In this document: positions 1 through 37,373 of the stretch, in pieces
How positions within the stretch are numbered: position 1 is the stretch's first letter
How the letters are laid out: each line of letters starts with the position of its first letter
Assembly (NCBI GenBank): GCA_043801595.1
Contig: JAZDLW010000017.1
Span: 1 to 37,373 of the forward strand
From: Candidatus Aenigmatarchaeota archaeon
GTDB lineage: Archaea; Aenigmatarchaeota; Aenigmatarchaeia; JACPZZ01
Reading direction: 5' to 3'
Length of the DNA: 37,373 bases
The notes under the pieces: model-generated
Database searches by the model: none
The model's input: only the letters and a program-made list of their open reading frames with translations
What the model was told of the DNA's origin: nothing
Made by a program: the position numbers and the translations under genes

Positions 1-65
1 CATAATACTATCTGGATCACGACAAATTAATCGTGCAAATGCGCAAAACAACGCTTTCGGAAAAA

Positions 66-563
66 CTACTTGAACATCTTCATCTGCGTTGACGCGATCT
101 CCTCGCCGTTTTCGGCATCAAAGATTATGGACAGGGCTTTAAGATTCTTTAAAAATATGTTTACGTGCCAGGACGGCCCAGCTTCGCTCTTGGAGTTTGT
201 CGATGTCCTAAGCACGAGCATTACCCTTGCAATGTTTTCCGCCTGGACCTTGGTTTTGCACTTCGATAATATGTCCTCCGGTTTTGCACAGGCTTTGTCG
301 ATGTTCAGCGGCGGTATTTCAGACTCTTTCATGGGCGGCGAAAGACCGGAAAATTCCAAATCATTGCCATTGAAAGAAAACGATGCCAACTCGTTTTTTG
401 ACTTGTTGTACAAATTAACCATAACCTGCTTTGGGGGGGTTGAAAACGAGTCGGTCATGACAATAATCGATGATAGAAAATAACCGTCTGTTAACAATTT
501 ACTGACCTTTTCATTACTGTCCAACAGCCCTCTGATAGCAGACAAATCAATCAAACAAACCAA
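66..563 (-). CDS. Hypothetical protein with PepSY-like C-terminus
   Basis: 165-aa ORF with an uncertain TTG start. The C-terminal WHVNIF...IIFDAENGEEI resembles the PepSY 'W.V....IDA.tGEI' pattern. Confidence 0.6.
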   Translation of the reverse strand: MVCLIDLSAIRGLLDSNEKVSKLLTDGYFLSSIIVMTDSFSTPPKQVMVNLYNKSKNELASFSFNGNDLEFSGLSPPMKESEIPPLNIDKACAKPEDILSKCKTKVQAENIARVMLVLRTSTNSKSEAGPSWHVNIFLKNLKALSIIFDAENGEEIASTQMKMFK

Positions 564-663
564 CCGCTTAATACTTCAGCTAACCGCAGACAAATAAATA
601 AGTATAACATCAACTCAAAGCTAGTAAACTGGCGCACATCAAAGATGTGTGCCTGGCTACGGC

Positions 664-736
664 GGGTCCGTGGTCTAGTGGTTAGGACGTCGCGTTTACA
701 CCGCGAAAACCACCGGTTCGAATCCGGTCGGACCCA
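664..736 (+). tRNA. tRNA-Val(TAC)
   Basis: Acceptor GGGTCCG/CGGACCC-A, anticodon arm TCGCG-TT-TAC-AC-CGCGA, T-loop TTCGAAT; CCA not encoded. Confidence 0.97.
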
Positions 737-748
737 TTCCAAGTCCTT

Positions 749-851
749 CATAGAAAATCAAGGATTTTCTATGCACGACACAGAAAATCAATGTGTTTTC
801 TGTGCACGGAAAGCTTCGGCTTTCCGTTGAAACCATAGGTTTTCGTTGTTT
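749..851 (+). repeat. Composite palindromic element (family A): four tandem hairpins
   Basis: CATAGAAAATC/GATTTTCTATG, ACAGAAAA/TTTTCTGT, ACGGAAAGC-TTCG-GCTTTCCGT and GAAACC/GGTTTTC, followed by GTTGTTT. Same layout as 12465-12547. Confidence 0.85.
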
Positions 852-920
852 AACAAAAAGTGCTTGGATCTCCAAAAATGAGATAGACCTGTAAGGGAAC
901 TTTGGTTCCCTTGGGGGGGG

Positions 921-1046
921 GGGCCGGTAGATCAACGGTAGATCGCCACATTGGCACAAGCCTTTTCTTTCATAAGGAAAAGCCTTGAGGGAAAAGAAAC
1001 GCTTACGACATTGTGGAGGCTTCGGGTTCGAATCCCGACCGGTCCA
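921..1046 (+). tRNA. tRNA-Ala(GGC) with a 54-nt intron at 37/38 (957-1010)
   Basis: Acceptor GGGCCGG/CCGGTCC-A with G3:U70; CCACA-TT-GGC-A|intron|T-TGTGG; T-arm TCGGG-TTCGAAT-CCCGA. Relaxed BHB with inner helix AAGC/GCTT. Confidence 0.93.
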
Positions 1047-1146
1047 TTCAAAATCCCTTTTAACAAAAGGTATTTTGATTTCCCAAAATGATTTGGGCGC
1101 TCGAGAGCACAAAATAAATTTATTACATTGAGGAAAGGGTAGTACG

Positions 1147-1172
1147 GTAGGGGAAACCTTGGTTTCCCCTGC
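1147..1172. repeat. Solo family-A-like hairpin (another at 893-912)
   Basis: GTAGGGGAAACC-TT-GGTTTCCCCTGC; AAGGGAAC-TTTG-GTTCCCTT at 893-912. Confidence 0.75.
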
Positions 1173-1211
1173 GTTCCGATGAAGAAAACCCTATGGGCGG
1201 ACTGAGGGCGC
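1171..1211 (+). ncRNA. Candidate minimal box C/D (K-turn) small RNA
   Basis: Terminal stem GCGTTC/GGGCGC, box C-like ATGAAGA, 16-nt spacer, box D CTGA, then a T-run. Confidence 0.45.
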
Positions 1212-1282
1212 TATTTTTACAGCCAACCGGGCAAAAACTTATTTTATTAGGGTTGCGAATAAACATTTAATAGGTAAGTGGG

Positions 1283-2425
1283 ATGGAAAGTTTTGCGGTA
1301 TTACTTATAATGTCCTTGCTTTTTCTTGGAATCCTGTTCCTTGGAACCTCGTTAATGGAAGGCATTCCGGGCGGAAATGTCGTGCAAAAAGTTTCGAAAA
1401 TAGACGTAGCATCAATGCCTCAGTTCTTCCTCGGATTCACGAAAGAGGACAAGGCCAGAACAATAAACTACGACTCATTTGTGATAGGCGCAAACTCCTC
1501 AATGAATATACGCGAAGTTTTGGTGCAGGACATCGCGAACGGACTGTTTTCGTACAAAGATTTGTCCCTAGAAATAAACCTTCAGCCAGCCACTGTAACG
1601 GAAGCGGTTGCGGGAAGCGTTTCTTTGGAAATAACCAGCACGAACAACTACGGCAACCTTGCGGTTTCGTGGAATGGAAAGGAGTATTACAATGACAAGC
1701 CAGCGGCTGGGAAGATTGATGTAAACATACCGAAAGAGGCGATAAAGGAATCGAACACGCTAATCGTCAAATCAACAGGGCCGGGTGCACGGTTCTGGGC
1801 GTCGTCTTTCTACGCCTTGCAAAATGTGCATTTTGACATAATAACAAAATCGAAGAGAAGTCTGTTCTTCGATGTATTTCCAGAAGAGCTCCCGACGTGG
1901 AGCGCGGGTGTGTTGAACTTCAGAAGAGCGGATTATTCTTCTGCCGATGGAACATTAAAAGCCTCGATAAACGGGAAGGCTATATACGGCAGGTTCCCAA
2001 AACAAACCGATTCGATTGAGATAGGCCCGTCAGATATAAGGTCTGGCAAAAACGTCATAACTCTGGAAAGCGACAGCACATTCTCGTTAAGCAATGTTTT
2101 CTTGAACGTGTTCCTCTGGCGCAACAGGACGCCCGGTGTCTCGACGTCATTCAAACTTAACGGGGACGATTTGTTCCTTTTGAACAGCAGCAAGTTCTCG
2201 GGCGTTGTCGAGATAAACGTGGGTTCTGTGCTAAAGCCTGCAGCCATCGAAGTCCGCTTCAACAGCAGCAGGGGAATTAAATCGATTTTCATAACCGAGT
2301 TGAAAGATACCATTGATGCGGAATTCGGCGCAGACCAGGTCAACGAAGGCAACAACACGATGACACTGCTGTCCGACGGCTCAATGGAAATAAAATCCGT
2401 GGACATATTCCTCCAGGGTGGATGA
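1283..2425 (+). CDS. N-terminally anchored, beta-rich extracellular protein
   Basis: 380 aa; hydrophobic N-terminus; three repeated beta-sandwich-like segments ending '(K/G).N.(L/I/M).(L/V).S'; ATGA overlap with the next gene. Confidence 0.75.
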   Translation: MESFAVLLIMSLLFLGILFLGTSLMEGIPGGNVVQKVSKIDVASMPQFFLGFTKEDKARTINYDSFVIGANSSMNIREVLVQDIANGLFSYKDLSLEINLQPATVTEAVAGSVSLEITSTNNYGNLAVSWNGKEYYNDKPAAGKIDVNIPKEAIKESNTLIVKSTGPGARFWASSFYALQNVHFDIITKSKRSLFFDVFPEELPTWSAGVLNFRRADYSSADGTLKASINGKAIYGRFPKQTDSIEIGPSDIRSGKNVITLESDSTFSLSNVFLNVFLWRNRTPGVSTSFKLNGDDLFLLNSSKFSGVVEINVGSVLKPAAIEVRFNSSRGIKSIFITELKDTIDAEFGADQVNEGNNTMTLLSDGSMEIKSVDIFLQGG

Positions 2426-3750
2426 TTGTGTCTTTAAAGGACGAGCTGATAAAGAAGGCTGCGGAAAAAATGCAGGCAAATGAAAAGCCGGCGCCGCAGC
2501 AATACTCTCCGGGAAAGAGCTGGAAAAGCTTAGTGTACAGATTGCTCGCCGCTGCATTGTACTTTGTCGTGCTGTCTTTATTCAGGTTCTGGACAACGGG
2601 TGTTTTTCTGATAATATTTTTCGTAATCATAGGGCTTTACATTTTTGCGTACGGCCCGATTGACGCGACGGGTTTCGTGACGTGGGCTGTCATAATAATG
2701 GTAATATTCGGAGGCGGAGGCTGGTTATTGGTTTACAGCCCGTGGAAATCCACGATAACAGCCTATTACAACAACGCACTAAGCAGTGTGAACAAAGTCG
2801 CAGAAGCGTCGCAAAACTTTTTCTCGCAGATGGACTGTCTCACCAATCCGCTGTTAGAAAGATGCTACAAGTCAGGAACTACGACTGTGCAAAAAAGCAG
2901 GAACGGACTTGAGTTAACAAGCTTATCGGCAGAGCCGTCGGTTATGGTCGGGCAAATCGCCCGCGTGTTTGCGGCTGTTAAAAATCAGGGCGACTCCAAC
3001 GCAACGGTTAAAAAAATGAGGATAATCGCTGGCGAAGGAAAGGACGCGAAAATAATAAACAAGATCGATTGTCCGGAATGCGCAAACGGCATAGTTGGCG
3101 AAAAGATAATGCCAAATTCCAAACGGGACCTGACATCGGAAATAACAATACCGTGCCAAAAAATATCATCATACCCATTCACGTTAAACATGGAATACGA
3201 ATACGACGCAAGCGCTGCTCTACCGGTAGATGTAATGAACTCGCATGACTACAACACAAAAACAGCGAACAAGGACGTGTTTTTGGCTCAGCCGACCGTC
3301 GATTCATCAAGCGGGCCTGTCCAAACAAGCATTTCCGTGGGAATAGAAGGCTACCAACCGTTAAAGGGCGGGACAAAAAACATAGTGTTCGCAAGATTGA
3401 CCAACCTTGGCACAGGATCATTCAAGCTGAATAACGCGAAATTATCGTTTGCGCCATTCAGTCTGACAAACTGCAAGGTTAACGGCGATTCCACCGATCC
3501 TACGAAAATCAACGACCCGTCAGGAAGATCTTACGGCAATGAAAAATTCATCACAATAAGCTGCGACACAAGCGTAAACAACGTCGAGGGAACGAAAAGG
3601 TTCGTTGCAACAGTCGAGGCGTCGTACCTGTATAACGTAAACAAAACTGCTTCCGCGGATGTCGACCAATCGGGATTTGACGCGTGCAACGCAGCGACGA
3701 CGACAACAATCGCGACAACAACCACGACTTCGGTACCGCCGACGCCTTAA
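2422..3750 (+). CDS. Multi-TM-anchored surface protein with two Ig-like domains (paralog of 4584 and 5501)
   Basis: About 3 TM helices, Cys pairs, motifs YEYEY / SSGPVQTSI / TNLGTG / ASYLY, and a Thr-rich tail. Confidence 0.8.
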   Translation: MIVSLKDELIKKAAEKMQANEKPAPQQYSPGKSWKSLVYRLLAAALYFVVLSLFRFWTTGVFLIIFFVIIGLYIFAYGPIDATGFVTWAVIIMVIFGGGGWLLVYSPWKSTITAYYNNALSSVNKVAEASQNFFSQMDCLTNPLLERCYKSGTTTVQKSRNGLELTSLSAEPSVMVGQIARVFAAVKNQGDSNATVKKMRIIAGEGKDAKIINKIDCPECANGIVGEKIMPNSKRDLTSEITIPCQKISSYPFTLNMEYEYDASAALPVDVMNSHDYNTKTANKDVFLAQPTVDSSSGPVQTSISVGIEGYQPLKGGTKNIVFARLTNLGTGSFKLNNAKLSFAPFSLTNCKVNGDSTDPTKINDPSGRSYGNEKFITISCDTSVNNVEGTKRFVATVEASYLYNVNKTASADVDQSGFDACNAATTTTIATTTTTSVPPTP

Positions 3751-4550
3751 GCAAAAACAGCCAACCGAAGCGCGTCCCTTAACCCGGGCGCAAGACCCAA
3801 TACGAGAATAACAAGCTTGATAAATGTCCGGAAATTTTTGTCCTTTATGTCCTTGTCGAGGATCAGGATAACCGCGCCTATGATCAGGAGCTTCAGCGGA
3901 AACATCGCGACAGGCCCGAATAAACCCATTAAAAATGTCGGGACCATGTGCTGCTCTCCATAGTTAAAAAACGATATTGCGACGAATGTTGACGATGCGT
4001 CGAGCATATGCGCGGCGAGAACAGCGAAATTTTCTTTTGTGAGTATTTTTGCAAACTTCATTCCCGCAAGATAAATCACGGCGTTTGAAATCGCAAACAA
4101 TGAGAGGACATACACAAGTCCCGCAAGGTTGTGTGCGTTGGATAGTATGAAAATTATTATAACAACTGCAGGCGCAAGTGCAATGAACGACAGCGTTTTC
4201 CAGTACGCGATTTTCATTTCCTTTTCCAAGATTTTGGAGATTACAAACGACACGAGGAACAGAAAACCCATCAAAACGTAAATGGAAGGCGTGTCAAAGA
4301 TAATTTTCGGGAGTATTCCCATGTCTTTGAGAACATGCAACGACGATGCTAACACCGCAAACGACGAGAATGCCAGCGCAAAGTTTTTATCAATGGTTAC
4401 GCGCTTTTTTAGGACCTTTTCATATAAAATGTATGCAACAAAAAATAGAACGATAGCATACACAACCGTGTTCACGACATTGTATTTGCCTGTTTGGTTA
4501 ACAAGCGGATCGATAAAATAGTTGTTTGCAATGTCCTCGAACAAGCCCAT
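3747..4550 (-). CDS. DUF63 family archaeal membrane protein
   Basis: Motifs YNVVNTVVY, HMLDASSTFVA..F.YGEQH, LGLAPGLRD; polytopic. Confidence 0.88.
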   Translation of the reverse strand: MGLFEDIANNYFIDPLVNQTGKYNVVNTVVYAIVLFFVAYILYEKVLKKRVTIDKNFALAFSSFAVLASSLHVLKDMGILPKIIFDTPSIYVLMGFLFLVSFVISKILEKEMKIAYWKTLSFIALAPAVVIIIFILSNAHNLAGLVYVLSLFAISNAVIYLAGMKFAKILTKENFAVLAAHMLDASSTFVAISFFNYGEQHMVPTFLMGLFGPVAMFPLKLLIIGAVILILDKDIKDKNFRTFIKLVILVLGLAPGLRDALRLAVFA

Positions 4551-4583
4551 AGTTTAATATCCTGAAGCAAGATTAATCTATTT

Positions 4584-5441
4584 ATGAAACACGTCATGGC
4601 CGTTGTTGCTATTGTGCTCGTGGTTCTGGTTTCCGGCTGTACGGATAACAACACAACGCAGCCGATGAAAACCAATGAAATCGTTGTTTTGGAAAACACA
4701 GAGGCTGTTCCGAACGAGGTGAAACCGGAAAGGAATTTCGTGCTTAACGGATTTGTTACCAATAACGCCGAGGAAAAAGTCGGCAATGTCCGCGTAGAGC
4801 TTTCAGACTATTGCTCATCCGTTTTTGACGTTGAAAAGACGACGTGCGCGCTGACGTCATCGGACGGCTATTCAGCGTGCGCATTCCAGCTTGGCATCGG
4901 GGCGTCGAAAAAGTTCCAGTGGAACTTAAAAGCGCCCACGGCTGAAAGAACAGCGAACCGCAATTTCGACTGCAGCATGATCGTTAAAACAAACTACTCA
5001 TACGTTTCCCGCGGATCTGTCGGAGTAATATTCGCAAACAATGCGGAGATAGCTGCGCGCGAGGCGGGGTTGTCGTCAGTTACGAGCGACGGCCCTGTAA
5101 AGACGTACATAACAATAGAATCTCCGCAACCTATTGGAAAGGACGAGATTTTTGACGTAAAGATCGTAATCAGGAACGAAGGTGCGGGAGAGATCGAGGG
5201 CGGAGGGATAACGAAGCCGAATTTCAAACTAGCCGCCCCGTCGGAGCTTACGGTGAACTGTGACACGCCGCTATTTATCGACTTGTCCGGAACAAAAAAA
5301 GAATCCGACCCTATATTCTGTACAATCAAAGCGCCGGACTCGCTGCCGCCGAGAGTTACGAAATACCTGACAGCCGAGTTATCGTATGCTTACAAATTTA
5401 CGAGCGTCCTGCCTGTAAAACTGGTTGTGGAGAAGCCGTAG
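4584..5441 (+). CDS. Predicted lipoprotein with two Ig-like domains
   Basis: Lipobox LVSGC; motifs NYSY / SDGPVKTYI / RNEGAG / LSYAY. Confidence 0.8.
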   Translation: MKHVMAVVAIVLVVLVSGCTDNNTTQPMKTNEIVVLENTEAVPNEVKPERNFVLNGFVTNNAEEKVGNVRVELSDYCSSVFDVEKTTCALTSSDGYSACAFQLGIGASKKFQWNLKAPTAERTANRNFDCSMIVKTNYSYVSRGSVGVIFANNAEIAAREAGLSSVTSDGPVKTYITIESPQPIGKDEIFDVKIVIRNEGAGEIEGGGITKPNFKLAAPSELTVNCDTPLFIDLSGTKKESDPIFCTIKAPDSLPPRVTKYLTAELSYAYKFTSVLPVKLVVEKP

Positions 5442-5500
5442 CAGATTTAAATAAACACGCGGGGAAACTAATTAATAGAAAGTTTTAAGGCGTGCGATAA

Positions 5501-6871
5501 ATGAAACTGGCAATACTCGGCATTGTTTTGGCTATAATCGTATCAGGCTGCACGACTACTGATGCGTCCACTGGCAGCAACGGTGGTTCTGTTGTTATCA
5601 AATCTTTTGTTGCGGACAGCACTGCAATAAGGGGAAACGACAAAGTCTCGCTTTCTGCGGAGATAGTTAACACAGGCGACTCGAAAGCAACAGCCGTCAA
5701 AGTTCAATTGTTGGAATTGGATGTCAAATGTGATGTTCCATCCTGCGATGCGACCAACACACAATGGGGTTTGCAAAGCGGTAAAAAGAGCGATAGTATA
5801 TCCGACCTGAGAATAAACCAGCGCGGTGAAGAGGCCATACCGAAACAATATTCTTGGAGGGTGCAGGCACCACAATTACCGGTCGGCATAGTCCAGAATT
5901 ACCAGGCTACCGCAAGGGTATCTTTCGGTTATTCAACAACCACGATAAAACAGATCCAACTCGTCACATTTGATGAATACCAGAGGCTAAAGGACAAGGG
6001 CGAAACGCTGCCCGTAACTACGGCGCAACCGTCGAACGGCCCGCTGGGCGTTGATGTGCGCGTAAACGAGCCTGTAAAGATTGAAGGCGGTTCCGAGACA
6101 TTCATGCTAGTTGTTGCTGTAACAAACCTTGCTGGCGGAAACACGTTCCTTGACAATGACCCGAACGCTGTTACAAAGTGGAATCTAGCAAAGCTTACGC
6201 TTGCACTGCCTTCGGGCCTAAGCATGGTTGACAGCACAGGCGATTGCGTCGCTTTGACTGGTAGTGGATTAAACATAGAACTTTCAAAGGGCAAGGACTT
6301 CAAGATTGCGTGTGAGGTAAGGGCAACCTCTCCTCTCGCTGCTGTCTCAAAGACTGTTGTTGTAAGGGCTGATTATGGGTATTTCGTTGATGCCAAACTT
6401 GCAACTCCAATAGAGGTGACCGGACGCGAGAATTATGTTACTCCTACAGGAACGCCGACTGGCGGCGGGGCTACGACAACAACAGTAGTCGGAGGCACGA
6501 GTGCGGACACAGAAGCGCCCGCAGCTGTTTCAAGTGCAAATTTCCAGGTTTCGGCGGCGATTAAAGACCCGAACACTGCAGGGAAGTGGATTATTTCCGC
6601 AATAACGTTCACACAACCTTCTGATAATAAGGGGGTAACAGCGTTTGATATAATAGTGGACAAAGTACAGCCAACAGCAGATTGCGGCAATTGCGCAAGC
6701 CTTGCAAGAATAACATCGCCTGCTGTGAAAAATACCGGCGACCTGATAACTGCGGGTCCTGCAAACAACCTTGACCAGCAGTCAACGTACTACGTAGTTG
6801 TCCGTGCAAAGGATGCTGCAGGAAACATAGGGCCGATTGCGCAGAAAACCGTACAGACAGGACAATACTAG
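5501..6871 (+). CDS. Predicted lipoprotein: two Ig-like domains, Thr/Gly linker, C-terminal fibronectin type III-like domain
   Basis: Lipobox IVSGC; SNGPLGVDV / TNLAGG / ADYGY; linker TPTGTPTGGGATTTT; FN3-like DTEAP...SDNKGV...STYYVVVRAKDAAGN. Confidence 0.82.
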   Translation: MKLAILGIVLAIIVSGCTTTDASTGSNGGSVVIKSFVADSTAIRGNDKVSLSAEIVNTGDSKATAVKVQLLELDVKCDVPSCDATNTQWGLQSGKKSDSISDLRINQRGEEAIPKQYSWRVQAPQLPVGIVQNYQATARVSFGYSTTTIKQIQLVTFDEYQRLKDKGETLPVTTAQPSNGPLGVDVRVNEPVKIEGGSETFMLVVAVTNLAGGNTFLDNDPNAVTKWNLAKLTLALPSGLSMVDSTGDCVALTGSGLNIELSKGKDFKIACEVRATSPLAAVSKTVVVRADYGYFVDAKLATPIEVTGRENYVTPTGTPTGGGATTTTVVGGTSADTEAPAAVSSANFQVSAAIKDPNTAGKWIISAITFTQPSDNKGVTAFDIIVDKVQPTADCGNCASLARITSPAVKNTGDLITAGPANNLDQQSTYYVVVRAKDAAGNIGPIAQKTVQTGQY

Positions 6872-6878
6872 GCTGGAT

Positions 6879-8147
6879 TTATCGGGAAAACTCTTTCAAA
6901 ACTTTTTGTCCGCTTTTTTGGGGCAGCAATTCCTCATTACCGAACAACGGAACACCGTAAACGCCGTCGTAACCGGGTTTATACTTCAAACCGCTGCGCG
7001 ATTTGATTATTGCGGCCGCGATCCTTTCGTGCGTGACCTTTTTCAGCTCTTCAAAGGAGGCGTCCATTAGAACATTCAGCTCTGTTCCGAACCTTGAAAC
7101 AATTTTATCGTGCTCTTCGGTCACTTTTTTCGAATAAAGCGCGCTCACGCCGGTGACGTGTGATATTATTTCGTACAGCGGCAGCAATGTCTTGAACGGT
7201 ATTGCGGCTTCCGGAACAAAACCCTCGGGTCGATCTGCGAGCTGCTCTACGCGATTTAAAACGCCTATGGTAAGCATCCGCTTGCAGCGCGGGCAGATTC
7301 CATTCATTTTATTCGTTTCCTCCGGATCAAAAGAAACATTGCAATCTCGGTGGCCGTCTACGTGGTATTTTCCGTAATTCGGGTCGACCTCTATCGTATA
7401 GAGGAATTTTTTATTGTCTTTGTTTTTGATAGCGCCGAAAATTTCTTTGTAGTCAGGCGCTTCGAGATCAAAAACATTCGCCTCGCGTCCGAGCCGCCAT
7501 GCCCACGGCGAATGCGAGTCGGAATTCGAAACCAGCGCAAAATCATCGAGGCTTGAAACGCGCCAGTTCATCGCAGGGTCCGAAGACAGGCCTGTCTCAA
7601 CAGCGAATATACGCCTTGTCTGGTCTTCGAAACATTCTTTGACAGAATCAAAGCCGGACATCGAACCGAGCATCGAAAACCAAGGTGTCCATATGTGCGC
7701 TGGTATGATGAAAACGTTCTTTGATATCGACGACATCATCTCGACGAATTCAGGACAGCTTATTTTTGTCAATATCGGCCTGCCGTCAGACGCGAGATTC
7801 CCATATTTGTCCAGCTTCTCATTGATCTGATCAACCGTTTCGAAATCTGGCGCGAATATGATGTTGTGGATTTTTTTCGTGTGCTCCTTGACCCTGTAAA
7901 TCAGAGACACTTCCGATGAAAGCATGAACATGGTTTTGGTTTTTTTATCCGAGAATAATCCCGCATCGTCGATTTTTTCCAGCGATGATTTCAATTCGCG
8001 CAGCTGCAACGGGTGGGTGAAATCGCCGGTTCCGAGAATGTTAAGGCCTTTTATCTCGGCGAACCTGCCGAGGTTCGCTATGTTCATCTGCGGCGAAGTG
8101 GCGCGGCTGTATTTTGAGTGCGAGTGCAAGTCTGCAATGATCTGCAT
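6879..8147 (-). CDS. endoQ: Endonuclease Q (PHP family, deaminated-base repair)
   Basis: Start corrected to ATG 8147 (MQIIADLHSHSKYS). Motifs GTGDFTHP, PAHIWTPWFS, ETGLSSDP, SNSDSHS, GKYH.DGHR.C, CPRC, PGYDGVYG. Confidence 0.92.
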   Translation of the reverse strand: MQIIADLHSHSKYSRATSPQMNIANLGRFAEIKGLNILGTGDFTHPLQLRELKSSLEKIDDAGLFSDKKTKTMFMLSSEVSLIYRVKEHTKKIHNIIFAPDFETVDQINEKLDKYGNLASDGRPILTKISCPEFVEMMSSISKNVFIIPAHIWTPWFSMLGSMSGFDSVKECFEDQTRRIFAVETGLSSDPAMNWRVSSLDDFALVSNSDSHSPWAWRLGREANVFDLEAPDYKEIFGAIKNKDNKKFLYTIEVDPNYGKYHVDGHRDCNVSFDPEETNKMNGICPRCKRMLTIGVLNRVEQLADRPEGFVPEAAIPFKTLLPLYEIISHVTGVSALYSKKVTEEHDKIVSRFGTELNVLMDASFEELKKVTHERIAAAIIKSRSGLKYKPGYDGVYGVPLFGNEELLPQKSGQKVLKEFSR

Positions 8148-8181
8148 ATTGTATAACAAACTCTGCTGGGTTAAAAATGAG

Positions 8182-8317
8182 TGGGCCCGACCGGATTCGA
8201 ACCGGCGACCGTGCCGTTCTTTTACCAAGAATTACGGCGTCTACGCAGCTTAGTTTCGCAAGCAGAAGCTTGCGGGCCTTATAAGACCGTCGCTCTACCA
8301 AGCTGAGCTACAGGCCC
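8182..8317 (-). tRNA. tRNA-Ile(TAT) with two introns: 40 nt at 38/39 (8278-8239) and 22 nt at 44/45 (8232-8211)
   Basis: Removing both introns gives a 74-nt cloverleaf: GGGCCTG TA GCTC AGCTTGGTA GAGC G ACGGT CT TAT AA GCCGT AGGTC GCCGG TTCGAAT CCGGT CGGGCCC A. Both introns have BHB-type junctions. Confidence 0.88.
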
Positions 8318-8450
8318 ACATCAAACTGAAACCGGTGTTATTTTGCGTGCATAGGTTTCGATTTACTTCTTAATCATATCTGCCGCAAGTTTAAAAAGAT
8401 GCAGCGACTCTTTCGAAGAGCTTAAAAATACGCCGTCTCATTCTAATGGT

Positions 8451-9338
8451 ATGAGAAAGGATCTCATCAATGCTGTTGAAGACGAATTTATTAACGCGGA
8501 TTACCGAGTCGCATTATCGAGAGGTTCGTTTGACGTTGTCGCGGCCGGTAACAATTCAATACTAGTAAAGGTTTTATCAAACATCGACTCTGCCACAGAG
8601 ACGCAGGCAAAAAGCCTTTTGACCGCAGCCCGTTCGATCGATGCGAAGCCGATGTTCGTGGGAACGAAAACGCGCAAAGGCGAGATGGAGGAACTGGTAT
8701 ACCATCGCTTTGGGGTGCCCGCAATCGCGATAAACAGCCTGCAGGACATAATCGCGAACAGGAAAATATTCAGCCACGCGGGAAAGGGCGGAAGCGTTGT
8801 TTACATTGACGGCGCAAAGATGCGGGCGAACCGAAAAAAACTCGGATTATCGCTTGGCGACGTGTCGCGCGAGGTCGGAGTTTCGAGAACGTCGATAATA
8901 TACTATGAAAACAACGGGCGGGCGCGTCCGGAGATTGTGGAAAAAATCGAGTGTTTACTCGGCTCGCCTGTCGCGATCAACGAACTGCACGCAGCGAATG
9001 CCGAAACTTACGAAAAACCGAAAGGGCTCGAGGCTGTTGTTTCGAGAAAATTAAGCAGGATCGGGTTTTCGACAATGCAAATTTCAAAAGCTGTGTTCAA
9101 CCTTGTCGCGAGAAGCGAAAACGTAATACTTGCCAACGTGTCCGAAAACAACAACACATTCCGCAAAGATGCCCAGATGCTTCACGATATATCCGAGATA
9201 ACCGGAAAGCGCGCGGTGTTCGTGTCGCAAAAATTTTTCAGAAGAAGCGTTGAAGGCGTGCCGGTAATAATGAGAAGCGAGCTCGAAGAAATAAACGAAA
9301 TCGAGGCGCTGGAAGAGCTGATAGAGGACCGGATTTAA
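8451..9338 (+). CDS. Archaeal HTH transcriptional regulator (COG1395/PRK04140-like)
   Basis: FDVVA...VKVLSNIDS, VYHRFGVPAI, central Xre-type HTH (RKKLGLSLGDVSREVGVSRTSIIYYE), C-terminal VEGVPVI...EL. Confidence 0.9.
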   Translation: MRKDLINAVEDEFINADYRVALSRGSFDVVAAGNNSILVKVLSNIDSATETQAKSLLTAARSIDAKPMFVGTKTRKGEMEELVYHRFGVPAIAINSLQDIIANRKIFSHAGKGGSVVYIDGAKMRANRKKLGLSLGDVSREVGVSRTSIIYYENNGRARPEIVEKIECLLGSPVAINELHAANAETYEKPKGLEAVVSRKLSRIGFSTMQISKAVFNLVARSENVILANVSENNNTFRKDAQMLHDISEITGKRAVFVSQKFFRRSVEGVPVIMRSELEEINEIEALEELIEDRI

Positions 9339-9506
9339 TTCGCACACAATTGGGCTATCTAATGAAGTAATAGATATGGCGTACTATGAAGCGTTATTTT
9401 TTAATTCTTGCCCGTACGGGAGAAACTGCGATAAAGGCTCCATTCAATTCACGGTTTCGATAAAGGTCGGCGCAAAGCATTTAAGCCTGCCAGCTTTGTT
9501 ATTAGC

Positions 9507-10103
9507 ATGCAGGAATACGAGGATATCATAAGATCCGAGACAGAAAAATCGCGCATGACCAAATTTCTCACAGTATCCAATGATACGTACGACTATGCCA
9601 TTCTTCCGCTTGAACGAAGAATGACGCATAAATTCAGAAACGCGGTTGCGGATGCGTTGCTGTACATGCTCGAAGAAGAGTTGAAAAATTCAAACGTGAT
9701 TCTTTTACCGGAGGCGAAGGCTTTTCTGCTGACAACATTCGCCGACAAAACCGGATTGACAGTGGTTCCGATAAGAAAGCGCGACTACAGAATACCAGAC
9801 CAGATAACAATTGAACAGAAAAAAGCTTACAAAGGGGCGGCCGACATGTTCTGCGTTGGCCTGGAAAGGGGCGACAGGCCTCTTCTTGTCGAAGATACAA
9901 TCTCGTCCGGAGGGACCGCCATGGCTGTGGAAAGCGCGATGCGAAGAAGCGGCTTTCCCCTTGTCGGAATAGGAACACTTTATGCGCGCGGTGACGGTGT
10001 GGAAAATATCCTCAAAAAAACAGGCTATGTTGCAAAAGCCTACGCAAGATTCGAGGTTCTAGATAACATGCCCCGTATAACAAGTTTTTACAGGAGATTG
10101 TAA
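9507..10103 (+). CDS. Type I phosphoribosyltransferase (purine PRTase-like)
   Basis: PRPP-binding loop LLVEDTISSGGT; PEAKAF and IRKRDY motifs. Confidence 0.88.
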   Translation: MQEYEDIIRSETEKSRMTKFLTVSNDTYDYAILPLERRMTHKFRNAVADALLYMLEEELKNSNVILLPEAKAFLLTTFADKTGLTVVPIRKRDYRIPDQITIEQKKAYKGAADMFCVGLERGDRPLLVEDTISSGGTAMAVESAMRRSGFPLVGIGTLYARGDGVENILKKTGYVAKAYARFEVLDNMPRITSFYRRL

Positions 10104-10140
10104 GACAAAACCCAAAACCGGGTTCTGTCTGATATGCGGT

Positions 10141-10177
10141 TGTTTTGGCTAAAACGCTGTTTTAGCCAAGAACAGTT
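10141..10177. terminator. Hairpin between convergent genes
   Basis: TGTTTTGGCTAAA ... TTTAGCCAAGAACA inverted repeat between the 3' ends of the PRTase and SRPBCC genes. Confidence 0.45.
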
Positions 10178-10195
10178 GCTAAAAACCGCCGCAGC

Positions 10196-10582
10196 TTATT
10201 GTTTTTCAATGACTTTTTTGAGTTTCTCTAAAACAACAGGAGAGAGTGGTTCTTCTAAATCGCCTTCATCAACCCACTCAAAATATGTGAGTTTTGTTTT
10301 ATTATCAGAAATTGGTTCGTATGTATAACGAACATAGTATGAACCGTTCTTTTGCTTCAGTTCGAATGCTTTGTTTAGTTCGAACCGAGTAACCTGATAT
10401 TCTGTCCACTTGCCCTGCTTATTGAGATTCTTGTATTCGGTTCCTAATCTTATGTGGGATTCGTTCGTTTCTTCACAGACAACTGTATTAATCCATGAGG
10501 GTGTATTGGCGGGGTTTACCGTAAACTCGAAGACCTTTGGACAAGGACAATCGATTTCGATTACTATTTTATTTTCTTTCAC
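10196..10582 (-). CDS. SRPBCC / polyketide cyclase-like protein
   Basis: IEIDCPCPKVFEFTVNPANTPSW at the N-terminus, YTYEP....TKLTY, and the C-terminal helix LEKLKKVIE. Confidence 0.88.
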   Translation of the reverse strand: MKENKIVIEIDCPCPKVFEFTVNPANTPSWINTVVCEETNESHIRLGTEYKNLNKQGKWTEYQVTRFELNKAFELKQKNGSYYVRYTYEPISDNKTKLTYFEWVDEGDLEEPLSPVVLEKLKKVIEKQ

Positions 10583-10719
10583 ACATCACGTACAAACTTT
10601 GTTTTAATAAGCCAAACCGATTATTCTTCAGATCCGGCTTCTAAAGCGATCGTGCAACGACCGCCCTTGACAATGGTAAAAGCAACCGATAACTGGACAA
10701 TACCCAAAACCGGCAGGTA

Positions 10720-10797
10720 TTTATATAAGCTCTTTTACATAAATTTAGTGTTCTGATGACTGGGATGGGCAACGCCCATTCCGAACAATGTGGAGGT
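10720..10797 (+). promoter_or_regulatory. Thermosome TATA box, structured leader and Shine-Dalgarno
   Basis: TTTATATA at 10721-10728; hairpin GGGATGGGC-AAC-GCCCATTCC at 10762-10782; GGAGGT at 10792-10797. Confidence 0.65.
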
Positions 10798-10804
10798 TTT
10801 TGAT

Positions 10805-12460
10805 ATGGTGAATGCAACTATGGGACAAATCAACGGACAACCTGTTTTAATTTTGCCAGAGGGCGCGCTGCGAACAACAGGCAGGGATGCGCAGAGAAAC
10901 AATATTGCGGCTGCGAAGGCTGTTGGCGATGCTATACGAACAACACTCGGACCGCGCGGAATGGATAAGATGCTCGTGGATTCACTTGGTGATGTTGTGA
11001 TAAGCAATGACGGCGCAACGATCCTCGGCGCGATGGAAATCGAACACCCTGCCGCAAAAATGATGGTTGAAATATCAAAGACGCAGGACGAGGAGGTTGG
11101 CGATGGCACGACAACGGTTGTTGTTCTCGCCAGCACGATGCTGAAAAAGGCGGAAGATCTTCTTGACCAGGAAGTCCATCCCACAGTGATAACAAAAGGC
11201 TACAGGTCGGCGAAAGAGAAGGCGCTTGAAATTTTGAAAAGCATTGCAAAAAGCGTTTCGATGAAAGACGAGACAAAACTCGTACAGATCGCTGTCACGG
11301 CCATGAACAGCAAAGCTGTTGGCGAGAATCAGGAAAAGCTTGCAAAAATTGTTGTGCAGGCGGTAAAAGAAATTTCCGAAACAACCGACAACAAAGTCAC
11401 GATCGACGTTGAGAATGTAAAGCTTGAAAAAAGACAGGGCGGTTCGATAAGCGACACCGAACTGATAAGGGGGATAGCGATAGACAAGGACGTTGTTCAC
11501 CCGTCAATGCCGAAAAAACTCACGGATGCAAAGATCGCGCTGCTCGACGTCGCATTAGAAGTCAAGGAGCTGGAAACTGATGCAGAGATAAGGATAACGT
11601 CGCCTGAGCAGATGCAATCGTTCCTTGCAGAAGAGGAAAAAATGCTGAAGGACATGGTTGAGAAAATCGCAGTGACAGGCGCTAACGTTGTGTTTTCACA
11701 GAAAGGGATTGATGATGCTGCGCAACATTACATGGCAAAGAAGGGAATAATGGCTGCGAGAAGAGTTAAAAAATCCGACATGGACAAACTCGCAAGAGCG
11801 ACAGGCGCGAAAGTCACGTCGAACATAAACGACCTTTCGGCAGGCGATTTGGGTTACGCCGGTTTGGTCGAAGAGAAAAAAATCGCGGGCGAACAGATGA
11901 TATTCGTGCAGAAGTGCAAGGATCCGAAGGCGGTTACGATTCTAATCCGCGGCGGTTCGGAGCATATTGTTGACGAAGTCGAACGCGCAGTAAACGACGC
12001 GATAAAGGGTGTGGCTGCGACAATCGAAATGGGAAAATATGTAGCCGGCGGCGGCGCTCCTGAGGCTGAGATAGCGAGACTTCTTCGAAAATTCGCCGAA
12101 AGCTTCCCCGGGCGCGAGCAACTTGCAATAAACGCTTTTGCCGATGCTATGGAAATTATTCCGCGCACGCTTGCAGAAAATGCGGGATTGGACACAATAG
12201 ACATGCTCGTTAAACTCCGTGCCGAGCACGACGCGGGCAATGTTTCTGCGGGTGTTGATGTTCTGGCAGGCAAGATAAGCGATATGGAAAAACTTAACGT
12301 GATAGACCCGTTGAAAACGAAAATACAGGCAATAAGTTCCGCATCCGAGGCTGCGGAAATGATACTCAGGATAGACGACGTGATTTCCGCAAGCAAGCTG
12401 AACAAAGGCGGCGGAATGCCGCCAGGCGGCATGCCGGGCATGGGCGAAGGCGAGATGTAA
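10805..12460 (+). CDS. ths: Thermosome subunit (group II chaperonin)
   Basis: [33 protein letters not shown] and a GGM-rich tail; ATG 10805 lies 7 nt after the SD. Confidence 0.98.
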
Positions 12461-12464
12461 ATAA

Positions 12465-12547
12465 CATAGGAAACAATGGTTTCCTATGCATGACGTAGGA
12501 AAATCGTTTATTTTCCTACGCACGGAAACCTATGGTTTCCGTTGTTT
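12465..12547 (+). repeat. Composite palindromic element (family A): three tandem hairpins
   Basis: CATAGGAAAC/GTTTCCTATG, CGTAGGAAAAT/ATTTTCCTACG and ACGGAAACC/GGTTTCCGT, then TGTTT. Confidence 0.88.
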
Positions 12548-12646
12548 GCATTGCAAATCATTGCGAACTTTCTCTGATTTTCCCTGAAAAGTCCTGACCA
12601 ATCGCCCAGAATAAGTATTTATTGGTAGAAATCAAAATCTACTTTA

Positions 12647-13141
12647 ATGAGCGAAACTCCTGATTCTGAAGAGTACGAAATCATAGCTTTATCTCCAATT
12701 AGAAGATTGGAAAGGCGTATTGACCAGATTGAAGGCGGAACAAGCGCAAAGGAAATGAACAAACTTGTTGACGAGATGATAGAGCTGATCAAGGCAAACC
12801 AGCAGATTGTTGATGATCTTGTCCGCGCAAACTTGGACCTGAGAAACGAGATCTCAAGAATACCCTCGAAAATCGACGAACTGCTTGGAACGCTGAATGA
12901 ATTCGTTTCATTACTAAAAGCTGCTTCACAAGAGGAAGTAACGGGTATGTCTACAGATGCTATGAAACCGGTGACGGAAGGATTAAACCAGATTGTCGAA
13001 TATAACAAAAAAATGGTAGAGACCAATCAGGTGATGATCGGATCGTTGGATGCGATTGATAAGAGATTGAAAAGACTCTACGTTGTGCCACCGAGGCCAA
13101 CAATAGGGACAACAATGAGCACACCTTTAATAAGAAGATAA
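12647..13141 (+). CDS. Coiled-coil hypothetical protein heading the pilus gene cluster
   Basis: 164 aa, heptad-rich, no TM helix; TTTATT box about 30 nt upstream. Confidence 0.75.
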   Translation: MSETPDSEEYEIIALSPIRRLERRIDQIEGGTSAKEMNKLVDEMIELIKANQQIVDDLVRANLDLRNEISRIPSKIDELLGTLNEFVSLLKAASQEEVTGMSTDAMKPVTEGLNQIVEYNKKMVETNQVMIGSLDAIDKRLKRLYVVPPRPTIGTTMSTPLIRR

Positions 13142-13169
13142 TGACAATTTAATGTAATTGCTGATATTT

Positions 13170-13412
13170 ATGCCAAGAATTGAAAAAATGAAGACTGGTG
13201 TTTTTGTCGATGTTTTTGTTGTGATTATCGGCGCGATATTGGTCGTAACCGGGTATCTTGTGATGGTTCTGATGACCGCGGTGCAGCAGGATACTGTTTC
13301 GAGAAGCATATTGATGCTTTCCCTGCTCGCGATTGTTTCGAGCATGATACAGTTAGCATCGCTTGCAATGCTTGGTAAGATTCGCGAAAATTTGAGGGGT
13401 GCAAAAAGATGA
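13170..13412 (+). CDS. Small 2-TM protein (paralog of 13851-14075)
   Basis: Two hydrophobic helices; start is ATG 13170 or 13188; ATGA overlap with the pilin gene. Confidence 0.72.
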   Translation: MPRIEKMKTGVFVDVFVVIIGAILVVTGYLVMVLMTAVQQDTVSRSILMLSLLAIVSSMIQLASLAMLGKIRENLRGAKR

Positions 13413-13840
13413 AAAAGGGAATAACGCCTGTAATATCGCTGATAATGCTGATGCTGATTACTGTCGGAATGGTAGGCGTTGCCTATGCTTGGTTCTCCAA
13501 TTTACTCACAACGCAAACTGAAAAAGGAATTTCAATACCGCCGGGCGGGTCGTTCTGTGCAGCTGTGGGCGGAAACAACAAGATAAGCATTTTGATACAG
13601 AACAACGGCGCAACCAGCGACATAAGCACGGCTGTTGGCGGTGACGTGATAATTTTGCAGATTGACGGCACTGATGTAGGAAGCGATGTATCAAGGCAAA
13701 GCGTGACAATACCGGCTGGAAGCGGAAAACTTATTGTAAACGGATATGCGTGCGGTGGCACGGCATGTACCGCTGGCGTACACAATATCCGAGTCGGCAC
13801 GCGCACAGGTATAGTCGAATCGAGTGCATACTGCAAGTAA
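13409..13840 (+). CDS. Type IV pilin (class III signal peptide)
   Basis: MKKG|ITPVISLIMLMLITVGMVGVAYAWF; head domain with 4 Cys. Confidence 0.92.
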   Translation: MKKGITPVISLIMLMLITVGMVGVAYAWFSNLLTTQTEKGISIPPGGSFCAAVGGNNKISILIQNNGATSDISTAVGGDVIILQIDGTDVGSDVSRQSVTIPAGSGKLIVNGYACGGTACTAGVHNIRVGTRTGIVESSAYCK

Positions 13841-13850
13841 GCTGATTAAA

Positions 13851-14075
13851 ATGGCAAAAAACCATACGCGAAAGACTTTGACAAATACATTCATTGTGGC
13901 AATAGGCGTTCTGCTCGTTGTCGGCGGTTACATACTGATAGGCGTAATGAGCATTTTACCGCAGAATGACAATGTGACAAGGGCGCTTGTAATGCTCGCA
14001 GTTCTTGTCATTTTATCGAGCATAGCACAACTCGCAACGTTTTCGATAATAGCGAGCACCAGAGAGGGCAGATAA
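13851..14075 (+). CDS. Small 2-TM protein (paralog of 13170-13412)
   Basis: FIVAIGVLLVVGGY...VTRALVMLAVLVILSSIAQLA aligns by eye with FVVIIGAILVVTGY...VSRSILMLSLLAIVSSMIQLA; start corrected to ATG 13851. Confidence 0.75.
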   Translation: MAKNHTRKTLTNTFIVAIGVLLVVGGYILIGVMSILPQNDNVTRALVMLAVLVILSSIAQLATFSIIASTREGR

Positions 14076-14077
14076 CT

Positions 14078-14545
14078 GTGTTAAGAAAAGGCATAACCCC
14101 GGTAATATCGCTAATAATGCTGATGCTGATTACTGTCGGAATAGTCGGAATTGCGTATGCCTGGTTTTCCGGCTTGACAAATGCCACAACAGAGGACGCT
14201 GTTTCAATACCGCCTGGTGGGGCGTATTGCTACAAACTCGGCGGAAACAATTATATCGCTGTTATGGTGCAGAACAACGGCGCACAGAGCACAATAATGC
14301 CTGCGGATATTATAGTTGCAACAATAAACGGCATTGACTGCACATCCACATTATATCCGGCAGGGTTGGGCGTTCCCACGTACTTCCCGTCAGCCGGCAT
14401 AGCGCCTGGAAAGGCTGCAACGGTTTTCGCAGGAAGAGGTAACGCGGCATTATGCGCAAACGGAACGACTTACAGTCAGGGAACTTACCAAGTGATTGTC
14501 GGTACTAAAACCAACTTGGCGCAGACACAAGTAATCTGCAAGTAA
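14078..14545 (+). CDS. Type IV pilin (class III signal peptide)
   Basis: MLRKG|ITPVISLIMLMLITVGIVGIAYAWF; shares SIPPGG..C, QNNGA and terminal CK with 13409. Confidence 0.92.
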   Translation: MLRKGITPVISLIMLMLITVGIVGIAYAWFSGLTNATTEDAVSIPPGGAYCYKLGGNNYIAVMVQNNGAQSTIMPADIIVATINGIDCTSTLYPAGLGVPTYFPSAGIAPGKAATVFAGRGNAALCANGTTYSQGTYQVIVGTKTNLAQTQVICK

Positions 14546-14589
14546 TATTAATTTACCTGCTTCTACAAAGATAATACAAGTGTGATGCT

Positions 14590-15264
14590 GTGAAATCAGG
14601 ATTTTTTAAAGGTCAGAGCGAAGTAATCACTTTTGTTTTACTTGGCGGTGTGATTGTTTCACTGGTCGGCGCTGCGTACATGTGGGGCGCGCCGCTGACA
14701 GAGAAACGAAGCTCGATGGCAGAAGCGGAAAGCGTGCAGGCATTTTTTAATGTCCTAAATTCGAAGATAACGGACATGTCGCAGACGTGCTCTGGAACGT
14801 GCACAGAAACGATAACGCTCACGCCGAAAGGCGTTTTCAGCGTTTTCAACAATGAAAGGTATTATCTTTCCCGGCCCGCTCCCGGAGGCACTGAGCATAA
14901 CGAATACAACAACAGCGTTACGCTTACAACGAACGCTGCGAGAAGCATATACGCGCTTGACAGATGGATAGGCTTGAATACCGGAAACGTCGGCAAGGTT
15001 GCAACCTTTGGCGAGGACGACGGCGTGATAATGATCAGGATGGTAAAGAATGCTGCGGGTGACCACAACGCTTTATACAGGTTGTGGTACAGGGAAATCG
15101 ATACTCTTAAAAAAGGCTACTTGGTCGAACTGGAAACGGGCAATGTGCAAAACGCAACTGCAGGCAAGATGACAATAACGTACGACGGAAGATTCGTGGT
15201 CGCGAACGGCGCGGCAAACGGAAAGGACCTAGAAATAAGCAGGATAAAAGTCGACTTCGCATAA
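14590..15264 (+). CDS. Minor pilin-like protein
   Basis: FFKG|QSEVITFVLLGGVIVSLVGAAYMWG class III-like signal. Confidence 0.82.
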   Translation: MKSGFFKGQSEVITFVLLGGVIVSLVGAAYMWGAPLTEKRSSMAEAESVQAFFNVLNSKITDMSQTCSGTCTETITLTPKGVFSVFNNERYYLSRPAPGGTEHNEYNNSVTLTTNAARSIYALDRWIGLNTGNVGKVATFGEDDGVIMIRMVKNAAGDHNALYRLWYREIDTLKKGYLVELETGNVQNATAGKMTITYDGRFVVANGAANGKDLEISRIKVDFA

Positions 15265-15292
15265 ACTTTCTTAGAAAGAAAGTTTAATCAAA
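15262..15292 (+). repeat. Family B palindrome (TAAACTT..AAGTTTAATCAA)
   Basis: TAAACTTTCTT-AGA-AAGAAAGTTTA-ATCAAA; its first TAA is the stop codon of the upstream gene. Confidence 0.8.
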
Positions 15293-15347
15293 GAAGCGAG
15301 AGTTTAACCAAAACAACCTTTTTTGTATGATTTGACAAGTTAGTGTT

Positions 15348-15782
15348 ATGAAGGGACAATACCAGATCTTTGAACAGGTAATAATATTCGGAATAGGACT
15401 GATAATTCTAACAAGCGTTTTCGCGATTTTCAACCTGCTAGGCGAGCAGGTAAACGTCATAGCGATACACGACAATTTCAAGGATGTCGGTCTGGTCGCA
15501 GCTTCAAACATCATAGAGCTCTACGGACAGGGAAAATACTTTTACAATGCGACTGCCAAGCTTTATGTGCCAAAGGTCATAGGAAACCGTTTGTACGAAT
15601 TGAGCATTGACAAAAATGGGGTTCACGTTAACGCAACAGACTCCGGTATATACAGGTCAATAATAGGCTTGTACAACCTGAACGGAACTGTTTTAAAACT
15701 AAGGGGAGTTGAACTGAGCATGCAATCGCCCCTGAAACTCATATTTTACAATTACACCAAAGAAGTTGTGCTCCAAAGATGA
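15348..15782 (+). CDS. Minor pilin-like protein
   Basis: MKG|QYQIFEQVIIFGIGLIIL class III-like signal. Confidence 0.82.
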   Translation: MKGQYQIFEQVIIFGIGLIILTSVFAIFNLLGEQVNVIAIHDNFKDVGLVAASNIIELYGQGKYFYNATAKLYVPKVIGNRLYELSIDKNGVHVNATDSGIYRSIIGLYNLNGTVLKLRGVELSMQSPLKLIFYNYTKEVVLQR

Positions 15783-15835
15783 CAGGCGTCGTTTTTTAAG
15801 TTCATGGACTGCCAATAGATTATAATTGGGATAAT

Positions 15836-18295
15836 TTGACAGCAACTTTAAACGCTATCATGAGAAGGGCGGCTGCGAAAAAAGCCGCCTCGACTGTCGT
15901 CGACAATGAAATTGCCAGCGAAACGAATATAACAAAAAGCGTGGGCAAAGTAATGCTTAAGGTAGCAGAAGCAAAAAAAGACGGGGCGAAGGATTACACA
16001 ATACCAAAGGCGAAAGTGAAACTCGTTGTAAAAAGACTGTTCGGGGTGTCGAAGAACGTAAAAATCGGCCTTCCGGTTGAGAATATTGTAAAAAACCCGC
16101 ACGTGCTCAAACGAACAGCTGAAAAATACGGCGTATCGGAAGCGTCAATAGAGGATTTGTACGAACGGATAAGAAGGCTCGAAGAAAACTCGCTCAAAGC
16201 GAGCCTTAGGCCAGAGGACATAATATCGCTTCGCAACGAAATTTCATCAATGAAAACGATGCCTGATTTTGGAAGGCTCGGAGACATAGAAGAAGTGCGG
16301 CAAAGCCTTGCGTCGATTGAAAGCAAGATAGGCGACGCGCCGGAATCGACGGACAAATTAAGGGACGCGGAGATAGAACGCGACAGTCTGATAAAATCCA
16401 AGGAAGAACTTGAGAAAAAATATTATAAACGGGAGGTTGATGCGGACACATTCAAAAAAATAATGCAGGATTACGAGCAGAAACTCATACAGACAGAGCA
16501 AAAGATAAAGAGTTACAAACAGCTCGCGCCGAGCGAGCCAAGGTTTGACATGAACCGCGTTTTTGGCAAGTATTCAAGGGGCTACAAGGCTGTCTTCTTC
16601 CCGCAAAACGCACAGCCGCAATGGGCGATGCAAGCCCAGATGGTTGCTCCGCAGCAGTTTTCTCAAATGCAACAAACCGTACAACCGCAACAACGCGTTG
16701 CCGAACCGCAAATAATTGTTCCAAAAACCGTAATCGACGGAATAAGCATACCACAGAAAGAACCGAAACCGTTTGAAGTTAATGAGGATGAAGCGGAGGA
16801 CATGATGAAAATAAACACGATCTATCCGCTCATTCCCAGAAAGCCCGCGAAGGGCGAGATAGTTTACGCGTACACCAACATAAAATGGGATTCGCAGGAA
16901 AATGCGCTGATTTACAACGTGTTCGAACCAGTGCTCACGCCGGAAGAGAAACGAATACTTGCAAGAAGCAAGGACATTCTCGAGGAAAGATTAAACATAG
17001 ACCTACGAAAGCTGAGGAAAGCGGAAGCTGTGAGTTACCTGATGCGCCAAACGGACGATGTGTTTTCCGTAATGGGAATCAAACTTGGCACTAAAAGGGT
17101 GGATGTCTTAAAATATTATATCAAAAGGGATTTCGCCGGGCTTGAAAGAATCGAGCCGCTGATGAACGATCCGAACATAGAAGACATAAGCTGCGACGGG
17201 ACGAATATCCCGTTGTTCATATTCCACAAAAATCCGATGATAGGATCGATAAGGACGAATATAAAATTCCAGGACCAGAAATCACTGGACACGTTTGCAA
17301 TAAAACTGTCCCAAAGAGCGGGAAAGAACATATCCATGGCTGAGCCTTTGCTCGATGGCATACTGGCGGACGGTTCGCGTGTGCAAGCCACGTTAGGCAC
17401 GGACATAGCGATGCGGGGGTCGAATTTCACAATAAGAAAATTTACAGACGTGCCCCTGACGCCGATAGATCTCATAAACTTCGGAACGGTAAATGCAACG
17501 TCGCTTGCTTATTTGTGGATCGCGGTCGAGAACGGAAAATCGGTTCTTATCGGCGGTTCGACGGCGTCCGGAAAGACTACGATGCTGAATGTGCTGTCGC
17601 TTTTCATAAAACCCAACAAAAAGATTGTCAGTATAGAGGACACGCCCGAATTGCGTTTACCGCATCCACACTGGGTACCCGAGGTTGCGAGAACGGCCAT
17701 ATCAGATAACGAGGGCAAAAAGATCGGAGAGGTCGATATGTTCGACCTTTTGAAGGAAAGCCTGAGGCAGAGGCCGGACTATATTATCGTAGGCGAGGTG
17801 AGAGGCAAAGAGGCGTATGTGCTGTTCCAGCAGATTGCATCCGGCCACCCGGGAATGTCGACAATACACGCGGACAGCATCTCGAAACTCGTAGATCGTT
17901 TAACGACGCCTCCGATAAACCTGCCCGGAAATCTCATACAAAATCTTGACATATTGGTTTTTACTGACACAACCTCGTTCAAGAACAAAAACGTCAGAAA
18001 AGTGGACACAATAATGGAAATAGTCGGTTATGAGAACGGCGCGCCTATCGGCAATCTAGTTTTCAAGTGGGATCCTGCCAAAAAATATCTGAAAGCGGTC
18101 GGCAATAGTGCGGTGCTTAAAAAAATAGCGTACTCAAGCAACACTTCCGAGACTGCGATGCAGGAAGAGGTCAGTAACAGGGTGAAGGTGCTGGAATGGA
18201 TGCAGGAAAAGGGAATAAGCGACTTTGCTTCTGTTGCAAAAGTATTCAGCATGTACAACTCCGACCCGGAAAAAGTGCTTGGAATGGCCGAGTGA
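15836..18295 (+). CDS. Type IV pilus assembly ATPase (PilB/TadA/FlaI family) with long N-terminal extension
   Basis: DPNIEDISCDG, Walker A GSTASGKTT, SIEDTPEL, LRQRPDYIIVGEVRG, SGHPGMSTIHA. Confidence 0.95.
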   Translation: MTATLNAIMRRAAAKKAASTVVDNEIASETNITKSVGKVMLKVAEAKKDGAKDYTIPKAKVKLVVKRLFGVSKNVKIGLPVENIVKNPHVLKRTAEKYGVSEASIEDLYERIRRLEENSLKASLRPEDIISLRNEISSMKTMPDFGRLGDIEEVRQSLASIESKIGDAPESTDKLRDAEIERDSLIKSKEELEKKYYKREVDADTFKKIMQDYEQKLIQTEQKIKSYKQLAPSEPRFDMNRVFGKYSRGYKAVFFPQNAQPQWAMQAQMVAPQQFSQMQQTVQPQQRVAEPQIIVPKTVIDGISIPQKEPKPFEVNEDEAEDMMKINTIYPLIPRKPAKGEIVYAYTNIKWDSQENALIYNVFEPVLTPEEKRILARSKDILEERLNIDLRKLRKAEAVSYLMRQTDDVFSVMGIKLGTKRVDVLKYYIKRDFAGLERIEPLMNDPNIEDISCDGTNIPLFIFHKNPMIGSIRTNIKFQDQKSLDTFAIKLSQRAGKNISMAEPLLDGILADGSRVQATLGTDIAMRGSNFTIRKFTDVPLTPIDLINFGTVNATSLAYLWIAVENGKSVLIGGSTASGKTTMLNVLSLFIKPNKKIVSIEDTPELRLPHPHWVPEVARTAISDNEGKKIGEVDMFDLLKESLRQRPDYIIVGEVRGKEAYVLFQQIASGHPGMSTIHADSISKLVDRLTTPPINLPGNLIQNLDILVFTDTTSFKNKNVRKVDTIMEIVGYENGAPIGNLVFKWDPAKKYLKAVGNSAVLKKIAYSSNTSETAMQEEVSNRVKVLEWMQEKGISDFASVAKVFSMYNSDPEKVLGMAE

Positions 18296-18349
18296 CAACA
18301 ACGGAAAGCTTTAGCTTTCCGTGCATAGGAAACTGGTGGGTTTCCTATG
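18296..18349 (-). repeat. Composite palindromic element (family A), inverted, two hairpins
   Basis: Minus strand reads CATAGGAAAC/GTTTCCTATG-C-ACGGAAAGC/GCTTTCCGT-TGTTG. Confidence 0.85.
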
Positions 18350-18391
18350 ACAACGCAATGCTTATTATCGACCAAAACCAACTCGTTTTAG

Positions 18392-18451
18392 TTAAACTTT
18401 TACAAAAAGTTCAATCAAATAAACTTCTTCCTAAGAAGTTTAATCAAGAAA
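18392..18451 (+). repeat. Two tandem family B palindromes
   Basis: TTAAACTTTTACAAAAAGTTCAATCAAA followed by TAAACTTCTT-CCT-AAGAAGTTTA-ATCAAGAAA. Confidence 0.8.
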
Positions 18452-18468
18452 TTGATAGGGCTGAATAA

Positions 18469-19344
18469 ATGTTAAACAAAATTGCATTCAAATATTTTGG
18501 GGCAATTGTAAAGCCTTACCTGAACCACTTCGAACCGCTGAAAGGAGACCTGCTTAAAGCCGACATGAAAATATCATTGCACGAATATGTCTCGAACATG
18601 ACGTTTCTTTCGTTCGTGACCATGCTCATAGGCTGGCCGACGCTGTCGCTGCTATTCGGGCTGGCGCTGGGTTATGCAAAGATAAGTTCAGTTGCGCTTT
18701 CGGTGACTGTATCATTTACCATGTCATTGATGCTGTGCGCCGGCGTTTTCGTATCAATGTATTATTATCCGTCTATTTCCGCGAGCAGCAGAAAAAGAAA
18801 GATAGACAATTCACTGCCGTTCGGAACAATGTACATGTCCACTATTGCGAGCTCGGGCGCGCCGCCCGCAAAAATTTTCAAGATAATATCCGAGTTCTCC
18901 GAGTTCGGAGAGCTTTCAAAGGAGGTTTCGAAAATATACACAGACACGGAAATATTCGGTATGGACATCAAGACTGCCATACAGAAAGCGGCAGAGAGAA
19001 CGCCTTCCGAGAACCTGAAGGACTTGTTGTGGGGAATGGCAACGGTCATAACAACCGGAGGAAACCTGAGCGGTTACCTCAAGGAGAAGTCGAAAATATA
19101 CATGGCAGATTTCAGGAGGAGCATAGAGGAATATTCGGAGCAGATGTCCCTCTACATCGAGATGTACATAACGCTGATAATCGTCGGTTCCGTATTTTTC
19201 CTGATACTAAGCGCGGTAATGACAGCTATAGCGCCGACAGCGTCGGTGATATCGCTCCAGTTTTTCGTAATTTTCATATTCCTTCCGTTAATTTCGGTTG
19301 GTTTCATAATGCTTTCAAAGGGCATATCCCCGACAGAGGAATAA
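18469..19344 (+). CDS. Pilus membrane platform protein (TadC/PilC, T2SS-F domain)
   Basis: YP...A..R.RKIDNSLPF...YM..IASSG, EFGELSKE, A.RTPS, TGGNL; C-terminal TM helices. Confidence 0.93.
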   Translation: MLNKIAFKYFGAIVKPYLNHFEPLKGDLLKADMKISLHEYVSNMTFLSFVTMLIGWPTLSLLFGLALGYAKISSVALSVTVSFTMSLMLCAGVFVSMYYYPSISASSRKRKIDNSLPFGTMYMSTIASSGAPPAKIFKIISEFSEFGELSKEVSKIYTDTEIFGMDIKTAIQKAAERTPSENLKDLLWGMATVITTGGNLSGYLKEKSKIYMADFRRSIEEYSEQMSLYIEMYITLIIVGSVFFLILSAVMTAIAPTASVISLQFFVIFIFLPLISVGFIMLSKGISPTEE

Positions 19345-19345
19345 G

Positions 19346-20365
19346 ATGAAAGACAAAAAACAAATTGCCGGTAAGAAACTACTGGACAATATAAAGAAAC
19401 ACTTTCCGCCGATAAATGACGAGAATGCTGTCGCCGTTTACCCGATGATCATAGCAATCGTGCTCCTGCTAATAGGAATATTTCTCGTTAAAACCGAGGA
19501 AGGAACGCCGGACATCGGTGTCATAGGAAACCTTGTTTTTCTCTCGGTGCTCGTTTTGATAGGACCCTACCTGATCAAAAAATATCTCAGGTTTATGCTG
19601 GTAAAGGACATGGAAGACAAATTTCCGTCTTTCCTGCGGGATATGGCCGAATCGCAGAGATCGGGAATGAACCTTGTGCAGGCGCTCAGCTCGGCTGCCG
19701 AGTCGAACTACGGAAGATTGACGCCCGAGATAAGGAGAATGATAAACCACTATACGTGGGGCGTGTCGTTCGAAAGAATTGTGGATATTTTTGTGAGCAG
19801 GACAAAAGATTCCGAACTAATGACAAGGTCGATGAGGATAATAAAAGAAGCGTACTCGTCCGGAGGGGACATAACCGCTACGCTAGACTCTGTTGCGAGG
19901 GACGTTGCAACGATAAAGGATGCGGAAAAGGAGAGGAAGTCCGCTCTGGGGCAGCACGTAATCATAATGTACGCGATATTTTTCATGTTTATTATCATAG
20001 TGATCGCGCTGACAAAGATACTGATACCGATGTTCGGCCAGCAATCATCCAGTTTGAGCGGTTCCGCGTCGTTCGGTTTCAGCGATCCGTGCAGGCTGTG
20101 CATCGGCTACAAGGATATCAACTGCGCTCCATGCACAGTGTACGGAACCGTGTGCAGCATGTTCGGAATGAAGTCCGGAGTCGGATGCTATTACACCGCG
20201 CTTTTCTTTTCGATGCTAATGCTGCAAGGTATTTTCGGCGGGTTGGTCGCGGGCCAGATAAGCGAAAATTCTGTCGTAAGCGGGCTGAAACACTCGATGA
20301 TAATGGCCGGCATCGGATTCGCGACGTTTAGCATACTTGTAAGAATAGGCTTCCTCGGTGTTTAG
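19346..20365 (+). CDS. Second pilus platform protein (TadB/C-like) with a Cys-rich loop
   Basis: MEDKFPSFLRDMAESQRSGM, YGRLTPEI, SGGDI, QGIFGGLVAGQI.E..V.SGLKHS. Confidence 0.93.
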   Translation: MKDKKQIAGKKLLDNIKKHFPPINDENAVAVYPMIIAIVLLLIGIFLVKTEEGTPDIGVIGNLVFLSVLVLIGPYLIKKYLRFMLVKDMEDKFPSFLRDMAESQRSGMNLVQALSSAAESNYGRLTPEIRRMINHYTWGVSFERIVDIFVSRTKDSELMTRSMRIIKEAYSSGGDITATLDSVARDVATIKDAEKERKSALGQHVIIMYAIFFMFIIIVIALTKILIPMFGQQSSSLSGSASFGFSDPCRLCIGYKDINCAPCTVYGTVCSMFGMKSGVGCYYTALFFSMLMLQGIFGGLVAGQISENSVVSGLKHSMIMAGIGFATFSILVRIGFLGV

Positions 20366-20366
20366 A

Positions 20367-20924
20367 ATGAAAGGCCAATTCACAATAGAATTTATCATAG
20401 CAATAGTCTCATTCATCGTAATCGTTGTGTATGTGATGAATTTTGTGAACAAAGAAGTTCCGCTGTTCACAGCAAAGCACGCCTCCGACGAGTTGAGAAC
20501 GCGCGCGTACCAGATATCGGAAGTGCTGGTATTCGACGACGGAGACTGGGACTCGTCTGATCCTTCGCATATAGGGCTGTCTAGCGGGTACCACGTTCTG
20601 AACAGGACAAAGGCGCAACGCCTGAATACACTTTGTTCAACAGAAGCGGGTTATAAAAAAATACTTTCAACGCTCAACATAAACACGCACACAACACCGA
20701 ACCAATACACAGACTTCAAAAGTTACATGATATCGGAAAACAAATGCCTTGAACTGTTCGTCTATGACAATACCGGCGCGATAGTTTCCTGCCCGCCGGC
20801 CGGATCGCAAACTTGGGAATGCATCAGCACGTTCGCGGGCGGCGCAACGCAAAAATACAGTATTGTAAGGTACGCGCCCGACACAAACGGAAACGTAATA
20901 AATATCACGGTGGGTGTATGGTAA
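20367..20924 (+). CDS. Minor pilin-like protein
   Basis: MKG|QFTIEFIIAIVSFIVIVVY, with Gln+1 and Glu+5. Confidence 0.85.
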   Translation: MKGQFTIEFIIAIVSFIVIVVYVMNFVNKEVPLFTAKHASDELRTRAYQISEVLVFDDGDWDSSDPSHIGLSSGYHVLNRTKAQRLNTLCSTEAGYKKILSTLNINTHTTPNQYTDFKSYMISENKCLELFVYDNTGAIVSCPPAGSQTWECISTFAGGATQKYSIVRYAPDTNGNVINITVGVW

Positions 20925-22744
20925 TGAAAGGGTTCATACGGATAATAGAAATAATCCTCTGCGTATTGCTGATACTGTTTGCCCTCATGCAGTTCTCTTC
21001 GCTGTACTCGAAAGAAACGCCTTGGCCGAAAAATTACCTTTCGCTGCTTTCGAGGGACATGGCATATACTGTGAACTTTCTTGGAAACGACTGGCAAAAC
21101 TCCACATTCGTGCGATCGTCCATGGGCAGGATATTGTTTTCCGACTTCATCGAATACGAATTCGGACTGAAAAACACTGTCAATAGAAACGTGATTGCCG
21201 GCTGCTTCTGCTCTTCGCAGGAATTATCGCAACTACGACAACAGCTAACGAGTTTTACGCTGAACAACCGAAACGTGAACTTTAACGTACTCGACATGGC
21301 GGATGTAAATGACTGGAACTCGCTCGATGTCATTGTCTACGGCCATTACCAGGCAATGGATTCACAAAAGGCAAATATACTGAACTTTCTTGCAAACGAC
21401 AAGGGTATAATGCTAATCGGTTCGCTGTCTGCCGACCAGATAAGCTCAGACTCCGTGTTAAGGGACGTCTTCGGTTTGAAATGGATGATCAATCCTGTGT
21501 CCGGATCATCGTCCGACGCTTTGTTCATACCGACGCATCCGTCAAATGAAAGTTATGAAATAATGAAATACTTCTACGGCTTCCGCGCGTCACACTCGTC
21601 GATGATACTCAATTCCGAGACGGGATTGGGACAAATATCCTGCACGAACAGCACAAGCGAGGGAATTCTAAAAACACGCGGGACTGACAAAAAATTCTGG
21701 ATAATGGACGCTTCTTCAAAAAGAGTGAGCGGGACTTACTGTGATTACGTTTTGTATGTTGATGAGAACGGAAACGGACAAATCGATGTCAATGAAGGAC
21801 CTTACGGTGTAAATGATAATGTCGTGTTGAACGGATTTTCGATGACAATCAAATCAATAAATGTTGGCGCGTATAATGAGAAGGCTGAGGCTGAAAGCGG
21901 TACGGGCTGGGGTCTGGCGTCGGCGTCCGGTTTTTGCACAGGCGACGGTGACGATGTATGTTCGGATGGCGATGCAGCGTACACGACAACACAAAATACG
22001 CAGATAAATATTCCAATAGCCGTTAACAGGCCTGACCGCTACGAAGTCTGGCTGCGCTCTTACATAAGCGATGCTCCTCAATCAAAAGAAAGGGTGTATT
22101 TTGTGTCGATAGACGGCGGTTCGGAGACTCTTGTTGATCCGTTTTACCAGAGTGACCCAAATTTTGCAGGGTCGTGGGGATGGAACAGGACAGGCATGGC
22201 AGGCGGATTTACAATACTTCTTGATGCCGGAACGCACAACATAAGGCTGCGCACGCCAACGAACGCGGAGAATAACAAATGGCAAAGCTCGGGTGTGGAC
22301 TGGATTTTCCTAAGAAACACAACGTTTAGTCCGAAAAACAGCGTTGAATTGTTATTCAACAATCCTTACAGACTTGTTGACTTTTCACAAACAGGCCCGT
22401 ATCCGGACAACGATAAGGTGGACAGGATAGCTGTGGCGAACGGAAGAAAGTATATGAACGGCGGAACCGAGATAGGGCCTGTCGCGGCGCTGATAACGAA
22501 AAAAGGTATAACGGAAAAAAGTTCCGGGCGGGCGATCTGGCTGGCTTCGAATGCCGATGGCAAGGATTTCGAGAATTTGGTGAAGTCGTCGGTCATCTGG
22601 CTGACTCCGAAGGAGTTTATTAATGAAAGAAACCCTTCTTTGGGAAGCAGCGCGTCGCAAGCGTACGCAATACTGGAGAACGGCGATATGAGCAACCTGT
22701 ACCAGATATTCGTCACGCTGTGGTATTCGAGAAGGTCTGATTAA
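20924..22744 (+). CDS. Large pilin-like adhesin with an internal carbohydrate-binding-module-like domain
   Basis: Start corrected to MKG|FIRIIEIILCVLLIL (TAATG overlap; ATG 20918 is the alternative). DENGNGQID Ca-binding-like loop; AEAES...YEVWLRS...IDGG...WGWN...LDAGTHNIRL...VDWIFL. Confidence 0.8.
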   Translation: MKGFIRIIEIILCVLLILFALMQFSSLYSKETPWPKNYLSLLSRDMAYTVNFLGNDWQNSTFVRSSMGRILFSDFIEYEFGLKNTVNRNVIAGCFCSSQELSQLRQQLTSFTLNNRNVNFNVLDMADVNDWNSLDVIVYGHYQAMDSQKANILNFLANDKGIMLIGSLSADQISSDSVLRDVFGLKWMINPVSGSSSDALFIPTHPSNESYEIMKYFYGFRASHSSMILNSETGLGQISCTNSTSEGILKTRGTDKKFWIMDASSKRVSGTYCDYVLYVDENGNGQIDVNEGPYGVNDNVVLNGFSMTIKSINVGAYNEKAEAESGTGWGLASASGFCTGDGDDVCSDGDAAYTTTQNTQINIPIAVNRPDRYEVWLRSYISDAPQSKERVYFVSIDGGSETLVDPFYQSDPNFAGSWGWNRTGMAGGFTILLDAGTHNIRLRTPTNAENNKWQSSGVDWIFLRNTTFSPKNSVELLFNNPYRLVDFSQTGPYPDNDKVDRIAVANGRKYMNGGTEIGPVAALITKKGITEKSSGRAIWLASNADGKDFENLVKSSVIWLTPKEFINERNPSLGSSASQAYAILENGDMSNLYQIFVTLWYSRRSD

Positions 22745-22745
22745 A

Positions 22746-23354
22746 ATGTTTTGCCCGAAATGCGGAAAAGAAGCGGAGTTGATTGACGGGTTCTGCAGAG
22801 AATGCTTTCTAAAAAGAACAACACTGATAGAAGCGAACAACAAATTCGTGAGATGTTCCATCTGCGGTAAATGGCTGGCAAAGGGCGCATGGAAAAAATT
22901 CGACGAGGCTGTGAAAGATTCGCTTAAATTCAAAGGAGAGCTGCTTGATTTTTCAGTAACGGACACCGGACGCCGTTTCATAGTGGATTATACGCTCGAA
23001 TTCGTGGGCATCATATTCGAAGGAACACTTGAGATACACCCGTCGATAAGAAAGTTTGCGTGCACAAACTGCTCGCGTGAGCGCGGCGGGTATTACGAAT
23101 CGATAATACAGCTGCGAGGAGACTGGCAAAAAGCCTACGATTTATCGAACAGGCTGGGAACATCGAAGATTGAAATGAAGAAGGAGGGCGTTGACCTGTA
23201 CGTTATCAAATTCTCCGAAGGAAACAAATTTATCAGCGCCATGAAAAAGACATTCGAGCCTGAGGTCAAGGAATCGTCGTCGATGGCAGGCATGAAGGAC
23301 GGAAGACAGATAAGCAGAAAAACGATAATGCTTCGGTTCAAACCGGAAATATAA
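22746..23354 (+). CDS. nmd3: Archaeal NMD3 family ribosome biogenesis factor
   Basis: FCPKCG, FCRECF, CSICG, CTNCSR..GGYYESIIQLR, EGVDLY, GMKDGRQISRKTI.LR. Confidence 0.92.
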   Translation: MFCPKCGKEAELIDGFCRECFLKRTTLIEANNKFVRCSICGKWLAKGAWKKFDEAVKDSLKFKGELLDFSVTDTGRRFIVDYTLEFVGIIFEGTLEIHPSIRKFACTNCSRERGGYYESIIQLRGDWQKAYDLSNRLGTSKIEMKKEGVDLYVIKFSEGNKFISAMKKTFEPEVKESSSMAGMKDGRQISRKTIMLRFKPEI

Positions 23355-23453
23355 CTGTGTACGATACTTTATGGCCGGAGTATAAATTAAAATTTAGATT
23401 CGACTTTTCCACAACGATTTCAAACCTATAAATCTGACTCGCAAATAATTGGC

Positions 23454-24251
23454 ATGGAACAAAAGATAATAACGCTCAGTTCGGATTTCGGGAAGCAAAC
23501 CCAGGGTGTCGGAAACATGGAGGGCGTAATTTACGCCATAAATCCGAGCGCAAAGGTTGTGCATCTCATGCACGGTATGCCCGCTTTTGATATTTTTACC
23601 GCTGCGCGGACAATGGAAACTGTATATTACATGCCAGTCGGATTACACGTTTGCGTTGTAGACCCGGGCGTCGGAACATCCAGAAAAGGAATAATCGTAG
23701 AAACAAAACGCGGCGATTTTTTGATCGGACCAGACAACGGGTGTTTAATGACTGCTCCGAGGATTCTTGGTGGAATCGAAAAAATAGTCCAGATAGAAAA
23801 TCCCAAGTACATGCTCCTGCCTGTATCACCGATTTTCCACGGAAGGCACATATTCGCGCCTGCCGCAGCGCACCTGTCACTGGGCGTTGATATTGCAGAA
23901 TTTGGCGAAGGAATAAAAATTAAGGATTGTGCCAAGGCGCCGTACGATGAGGCTGCTGTTAAAGGCAATACCATAAAGGCGACCGTGATACACGTCAACC
24001 ACTTCGGCTCGGTCCATCTCAACATATTGCACGAAGAATGGGACAAGCTGAATGCAAAAGAAGTTTCCATGCAATTCGGGAGCACAACCGTATCAATGCC
24101 TGTTGCAACTACGTTTGGCGATGTTCCAGAAGGGAAACCGCTTATATTGAAAGACGACTATAAAAGGATAGAAGTCGCGATAAACATGGGATCTTTTGTT
24201 AAAAAGCACCCTCTAAAAACAGGCGATATTGTAAAATTAATGGCGAAATAA
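23454..24251 (+). CDS. SAM hydroxide adenosyltransferase family (DUF62)
   Basis: ITLSSDFG, HVCVVDPGVGTSR, GPDNG, SPIFHGRHIFAP, EVAINMG. Confidence 0.92.
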   Translation: MEQKIITLSSDFGKQTQGVGNMEGVIYAINPSAKVVHLMHGMPAFDIFTAARTMETVYYMPVGLHVCVVDPGVGTSRKGIIVETKRGDFLIGPDNGCLMTAPRILGGIEKIVQIENPKYMLLPVSPIFHGRHIFAPAAAHLSLGVDIAEFGEGIKIKDCAKAPYDEAAVKGNTIKATVIHVNHFGSVHLNILHEEWDKLNAKEVSMQFGSTTVSMPVATTFGDVPEGKPLILKDDYKRIEVAINMGSFVKKHPLKTGDIVKLMAK

Positions 24252-24252
24252 A

Positions 24253-24552
24253 ATGGAAGAGCAACAGCAGGAACGAGTGCGATTACCGAGAATCGGGGAG
24301 ATAATGGGTTTGGTCATGGAGCTGCTCGGCGGCGACAAATTCAGAGTAAATTGCGATGATAGCCGTATCAGAATATGCAGAATACCAGGGAAACTGAGAA
24401 AAAAAGTGTGGATACGCGCCGGCGATACAGTGCTGGTAAAACCTTGGATAGTGCAGTCGGACATACGCGGCGACATAGTTTGGAGATATACGGGAACGCA
24501 GGTGTTGTGGCTGAAAAAACAAGGTCACATAAAACCGAATCCACAGGTGTAA
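24253..24552 (+). CDS. eif1a: Translation initiation factor aIF-1A
   Basis: RVRLP...E..G.V..LLG, RICRIPGKLRKKVWIR.GD.V.V.PW, GDIVWRYT..Q..WL. Confidence 0.97.
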   Translation: MEEQQQERVRLPRIGEIMGLVMELLGGDKFRVNCDDSRIRICRIPGKLRKKVWIRAGDTVLVKPWIVQSDIRGDIVWRYTGTQVLWLKKQGHIKPNPQV

Positions 24553-24559
24553 TAAACAA

Positions 24560-25078
24560 ATGATTGAAATTGTAAAGCTTCCAGAGGAAAGGAAGGCCGT
24601 TATTATCGGAAAAAATGCAAACGTAAAAAAGACAATCGAAGTGCTGACTGAAACGGAGATAACAATCAAAGACGACGTAAGCATCGAGGGCGAAGACCCG
24701 ATCGGAATAATGGACGCAAAAAACATAATTACCGCAATAGGCCGCGGTTTTTCTCCGGACAAAGCTAAAAAACTTTCTGGCGGGGAAAACATTCTTGAAA
24801 TAATAAGCCTGCGCGACATGCGCAGCCCGAAGAAAAGACTCGTGCAAAAGGGAAGGATAATCGGAACAAAGGGCCGCGCAAGAAAACTTCTGGAACGGTT
24901 CACACGCTGCGACATATCCGTGTACGGTGATACCGTGTCGATCATAGGACCGTGGGATGCAGTAAATTTTGCCAAAGATGCCGTATCGCAACTGCTGGAA
25001 GGAAAATCACACGCCACTGTTTACAGATTCCTGGAAAAAGAGGGCGCCAGGAGCAAATCGACGGAAGCGAACGGTTAA
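24560..25078 (+). CDS. KH-domain ribosome assembly factor (Dim2/Pno1)
   Basis: IIGKNA, AIGRGFSP..A..L, KGRIIGTKG, ISVYG.TVSIIG, G..HATVYRFLE. Confidence 0.95.
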   Translation: MIEIVKLPEERKAVIIGKNANVKKTIEVLTETEITIKDDVSIEGEDPIGIMDAKNIITAIGRGFSPDKAKKLSGGENILEIISLRDMRSPKKRLVQKGRIIGTKGRARKLLERFTRCDISVYGDTVSIIGPWDAVNFAKDAVSQLLEGKSHATVYRFLEKEGARSKSTEANG

Positions 25079-25119
25079 CCTATAAATACCAAACGCTTAT
25101 AATTAAGAACGGCTTCTAA

Positions 25120-25172
25120 TAAACTTCTCATAGGAAATTAATGAATTTCCTGTGAGAAGTTTAATCAAGAAA
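25120..25172 (+). repeat. Family B palindrome with a family A hairpin nested in its loop
   Basis: TAAACTTCT [CATAGGAAATT-AATG-AATTTCCTGTG] AGAAGTTTA ATCAAGAAA. Confidence 0.85.
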
Positions 25173-25188
25173 GTGCGCAAAAAAGTTG

Positions 25189-26802
25189 ATGGTCATGGAA
25201 AAAATTCAAACCGCTGAAGATCTGGCAAGGGACCAGAGGGAAATATCAATATCGGAATTTTTTGAAAAGAATCGCCATCTCCTAGGCTACGATAACAAAG
25301 TGAAAGCGCTCTTGACTGTCGTACGCGAGGCTGTTGACAACTCTTTAGACGCAACGGAAGAAGCAAGGATAATAGCCGACATAAAAGTTTCTGTGAAACC
25401 TGTCGGCGATCTTAAGGACAGATACAGGATATCAATCGAGGACAATGGCCCTGGAATTGTACGGGAAAATATAACAAGGGCGTTCGGAAAGCTTCTGTTC
25501 GGCTCAAAATTCCATCGTTTGCGCCAGAGCCGCGGGCAACAGGGAATAGGAATATCCGGCGCTGTCATGTATTCACAGCTTACAAGCGGAAAGCCCACAA
25601 AGATAATTTCGTCCACAGGCAATGGCAAGACGCATTACATCGACCTTATGATCGACACTTTCAAAAACGAGCCCGAGGTTCTGAAAGAAGAGATAAAGGA
25701 GGGAAAGAACTGGCACGGCATTAAAATCGAAATGGAAGTCGAGGGAAAATACGTCGAACACCAGCAGTCGATTGCCGAATACCTAAAACAGTCTGCGATG
25801 TCGAACCCTTATGCACAGATAGTTTACGATTCGCCCGACGGCAAGATTGTGTTCGAACGCTCTGTTAACACGCTGCCCGAAGAGCCGAAATCCATCAAGC
25901 CGCACCCGCACGGAATAGAAATCGGAATATTGCGAAGAATGCTAAAGACTACTGATGCGAGGACGATCACAGGATTTCTCACATCCGACTTTTCGCGCGT
26001 AGGACACAGCTCTGCCAAAGAGATATTGCGAATTGCGAAGCTGGGCGAGGATACGACTCCCAAAAATATAGACGGACCTCAGGTAGAAAAATTGTTTCAG
26101 GCAATACAGCAAGTGCCGCTCATAAAACCGCAGCTGGACTGCCTTTCACCGCTGAAAGAAAAATTAATCGAGGAAGGTTTGAAGAAACAGCTCAGGCCTG
26201 AATACGTTGTCGCGGTTACAAGGCCGCCGGATGTTTACCGTGGAAACCCGTTCCAGATAGAGGTTGGCATAGCCTACGGCGGCGAGCTAAACGCGCAATC
26301 GGTTGCTACGTTGTACAGGGTTGCGAACCGCGTTCCTCTCATGTACCAGGCAGGAGATTGCGCATTATCGAAAGCCGTGAGCGAAATAGAATGGAAAAGG
26401 TACGGAATGGAACAGGCAGGAAGTTCGAGCCTTCCGACAGGACCGATAGCAATATTCGTACACATCGCATCGGTATGGGTTCCGTTCACGTCCGAATCAA
26501 AGGAAGCGATCGCTTCGTATCCGGAAATAATAAAAGAAACGAAACTCGCATTGCAGGAAGCTGGACGCAAATTAAGCATATACATACACAAGAAGAAACA
26601 CGCGGAAGATTCGGCGCAGAGGTCCAGTCTTTTTGAAAAATACATACCGGAGGTTTCCGATGCACTTGCGAGACTTAGCGGCGCGAGCAAGGCGCATATC
26701 GCCTCGAAACTTGAAAGCATGCTCAAAAAAGGAAAAATAGTTATCGAGGACAGCGCACCAGAAGAGGACGAAAAACCCGAGAAGGAAGAAGAGGCTGAAT
26801 AA
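25189..26802 (+). CDS. top6B: DNA topoisomerase VI subunit B
   Basis: EISISEFFEKN, EAVDNSLDA, EDNGPGI, QSRGQQGIGIS, ANRVPL, VPFTSESKEAIA; start is ATG 25189 or 25195. Confidence 0.97.
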   Translation: MVMEKIQTAEDLARDQREISISEFFEKNRHLLGYDNKVKALLTVVREAVDNSLDATEEARIIADIKVSVKPVGDLKDRYRISIEDNGPGIVRENITRAFGKLLFGSKFHRLRQSRGQQGIGISGAVMYSQLTSGKPTKIISSTGNGKTHYIDLMIDTFKNEPEVLKEEIKEGKNWHGIKIEMEVEGKYVEHQQSIAEYLKQSAMSNPYAQIVYDSPDGKIVFERSVNTLPEEPKSIKPHPHGIEIGILRRMLKTTDARTITGFLTSDFSRVGHSSAKEILRIAKLGEDTTPKNIDGPQVEKLFQAIQQVPLIKPQLDCLSPLKEKLIEEGLKKQLRPEYVVAVTRPPDVYRGNPFQIEVGIAYGGELNAQSVATLYRVANRVPLMYQAGDCALSKAVSEIEWKRYGMEQAGSSSLPTGPIAIFVHIASVWVPFTSESKEAIASYPEIIKETKLALQEAGRKLSIYIHKKKHAEDSAQRSSLFEKYIPEVSDALARLSGASKAHIASKLESMLKKGKIVIEDSAPEEDEKPEKEEEAE

Positions 26803-26803
26803 A

Positions 26804-27883
26804 ATGGCGACGGACGCAATTAAAAAACTTGAAAACATGGGAAAGAAACTTGTAAAGGACATAGAGGAGGAAAAAAATCCCTCCATGAGCATACCGCTGC
26901 GAACGCTGTCGAACGTAATCTTCGACAGACAGAACAAGACCCTAAGAATAGGGGACAAGACGTTCGTCAGGTCATTCTTCAATGTCGCGCACGCGAGAAA
27001 ATTCCTGCAAACGATCGAGGTCGCCTCGATAAGCAAAGACCTTCTGACAAACGAAAAACATGCCTCACTAAGGGATGTGTTTTACATGGCAAAACGCACC
27101 ATACCGAATACGAAAATAAACGTTGTGGATGAGCAGCAAGAATCCGATTCTGCTATTGAAGACCGGGAAATGATCACGGAATCGTGGCGCGAACAATTAA
27201 ATATCAACGCCAACAAACTCGGCGCTGTCGCAGGCAACGTAATCGTAGAGGATGCCGGAGATTTGATAGACTGGTCAAAACTCGGCTCAGGTGGCTGGTC
27301 GATACCGTCCAATGTGGAGAATTTAAAATTTAAAAAAGTCGATGCAAAATACGTAATCTACATGGAAAAGGCGGCTGTGTGGGAACGATTAAACGAAGAC
27401 AAAGTCTGGAAAAAACTCAATTGCATCATAATATCCTCGCAAGGACAGGCTACCAGAGGAATAAGAAGAATGCTGCAGATACTTTCAACTGAATACAAAT
27501 TACCGATCTATGTGCTGACCGATTTCGACCCGTGGGGAATATACATATATTCCGTGTTAAAGTTCGGCTCGATAAATCTGGCGCACATATCAGACCGTTT
27601 GTCCGTGCCAAACGCGAGATTTTTGGGAATAACCGCGGATGATATAGAAAAATACGAGCTGAAAAAGCATTTCATAAGTTTCAAGGATGTGGATTTTTCA
27701 AGATTGGAACAGATGAGCGCTTACGACTGGTTCAAGAACAACAAGGACTGGCAAAGACAGTTTAAGATGATGAAGGATTGGAAAGCGAAGGCTGAAATAC
27801 AGGCTTTGTCTGCCAGAGGCATATCTTTCATTTCGGACAAATACATACCCGAAAAGATAAAGAACCAGGAATGGCTGGATTAA
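26804..27883 (+). CDS. top6A: DNA topoisomerase VI subunit A
   Basis: SLRDVFY (catalytic Tyr), EQQESD, MEKAAVW.RL, GQATRG.R, TDFDPWG..IY, KAEIQAL. Confidence 0.97.
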   Translation: MATDAIKKLENMGKKLVKDIEEEKNPSMSIPLRTLSNVIFDRQNKTLRIGDKTFVRSFFNVAHARKFLQTIEVASISKDLLTNEKHASLRDVFYMAKRTIPNTKINVVDEQQESDSAIEDREMITESWREQLNINANKLGAVAGNVIVEDAGDLIDWSKLGSGGWSIPSNVENLKFKKVDAKYVIYMEKAAVWERLNEDKVWKKLNCIIISSQGQATRGIRRMLQILSTEYKLPIYVLTDFDPWGIYIYSVLKFGSINLAHISDRLSVPNARFLGITADDIEKYELKKHFISFKDVDFSRLEQMSAYDWFKNNKDWQRQFKMMKDWKAKAEIQALSARGISFISDKYIPEKIKNQEWLD

Positions 27884-27933
27884 AAAGATTAATTGCGCTG
27901 CTGTTGATATCGAAATCTGCAACGGGAACGCTC

Positions 27934-28437
27934 TCATAATTTACTGATCAATACGATGAATATCGGTACAACAAAAATAACCACTGCTATCACCACTGCC
28001 ATCATGTAAATCGGATTTGGCTCCGGTTCGCTGCTGTTCTGGCTAACGGAAAAGTCAAATGTTACATTTCCAGAATTGTCCGCCTTCACGACAACAAAAT
28101 TAATTTGATAATTTCCACTCTCCGGAAATTCGTACCTGAAAAATGCGACAGTGTCCTTCTTGGCTTCGAATGACGTAGCAGGAAAAAGCGGATATCCGGG
28201 TTTTGATATCCTTGCGTGCAGTTCGTCCGGTATAATGATGCTTCCGGTTGCCGCGTCCTTAACCACCATTGTCATCGTTACTTTGTCAGATGACACTGGC
28301 GTTGCACTGGGCACGCCCAACTCGAACAAAAACCCACCCGATTCCTTTGACATCAATATCCCGTCTGCCGATGAGCTTCCGGCTGTCATCAGAAATAAAA
28401 TAACGGCAAAGATAAACGCAATCTTTGCTGACGCCAT
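27934..28437 (-). CDS. Secreted protein with a beta-sandwich domain and C-terminal TM anchor
   Basis: Signal peptide, YEFPESGNYQINF, PEPNP linker, C-terminal hydrophobic helix. Confidence 0.72.
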   Translation of the reverse strand: MASAKIAFIFAVILFLMTAGSSSADGILMSKESGGFLFELGVPSATPVSSDKVTMTMVVKDAATGSIIIPDELHARISKPGYPLFPATSFEAKKDTVAFFRYEFPESGNYQINFVVVKADNSGNVTFDFSVSQNSSEPEPNPIYMMAVVIAVVIFVVPIFIVLISKL

Positions 28438-28562
28438 GAATTAAGGACTGTTTTTTGCTATTAAACTCCGTGTGTCCTGCAGAACCTATTTAACCTTATA
28501 CCGAACAAACTAATTTTGCAGAAGAAGCATAGCGCATATCTCCTATGCACGCTTATTTGCTT

Positions 28563-28635
28563 GCCCCGGTAGCTCAGTAGGTAGAGCGCGTGGCTGTTAA
28601 CCACGAGGTCGGTTGTTCGAGTCAACCCTGGGGCG
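28563..28635 (+). tRNA. tRNA-Asn(GTT)
   Basis: GCCCCGG/CTGGGGC-G; CGTGG-CT-GTT-AA-CCACG; GGTTG-TTCGAGT-CAACC. Confidence 0.97.
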
Positions 28636-28664
28636 CTTTTATCCTTTTCTAGACATCTTTTGTC

Positions 28665-29210
28665 ATGCCGATAGAAACCAACTGGTACGTGATCACCGGG
28701 GGTCCATCATCGGGAAAAACGAAGACGTTGGAACATCTGGGTTTTCTGGGTTATCGCTTTGTGCCGGAGGCGGCGCGCGTGCTGATAGATGCAGAACGAA
28801 GCAAAGGAAGGTACGTATCCGAGATACGGGCGGACGAATCGGAGTTTCAGAGAAGGGTGCTGCAAATGAAGATTGATGTCGAGGACAGGACGCCGGAAGA
28901 CCAGATGACATTCTTTGAAAGGGGCATACCCGATACGATCGCTTATTGCAGGGCACTCGGATTCGATGCGGATTGTGCCGCCGCTGTTTCTGCTAAACGA
29001 AGATACATTGGGGTGTTCCTATTTGACCGGCTAGTGTTCAGGCGCGATTATGCGAGGACCGAAAACAGGAAATTCTCCAACAAACTAGAGTTATTTTTAT
29101 ACGACGTGTACACGGAACTGGGCTACGATGTCGTGCACGTGCCGGCGATGCCGATAGACGAAAGGGCGGAATTTATCCTGAACAAAATAAATATGTACAG
29201 AAAGGTGTGA
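28665..29210 (+). CDS. NadR/Ttd14-like P-loop ATPase/kinase (AAA_28)
   Basis: YVITGGPSSGKT, VPEAAR, FFERGIPD..AY, DYARTE, Y..LGY.V..VP......RA.FI. Confidence 0.9.
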   Translation: MPIETNWYVITGGPSSGKTKTLEHLGFLGYRFVPEAARVLIDAERSKGRYVSEIRADESEFQRRVLQMKIDVEDRTPEDQMTFFERGIPDTIAYCRALGFDADCAAAVSAKRRYIGVFLFDRLVFRRDYARTENRKFSNKLELFLYDVYTELGYDVVHVPAMPIDERAEFILNKINMYRKV

Positions 29211-29213
29211 GCC

Positions 29214-29804
29214 ATACAGCATTATACGAAATTCGGGACAGTTTTTTTGGGAGGCGCGGCCATAGATAAGCGTTTTTTTGAACTTCTCGGATGGTGCAAA
29301 AAATTCCAGAACGCTGGATTGATTCCGGACCCGAAAATAAAAAAGGGCGGAAATCTCAGTTTTCGCGATGGCGACGGGTTTGTCATAACGCCGAGCGCAA
29401 AGCCGTTTGTTTCGCTCTTGGCTGAGGATCTTGTAAAAGTTGAAAAACCAGATTATGAAAAAAACATTGTTTATGCACGAGGAAGGCTGTTTCCAGCTTC
29501 GGAGACGTTCATACATGCAATGATTTACGAAAACTATCCGGTAGTCAATGCCGTATTTCACGGCGAGTGCGAACTGATAACAAAGAACGCGGAAAAACTG
29601 GGTCTTGCCGTTACGGAACAATTTCATCAATACGGCACATTGGATTTGGCAAAAGAAACGCTGAAATCGTTTTTTTCAAATCCGAATGCACAATGTATCG
29701 TAATGCGCGACCACGGCGAGGTTTATGTTGGAAAGGATATGCAGGATGCCGGAGAAACGGCTTTGCACATTCTGGAAATGGCAAAACGCAACGCAGGCGA
29801 ATGA
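29214..29804 (+). CDS. Class II aldolase/adducin family protein
   Basis: GGNLSFR....FVITPS, PASETFIH..IY......AVFHGE, YGTLDLA, MRDHG. Start is ATA 29214 (SD-supported) or TTG 29247. Confidence 0.85.
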   Translation: MQHYTKFGTVFLGGAAIDKRFFELLGWCKKFQNAGLIPDPKIKKGGNLSFRDGDGFVITPSAKPFVSLLAEDLVKVEKPDYEKNIVYARGRLFPASETFIHAMIYENYPVVNAVFHGECELITKNAEKLGLAVTEQFHQYGTLDLAKETLKSFFSNPNAQCIVMRDHGEVYVGKDMQDAGETALHILEMAKRNAGE

Positions 29805-29852
29805 CAGAATTAACGGATTTAAAGCGACTGCTGTATAATTCTTTTGATCGTT

Positions 29853-31118
29853 ATGGAAAAACCTCACATTAACGTCGTGTTCGTCGGGCACGTAGACCAT
29901 GGAAAATCCACGTTAGTGGGGCGAATATTATACGACTCGGGAAAAATCCGCGAAGACGAGCTGAACAAATTAAAGGCGATTGCGAAAGAGGTCGGAAAGG
30001 AAACTTTCGAATTTGCATTCGTGATGGACGTCAGCAAGGAAGAACGCGAACGCGGCGTAACGATCGACATAAACTGGAAAGAGATAGAAACGCCGAGAAA
30101 CAAGATAACGATCATCGATGCGCCGGGCCATCGCGATTTCATAAAGAATATGATAACCGGCGCAAGCGATGCGGATGCGGCGGTTCTCGTAGTCGATGCG
30201 GATGCAGGAATGCAACAGCAGACGAAAGAACATTTATTTTTGATAAGAACGCTTGGGATAGACCAATTGGTTGTTGCCGTGAATAAAATGGACAAGGTCG
30301 GCTACGCGAAAGCGAAATTCGACGACACAAAGAACCAGATTGAAAAACTCGCGAAGCTTGTCGGTTATATGAACATCATATTTGTGCCTGTTTCCGCGTA
30401 CATGGGTGACAACGTTGTGAAAAAATCGCAGAACTTGCAATGGTACAACGGACCCACATTATTCGAAATTATTGACAAATTGAAAGAGCCGGAGAAGCCG
30501 CTGGACAAGCCGTTGCGGATGCCTGTTGACAAAGTTTACAGCATAAAAGGAATCGGGACTGTTCCGATAGGAAGGATTGAAACGGGCATTATAAGCATCG
30601 GTGATATTGTTGTCTTTGAGCCGTCTGGCTCAAAAGGCGAGGTCAAGTCAATAGAAATGCACCACAAACAAATGACCGAAGCGCGATCAGGCGATAATAT
30701 AGGATTCAACGTAAAGGGTCCTGACAGCAAGCAGATAAAAAGGGGTGATGTTGTTGGAACTCCAAACAAGCCGCCGTCTGTCGTAACGCACAAGGGATGG
30801 ATAGAAGCCAAAATCGTTGTTCTTGACCATCCGAACGGCTTGGCGATCGGGCATGTCCCGTCAATGTTCGTACATACAGCCGATGTTCCTGTGCAGGTCA
30901 TGGAAATTCTAAGCAAAATAGACCCTGCGACAGGACAGGAGACTGAGAAGAATCCGAAGATTATAAAAGCGGGCGAGGCCGCTCTGGTGAGATTAAAACC
31001 GATGGCGCCTGTTGTTATTGAAAAATCATCGGAAATACCTCAGCTTTCCAGGTTCGCGCTGCGCGAAGGCGGGATGACAATCGCAGCGGGCGTATGCATA
31101 GAAATTAATAAAGGTTAG
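29853..31118 (+). CDS. tuf: Elongation factor 1-alpha
   Basis: KPHINVVFVGHVDHGKST, EERERGVTID, DAPGHRDFIKNMITGAS, NKMD, GTVPIGRIETG, VKSIEMHH, RFALRE.G.TIAAG. Confidence 0.96.
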   Translation: MEKPHINVVFVGHVDHGKSTLVGRILYDSGKIREDELNKLKAIAKEVGKETFEFAFVMDVSKEERERGVTIDINWKEIETPRNKITIIDAPGHRDFIKNMITGASDADAAVLVVDADAGMQQQTKEHLFLIRTLGIDQLVVAVNKMDKVGYAKAKFDDTKNQIEKLAKLVGYMNIIFVPVSAYMGDNVVKKSQNLQWYNGPTLFEIIDKLKEPEKPLDKPLRMPVDKVYSIKGIGTVPIGRIETGIISIGDIVVFEPSGSKGEVKSIEMHHKQMTEARSGDNIGFNVKGPDSKQIKRGDVVGTPNKPPSVVTHKGWIEAKIVVLDHPNGLAIGHVPSMFVHTADVPVQVMEILSKIDPATGQETEKNPKIIKAGEAALVRLKPMAPVVIEKSSEIPQLSRFALREGGMTIAAGVCIEINKG

Positions 31119-31124
31119 TTACTA

Positions 31125-31155
31125 GAAACAGATGCTATAGGCATGCATCTGTTTC
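31125..31155. repeat. 11-bp hairpin between tuf and tRNA-Phe
   Basis: GAAACAGATGC-N9-GCATCTGTTTC. Confidence 0.65.
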
Positions 31156-31166
31156 GGTCTACACAC

Positions 31167-31240
31167 GGGTTCGTAACTCAATCCGGGAGAGTACACGGCT
31201 GAAGCCCGTGCTGTTGGGGGTTCAAATCCCTCCGAACCCA
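31167..31240 (+). tRNA. tRNA-Phe(GAA)
   Basis: GGGTTCG/CGAACCC-A; CACGG-CT-GAA-GC-CCGTG; GGGGG-TTCAAAT-CCCTC; T-run downstream. Confidence 0.96.
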
Positions 31241-31242
31241 TT

Positions 31243-31878
31243 TTATTTGCAATCAATTACTGTACTGATTTTTTTGTAATTTTTCGCCACCATAGTGACG
31301 TTATGCTTGCCCTGCGCGCACGAAGATCCGCAGTTGTACATATCAAGAATATTCATAGTGTTTCTCGAGCTGGAAACTTTGCCGAACAGGCTGGATGATA
31401 TATTAATCCCGTCAACATCAACCGACGAAAACAGGTCGGAAGAAAGAGGAACGCCGCCATCGTTAAACACGATAACGGTCAATGCAGACACATTGTCCAT
31501 CTTTGCGCAGAAGCTGAAACCGGCTGGTATTCTGACACTAATCGGAGCGCAATCGACCGATTCTGAAAAATGGCTGGTGTGCATAATTCCGATGCAGCCG
31601 TCATCCTTGATAATTCCGTAGCAAAGGGTCTGGTCGGCACATACCTGATTGTTGTTGTATTGCACGCCACCGGTGCCTAAGTAAACCAGTATAACGACAA
31701 GCAGCGCTGTTGCGTATGCGTATACCCGACCGGACGATGAATTCGCTGGAAGGAACAATATTACTGATGCAATTGTTCCTATAGAAGATAATAAAACACC
31801 GACTATATCCTGTGATAAAATCCTTGCCAGCAAAGCGAAAAGACCTGCAATTATTGCCAGAAACGGCAACAAACGCAT
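31243..31878 (-). CDS. Multi-TM protein with a C-terminal pilin-head-like domain
   Basis: About 3 N-terminal TM helices and a Cys-rich linker; the C-terminal ~100 aa aligns by eye with the pilin head of 13409. Confidence 0.75.
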   Translation of the reverse strand: MRLLPFLAIIAGLFALLARILSQDIVGVLLSSIGTIASVILFLPANSSSGRVYAYATALLVVILVYLGTGGVQYNNNQVCADQTLCYGIIKDDGCIGIMHTSHFSESVDCAPISVRIPAGFSFCAKMDNVSALTVIVFNDGGVPLSSDLFSSVDVDGINISSSLFGKVSSSRNTMNILDMYNCGSSCAQGKHNVTMVAKNYKKISTVIDCK

Positions 31879-31961
31879 ATCTAACTATCGTGTAACGGAC
31901 GATATAAACGCCGACAGCCTATTTATTACGATAGTTTTTGAATATTCAATGAAGGATTTTT

Positions 31962-32567
31962 ATGGTCAAAGAAAAAAGGATTGAAGAAAACGAATACGTT
32001 GAAGACAAAAATTTTGCCGAGCTCGGCAAGGCGGAACCGCTTAAAGGCGAGCTTGTAGAGAACAGAATAATCGTTTTTTCGCATCCGATGGTGAACGAGT
32101 TTTTCGAGCACGGCTACGGAAAAATCGTGGAGAACCGCCTTGAACTTGCATTTGTTGAAGCACTCTACCTTGTTGACAAGAATAAACTCGCTGTTGCGCA
32201 CAAAGGCAGGAAGCTCGGCTTTGAAGATTTGATAAAGGCCGGCTTGGAAATAGACAAAGAGCTTCATACAACGTACACCGTTTACAAGGACCTTCGCGAA
32301 CGCGGGTTGACTGTTAAAACCGGCTATAAATTCGGATGTCATTTTCGCGTTTACGAACGAGGCGTAAAAATAAAACGCGGGCCCAAGGAAGCGCACGAAC
32401 ATACGAAATGGATCGCCCACGCTGTTGCAGAAGATTATACCTGCTCTTTTCCGGAATTGTCGCGAGCTGTGCGATTGGCGCATAACATCAGGGCAAAAAT
32501 GCTCTGGGCGATTGTCGACCAGGAAAACGACGTGACATACTATCAGATATTAAGGATACGACCCTAA
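31962..32567 (+). CDS. endA: tRNA-splicing endonuclease, catalytic unit
   Basis: L..VEALYL, VYKDLRERG..VKTGYKFG..FRVY (Tyr), EH (His), RLAHNIRAK (Lys), AIVD...DVTYY. Confidence 0.96.
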   Translation: MVKEKRIEENEYVEDKNFAELGKAEPLKGELVENRIIVFSHPMVNEFFEHGYGKIVENRLELAFVEALYLVDKNKLAVAHKGRKLGFEDLIKAGLEIDKELHTTYTVYKDLRERGLTVKTGYKFGCHFRVYERGVKIKRGPKEAHEHTKWIAHAVAEDYTCSFPELSRAVRLAHNIRAKMLWAIVDQENDVTYYQILRIRP

Positions 32568-32579
32568 GTTGGTGGATCT

Positions 32580-33707
32580 ATGAAAGTAAGAGATATCATG
32601 ACAACAGAACCGATTACCATAAGCTTTGATGCGTTTGCGTCGGAAGCGATAAGCTTGATAAAAGAAAACCGTGTGCACGAATTGATCGTTTTGCGGAACA
32701 ACAAGCTGGTCGGAATGGTAAGCCCGAAATCGCTGATAGGACGCTCTGTCAAATCGAACGAAAGAATTTCAAACCTTATGTTTGTTTCGCCCGTATTGAA
32801 CCCAGACGACGAGATTAACGATATTATAGAAACATTCGTGCTTTCCGGCTGCAGGGACATCCCGGTTGTTGAAAACGAGAAACTGGTCGGCGTTGTTTCC
32901 GAGATTGATATTGCCACTACAATAAAAAGCGGAAAACTTGCGAAAGACGTGATGAGACCCGTAAAACACACGCTGAAGCTTGACGACCACGCCGCCGTTG
33001 CCAGGGAAGAAATAATAAAACACAAAATAAACAGGTTGCCGGTGGTCGGCAAAGAGGGAAAGCTAAAGGGAATGATTTCCACTGTGGATCTTTTGGATCT
33101 GATTACTCCGGTAAAAGGACAGAGAAAGGGCGACGCTTCCGGACAACGATTATCTGATGTAAAGGTCGACAGCCTGATGGAAAACAAGATTTTCGCTGTA
33201 AAACCGGACGATAAGATATCGGATGTGCTTAAAATCATAGAGGAATACAAGGTATCGTCCGTTATTGTCGTCGAAGACGGTCGGCCTGTCGGAATAATAA
33301 CCCCGAAGAATATACTCGGGCTGATGGTTCCGCCAAAAACTGATTCCACGAATCTCGTAGTTATGGGCCTCTCCAACGAAGCCGAGAAGTTTGTCGCGGA
33401 AAATACGGCAAGAAGATCTCTGGAAAGAATGGCTAGGATTTCGAATATCATATCGGCCGTGCTTGACTTTAAAGAGCACACGAAAATAGAAGGCGGGGAA
33501 CGTGCAAGCCACGAACTTAATGCGCGCGTCAAATGCTCGGACGGCGATTTCTTCGCAACATCCGCAGGGTGGGACATAAAAAAAGCCACAAAGGACGTGT
33601 TGGAAAGGCTTGAAACCGAACTGAAAAAGAAAATGGAAAAAAAAGGAGTGAAGCCGCGTGCGCACAACAAACAGTTTAACTCGCGCTTATCATCGCGTTT
33701 AATCTAA
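32580..33707 (+). CDS. Four-CBS-domain protein with C-terminal HPF-like domain (ribosome hibernation factor candidate)
   Basis: Four CBS motifs (VRDIMT, IPVVE..KLVGVVS..D, LPVV...GKL.GMIS..D, VIVVE.G.PVGIIT) plus a ~110-aa tail with HELNARV.....F.A...GWD..KA...VL..LE..L. Confidence 0.8.
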   Translation: MKVRDIMTTEPITISFDAFASEAISLIKENRVHELIVLRNNKLVGMVSPKSLIGRSVKSNERISNLMFVSPVLNPDDEINDIIETFVLSGCRDIPVVENEKLVGVVSEIDIATTIKSGKLAKDVMRPVKHTLKLDDHAAVAREEIIKHKINRLPVVGKEGKLKGMISTVDLLDLITPVKGQRKGDASGQRLSDVKVDSLMENKIFAVKPDDKISDVLKIIEEYKVSSVIVVEDGRPVGIITPKNILGLMVPPKTDSTNLVVMGLSNEAEKFVAENTARRSLERMARISNIISAVLDFKEHTKIEGGERASHELNARVKCSDGDFFATSAGWDIKKATKDVLERLETELKKKMEKKGVKPRAHNKQFNSRLSSRLI

Positions 33708-35142
33708 ATGAAAGGTTCTCTATCTTGCATCTCTCCTGTTTTGTCGTGTTTCTTTCCCGTATTGTTACGGAATTATCGTTTAACGAATCGTAATCTATTG
33801 TTACGCAGAACGGCACGCCTATTTCGTCGGCGCGCGCGTATCTCTTGCCTATCGAATCCTTTGATTCGATGTCAACGCTTAATCCGGCTGACCTCAATTT
33901 ATCCGCCACTTCCGACGCTTTTCCAGGAAGACCGTCCTTGTTAACCAGCGGAAATACCGCAGCATCATAAGGCGTGACTGATGATGGCAATGAAAGATAA
34001 ACGCGCTCATCGTCTTTCCTGTACGAAGCTTCCATCATGCAATAGAACAGCCGATCAACGCCCATCGAGATCTCCCATATGTGCGGAATGATCTTTTCGT
34101 TAGTTTCCGGATCCACGATCGTCACGTCCTTACCGGATATTTTTCCATGTGCGGCCATATCAAAATCGGAGCGGTTGTTGTTTGCAACGATCTCCACCCA
34201 GCCGAGCGATGTCTTCACTTCGGTATCCCAAGACTCCTTCGCATAAAACGCGCGCTCCTCGTTGCCAAGCTGGCGGTTTCTTGTTTTTCCCGCTGGTATT
34301 CCGCACTTGTTGAAGAACTCCGACATAACCGCAAGATAATACGCGGCAAACCTGGTCATGAGTTTTTTTTCGACCGCTTCGCTGGCAGTCATCGCCGTGA
34401 AATCCTTTTTATCGCCGACTGTTTTCAGGTTGAGCGTTACGTTTTTAACATTTTCAAAGTCCTGTATGTCTGCCTTGTTCGGATTGAAAAACACTTCTGC
34501 CTCGGCCTGTGTGAATTCGCGCGCGCGGATAACGGCGTTGCGCGGAGAAATCTCGTTCCTGAACGACTTACCGGCCTGCGCTATTCCCAACGGAAGTTTG
34601 CGCTTCATGACTTTTATCAGGCGTGGAAAGTCGACGAAAATCGACTGACACGTCTCTGGTCGAAGGTAGGCGTCCTGCGGTTTCGAGGCGCCCACGCTGA
34701 GTTTAAACATCATATTAAACTTTTTCGTTTTGCCGAGCACGCCTTTGCAGTTCTGGCAGGCTATCTTATTCTTTGCAATGATATCGTCAAATTTTTCGGA
34801 CGCCATCGCTTCGGGAACCGATTCTCCTGTTTTTTCCCCGATAAGCTTGTCCGCCCGGAAAATCGCACCGCATTTTTCGCATTCCACAAGCGGGTCGACG
34901 AAACTGCTGAGATGGCCGGATGCGCGAAAAACGTCCGAAGCCATGCATATTGATCCGTCTATTTCAATCATGCTTGTTTTTTCAACAACCTCTTTTCTCC
35001 ACAGGGACACCAGTTTTCTTTTGATCGCCGCCCCATAAGGGCCGTACTCCCAGAATCCGGACGGGTAGTTATCATAGATTTCCGAAGACGGAAATAAAAT
35101 ACCCCGCCTTGAAAACAGGTTCATCATTGTTTCGAAGTTCAT
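33676..35142 (-). CDS. glyS: Glycine--tRNA ligase (alpha2 type)
   Basis: ASGHL..F.DP, YLRPETCQSIF, AQAGKSFRNEISPR...R.REF.QAE, SIGKRYARADEIG.PF..TID. Confidence 0.97.
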   Translation of the reverse strand: MNFETMMNLFSRRGILFPSSEIYDNYPSGFWEYGPYGAAIKRKLVSLWRKEVVEKTSMIEIDGSICMASDVFRASGHLSSFVDPLVECEKCGAIFRADKLIGEKTGESVPEAMASEKFDDIIAKNKIACQNCKGVLGKTKKFNMMFKLSVGASKPQDAYLRPETCQSIFVDFPRLIKVMKRKLPLGIAQAGKSFRNEISPRNAVIRAREFTQAEAEVFFNPNKADIQDFENVKNVTLNLKTVGDKKDFTAMTASEAVEKKLMTRFAAYYLAVMSEFFNKCGIPAGKTRNRQLGNEERAFYAKESWDTEVKTSLGWVEIVANNNRSDFDMAAHGKISGKDVTIVDPETNEKIIPHIWEISMGVDRLFYCMMEASYRKDDERVYLSLPSSVTPYDAAVFPLVNKDGLPGKASEVADKLRSAGLSVDIESKDSIGKRYARADEIGVPFCVTIDYDSLNDNSVTIRERNTTKQERCKIENLSFRLNAMISAS

Positions 35143-35238
35143 TTTATCACTGATATTTATTATGATAGAGCAAGGTTTAAATGATAAGCATTCAATGTTA
35201 AACTATATAATCTGTTTGTGGTCGATAAGAGAGATGCT

Positions 35239-36360
35239 ATGAAAAACGACGATTTCATCGTAACACCGTGGGAAGTCAAAGGCGACATAGACTACGAAAA
35301 GCTGACAAGGAGTTTTGGCGTAAAACATATCGACGAAAAAATTCTCCACGAACTGCAAAAGTATGCAGGCAATCTGCATTACTTGCTCAAGCGAAAAATC
35401 TTCTTTTCTCACATGTATTTTGATGAGATATTGAACGAGGCGAAAAAGGGCAACAAATTTTATCTGTACACCGGGCGCGCGCCTTCCGGTCCTGTACATC
35501 TCGGTCATATCGTTCCATGGATTTTTACGAAGTGGCTGCAGGACAAATTCGACGCGCCGCTGCTTTTTCAGATTCCGGATGAAGAGAAATTCCTTTTCAA
35601 GGACAATCTTACGCTGGATGCGACAAAAAACTGGGCGAAAGAAAACATATTGGACATAATAGCGCTCGGATTTGACGCGAAAAAAACGAAAATATTCCTG
35701 GATACCGAGTATGCGGGTCATATGTACAAAACCGCGTGCATGGTCGCAAAAAGGACGACACTTTCGACTACGAAAGCGCTTTTCGGGTTTGACGACTCAA
35801 ATAACGTGGGTGAAGCATTTTACACGTGCATGCAATCTGTTCCTGCGTTCCTGCCAACGATAATGGAAGGAAAACAAACGCGCTGCCTGATACCCTGCGC
35901 GATAGACCAGGACGTGCACTTCAGGCTGACGCGCGACGTGGCGACGCAGATAGGATTCCCTAAACCCGCAACGATACTTTCACGGTTCCTTCCAAGCTTG
36001 ACCGAGGGCGGCAAGATGTCGTCGTCTGCCGAAAACACTGCGATATTCACCACAGACAACGAAAAAACGGTCAGAACAAAGATCATGAAGTACGCGTTTT
36101 CGGGCGGCCGCGAAAGCATGGAGGAGCACAGAAAAAAGGGCGGCGTACCAGAGATCGACGTGCCGTACCAATATCTCACGTATTTTATGGAAGACTCAAC
36201 CAAATTAAAAAAAATATACGAGGACTACAAGTCCGGAAAAATGCTGAGCGGCGAGATAAAGGAAATAACGGTCGACGTGATAAACAGGTTTCTGGCCGAA
36301 CACCAAATGGAACGCGAAAAAGCAAAGGATGTTGCAGAAGAATTCATGCTAAGGGACTGA
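35239..36360 (+). CDS. trpS: Tryptophan--tRNA ligase
   Basis: VTPWEV.G.IDY.KL, YTGRAPSG..HLGH, PCAIDQD..FR..RD, KMSSS, AFSGG. Confidence 0.97.
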   Translation: MKNDDFIVTPWEVKGDIDYEKLTRSFGVKHIDEKILHELQKYAGNLHYLLKRKIFFSHMYFDEILNEAKKGNKFYLYTGRAPSGPVHLGHIVPWIFTKWLQDKFDAPLLFQIPDEEKFLFKDNLTLDATKNWAKENILDIIALGFDAKKTKIFLDTEYAGHMYKTACMVAKRTTLSTTKALFGFDDSNNVGEAFYTCMQSVPAFLPTIMEGKQTRCLIPCAIDQDVHFRLTRDVATQIGFPKPATILSRFLPSLTEGGKMSSSAENTAIFTTDNEKTVRTKIMKYAFSGGRESMEEHRKKGGVPEIDVPYQYLTYFMEDSTKLKKIYEDYKSGKMLSGEIKEITVDVINRFLAEHQMEREKAKDVAEEFMLRD

Positions 36361-36429
36361 CACCACATTCTTTTCGTGTGCCTTTCAAACTTTTAGGCTA
36401 TTTTTACGTGTAAAACCGTATACTAAATT

Positions 36430-37373
36430 ATGAAAGCCATAACACCGGTCATTTCGCTGATAATGCTTATGCTTGTTACAGTAGGAATTGTTGGCGTGTC
36501 GTATACGTGGTTCTCCGGACTGATGGCAAGCAACACCGAGAAAATTATAACCATTCCTCCTGGTGGCGCGCAATGCTACAACAGCAAAATAAACGTACTT
36601 GTCAGGAATTCGGGCACTGCGTCGAATATAACGGACGATGATATTGTTGTTGCCGATATCAACGGCGTTAGCGTACGCAACACGCTGTTCTTTGGAAATT
36701 TCAACCAGTCCGGTCTGGTCGGCTACTGGCGTTTCGAGCAGTCGAACGGCTCGGCTGCTACGAACGATTCTTCGGGTTACGGCAACATGGGAACCTTGAC
36801 GAATATGAATTTGACAGGGAATGCAACGAGCGGTTTAACAACAAACGGTCGGTTCGGAAATGCGCTGGTGTTTGACGGGGTGAATGATTACGTCAGTCTG
36901 CCGAGCTCTTCCTCCCTTGAATTCGGAGGGAAAAATATATTCACAATAGAATCTTGGGTCAAGTGGAACGGCGTAGGACATAATTATCAACTAATCGTGG
37001 ATTTGGGCGCGTATGACCTCTTTTTTTATCTTATCGGCGGCATACCGAGCGTAACTTTCTATTATGGTCCCGCTTCTGCCTATACTGCACAAATGACTGG
37101 CTCCTTCTCCTCCGATATGTGGTATCATCTGGTCGCAACCTATGACGGCAGCAACCTGAGATTATACAAGAACGGGGTTTCAGGTTCACCGGTTTCGACT
37201 GGCGGAGTCCTTGTCAGGGATTTTAGCAACACCAACAGGATTGGAAACTCTGTGCCCGGCGACATGGGAGGTTTCAACGGCGCAATCGACGAGGTCCAAG
37301 TTTGGAACAGGGTTTTAAGCCCTGAAGAGATCTTGCAGCTCAACAAAACCGGTTCGGGAAATTTCACGATTGG
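36430..37373 (+). CDS. Type IV pilin with an inserted LamG/concanavalin A-like domain (3'-partial, absent from the ORF track)
   Basis: Manual translation is open to the window end: MKA|ITPVISLIMLMLVTVGIVGVSYTWF...IPPGGAQC...GLVGYWRFE...DSSGYGN.GTL...G.FGNALVFDGVNDYV...FTIESWVK...WYHLVATYDG...LYKNG...FNGAIDEVQVWNRVLS.EEI. Confidence 0.93.
   Translation, partial: MKAITPVISLIMLMLVTVGIVGVSYTWFSGLMASNTEKIITIPPGGAQCYNSKINVLVRNSGTASNITDDDIVVADINGVSVRNTLFFGNFNQSGLVGYWRFEQSNGSAATNDSSGYGNMGTLTNMNLTGNATSGLTTNGRFGNALVFDGVNDYVSLPSSSSLEFGGKNIFTIESWVKWNGVGHNYQLIVDLGAYDLFFYLIGGIPSVTFYYGPASAYTAQMTGSFSSDMWYHLVATYDGSNLRLYKNGVSGSPVSTGGVLVRDFSNTNRIGNSVPGDMGGFNGAIDEVQVWNRVLSPEEILQLNKTGSGNFTI

Follow-up and report, generated by a model that had tools for sequence, protein, structure and literature searches.

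A conserved, twice-interrupted tRNA-Ile(UAU) gene as the likely AUA decoder in TiaS-less Aenigmatarchaeota

A tRNA-Ile gene that encodes the anticodon UAU is conserved in the phylum Aenigmatarchaeota, in whose genomes no TiaS was found. Its transcript, predicted to be spliced to 74 nt, very likely decodes AUA in place of the TiaS/agmatidine system. In the standard archaeal pathway AUA is read by a tRNA-Ile2(CAU) carrying agmatidine made by TiaS, as described in PMC3575796. The gene analysed here lies on a contig of 37,373 nt, hereafter called the window, from a genome of 814 kb that is 86% complete. The features of the window that bear on the argument are collected in Table 1.

Table 1. Features at and around the tRNA-Ile(UAU) gene, given as positions in the window
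Feature	Position	Strand	Basis
tRNA-Ile(UAU) gene, 136 nt, two introns	8182..8317	-	Rfam match, cloverleaf fold, orthologues
Exon 1, positions 1-38: acceptor 5' strand, D arm, anticodon stem 5' strand, anticodon loop	8279..8317	-	
Anticodon TAT (U34-A35-U36)	8281..8283	-	Fold and orthologues
Intron 1, 40 nt, position 38/39, relaxed bulge-helix motif	8239..8278	-	
Exon 2, positions 39-44, 6 nt; U31 pairs with G39	8233..8238	-	
Intron 2, 22 nt, position 44/45, strict hBHBh' motif	8211..8232	-	
Exon 3, positions 45-73: variable loop, T arm, acceptor 3' strand, discriminator A73	8182..8210	-	
Five-T run just 3' of the tRNA, candidate archaeal terminator	8173..8177	-	Sequence
COG1395/PRK04140-like HTH protein, head-to-head with the tRNA, 133 nt away	8451..9338	+	NF003162, E 5.5e-62 (below cut-off); synteny
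TIGR00375-like gene, directly downstream of the tRNA, same strand	6879..8147	-	E 7.4e-61 (below cut-off)
tRNA splicing endonuclease, single catalytic subunit, 6-residue insert	31962..32567	+	Pfam; alignments to 1a79_A and 3iey_A

A search with the Rfam tRNA model gave a minus-strand match that spans 8182-8317 exactly (48 bits against a gathering threshold of 29, E 2e-07), with two insertions in the alignment. Removal of both introns leaves a 74-nt product, the minimum-energy structure of which is a standard cloverleaf (-30.3 kcal/mol) with a 7-nt anticodon loop, A37, A38 and A73; CCA is absent from the gene. The spliced tRNA is identical to the Ile(GAU) tRNA of the same genome at 57 of 75 positions, and to its Met tRNA at 48 of 76. 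Together with the junctions observed in relatives, the Rfam score and the cloverleaf bear out the original prediction of an Ile-type TAT tRNA with two introns, A37-A38 and A73. That annotation pipelines would probably miss or miscall such a gene was also foreseen correctly: ARAGORN did not detect it under default settings, and when introns were allowed it called the gene as Ser(AGA) with one intron. Introns can hide UAU tRNA genes from this program in Aenigmatarchaeota. A tRNA-Ala(GGC) gene with a 54-nt anticodon-loop intron (window 921-1046, plus strand) was also missed by ARAGORN default.

An exhaustive search for cloverleaf-compatible products obtained by one or two deletions from the gene returned 24 arithmetically possible products, 16 with the anticodon TAT and eight with TAG, so that the choice of junctions needed comparison with relatives. 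The orthologues could be parsed at 32 of 34 loci, and all 32 produce UAU-A37-A38. A complete 4-bp central helix for the cut at 38/39 is present in 22 of the 32, while the canonical 37/38 cut fits ten (four pairs in seven, three pairs in three). Junction 44/45 is directly visible in a member of the same genus, G004, the orthologue of which is without intron 2. The genes of four genomes of the phylum have an uninterrupted TAT anticodon loop, and in genome G201 the anticodon arm and variable loop are uninterrupted and equal to the spliced product, positions 27 to 48 being identical.

These comparisons also bear on a different parse, in which a cut at 33/34-35/36 would yield a short-armed tRNA with the anticodon UAG, specific for Leu; the Ser(AGA) call is a similar alternative. 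Besides the eight TAG products, this genus offers a 4-bp helix that would suit the 33/34 cut, but it is complete in only four of the 32 orthologues, lacks a flanking helix, and gives an anticodon that varies from one orthologue to the next (TAG, TAA or a non-Leu triplet). The ten orthologues with a 37/38 intron and the four free of a loop intron read TAT unambiguously. Furthermore, the tRNA body is of class I and Ile-like, whereas the Leu tRNAs of this genome have long variable arms. The Leu(UAG) and Ser(AGA) parses were rejected on the orthologue helices and the uninterrupted TAT loops, and we consider them extremely improbable.

Other proposals concerning intron 1 were also discarded. A 37/38 cut at a TAAG motif inside the intron would leave seven unspliceable bases, has a pair probability of 0.0, and is contradicted by a different base at that place in G004. 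Co-evolution of the last three bases of intron 1 with intron 2 was dismissed, as G004 has those bases without having intron 2. Pairing of intron 1 with the D loop over 9 bp was not supported as a conserved signal, with a shuffle p of ~0.055 here and values <0.05 in three of 19 orthologues. At 44/45 the G004 orthologue (L014) is uninterrupted; it carries a T-loop intron and a further insertion, located in the anticodon stem (5' strand). In the orthologues of G005 and G006 a T-loop intron occurs besides the introns at 38/39 and 44/45.

The motif of intron 1 consists of a 4-bp central helix over positions 33-36 (two Watson-Crick and two G·U pairs) and a 2-bp inner helix. When the precursor is folded, the central helix of intron 2 has a probability of 0.99 and its inner helix one of 0.96-0.99, with one pair at 0.21; compensatory changes in the inner helix were found in four genomes of the genus. 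The outer helix of intron 2 (probability 0.84) is built from the last 3 nt of intron 1, and cannot form once intron 1 is gone. Presence of intron 2, in turn, keeps positions 39-42 off the anticodon stem. Because intron 2 relies on the end of intron 1 for its strict motif and sequesters positions 39-42, the folding model suggests that it is likely excised before intron 1. For the cut at intron 1, the precursor free of intron 2 would have to adopt a splice-ready form with a predicted energy 12.7 kcal/mol above the minimum (5.7 in a shorter fragment). The corresponding form also failed to be the predicted minimum in all 19 orthologues examined, even those with a canonical cut (1.5-13.1 kcal/mol above), so the gap seems to reflect a limitation of the folding model. 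A set order of splicing has been described for archaeal pre-tRNAs with several introns (Sugahara 2007; Tocchini-Valentini 2009, cited in PMC3978253), the motif of the last intron forming only after removal of the other, as appears to be the case here. Unlike in the pre-tRNAs described in that source, the intron that folding places first in the order borrows the 3' end of its neighbour.

The splicing endonuclease gene in the window is the only copy found in the genome. Its 6-residue insert aligns with that of the Nanoarchaeum enzyme, and it is the likely enzyme for the cutting of both introns. In PMC5829648, where Aenigmatarchaeota are placed in DPANN, the L3 loop of single-subunit DPANN endonucleases is associated, by correlation, with disrupted tRNA genes. 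Anticodon-loop introns are present in 16 of the 34 tRNAs of this genome, and D-arm introns in others. In the sequence of events that we propose, the intron at 44/45 would be cut first, the intron at 38/39 would then be cut at its relaxed motif by the L3-type endonuclease, and IleRS would charge the spliced tRNA with Ile. The tRNA-Ile(UAU) would then read AUA, and Ile(GAU) would read AUU and AUC.

Inspection of the introns revealed a T-rich/A-rich hairpin common to several unrelated tRNA introns of this genome (G000), and a second hairpin shared by its Arg, Cys and Asp tRNA introns. The tRNA loci with hairpin-bearing introns are C13:921-1046 (C13 being the window), C21:93505-93630, C23:43368-43502, C23:126415-126534 and C23:155685-155848. 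The shared hairpins look like small mobile insertions or the result of intron transposition.

Neither TiaS domain (PF08489, PF22641) turned up in this genome, which is 86% complete, and a profile of 30 TiaS proteins gave no convincing match to it (best E 0.15). Taken alone this absence proves little, given how incomplete the genome is: the search for an initiator tRNA came up empty too. The survey was wider, however: PF22641 was found in 0 of 61 genomes of the class and PF08489 in 0 of 301 genomes of the phylum, 98 of them at least 90% complete, as against 60 of 61 genomes for PF22641 in Halobacteriota, the control phylum. The reference genome of the control phylum presumably belongs to the Halorutilales.

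A single elongator-type CAT gene was found in this genome, and its 5' end is Met-type. The elongator-type CAT pattern matched 22 of the 61 class genomes, once in each and always at a gene starting GCC or GTC (Met-type), unlike the TAT and GAT genes; as it matched only 22 of 61, interrupted Ile-CAU genes could be missed. The CAT genes of three TiaS-positive genomes share the GGGCCCG-type start of the TAT gene, and they are presumably Ile2. The agmatidine system performs the same job with a tRNA of the same type of start, but both C34 and tiaS are missing here, the base encoding position 34 being T (8283). The UAU gene may have been derived from either Ile-CAU or Ile-GAU, both having the same body type. 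The suggestion that this organism reads AUA without TiaS is supported by the domain counts, and the tally of CAT tRNAs (one here and 22 in 61 genomes) gave Met-type 5' ends throughout.

A pattern census of TAT genes over the 301 genomes of the phylum, in which the reversed pattern matched once, placed them in at least 123 genomes and most of the sampled families. Families f2 (0/9) and f4 (0/3) gave no match to the pattern, which may be explained by introns inside it. Of the description of the tRNA as rare and of UAU type, the UAU identity stands, but rarity does not hold for this lineage, TAT genes being the rule in the sampled phylum.

One could still suppose that tiaS and a tRNA-Ile2(CAU) reside in the unassembled 14% of the genome, with the TAT gene as a redundant copy or one in decay. 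The 86% completeness and the likewise missing initiator tRNA speak for such a view, which is nevertheless very improbable given that TiaS was found in none of the 301 genomes, including the 98 of high completeness. Furthermore, exon 1 is identical among the four members of the genus that have intron 2, whereas their introns vary and carry compensatory changes. The decay scenario raised with the original prediction thus found no support, the TAT gene being conserved among orthologues.

ATA is heavily used in this genome, as an Ile codon. In 779 crudely called ORFs comprising 234,199 codons, ATA was counted 9127 times (39 per 1000), which makes it the third most frequent codon. It accounts for 49% of the Ile codons in the ORFs of the genome and 53% in the window, in agreement with the earlier impression that ATA is frequent in these genes. 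When EF-1alpha was compared with 116 homologues, its 20 ATA codons aligned with Ile in 43% and with Met in 2%, and its 13 ATG codons aligned with Met in 37%. The closest EF-1alpha from a named organism shares 84% identity and carries the label Candidatus Aenigmarchaeota. An Ile(GAU) gene and an IleRS are also present in the genome. In another genome, G075, six different Ile(GAT) genes were found on six contigs of one 1.9-Mb bin, probably as a result of contamination.

The use of a UAU tRNA in place of TiaS is already published for ARMAN, Nanoarchaeum and Korarchaeum, and is here extended to a further DPANN phylum. According to Fujishima et al. 2011 (PMC3239211), ARMAN-2, -4 and -5 have a tRNA-Ile(UAU), no TiaS and no Ile-CAU. 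The ARMAN lineages (Micrarchaeota, Parvarchaeota) resemble the present case in being DPANN, in their genomic UAU anticodon, in TiaS not being found and in having an anticodon-loop intron. The intron of ARMAN-2 is 25 nt long, is located at 37/38 and was cleaved in vitro, whereas the introns here are at 38/39 and 44/45; the endonuclease of ARMAN-2 is three-unit, that of the Aenigmatarchaeota genome single-subunit (PMC3239211). Nanoarchaeum equitans and Korarchaeum cryptofilum also have a UAU gene beside Ile(GAU), interrupted by an intron in Korarchaeum (PMC6000648, PMC3895270). These are given in PMC6000648 as two isolated gains in 167 genomes, whereas most sampled families of the phylum have the gene here, and a count of 2 in 167 archaeal genomes is far too low for Aenigmatarchaeota. 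In a search limited to openly available literature, we found no publication that names Aenigmatarchaeota for UAU or TiaS-less decoding. The less ordinary features of the present system are the head-to-head COG1395 gene, the near-constant loop intron of TAT genes and the conserved U31·G39 pair.

Reading AUA without also reading AUG is a real problem for these cells, because in a haloarchaeal tRNA-Ile engineered to carry U34 this base becomes cnm5U and the tRNA binds AUG (PMC3895270), and an Elp3 gene is present in this genome. Given the rank of AUA among the codons (third in frequency) and the misreading of AUG by engineered archaeal U34 tRNAs in the same source, these cells likely solve the fidelity problem in a way that has yet to be reported from archaea. 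Among the candidate genes, the genome encodes an NcsA-like thiolase (two copies, 94% alike) and a Cbf5/TruB-type protein. The search of the 86% complete genome yielded no member of the TruA/Pus1 family (PF01416) and no TruD. TruD scored above cut-off in 20 of 41 class genomes, none of them from the family of the host, and was rejected as the U34 enzyme. The tRNA itself has a U31·G39 wobble, which is present in 26 of the 32 orthologues and, among the 34 tRNAs of this genome, in tRNA-Ile(UAU) only.

Our weakly held first choice, with close to an even chance, is that AUG would be avoided as in Mycoplasma: U34 would be left unmodified or kept from Elp3, with the weak U31·G39 pair and competition from tRNA-Met(CAU) contributing. 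Little misreading of AUG is reported for the UAU tRNAs of Mycoplasma mobile and of a Bacillus mutant, both of them unmodified (PMC3895270, PMC3575796), and the tRNA-Ile2(UAU) of M. mobile, like the one described here, replaces a modified-C system (Taniguchi et al. 2013, PMC3575796). M. mobile is a bacterium, however, in which the unmodified U34 and an adapted IleRS and ribosome were shown.

The same gene could instead depend on its intron, as in yeast. There the tRNA-Ile(UAU) intron is required for pseudouridine 34 (34/36) and keeps the Elp-type modification off (PMC6582322). By analogy, U34 would be modified before splicing, for example to pseudouridine, and Elp3 thereby blocked. As in the yeast precedent (PMC6582322), the loop intron holds the UAU anticodon in a helix, and the central helix spans position 34 at both intron sites (37/38 and 38/39). 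An intron directly follows the anticodon in 126 of 130 TAT matches, as against ~38 of 105 GAT matches and 16 of the 34 tRNAs of this genome, with the reservation that GAT interruptions were read by eye, that the TAT and GAT patterns differ and that related genomes are not independent, so the bias may reflect one old insertion. The Cbf5/TruB-type gene is compatible with such a route, but yeast needs Pus1 (PMC6582322), for which neither a TruA-family candidate nor TruD was found in this genome, and four TAT genes have no loop intron. In addition, the intronless yeast tRNA did not misread AUG in a reporter (PMC6582322). For lack of a Pus1-like gene and because of the four intron-free genes, we rank this route below the unmodified U34, as a minority possibility. 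It is unlikely that a modified U34 made by Elp3 and NcsA is what prevents AUG reading, and quite improbable that misreading is simply tolerated.

The gene facing the tRNA belongs to COG1395, and its close homologues are labelled Candidatus Aenigmarchaeota. Among the 35 TAT loci whose upstream sequence reaches 1 kb or more (five short-upstream or duplicated loci were left out), COG1395 is head-to-head with the TAT gene at 12, in eight families, with a gap of ~1.1 kb in G004. In the control phylum Halobacteriota, tiaS occupies the head-to-head place beside COG1395 at 12 of 31 tiaS loci. A separate contig search gave one locus, at which COG1395 did not adjoin tiaS. When COG1395 was compared by sequence with solved structures, only its HTH matched, the best being archaeal MBF1 (E 3.9e-07). 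A PD-(D/E)XK-HTH-PD-(D/E)XK architecture has been predicted for COG1395 (PMC1189080), a putative nucleic-acid-binding protein of archaea. An operator common to COG1395 and its divergent partner was rejected, the shared words being merely AT-rich and TATA-like (10 of 12 TAT and 7 of 12 tiaS readable loci). The same search of openly available literature found no publication on a link between tiaS and COG1395. The association may have a function, or simply go back to an ancient bidirectional promoter. A three-part AUA device, in which the near-obligatory intron would gate U34, the U31·G39 pair would form a second element and COG1395 would regulate or act on the AUA-decoder gene, is doubtful. Within it, COG1395 would stay beside whichever gene decodes AUA, tiaS in Halobacteriota and the UAU tRNA here.

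A tblastn search located the TIGR00375-like neighbour after the tRNA at nine TAT loci from three families; we take this gene to be an EndoQ-type DNA repair nuclease. Elsewhere in the genome, C3:4934-6444 and C10:1-1511 form a 94% identical duplicate with the NcsA-like gene and a Ser(CGA) tRNA near each copy, likely reflecting a mixture of strains in the bin. At 1283-6871 of the window, four ORFs (285-456 aa) gave no match in Pfam or NCBIfam. Further along, several small unannotated ORFs precede a type IV pilus-like cluster (14590-20365, plus strand) composed of DUF7289, a secretion ATPase and two T2SSF membrane proteins.

Follow-up and report, generated by a model that had tools for sequence, protein, structure and literature searches.

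The ordered removal of multiple introns from one tRNA precursor has been published for archaea, in Thermoproteales and others (PMC3978253, PMC3728597). As described there, a single tRNA gene can carry several BHB-type introns at non-canonical positions, and one splice motif can form only after another intron has been processed. Variable-loop introns and multiple introns are likewise established features of tRNA genes (PMC4090602, PMC4033280, PMC3293823, PMC11408192). In the red alga Cyanidioschyzon merolae, RT-PCR on tRNA-Ile(UAU) and tRNA-Phe was described to give an order that follows the free energy of the motifs, the anticodon intron leaving last (PMC3728597). According to PMC5829648, the anticodon intron leaves first in the pre-tRNA-Glu of M. 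kandleri, and intron position alone therefore sets no rule for the order. Among DPANN archaea, the tRNA-Pro of ARMAN-2 is described with two adjacent introns, at 53/54 and 59/60 (PMC3239211), and α4 splicing endonucleases (EndA) that bear the L3 loop are reported to accompany more disrupted tRNA genes (PMC5829648).

Here we analyzed a tRNA-Ile(UAU) gene of a Candidatus Aenigmatarchaeota archaeon in a window of 37,373 nt, by which we mean the whole stretch of DNA under study. The host genome (814 kb) is 86% complete. We found no description of tRNA introns in Aenigmatarchaeota in the literature searched, which lay mostly outside subscription journals and bioRxiv supplements.

Results

A tRNA-Ile(UAU) gene with two introns

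The gene occupies 8182..8317 on the minus strand, 136 nt including two introns. Its 3' end is the discriminator A73, followed by a T-run, and CCA is absent from the gene sequence. Exon 1 (8279..8317, minus strand, positions 1-38) provides the acceptor 5' strand, the D-arm and the 5' strand of the anticodon stem, with the anticodon UAU at 8283-8281. Intron 1 (8239..8278, minus strand, 40 nt) interrupts the gene at position 38/39 and contains a 7-bp hairpin. Exon 2 (8233..8238, minus strand, positions 39-44) is only 6 nt long; it forms the 3' strand of the anticodon stem and doubles as the 5' strand of the central helix of intron 2. Intron 2 (8211..8232, minus strand, 22 nt) lies at position 44/45, and exon 3 (8182..8210, minus strand, positions 45-73) supplies the remaining variable loop, the T-arm and the acceptor 3' strand. 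Rfam scored an interrupted tRNA at 8317-8182 (minus strand) with 48 bits and two insertions. ARAGORN missed the gene in default mode and miscalled it as Ser in intron mode, and it read the doubly spliced product as a cloverleaf tRNA-Ile(tat). Intron removal restores the cloverleaf, and orthologues without introns exist: genome G004 lacks intron 2, and three loci have no anticodon-loop intron. No further copies of either intron sequence were found elsewhere in the host genome. We are nearly certain that both introns are real. An earlier note on this DNA had proposed this layout, with introns of 40 and 22 nt at 38/39 and 44/45 around a 6-nt middle exon, and every element that it named is present in the sequence.

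A TIGR00375-like gene, scoring below the cut-off, lies directly downstream (6879-8147, minus strand), and judged by eye such a neighbor also follows the Ile(UAU) gene in several relatives. Other tRNA genes of the genome are interrupted as well. The tRNA-Ala(GGC) gene at 921-1046 (plus strand) has an intron of ~54 nt, whose best register gives three of four central pairs and whose hairpin recurs in another Ala intron and in three more places in the genome. Many more intron-bearing tRNA genes are located on contigs C10, C21, C23, C24 and C30, and a Leu gene (C23, 155684-155849) and a Ser gene (C10, 2203-2322) apparently have two introns each. The same hairpin sequence is common to several introns across isotypes.

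The gene shows the DPANN mode of tRNA-Ile(UAU) decoding, a UAU anticodon with TiaS not found. A TiaS domain was found in four archaeal controls and in none of the eight family genomes searched (65-91% complete). Of 12,219 Ile codons counted in stop-free frames at least 300 codons long, 6,058 are AUA. Because TiaS was not found and AUA makes up about half of the counted Ile codons, tRNA-Ile(UAU) is likely essential, as described for ARMAN (PMC3239211).

The splice motifs and their overlap

The central helix of intron 2, GCCG/CGGC, is fully Watson-Crick paired (4/4) and is flanked by the 3-nt bulges TAA and ACG, each cut after its second base. The inner helix has 5 bp. The outer helix has 3 bp, in which the three final bases of intron 1 pair with positions 46-48. 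As long as intron 1 is in place, both flanking helices exist and intron 2 is a strict hBHBh' motif; after intron 1 has gone, the outer helix falls to 0 bp and a relaxed HBh' motif is left. The borrowed trinucleotide is GAC (8239..8241, minus strand), which forms the end of the central helix and the 3' bulge of intron 1 and also pairs with 8209-8207 as the outer helix of intron 2. This sharing, claimed in the earlier note, was borne out by parsing the sequence.

In intron 1, positions 33-36 (8284-8281) pair with 8241..8244 (minus strand) in the central helix TTAT/GTAG, which is 4/4 paired with two Watson-Crick and two G-U pairs. The bulges are AAG and ACG, again cut after the second base, and the inner helix GC/GC has 2 bp, all as previously listed. 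C32 is opposite C40 and leaves intron 1 without an adjacent outer pair (0 bp), and its motif is therefore a relaxed HBh' and not a full BHB. The two motifs have four bases in common, namely the G closing the intron 1 central helix, the A-C of the intron 1 bulge and G39. They can therefore never both be fully formed together, as the earlier note had argued. Its further point, that intron 1 needs G39-T43 and that the intron 2 helix sequesters this stretch, stands in part: the direct clash includes G39, whereas a need for all of G39-T43 would follow from a presumed requirement for the anticodon stem.

Splice registers were compared at nine placements for each intron. For intron 2, 44/45 was the sole register with 4/4 central pairs, and an equally good motif arose in 19 of 200,000 shuffles. 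For intron 1, in which 679 of 200,000 shuffles were equally good, 38/39 and 33/34 both gave 4/4 central pairs, and an inner helix was present at 38/39 only. Cutting at 33/34 would change the anticodon to UAG, and ARAGORN reads the resulting product as tRNA-Leu(tag). However, the 33/34 register has neither an inner nor an outer helix. Archaeal tRNA-Leu has a long variable arm, which this product lacks and which is found in another, Leu(UAG)-like gene on C21. Moreover, relatives without the intron have UAU. On these grounds the Leu(UAG) register was rejected. The exons are nearly invariant among orthologues while the introns vary, which argues against any other register and against a dead gene; that the gene is a pseudogene or is spliced in another register is hardly credible.

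A canonical 37/38 intron of 33 nt within intron 1 (central helix 4/4, inner 1, outer 0) was also rejected, as seven surplus bases would remain, fewer than a BHB intron needs. The 33 bases downstream of position 37 (8279-8247, minus strand) resemble a complete 37/38 intron, with ends as in loci L012 and L124, and are followed by a 38/39-type tail. The resemblance is a hint that the intron may have slid from 37/38 by acquiring a new 3' end. A similar 4-mer occurs in 14 of the 57 introns at 38/39 described below.

Distribution of the introns in relatives

Orthologues were searched for by DNA comparison across 61 genomes and were found in four members of the genus. Both introns are carried by three of these (G001, G005 and G006) and by a metagenome locus, L218. 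Over the resulting five alleles, intron 2 ranges from 22 to 50 nt, its central helix is invariant (5/5), and pairs 3 and 4 of its inner helix show compensatory changes (C-G to G-C; T-A, C-G, A-T). The fourth member, G004, lacks intron 2 at exactly 44/45 and has introns at 29/30, 38/39 and 59/60 instead. A metagenome pattern scan gave one true orthologue among 79 matches, and another flagged locus proved not to be a tRNA. The gene was not found in G002 and G003 (82-83% complete) by the pattern used.

To the class as a whole we applied an anticodon-arm pattern, which had matches in 149 of 371 genomes, part of them by chance. Thirty loci, 60 further regions and the earlier loci yielded 95 distinct parsed loci, with nine skipped. 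There were 57 loci with a 38/39 intron, 35 with a 37/38 intron and three without an anticodon-loop intron, all three with A38 and the anticodon UAU. Of the 38 loci that have a 37/38 intron or none, 37 carry A at position 38. The last base of the 38/39 introns is A in 44, T in nine and C in four; since it varies, as a bulged intron base may, against a near-invariant A38, this base belongs to the intron. The 3' strand of the central helix reads GTA(A/G) in 52 of the 57. In 38 related 38/39 introns the central helix was 4/4 in every case and the inner helix 2/2 in 26, counts that are partly circular as loci were assigned by the better register. The 38/39 intron of one Ile(UAU) locus, L088 (G282:C58:8315-8700), is extended at the 3' end by an additional hairpin block, which may be another intron lying in tandem or nested at that junction.

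An intron at 44/45 is, among the loci parsed, confined to this genus, and several others have a 45/46 intron alongside an anticodon-loop intron. In a TopoVI-B tree (392 columns, 8 genomes), the host genome branches as sister to the other members of the genus, G004 among them (support 76 for protein, 88 for DNA). Because the host genome is outermost and G004 nested, intron 2 likely arose on the stem of the genus and disappeared again in G004, as read from a one-gene tree in which the exact position of G004 is weak. The TopoVI-B genes themselves (L142-L144; G005:C2, G004:C15) have large in-frame inserts, one in G005 and two in G004, which are likely inteins.

Folding of the precursor and the order of splicing

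In the predicted fold of the precursor, the central helix of intron 2 has a probability of 0.99 and its borrowed outer helix 0.84, and the intron 1 central helix, the anticodon stem and the D-stem are all near 0. For intron 2, a slipped 5-bp helix dominates (0.77), and the register that can be cleaved takes up a minor share (0.21). Forming the splice motif costs +1.0 kcal/mol for intron 2 versus +14.7 kcal/mol for intron 1, and the five alleles agree (1.0-1.1 versus 14.3-15.2 kcal/mol). Since the more stable motif in the precursor is that of intron 2, the model predicts that intron 2 leaves first. This is the order that the earlier note had proposed, and we think it likely.

Removing intron 2 relieves intron 1 only slightly. 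Its motif still costs 12.1 kcal/mol afterwards, a relief of 2.6 without constraints, because intron 1 remains paired with the D-arm and in its local hairpin. A segment of intron 1 (8246..8253, minus strand) is complementary to the D-arm of the same tRNA (C13-G19) and is the predicted chief competitor of the motif. When the D-stem was held, the cost was 9.4 kcal/mol with intron 2 and 9.5 without; when the anticodon stem was required in addition and intron 2 was gone, it was 10.5 kcal/mol. The relief is thus 0-3 kcal/mol overall and 0-1 with the D-stem held. The dead-end 37/38 register of intron 1 is cheaper (10.4-10.6 kcal/mol), and the folding model therefore leaves the selection of intron 1 unexplained. 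Co-transcriptional cutting of intron 1 is disfavored, as its motif cost 11-15 kcal/mol at each of five transcript lengths and no early window appeared.

The D-arm-complementary segment (8253-8246) is retained in the genus, and several relatives show 9-12 bp of such complementarity. Class-wide, complementarity was not above that of shuffles (mean z -0.10 for 42 introns at 38/39 and -0.24 for 24 at 37/38) in a test on introns with the motif ends trimmed, which removes part of the helix of this gene. A z below -2 was seen in two of the 42 and two of the 24, and this gene scored +0.9. By this test, D-arm complementarity was rejected as a class-wide selected feature.

It could be argued that there is no set order, or that intron 1 goes first, with the enzyme shaping each motif by induced fit. 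By nearest-neighbor energies, motifs at 38/39 are rated costly throughout the class (1.4-11.0 kcal/mol, median 6.9, in 38 loci folded as a shorter construct, in which this gene gave 11.4). These introns must be removed despite the high computed cost, and therefore the model may not predict the choice of the enzyme. In addition, the minimal motif of intron 1 is no dearer for the presence of intron 2 when the D-stem is held. Against this, in each of the five alleles the two motifs differ by 8-14 kcal/mol under either condition, and the published intermediates, as described in PMC3728597, track motif stability. A free or reversed order is thus rather improbable.

The order could instead be set by a strict interlock, along the lines of the earlier note. 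On such a reading, intron 2 would be cleavable solely in the complete hBHBh' form with the borrowed end of intron 1, and intron 1 only afterwards; an intron-1-first path would be a dead end, and GAC would be under selection. The predicted borrowed helix is consistent with this, and it can form in all five intron 2 alleles, one of which (L218) was found by a pattern containing that helix. A C ending a 38/39 intron was seen in this genus only (the four of 57 parsed, plus G004), and the sister genus (G007) has a T there and no intron 2. The one-gene tree puts the final C and intron 2 together on the genus stem. However, a joint origin counts as a single evolutionary event, and G004 retains the C without intron 2. 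As to energy, the intron 2 motif is dearer by 1.5-2.4 kcal/mol without intron 1, yet its relaxed form still costs 3.2 kcal/mol here and 2.5-3.4 across alleles, so in the model intron 2 stays accessible without intron 1. Replacing the final C by T raises the cost of intron 2 by 0.9-2.1 kcal/mol, and replacing it by A, the commonest final base of 38/39 introns in the class, raises it from 1.0 to 1.1 here and by 0-0.1 over the alleles. Classical α4 enzymes are described as strict (PMC5829648), but the 45/46 introns of L056, L120 and L123 have an outer helix of 1 bp (three further loci were unparsed). The enzyme of this genus must also cut the relaxed intron 1 motif and relaxed T-loop introns with three of four central pairs.

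Together with the small relief of intron 1, the negligible effect of the C to A change and the 1-bp outer helices do not uphold the interlock as what sets the order. The order is likely a strong preference set by motif stability in the model and not mainly by the interlock. The borrowed GAC would help the cutting of intron 2 but is likely not required. Both the strict interlock and a strict dependence on GAC are unlikely.

The splicing enzymes

The window contains a single-unit, α4-like EndA of 201 aa (31962..32567, plus strand). The gene had been named in the earlier note, and the assignment is supported by TIGR00324 (109.7 bits against a cut-off of 59.6) and by both EndA domains, PF01974 and PF02778, above curated cut-offs. 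Its nearest relatives are 80-83% identical and mostly from Candidatus Aenigmatarchaeota, and each of the eight family genomes has one match. The best structural-database match by sequence is M. jannaschii EndA (1a79, E 4e-32). Compared with 1a79, the protein has a basic insertion of 6 aa between Tyr131 and His147, which aligns without gaps to N. equitans EndA (3iey_A) and marks an L3-type loop. Tyr131 and His147 of the canonical Tyr-His-Lys triad are present, and the lysine position is Ala178. Among the 29 sequences parsed of the 30 best EndA matches in the 61 genomes, this position is Ala in 27 and Thr in two, and a loop lysine, Lys142, is present in 29 of 29. The catalytic triad is described as conserved (PMC6379350). 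Alanine at the lysine is described to inactivate the ARMAN-2 and A. fulgidus enzymes (PMC12397907), and for this reason the activity of the present EndA is a presumption. It likely cuts both introns. RtcB was found in the same genome, on C5. Four genomes of the class (G014, G027, G045 and G057) have a second, ~400-aa EndA-like frame beside the short one, and in G021, G033, G039 and G051 the long form was the only one found with this query.

Discussion

Combining the motif analysis and the folding predictions, we consider it probable that one EndA cuts the two BHB-type introns, that RtcB does the joining, and that intron 2 goes first by virtue of its motif stability. In the precursor, the 3' end of intron 2 is predicted to out-pair the anticodon stem, with three more pairs coming from the tail of intron 1 to give a near-ready full motif. 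Meanwhile, pairing with the D-arm and the local hairpin would hold intron 1. EndA would likely cut intron 2, and RtcB would ligate the 44/45 junction. We assume, outside the computation, that the ligated variable loop could then form the tRNA tertiary core, which would restore the D-arm and the anticodon stem. EndA might then take the weak, relaxed motif of intron 1. The energy shortfall of intron 1 would presumably be made up by the tertiary fold that follows the first ligation or by binding of the enzyme.

A more elaborate scheme goes beyond the strict interlock. The 38/39 intron would be a transient splint, its tail completing the strict 44/45 motif and keeping the D-arm open until the 44/45 intron is cut, in a selected, obligatory two-state RNA switch served by a homotetrameric EndA in which an L3-loop lysine replaces the catalytic one. 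This is slightly less likely still than the interlock itself.

The locus could be useful. The 136-nt precursor exists in several natural versions (both introns; only intron 1; additional introns at 29/30 or 59/60). They make it easy to ask whether motif stability or strict dependence determines the order of splicing in archaea, and how strict and relaxed motifs are dealt with by a single-unit EndA that lacks the triad lysine. In practical terms, ARAGORN misses or miscalls the gene although it serves about half of the counted Ile codons.

The comparison with known systems places the gene among described ones. Like the tRNA genes of Thermoproteales and others, it has several BHB-type introns at non-canonical positions. 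Those organisms have an (αβ)2 EndA, whereas the present EndA has a single unit and belongs to a DPANN genome of Aenigmatarchaeota type. Compared through the descriptions in PMC3978253 and PMC3728597, the present introns differ in being 6 nt apart and in that the motif predicted to be cut first borrows its outer helix from the neighboring intron. The C. merolae tRNA-Ile(UAU) is of the same isotype and has several introns and the order predicted here; as described, it is eukaryotic, with independent motifs and the anticodon intron at 37/38, in contrast to the overlapping motifs and 38/39 position here. ARMAN resembles our archaeon as a DPANN lineage with a UAU anticodon, TiaS not found and an intron in tRNA-Ile(UAU) (PMC3239211). 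Unlike here, ARMAN-2 tRNA-Ile is described with one intron, at 37/38, and its EndA is a three-unit ε2 enzyme with an intact Tyr-His-Lys triad (PMC3239211). The EndA is closest by sequence to the α4 enzyme of M. jannaschii and shares the basic insertion with that of N. equitans (PMC5829648), and it differs from both in having alanine at the triad lysine position. The tRNA-Ile(UAU) gene is therefore a new example of known multi-intron, ordered-splicing behavior and not a new kind of system.
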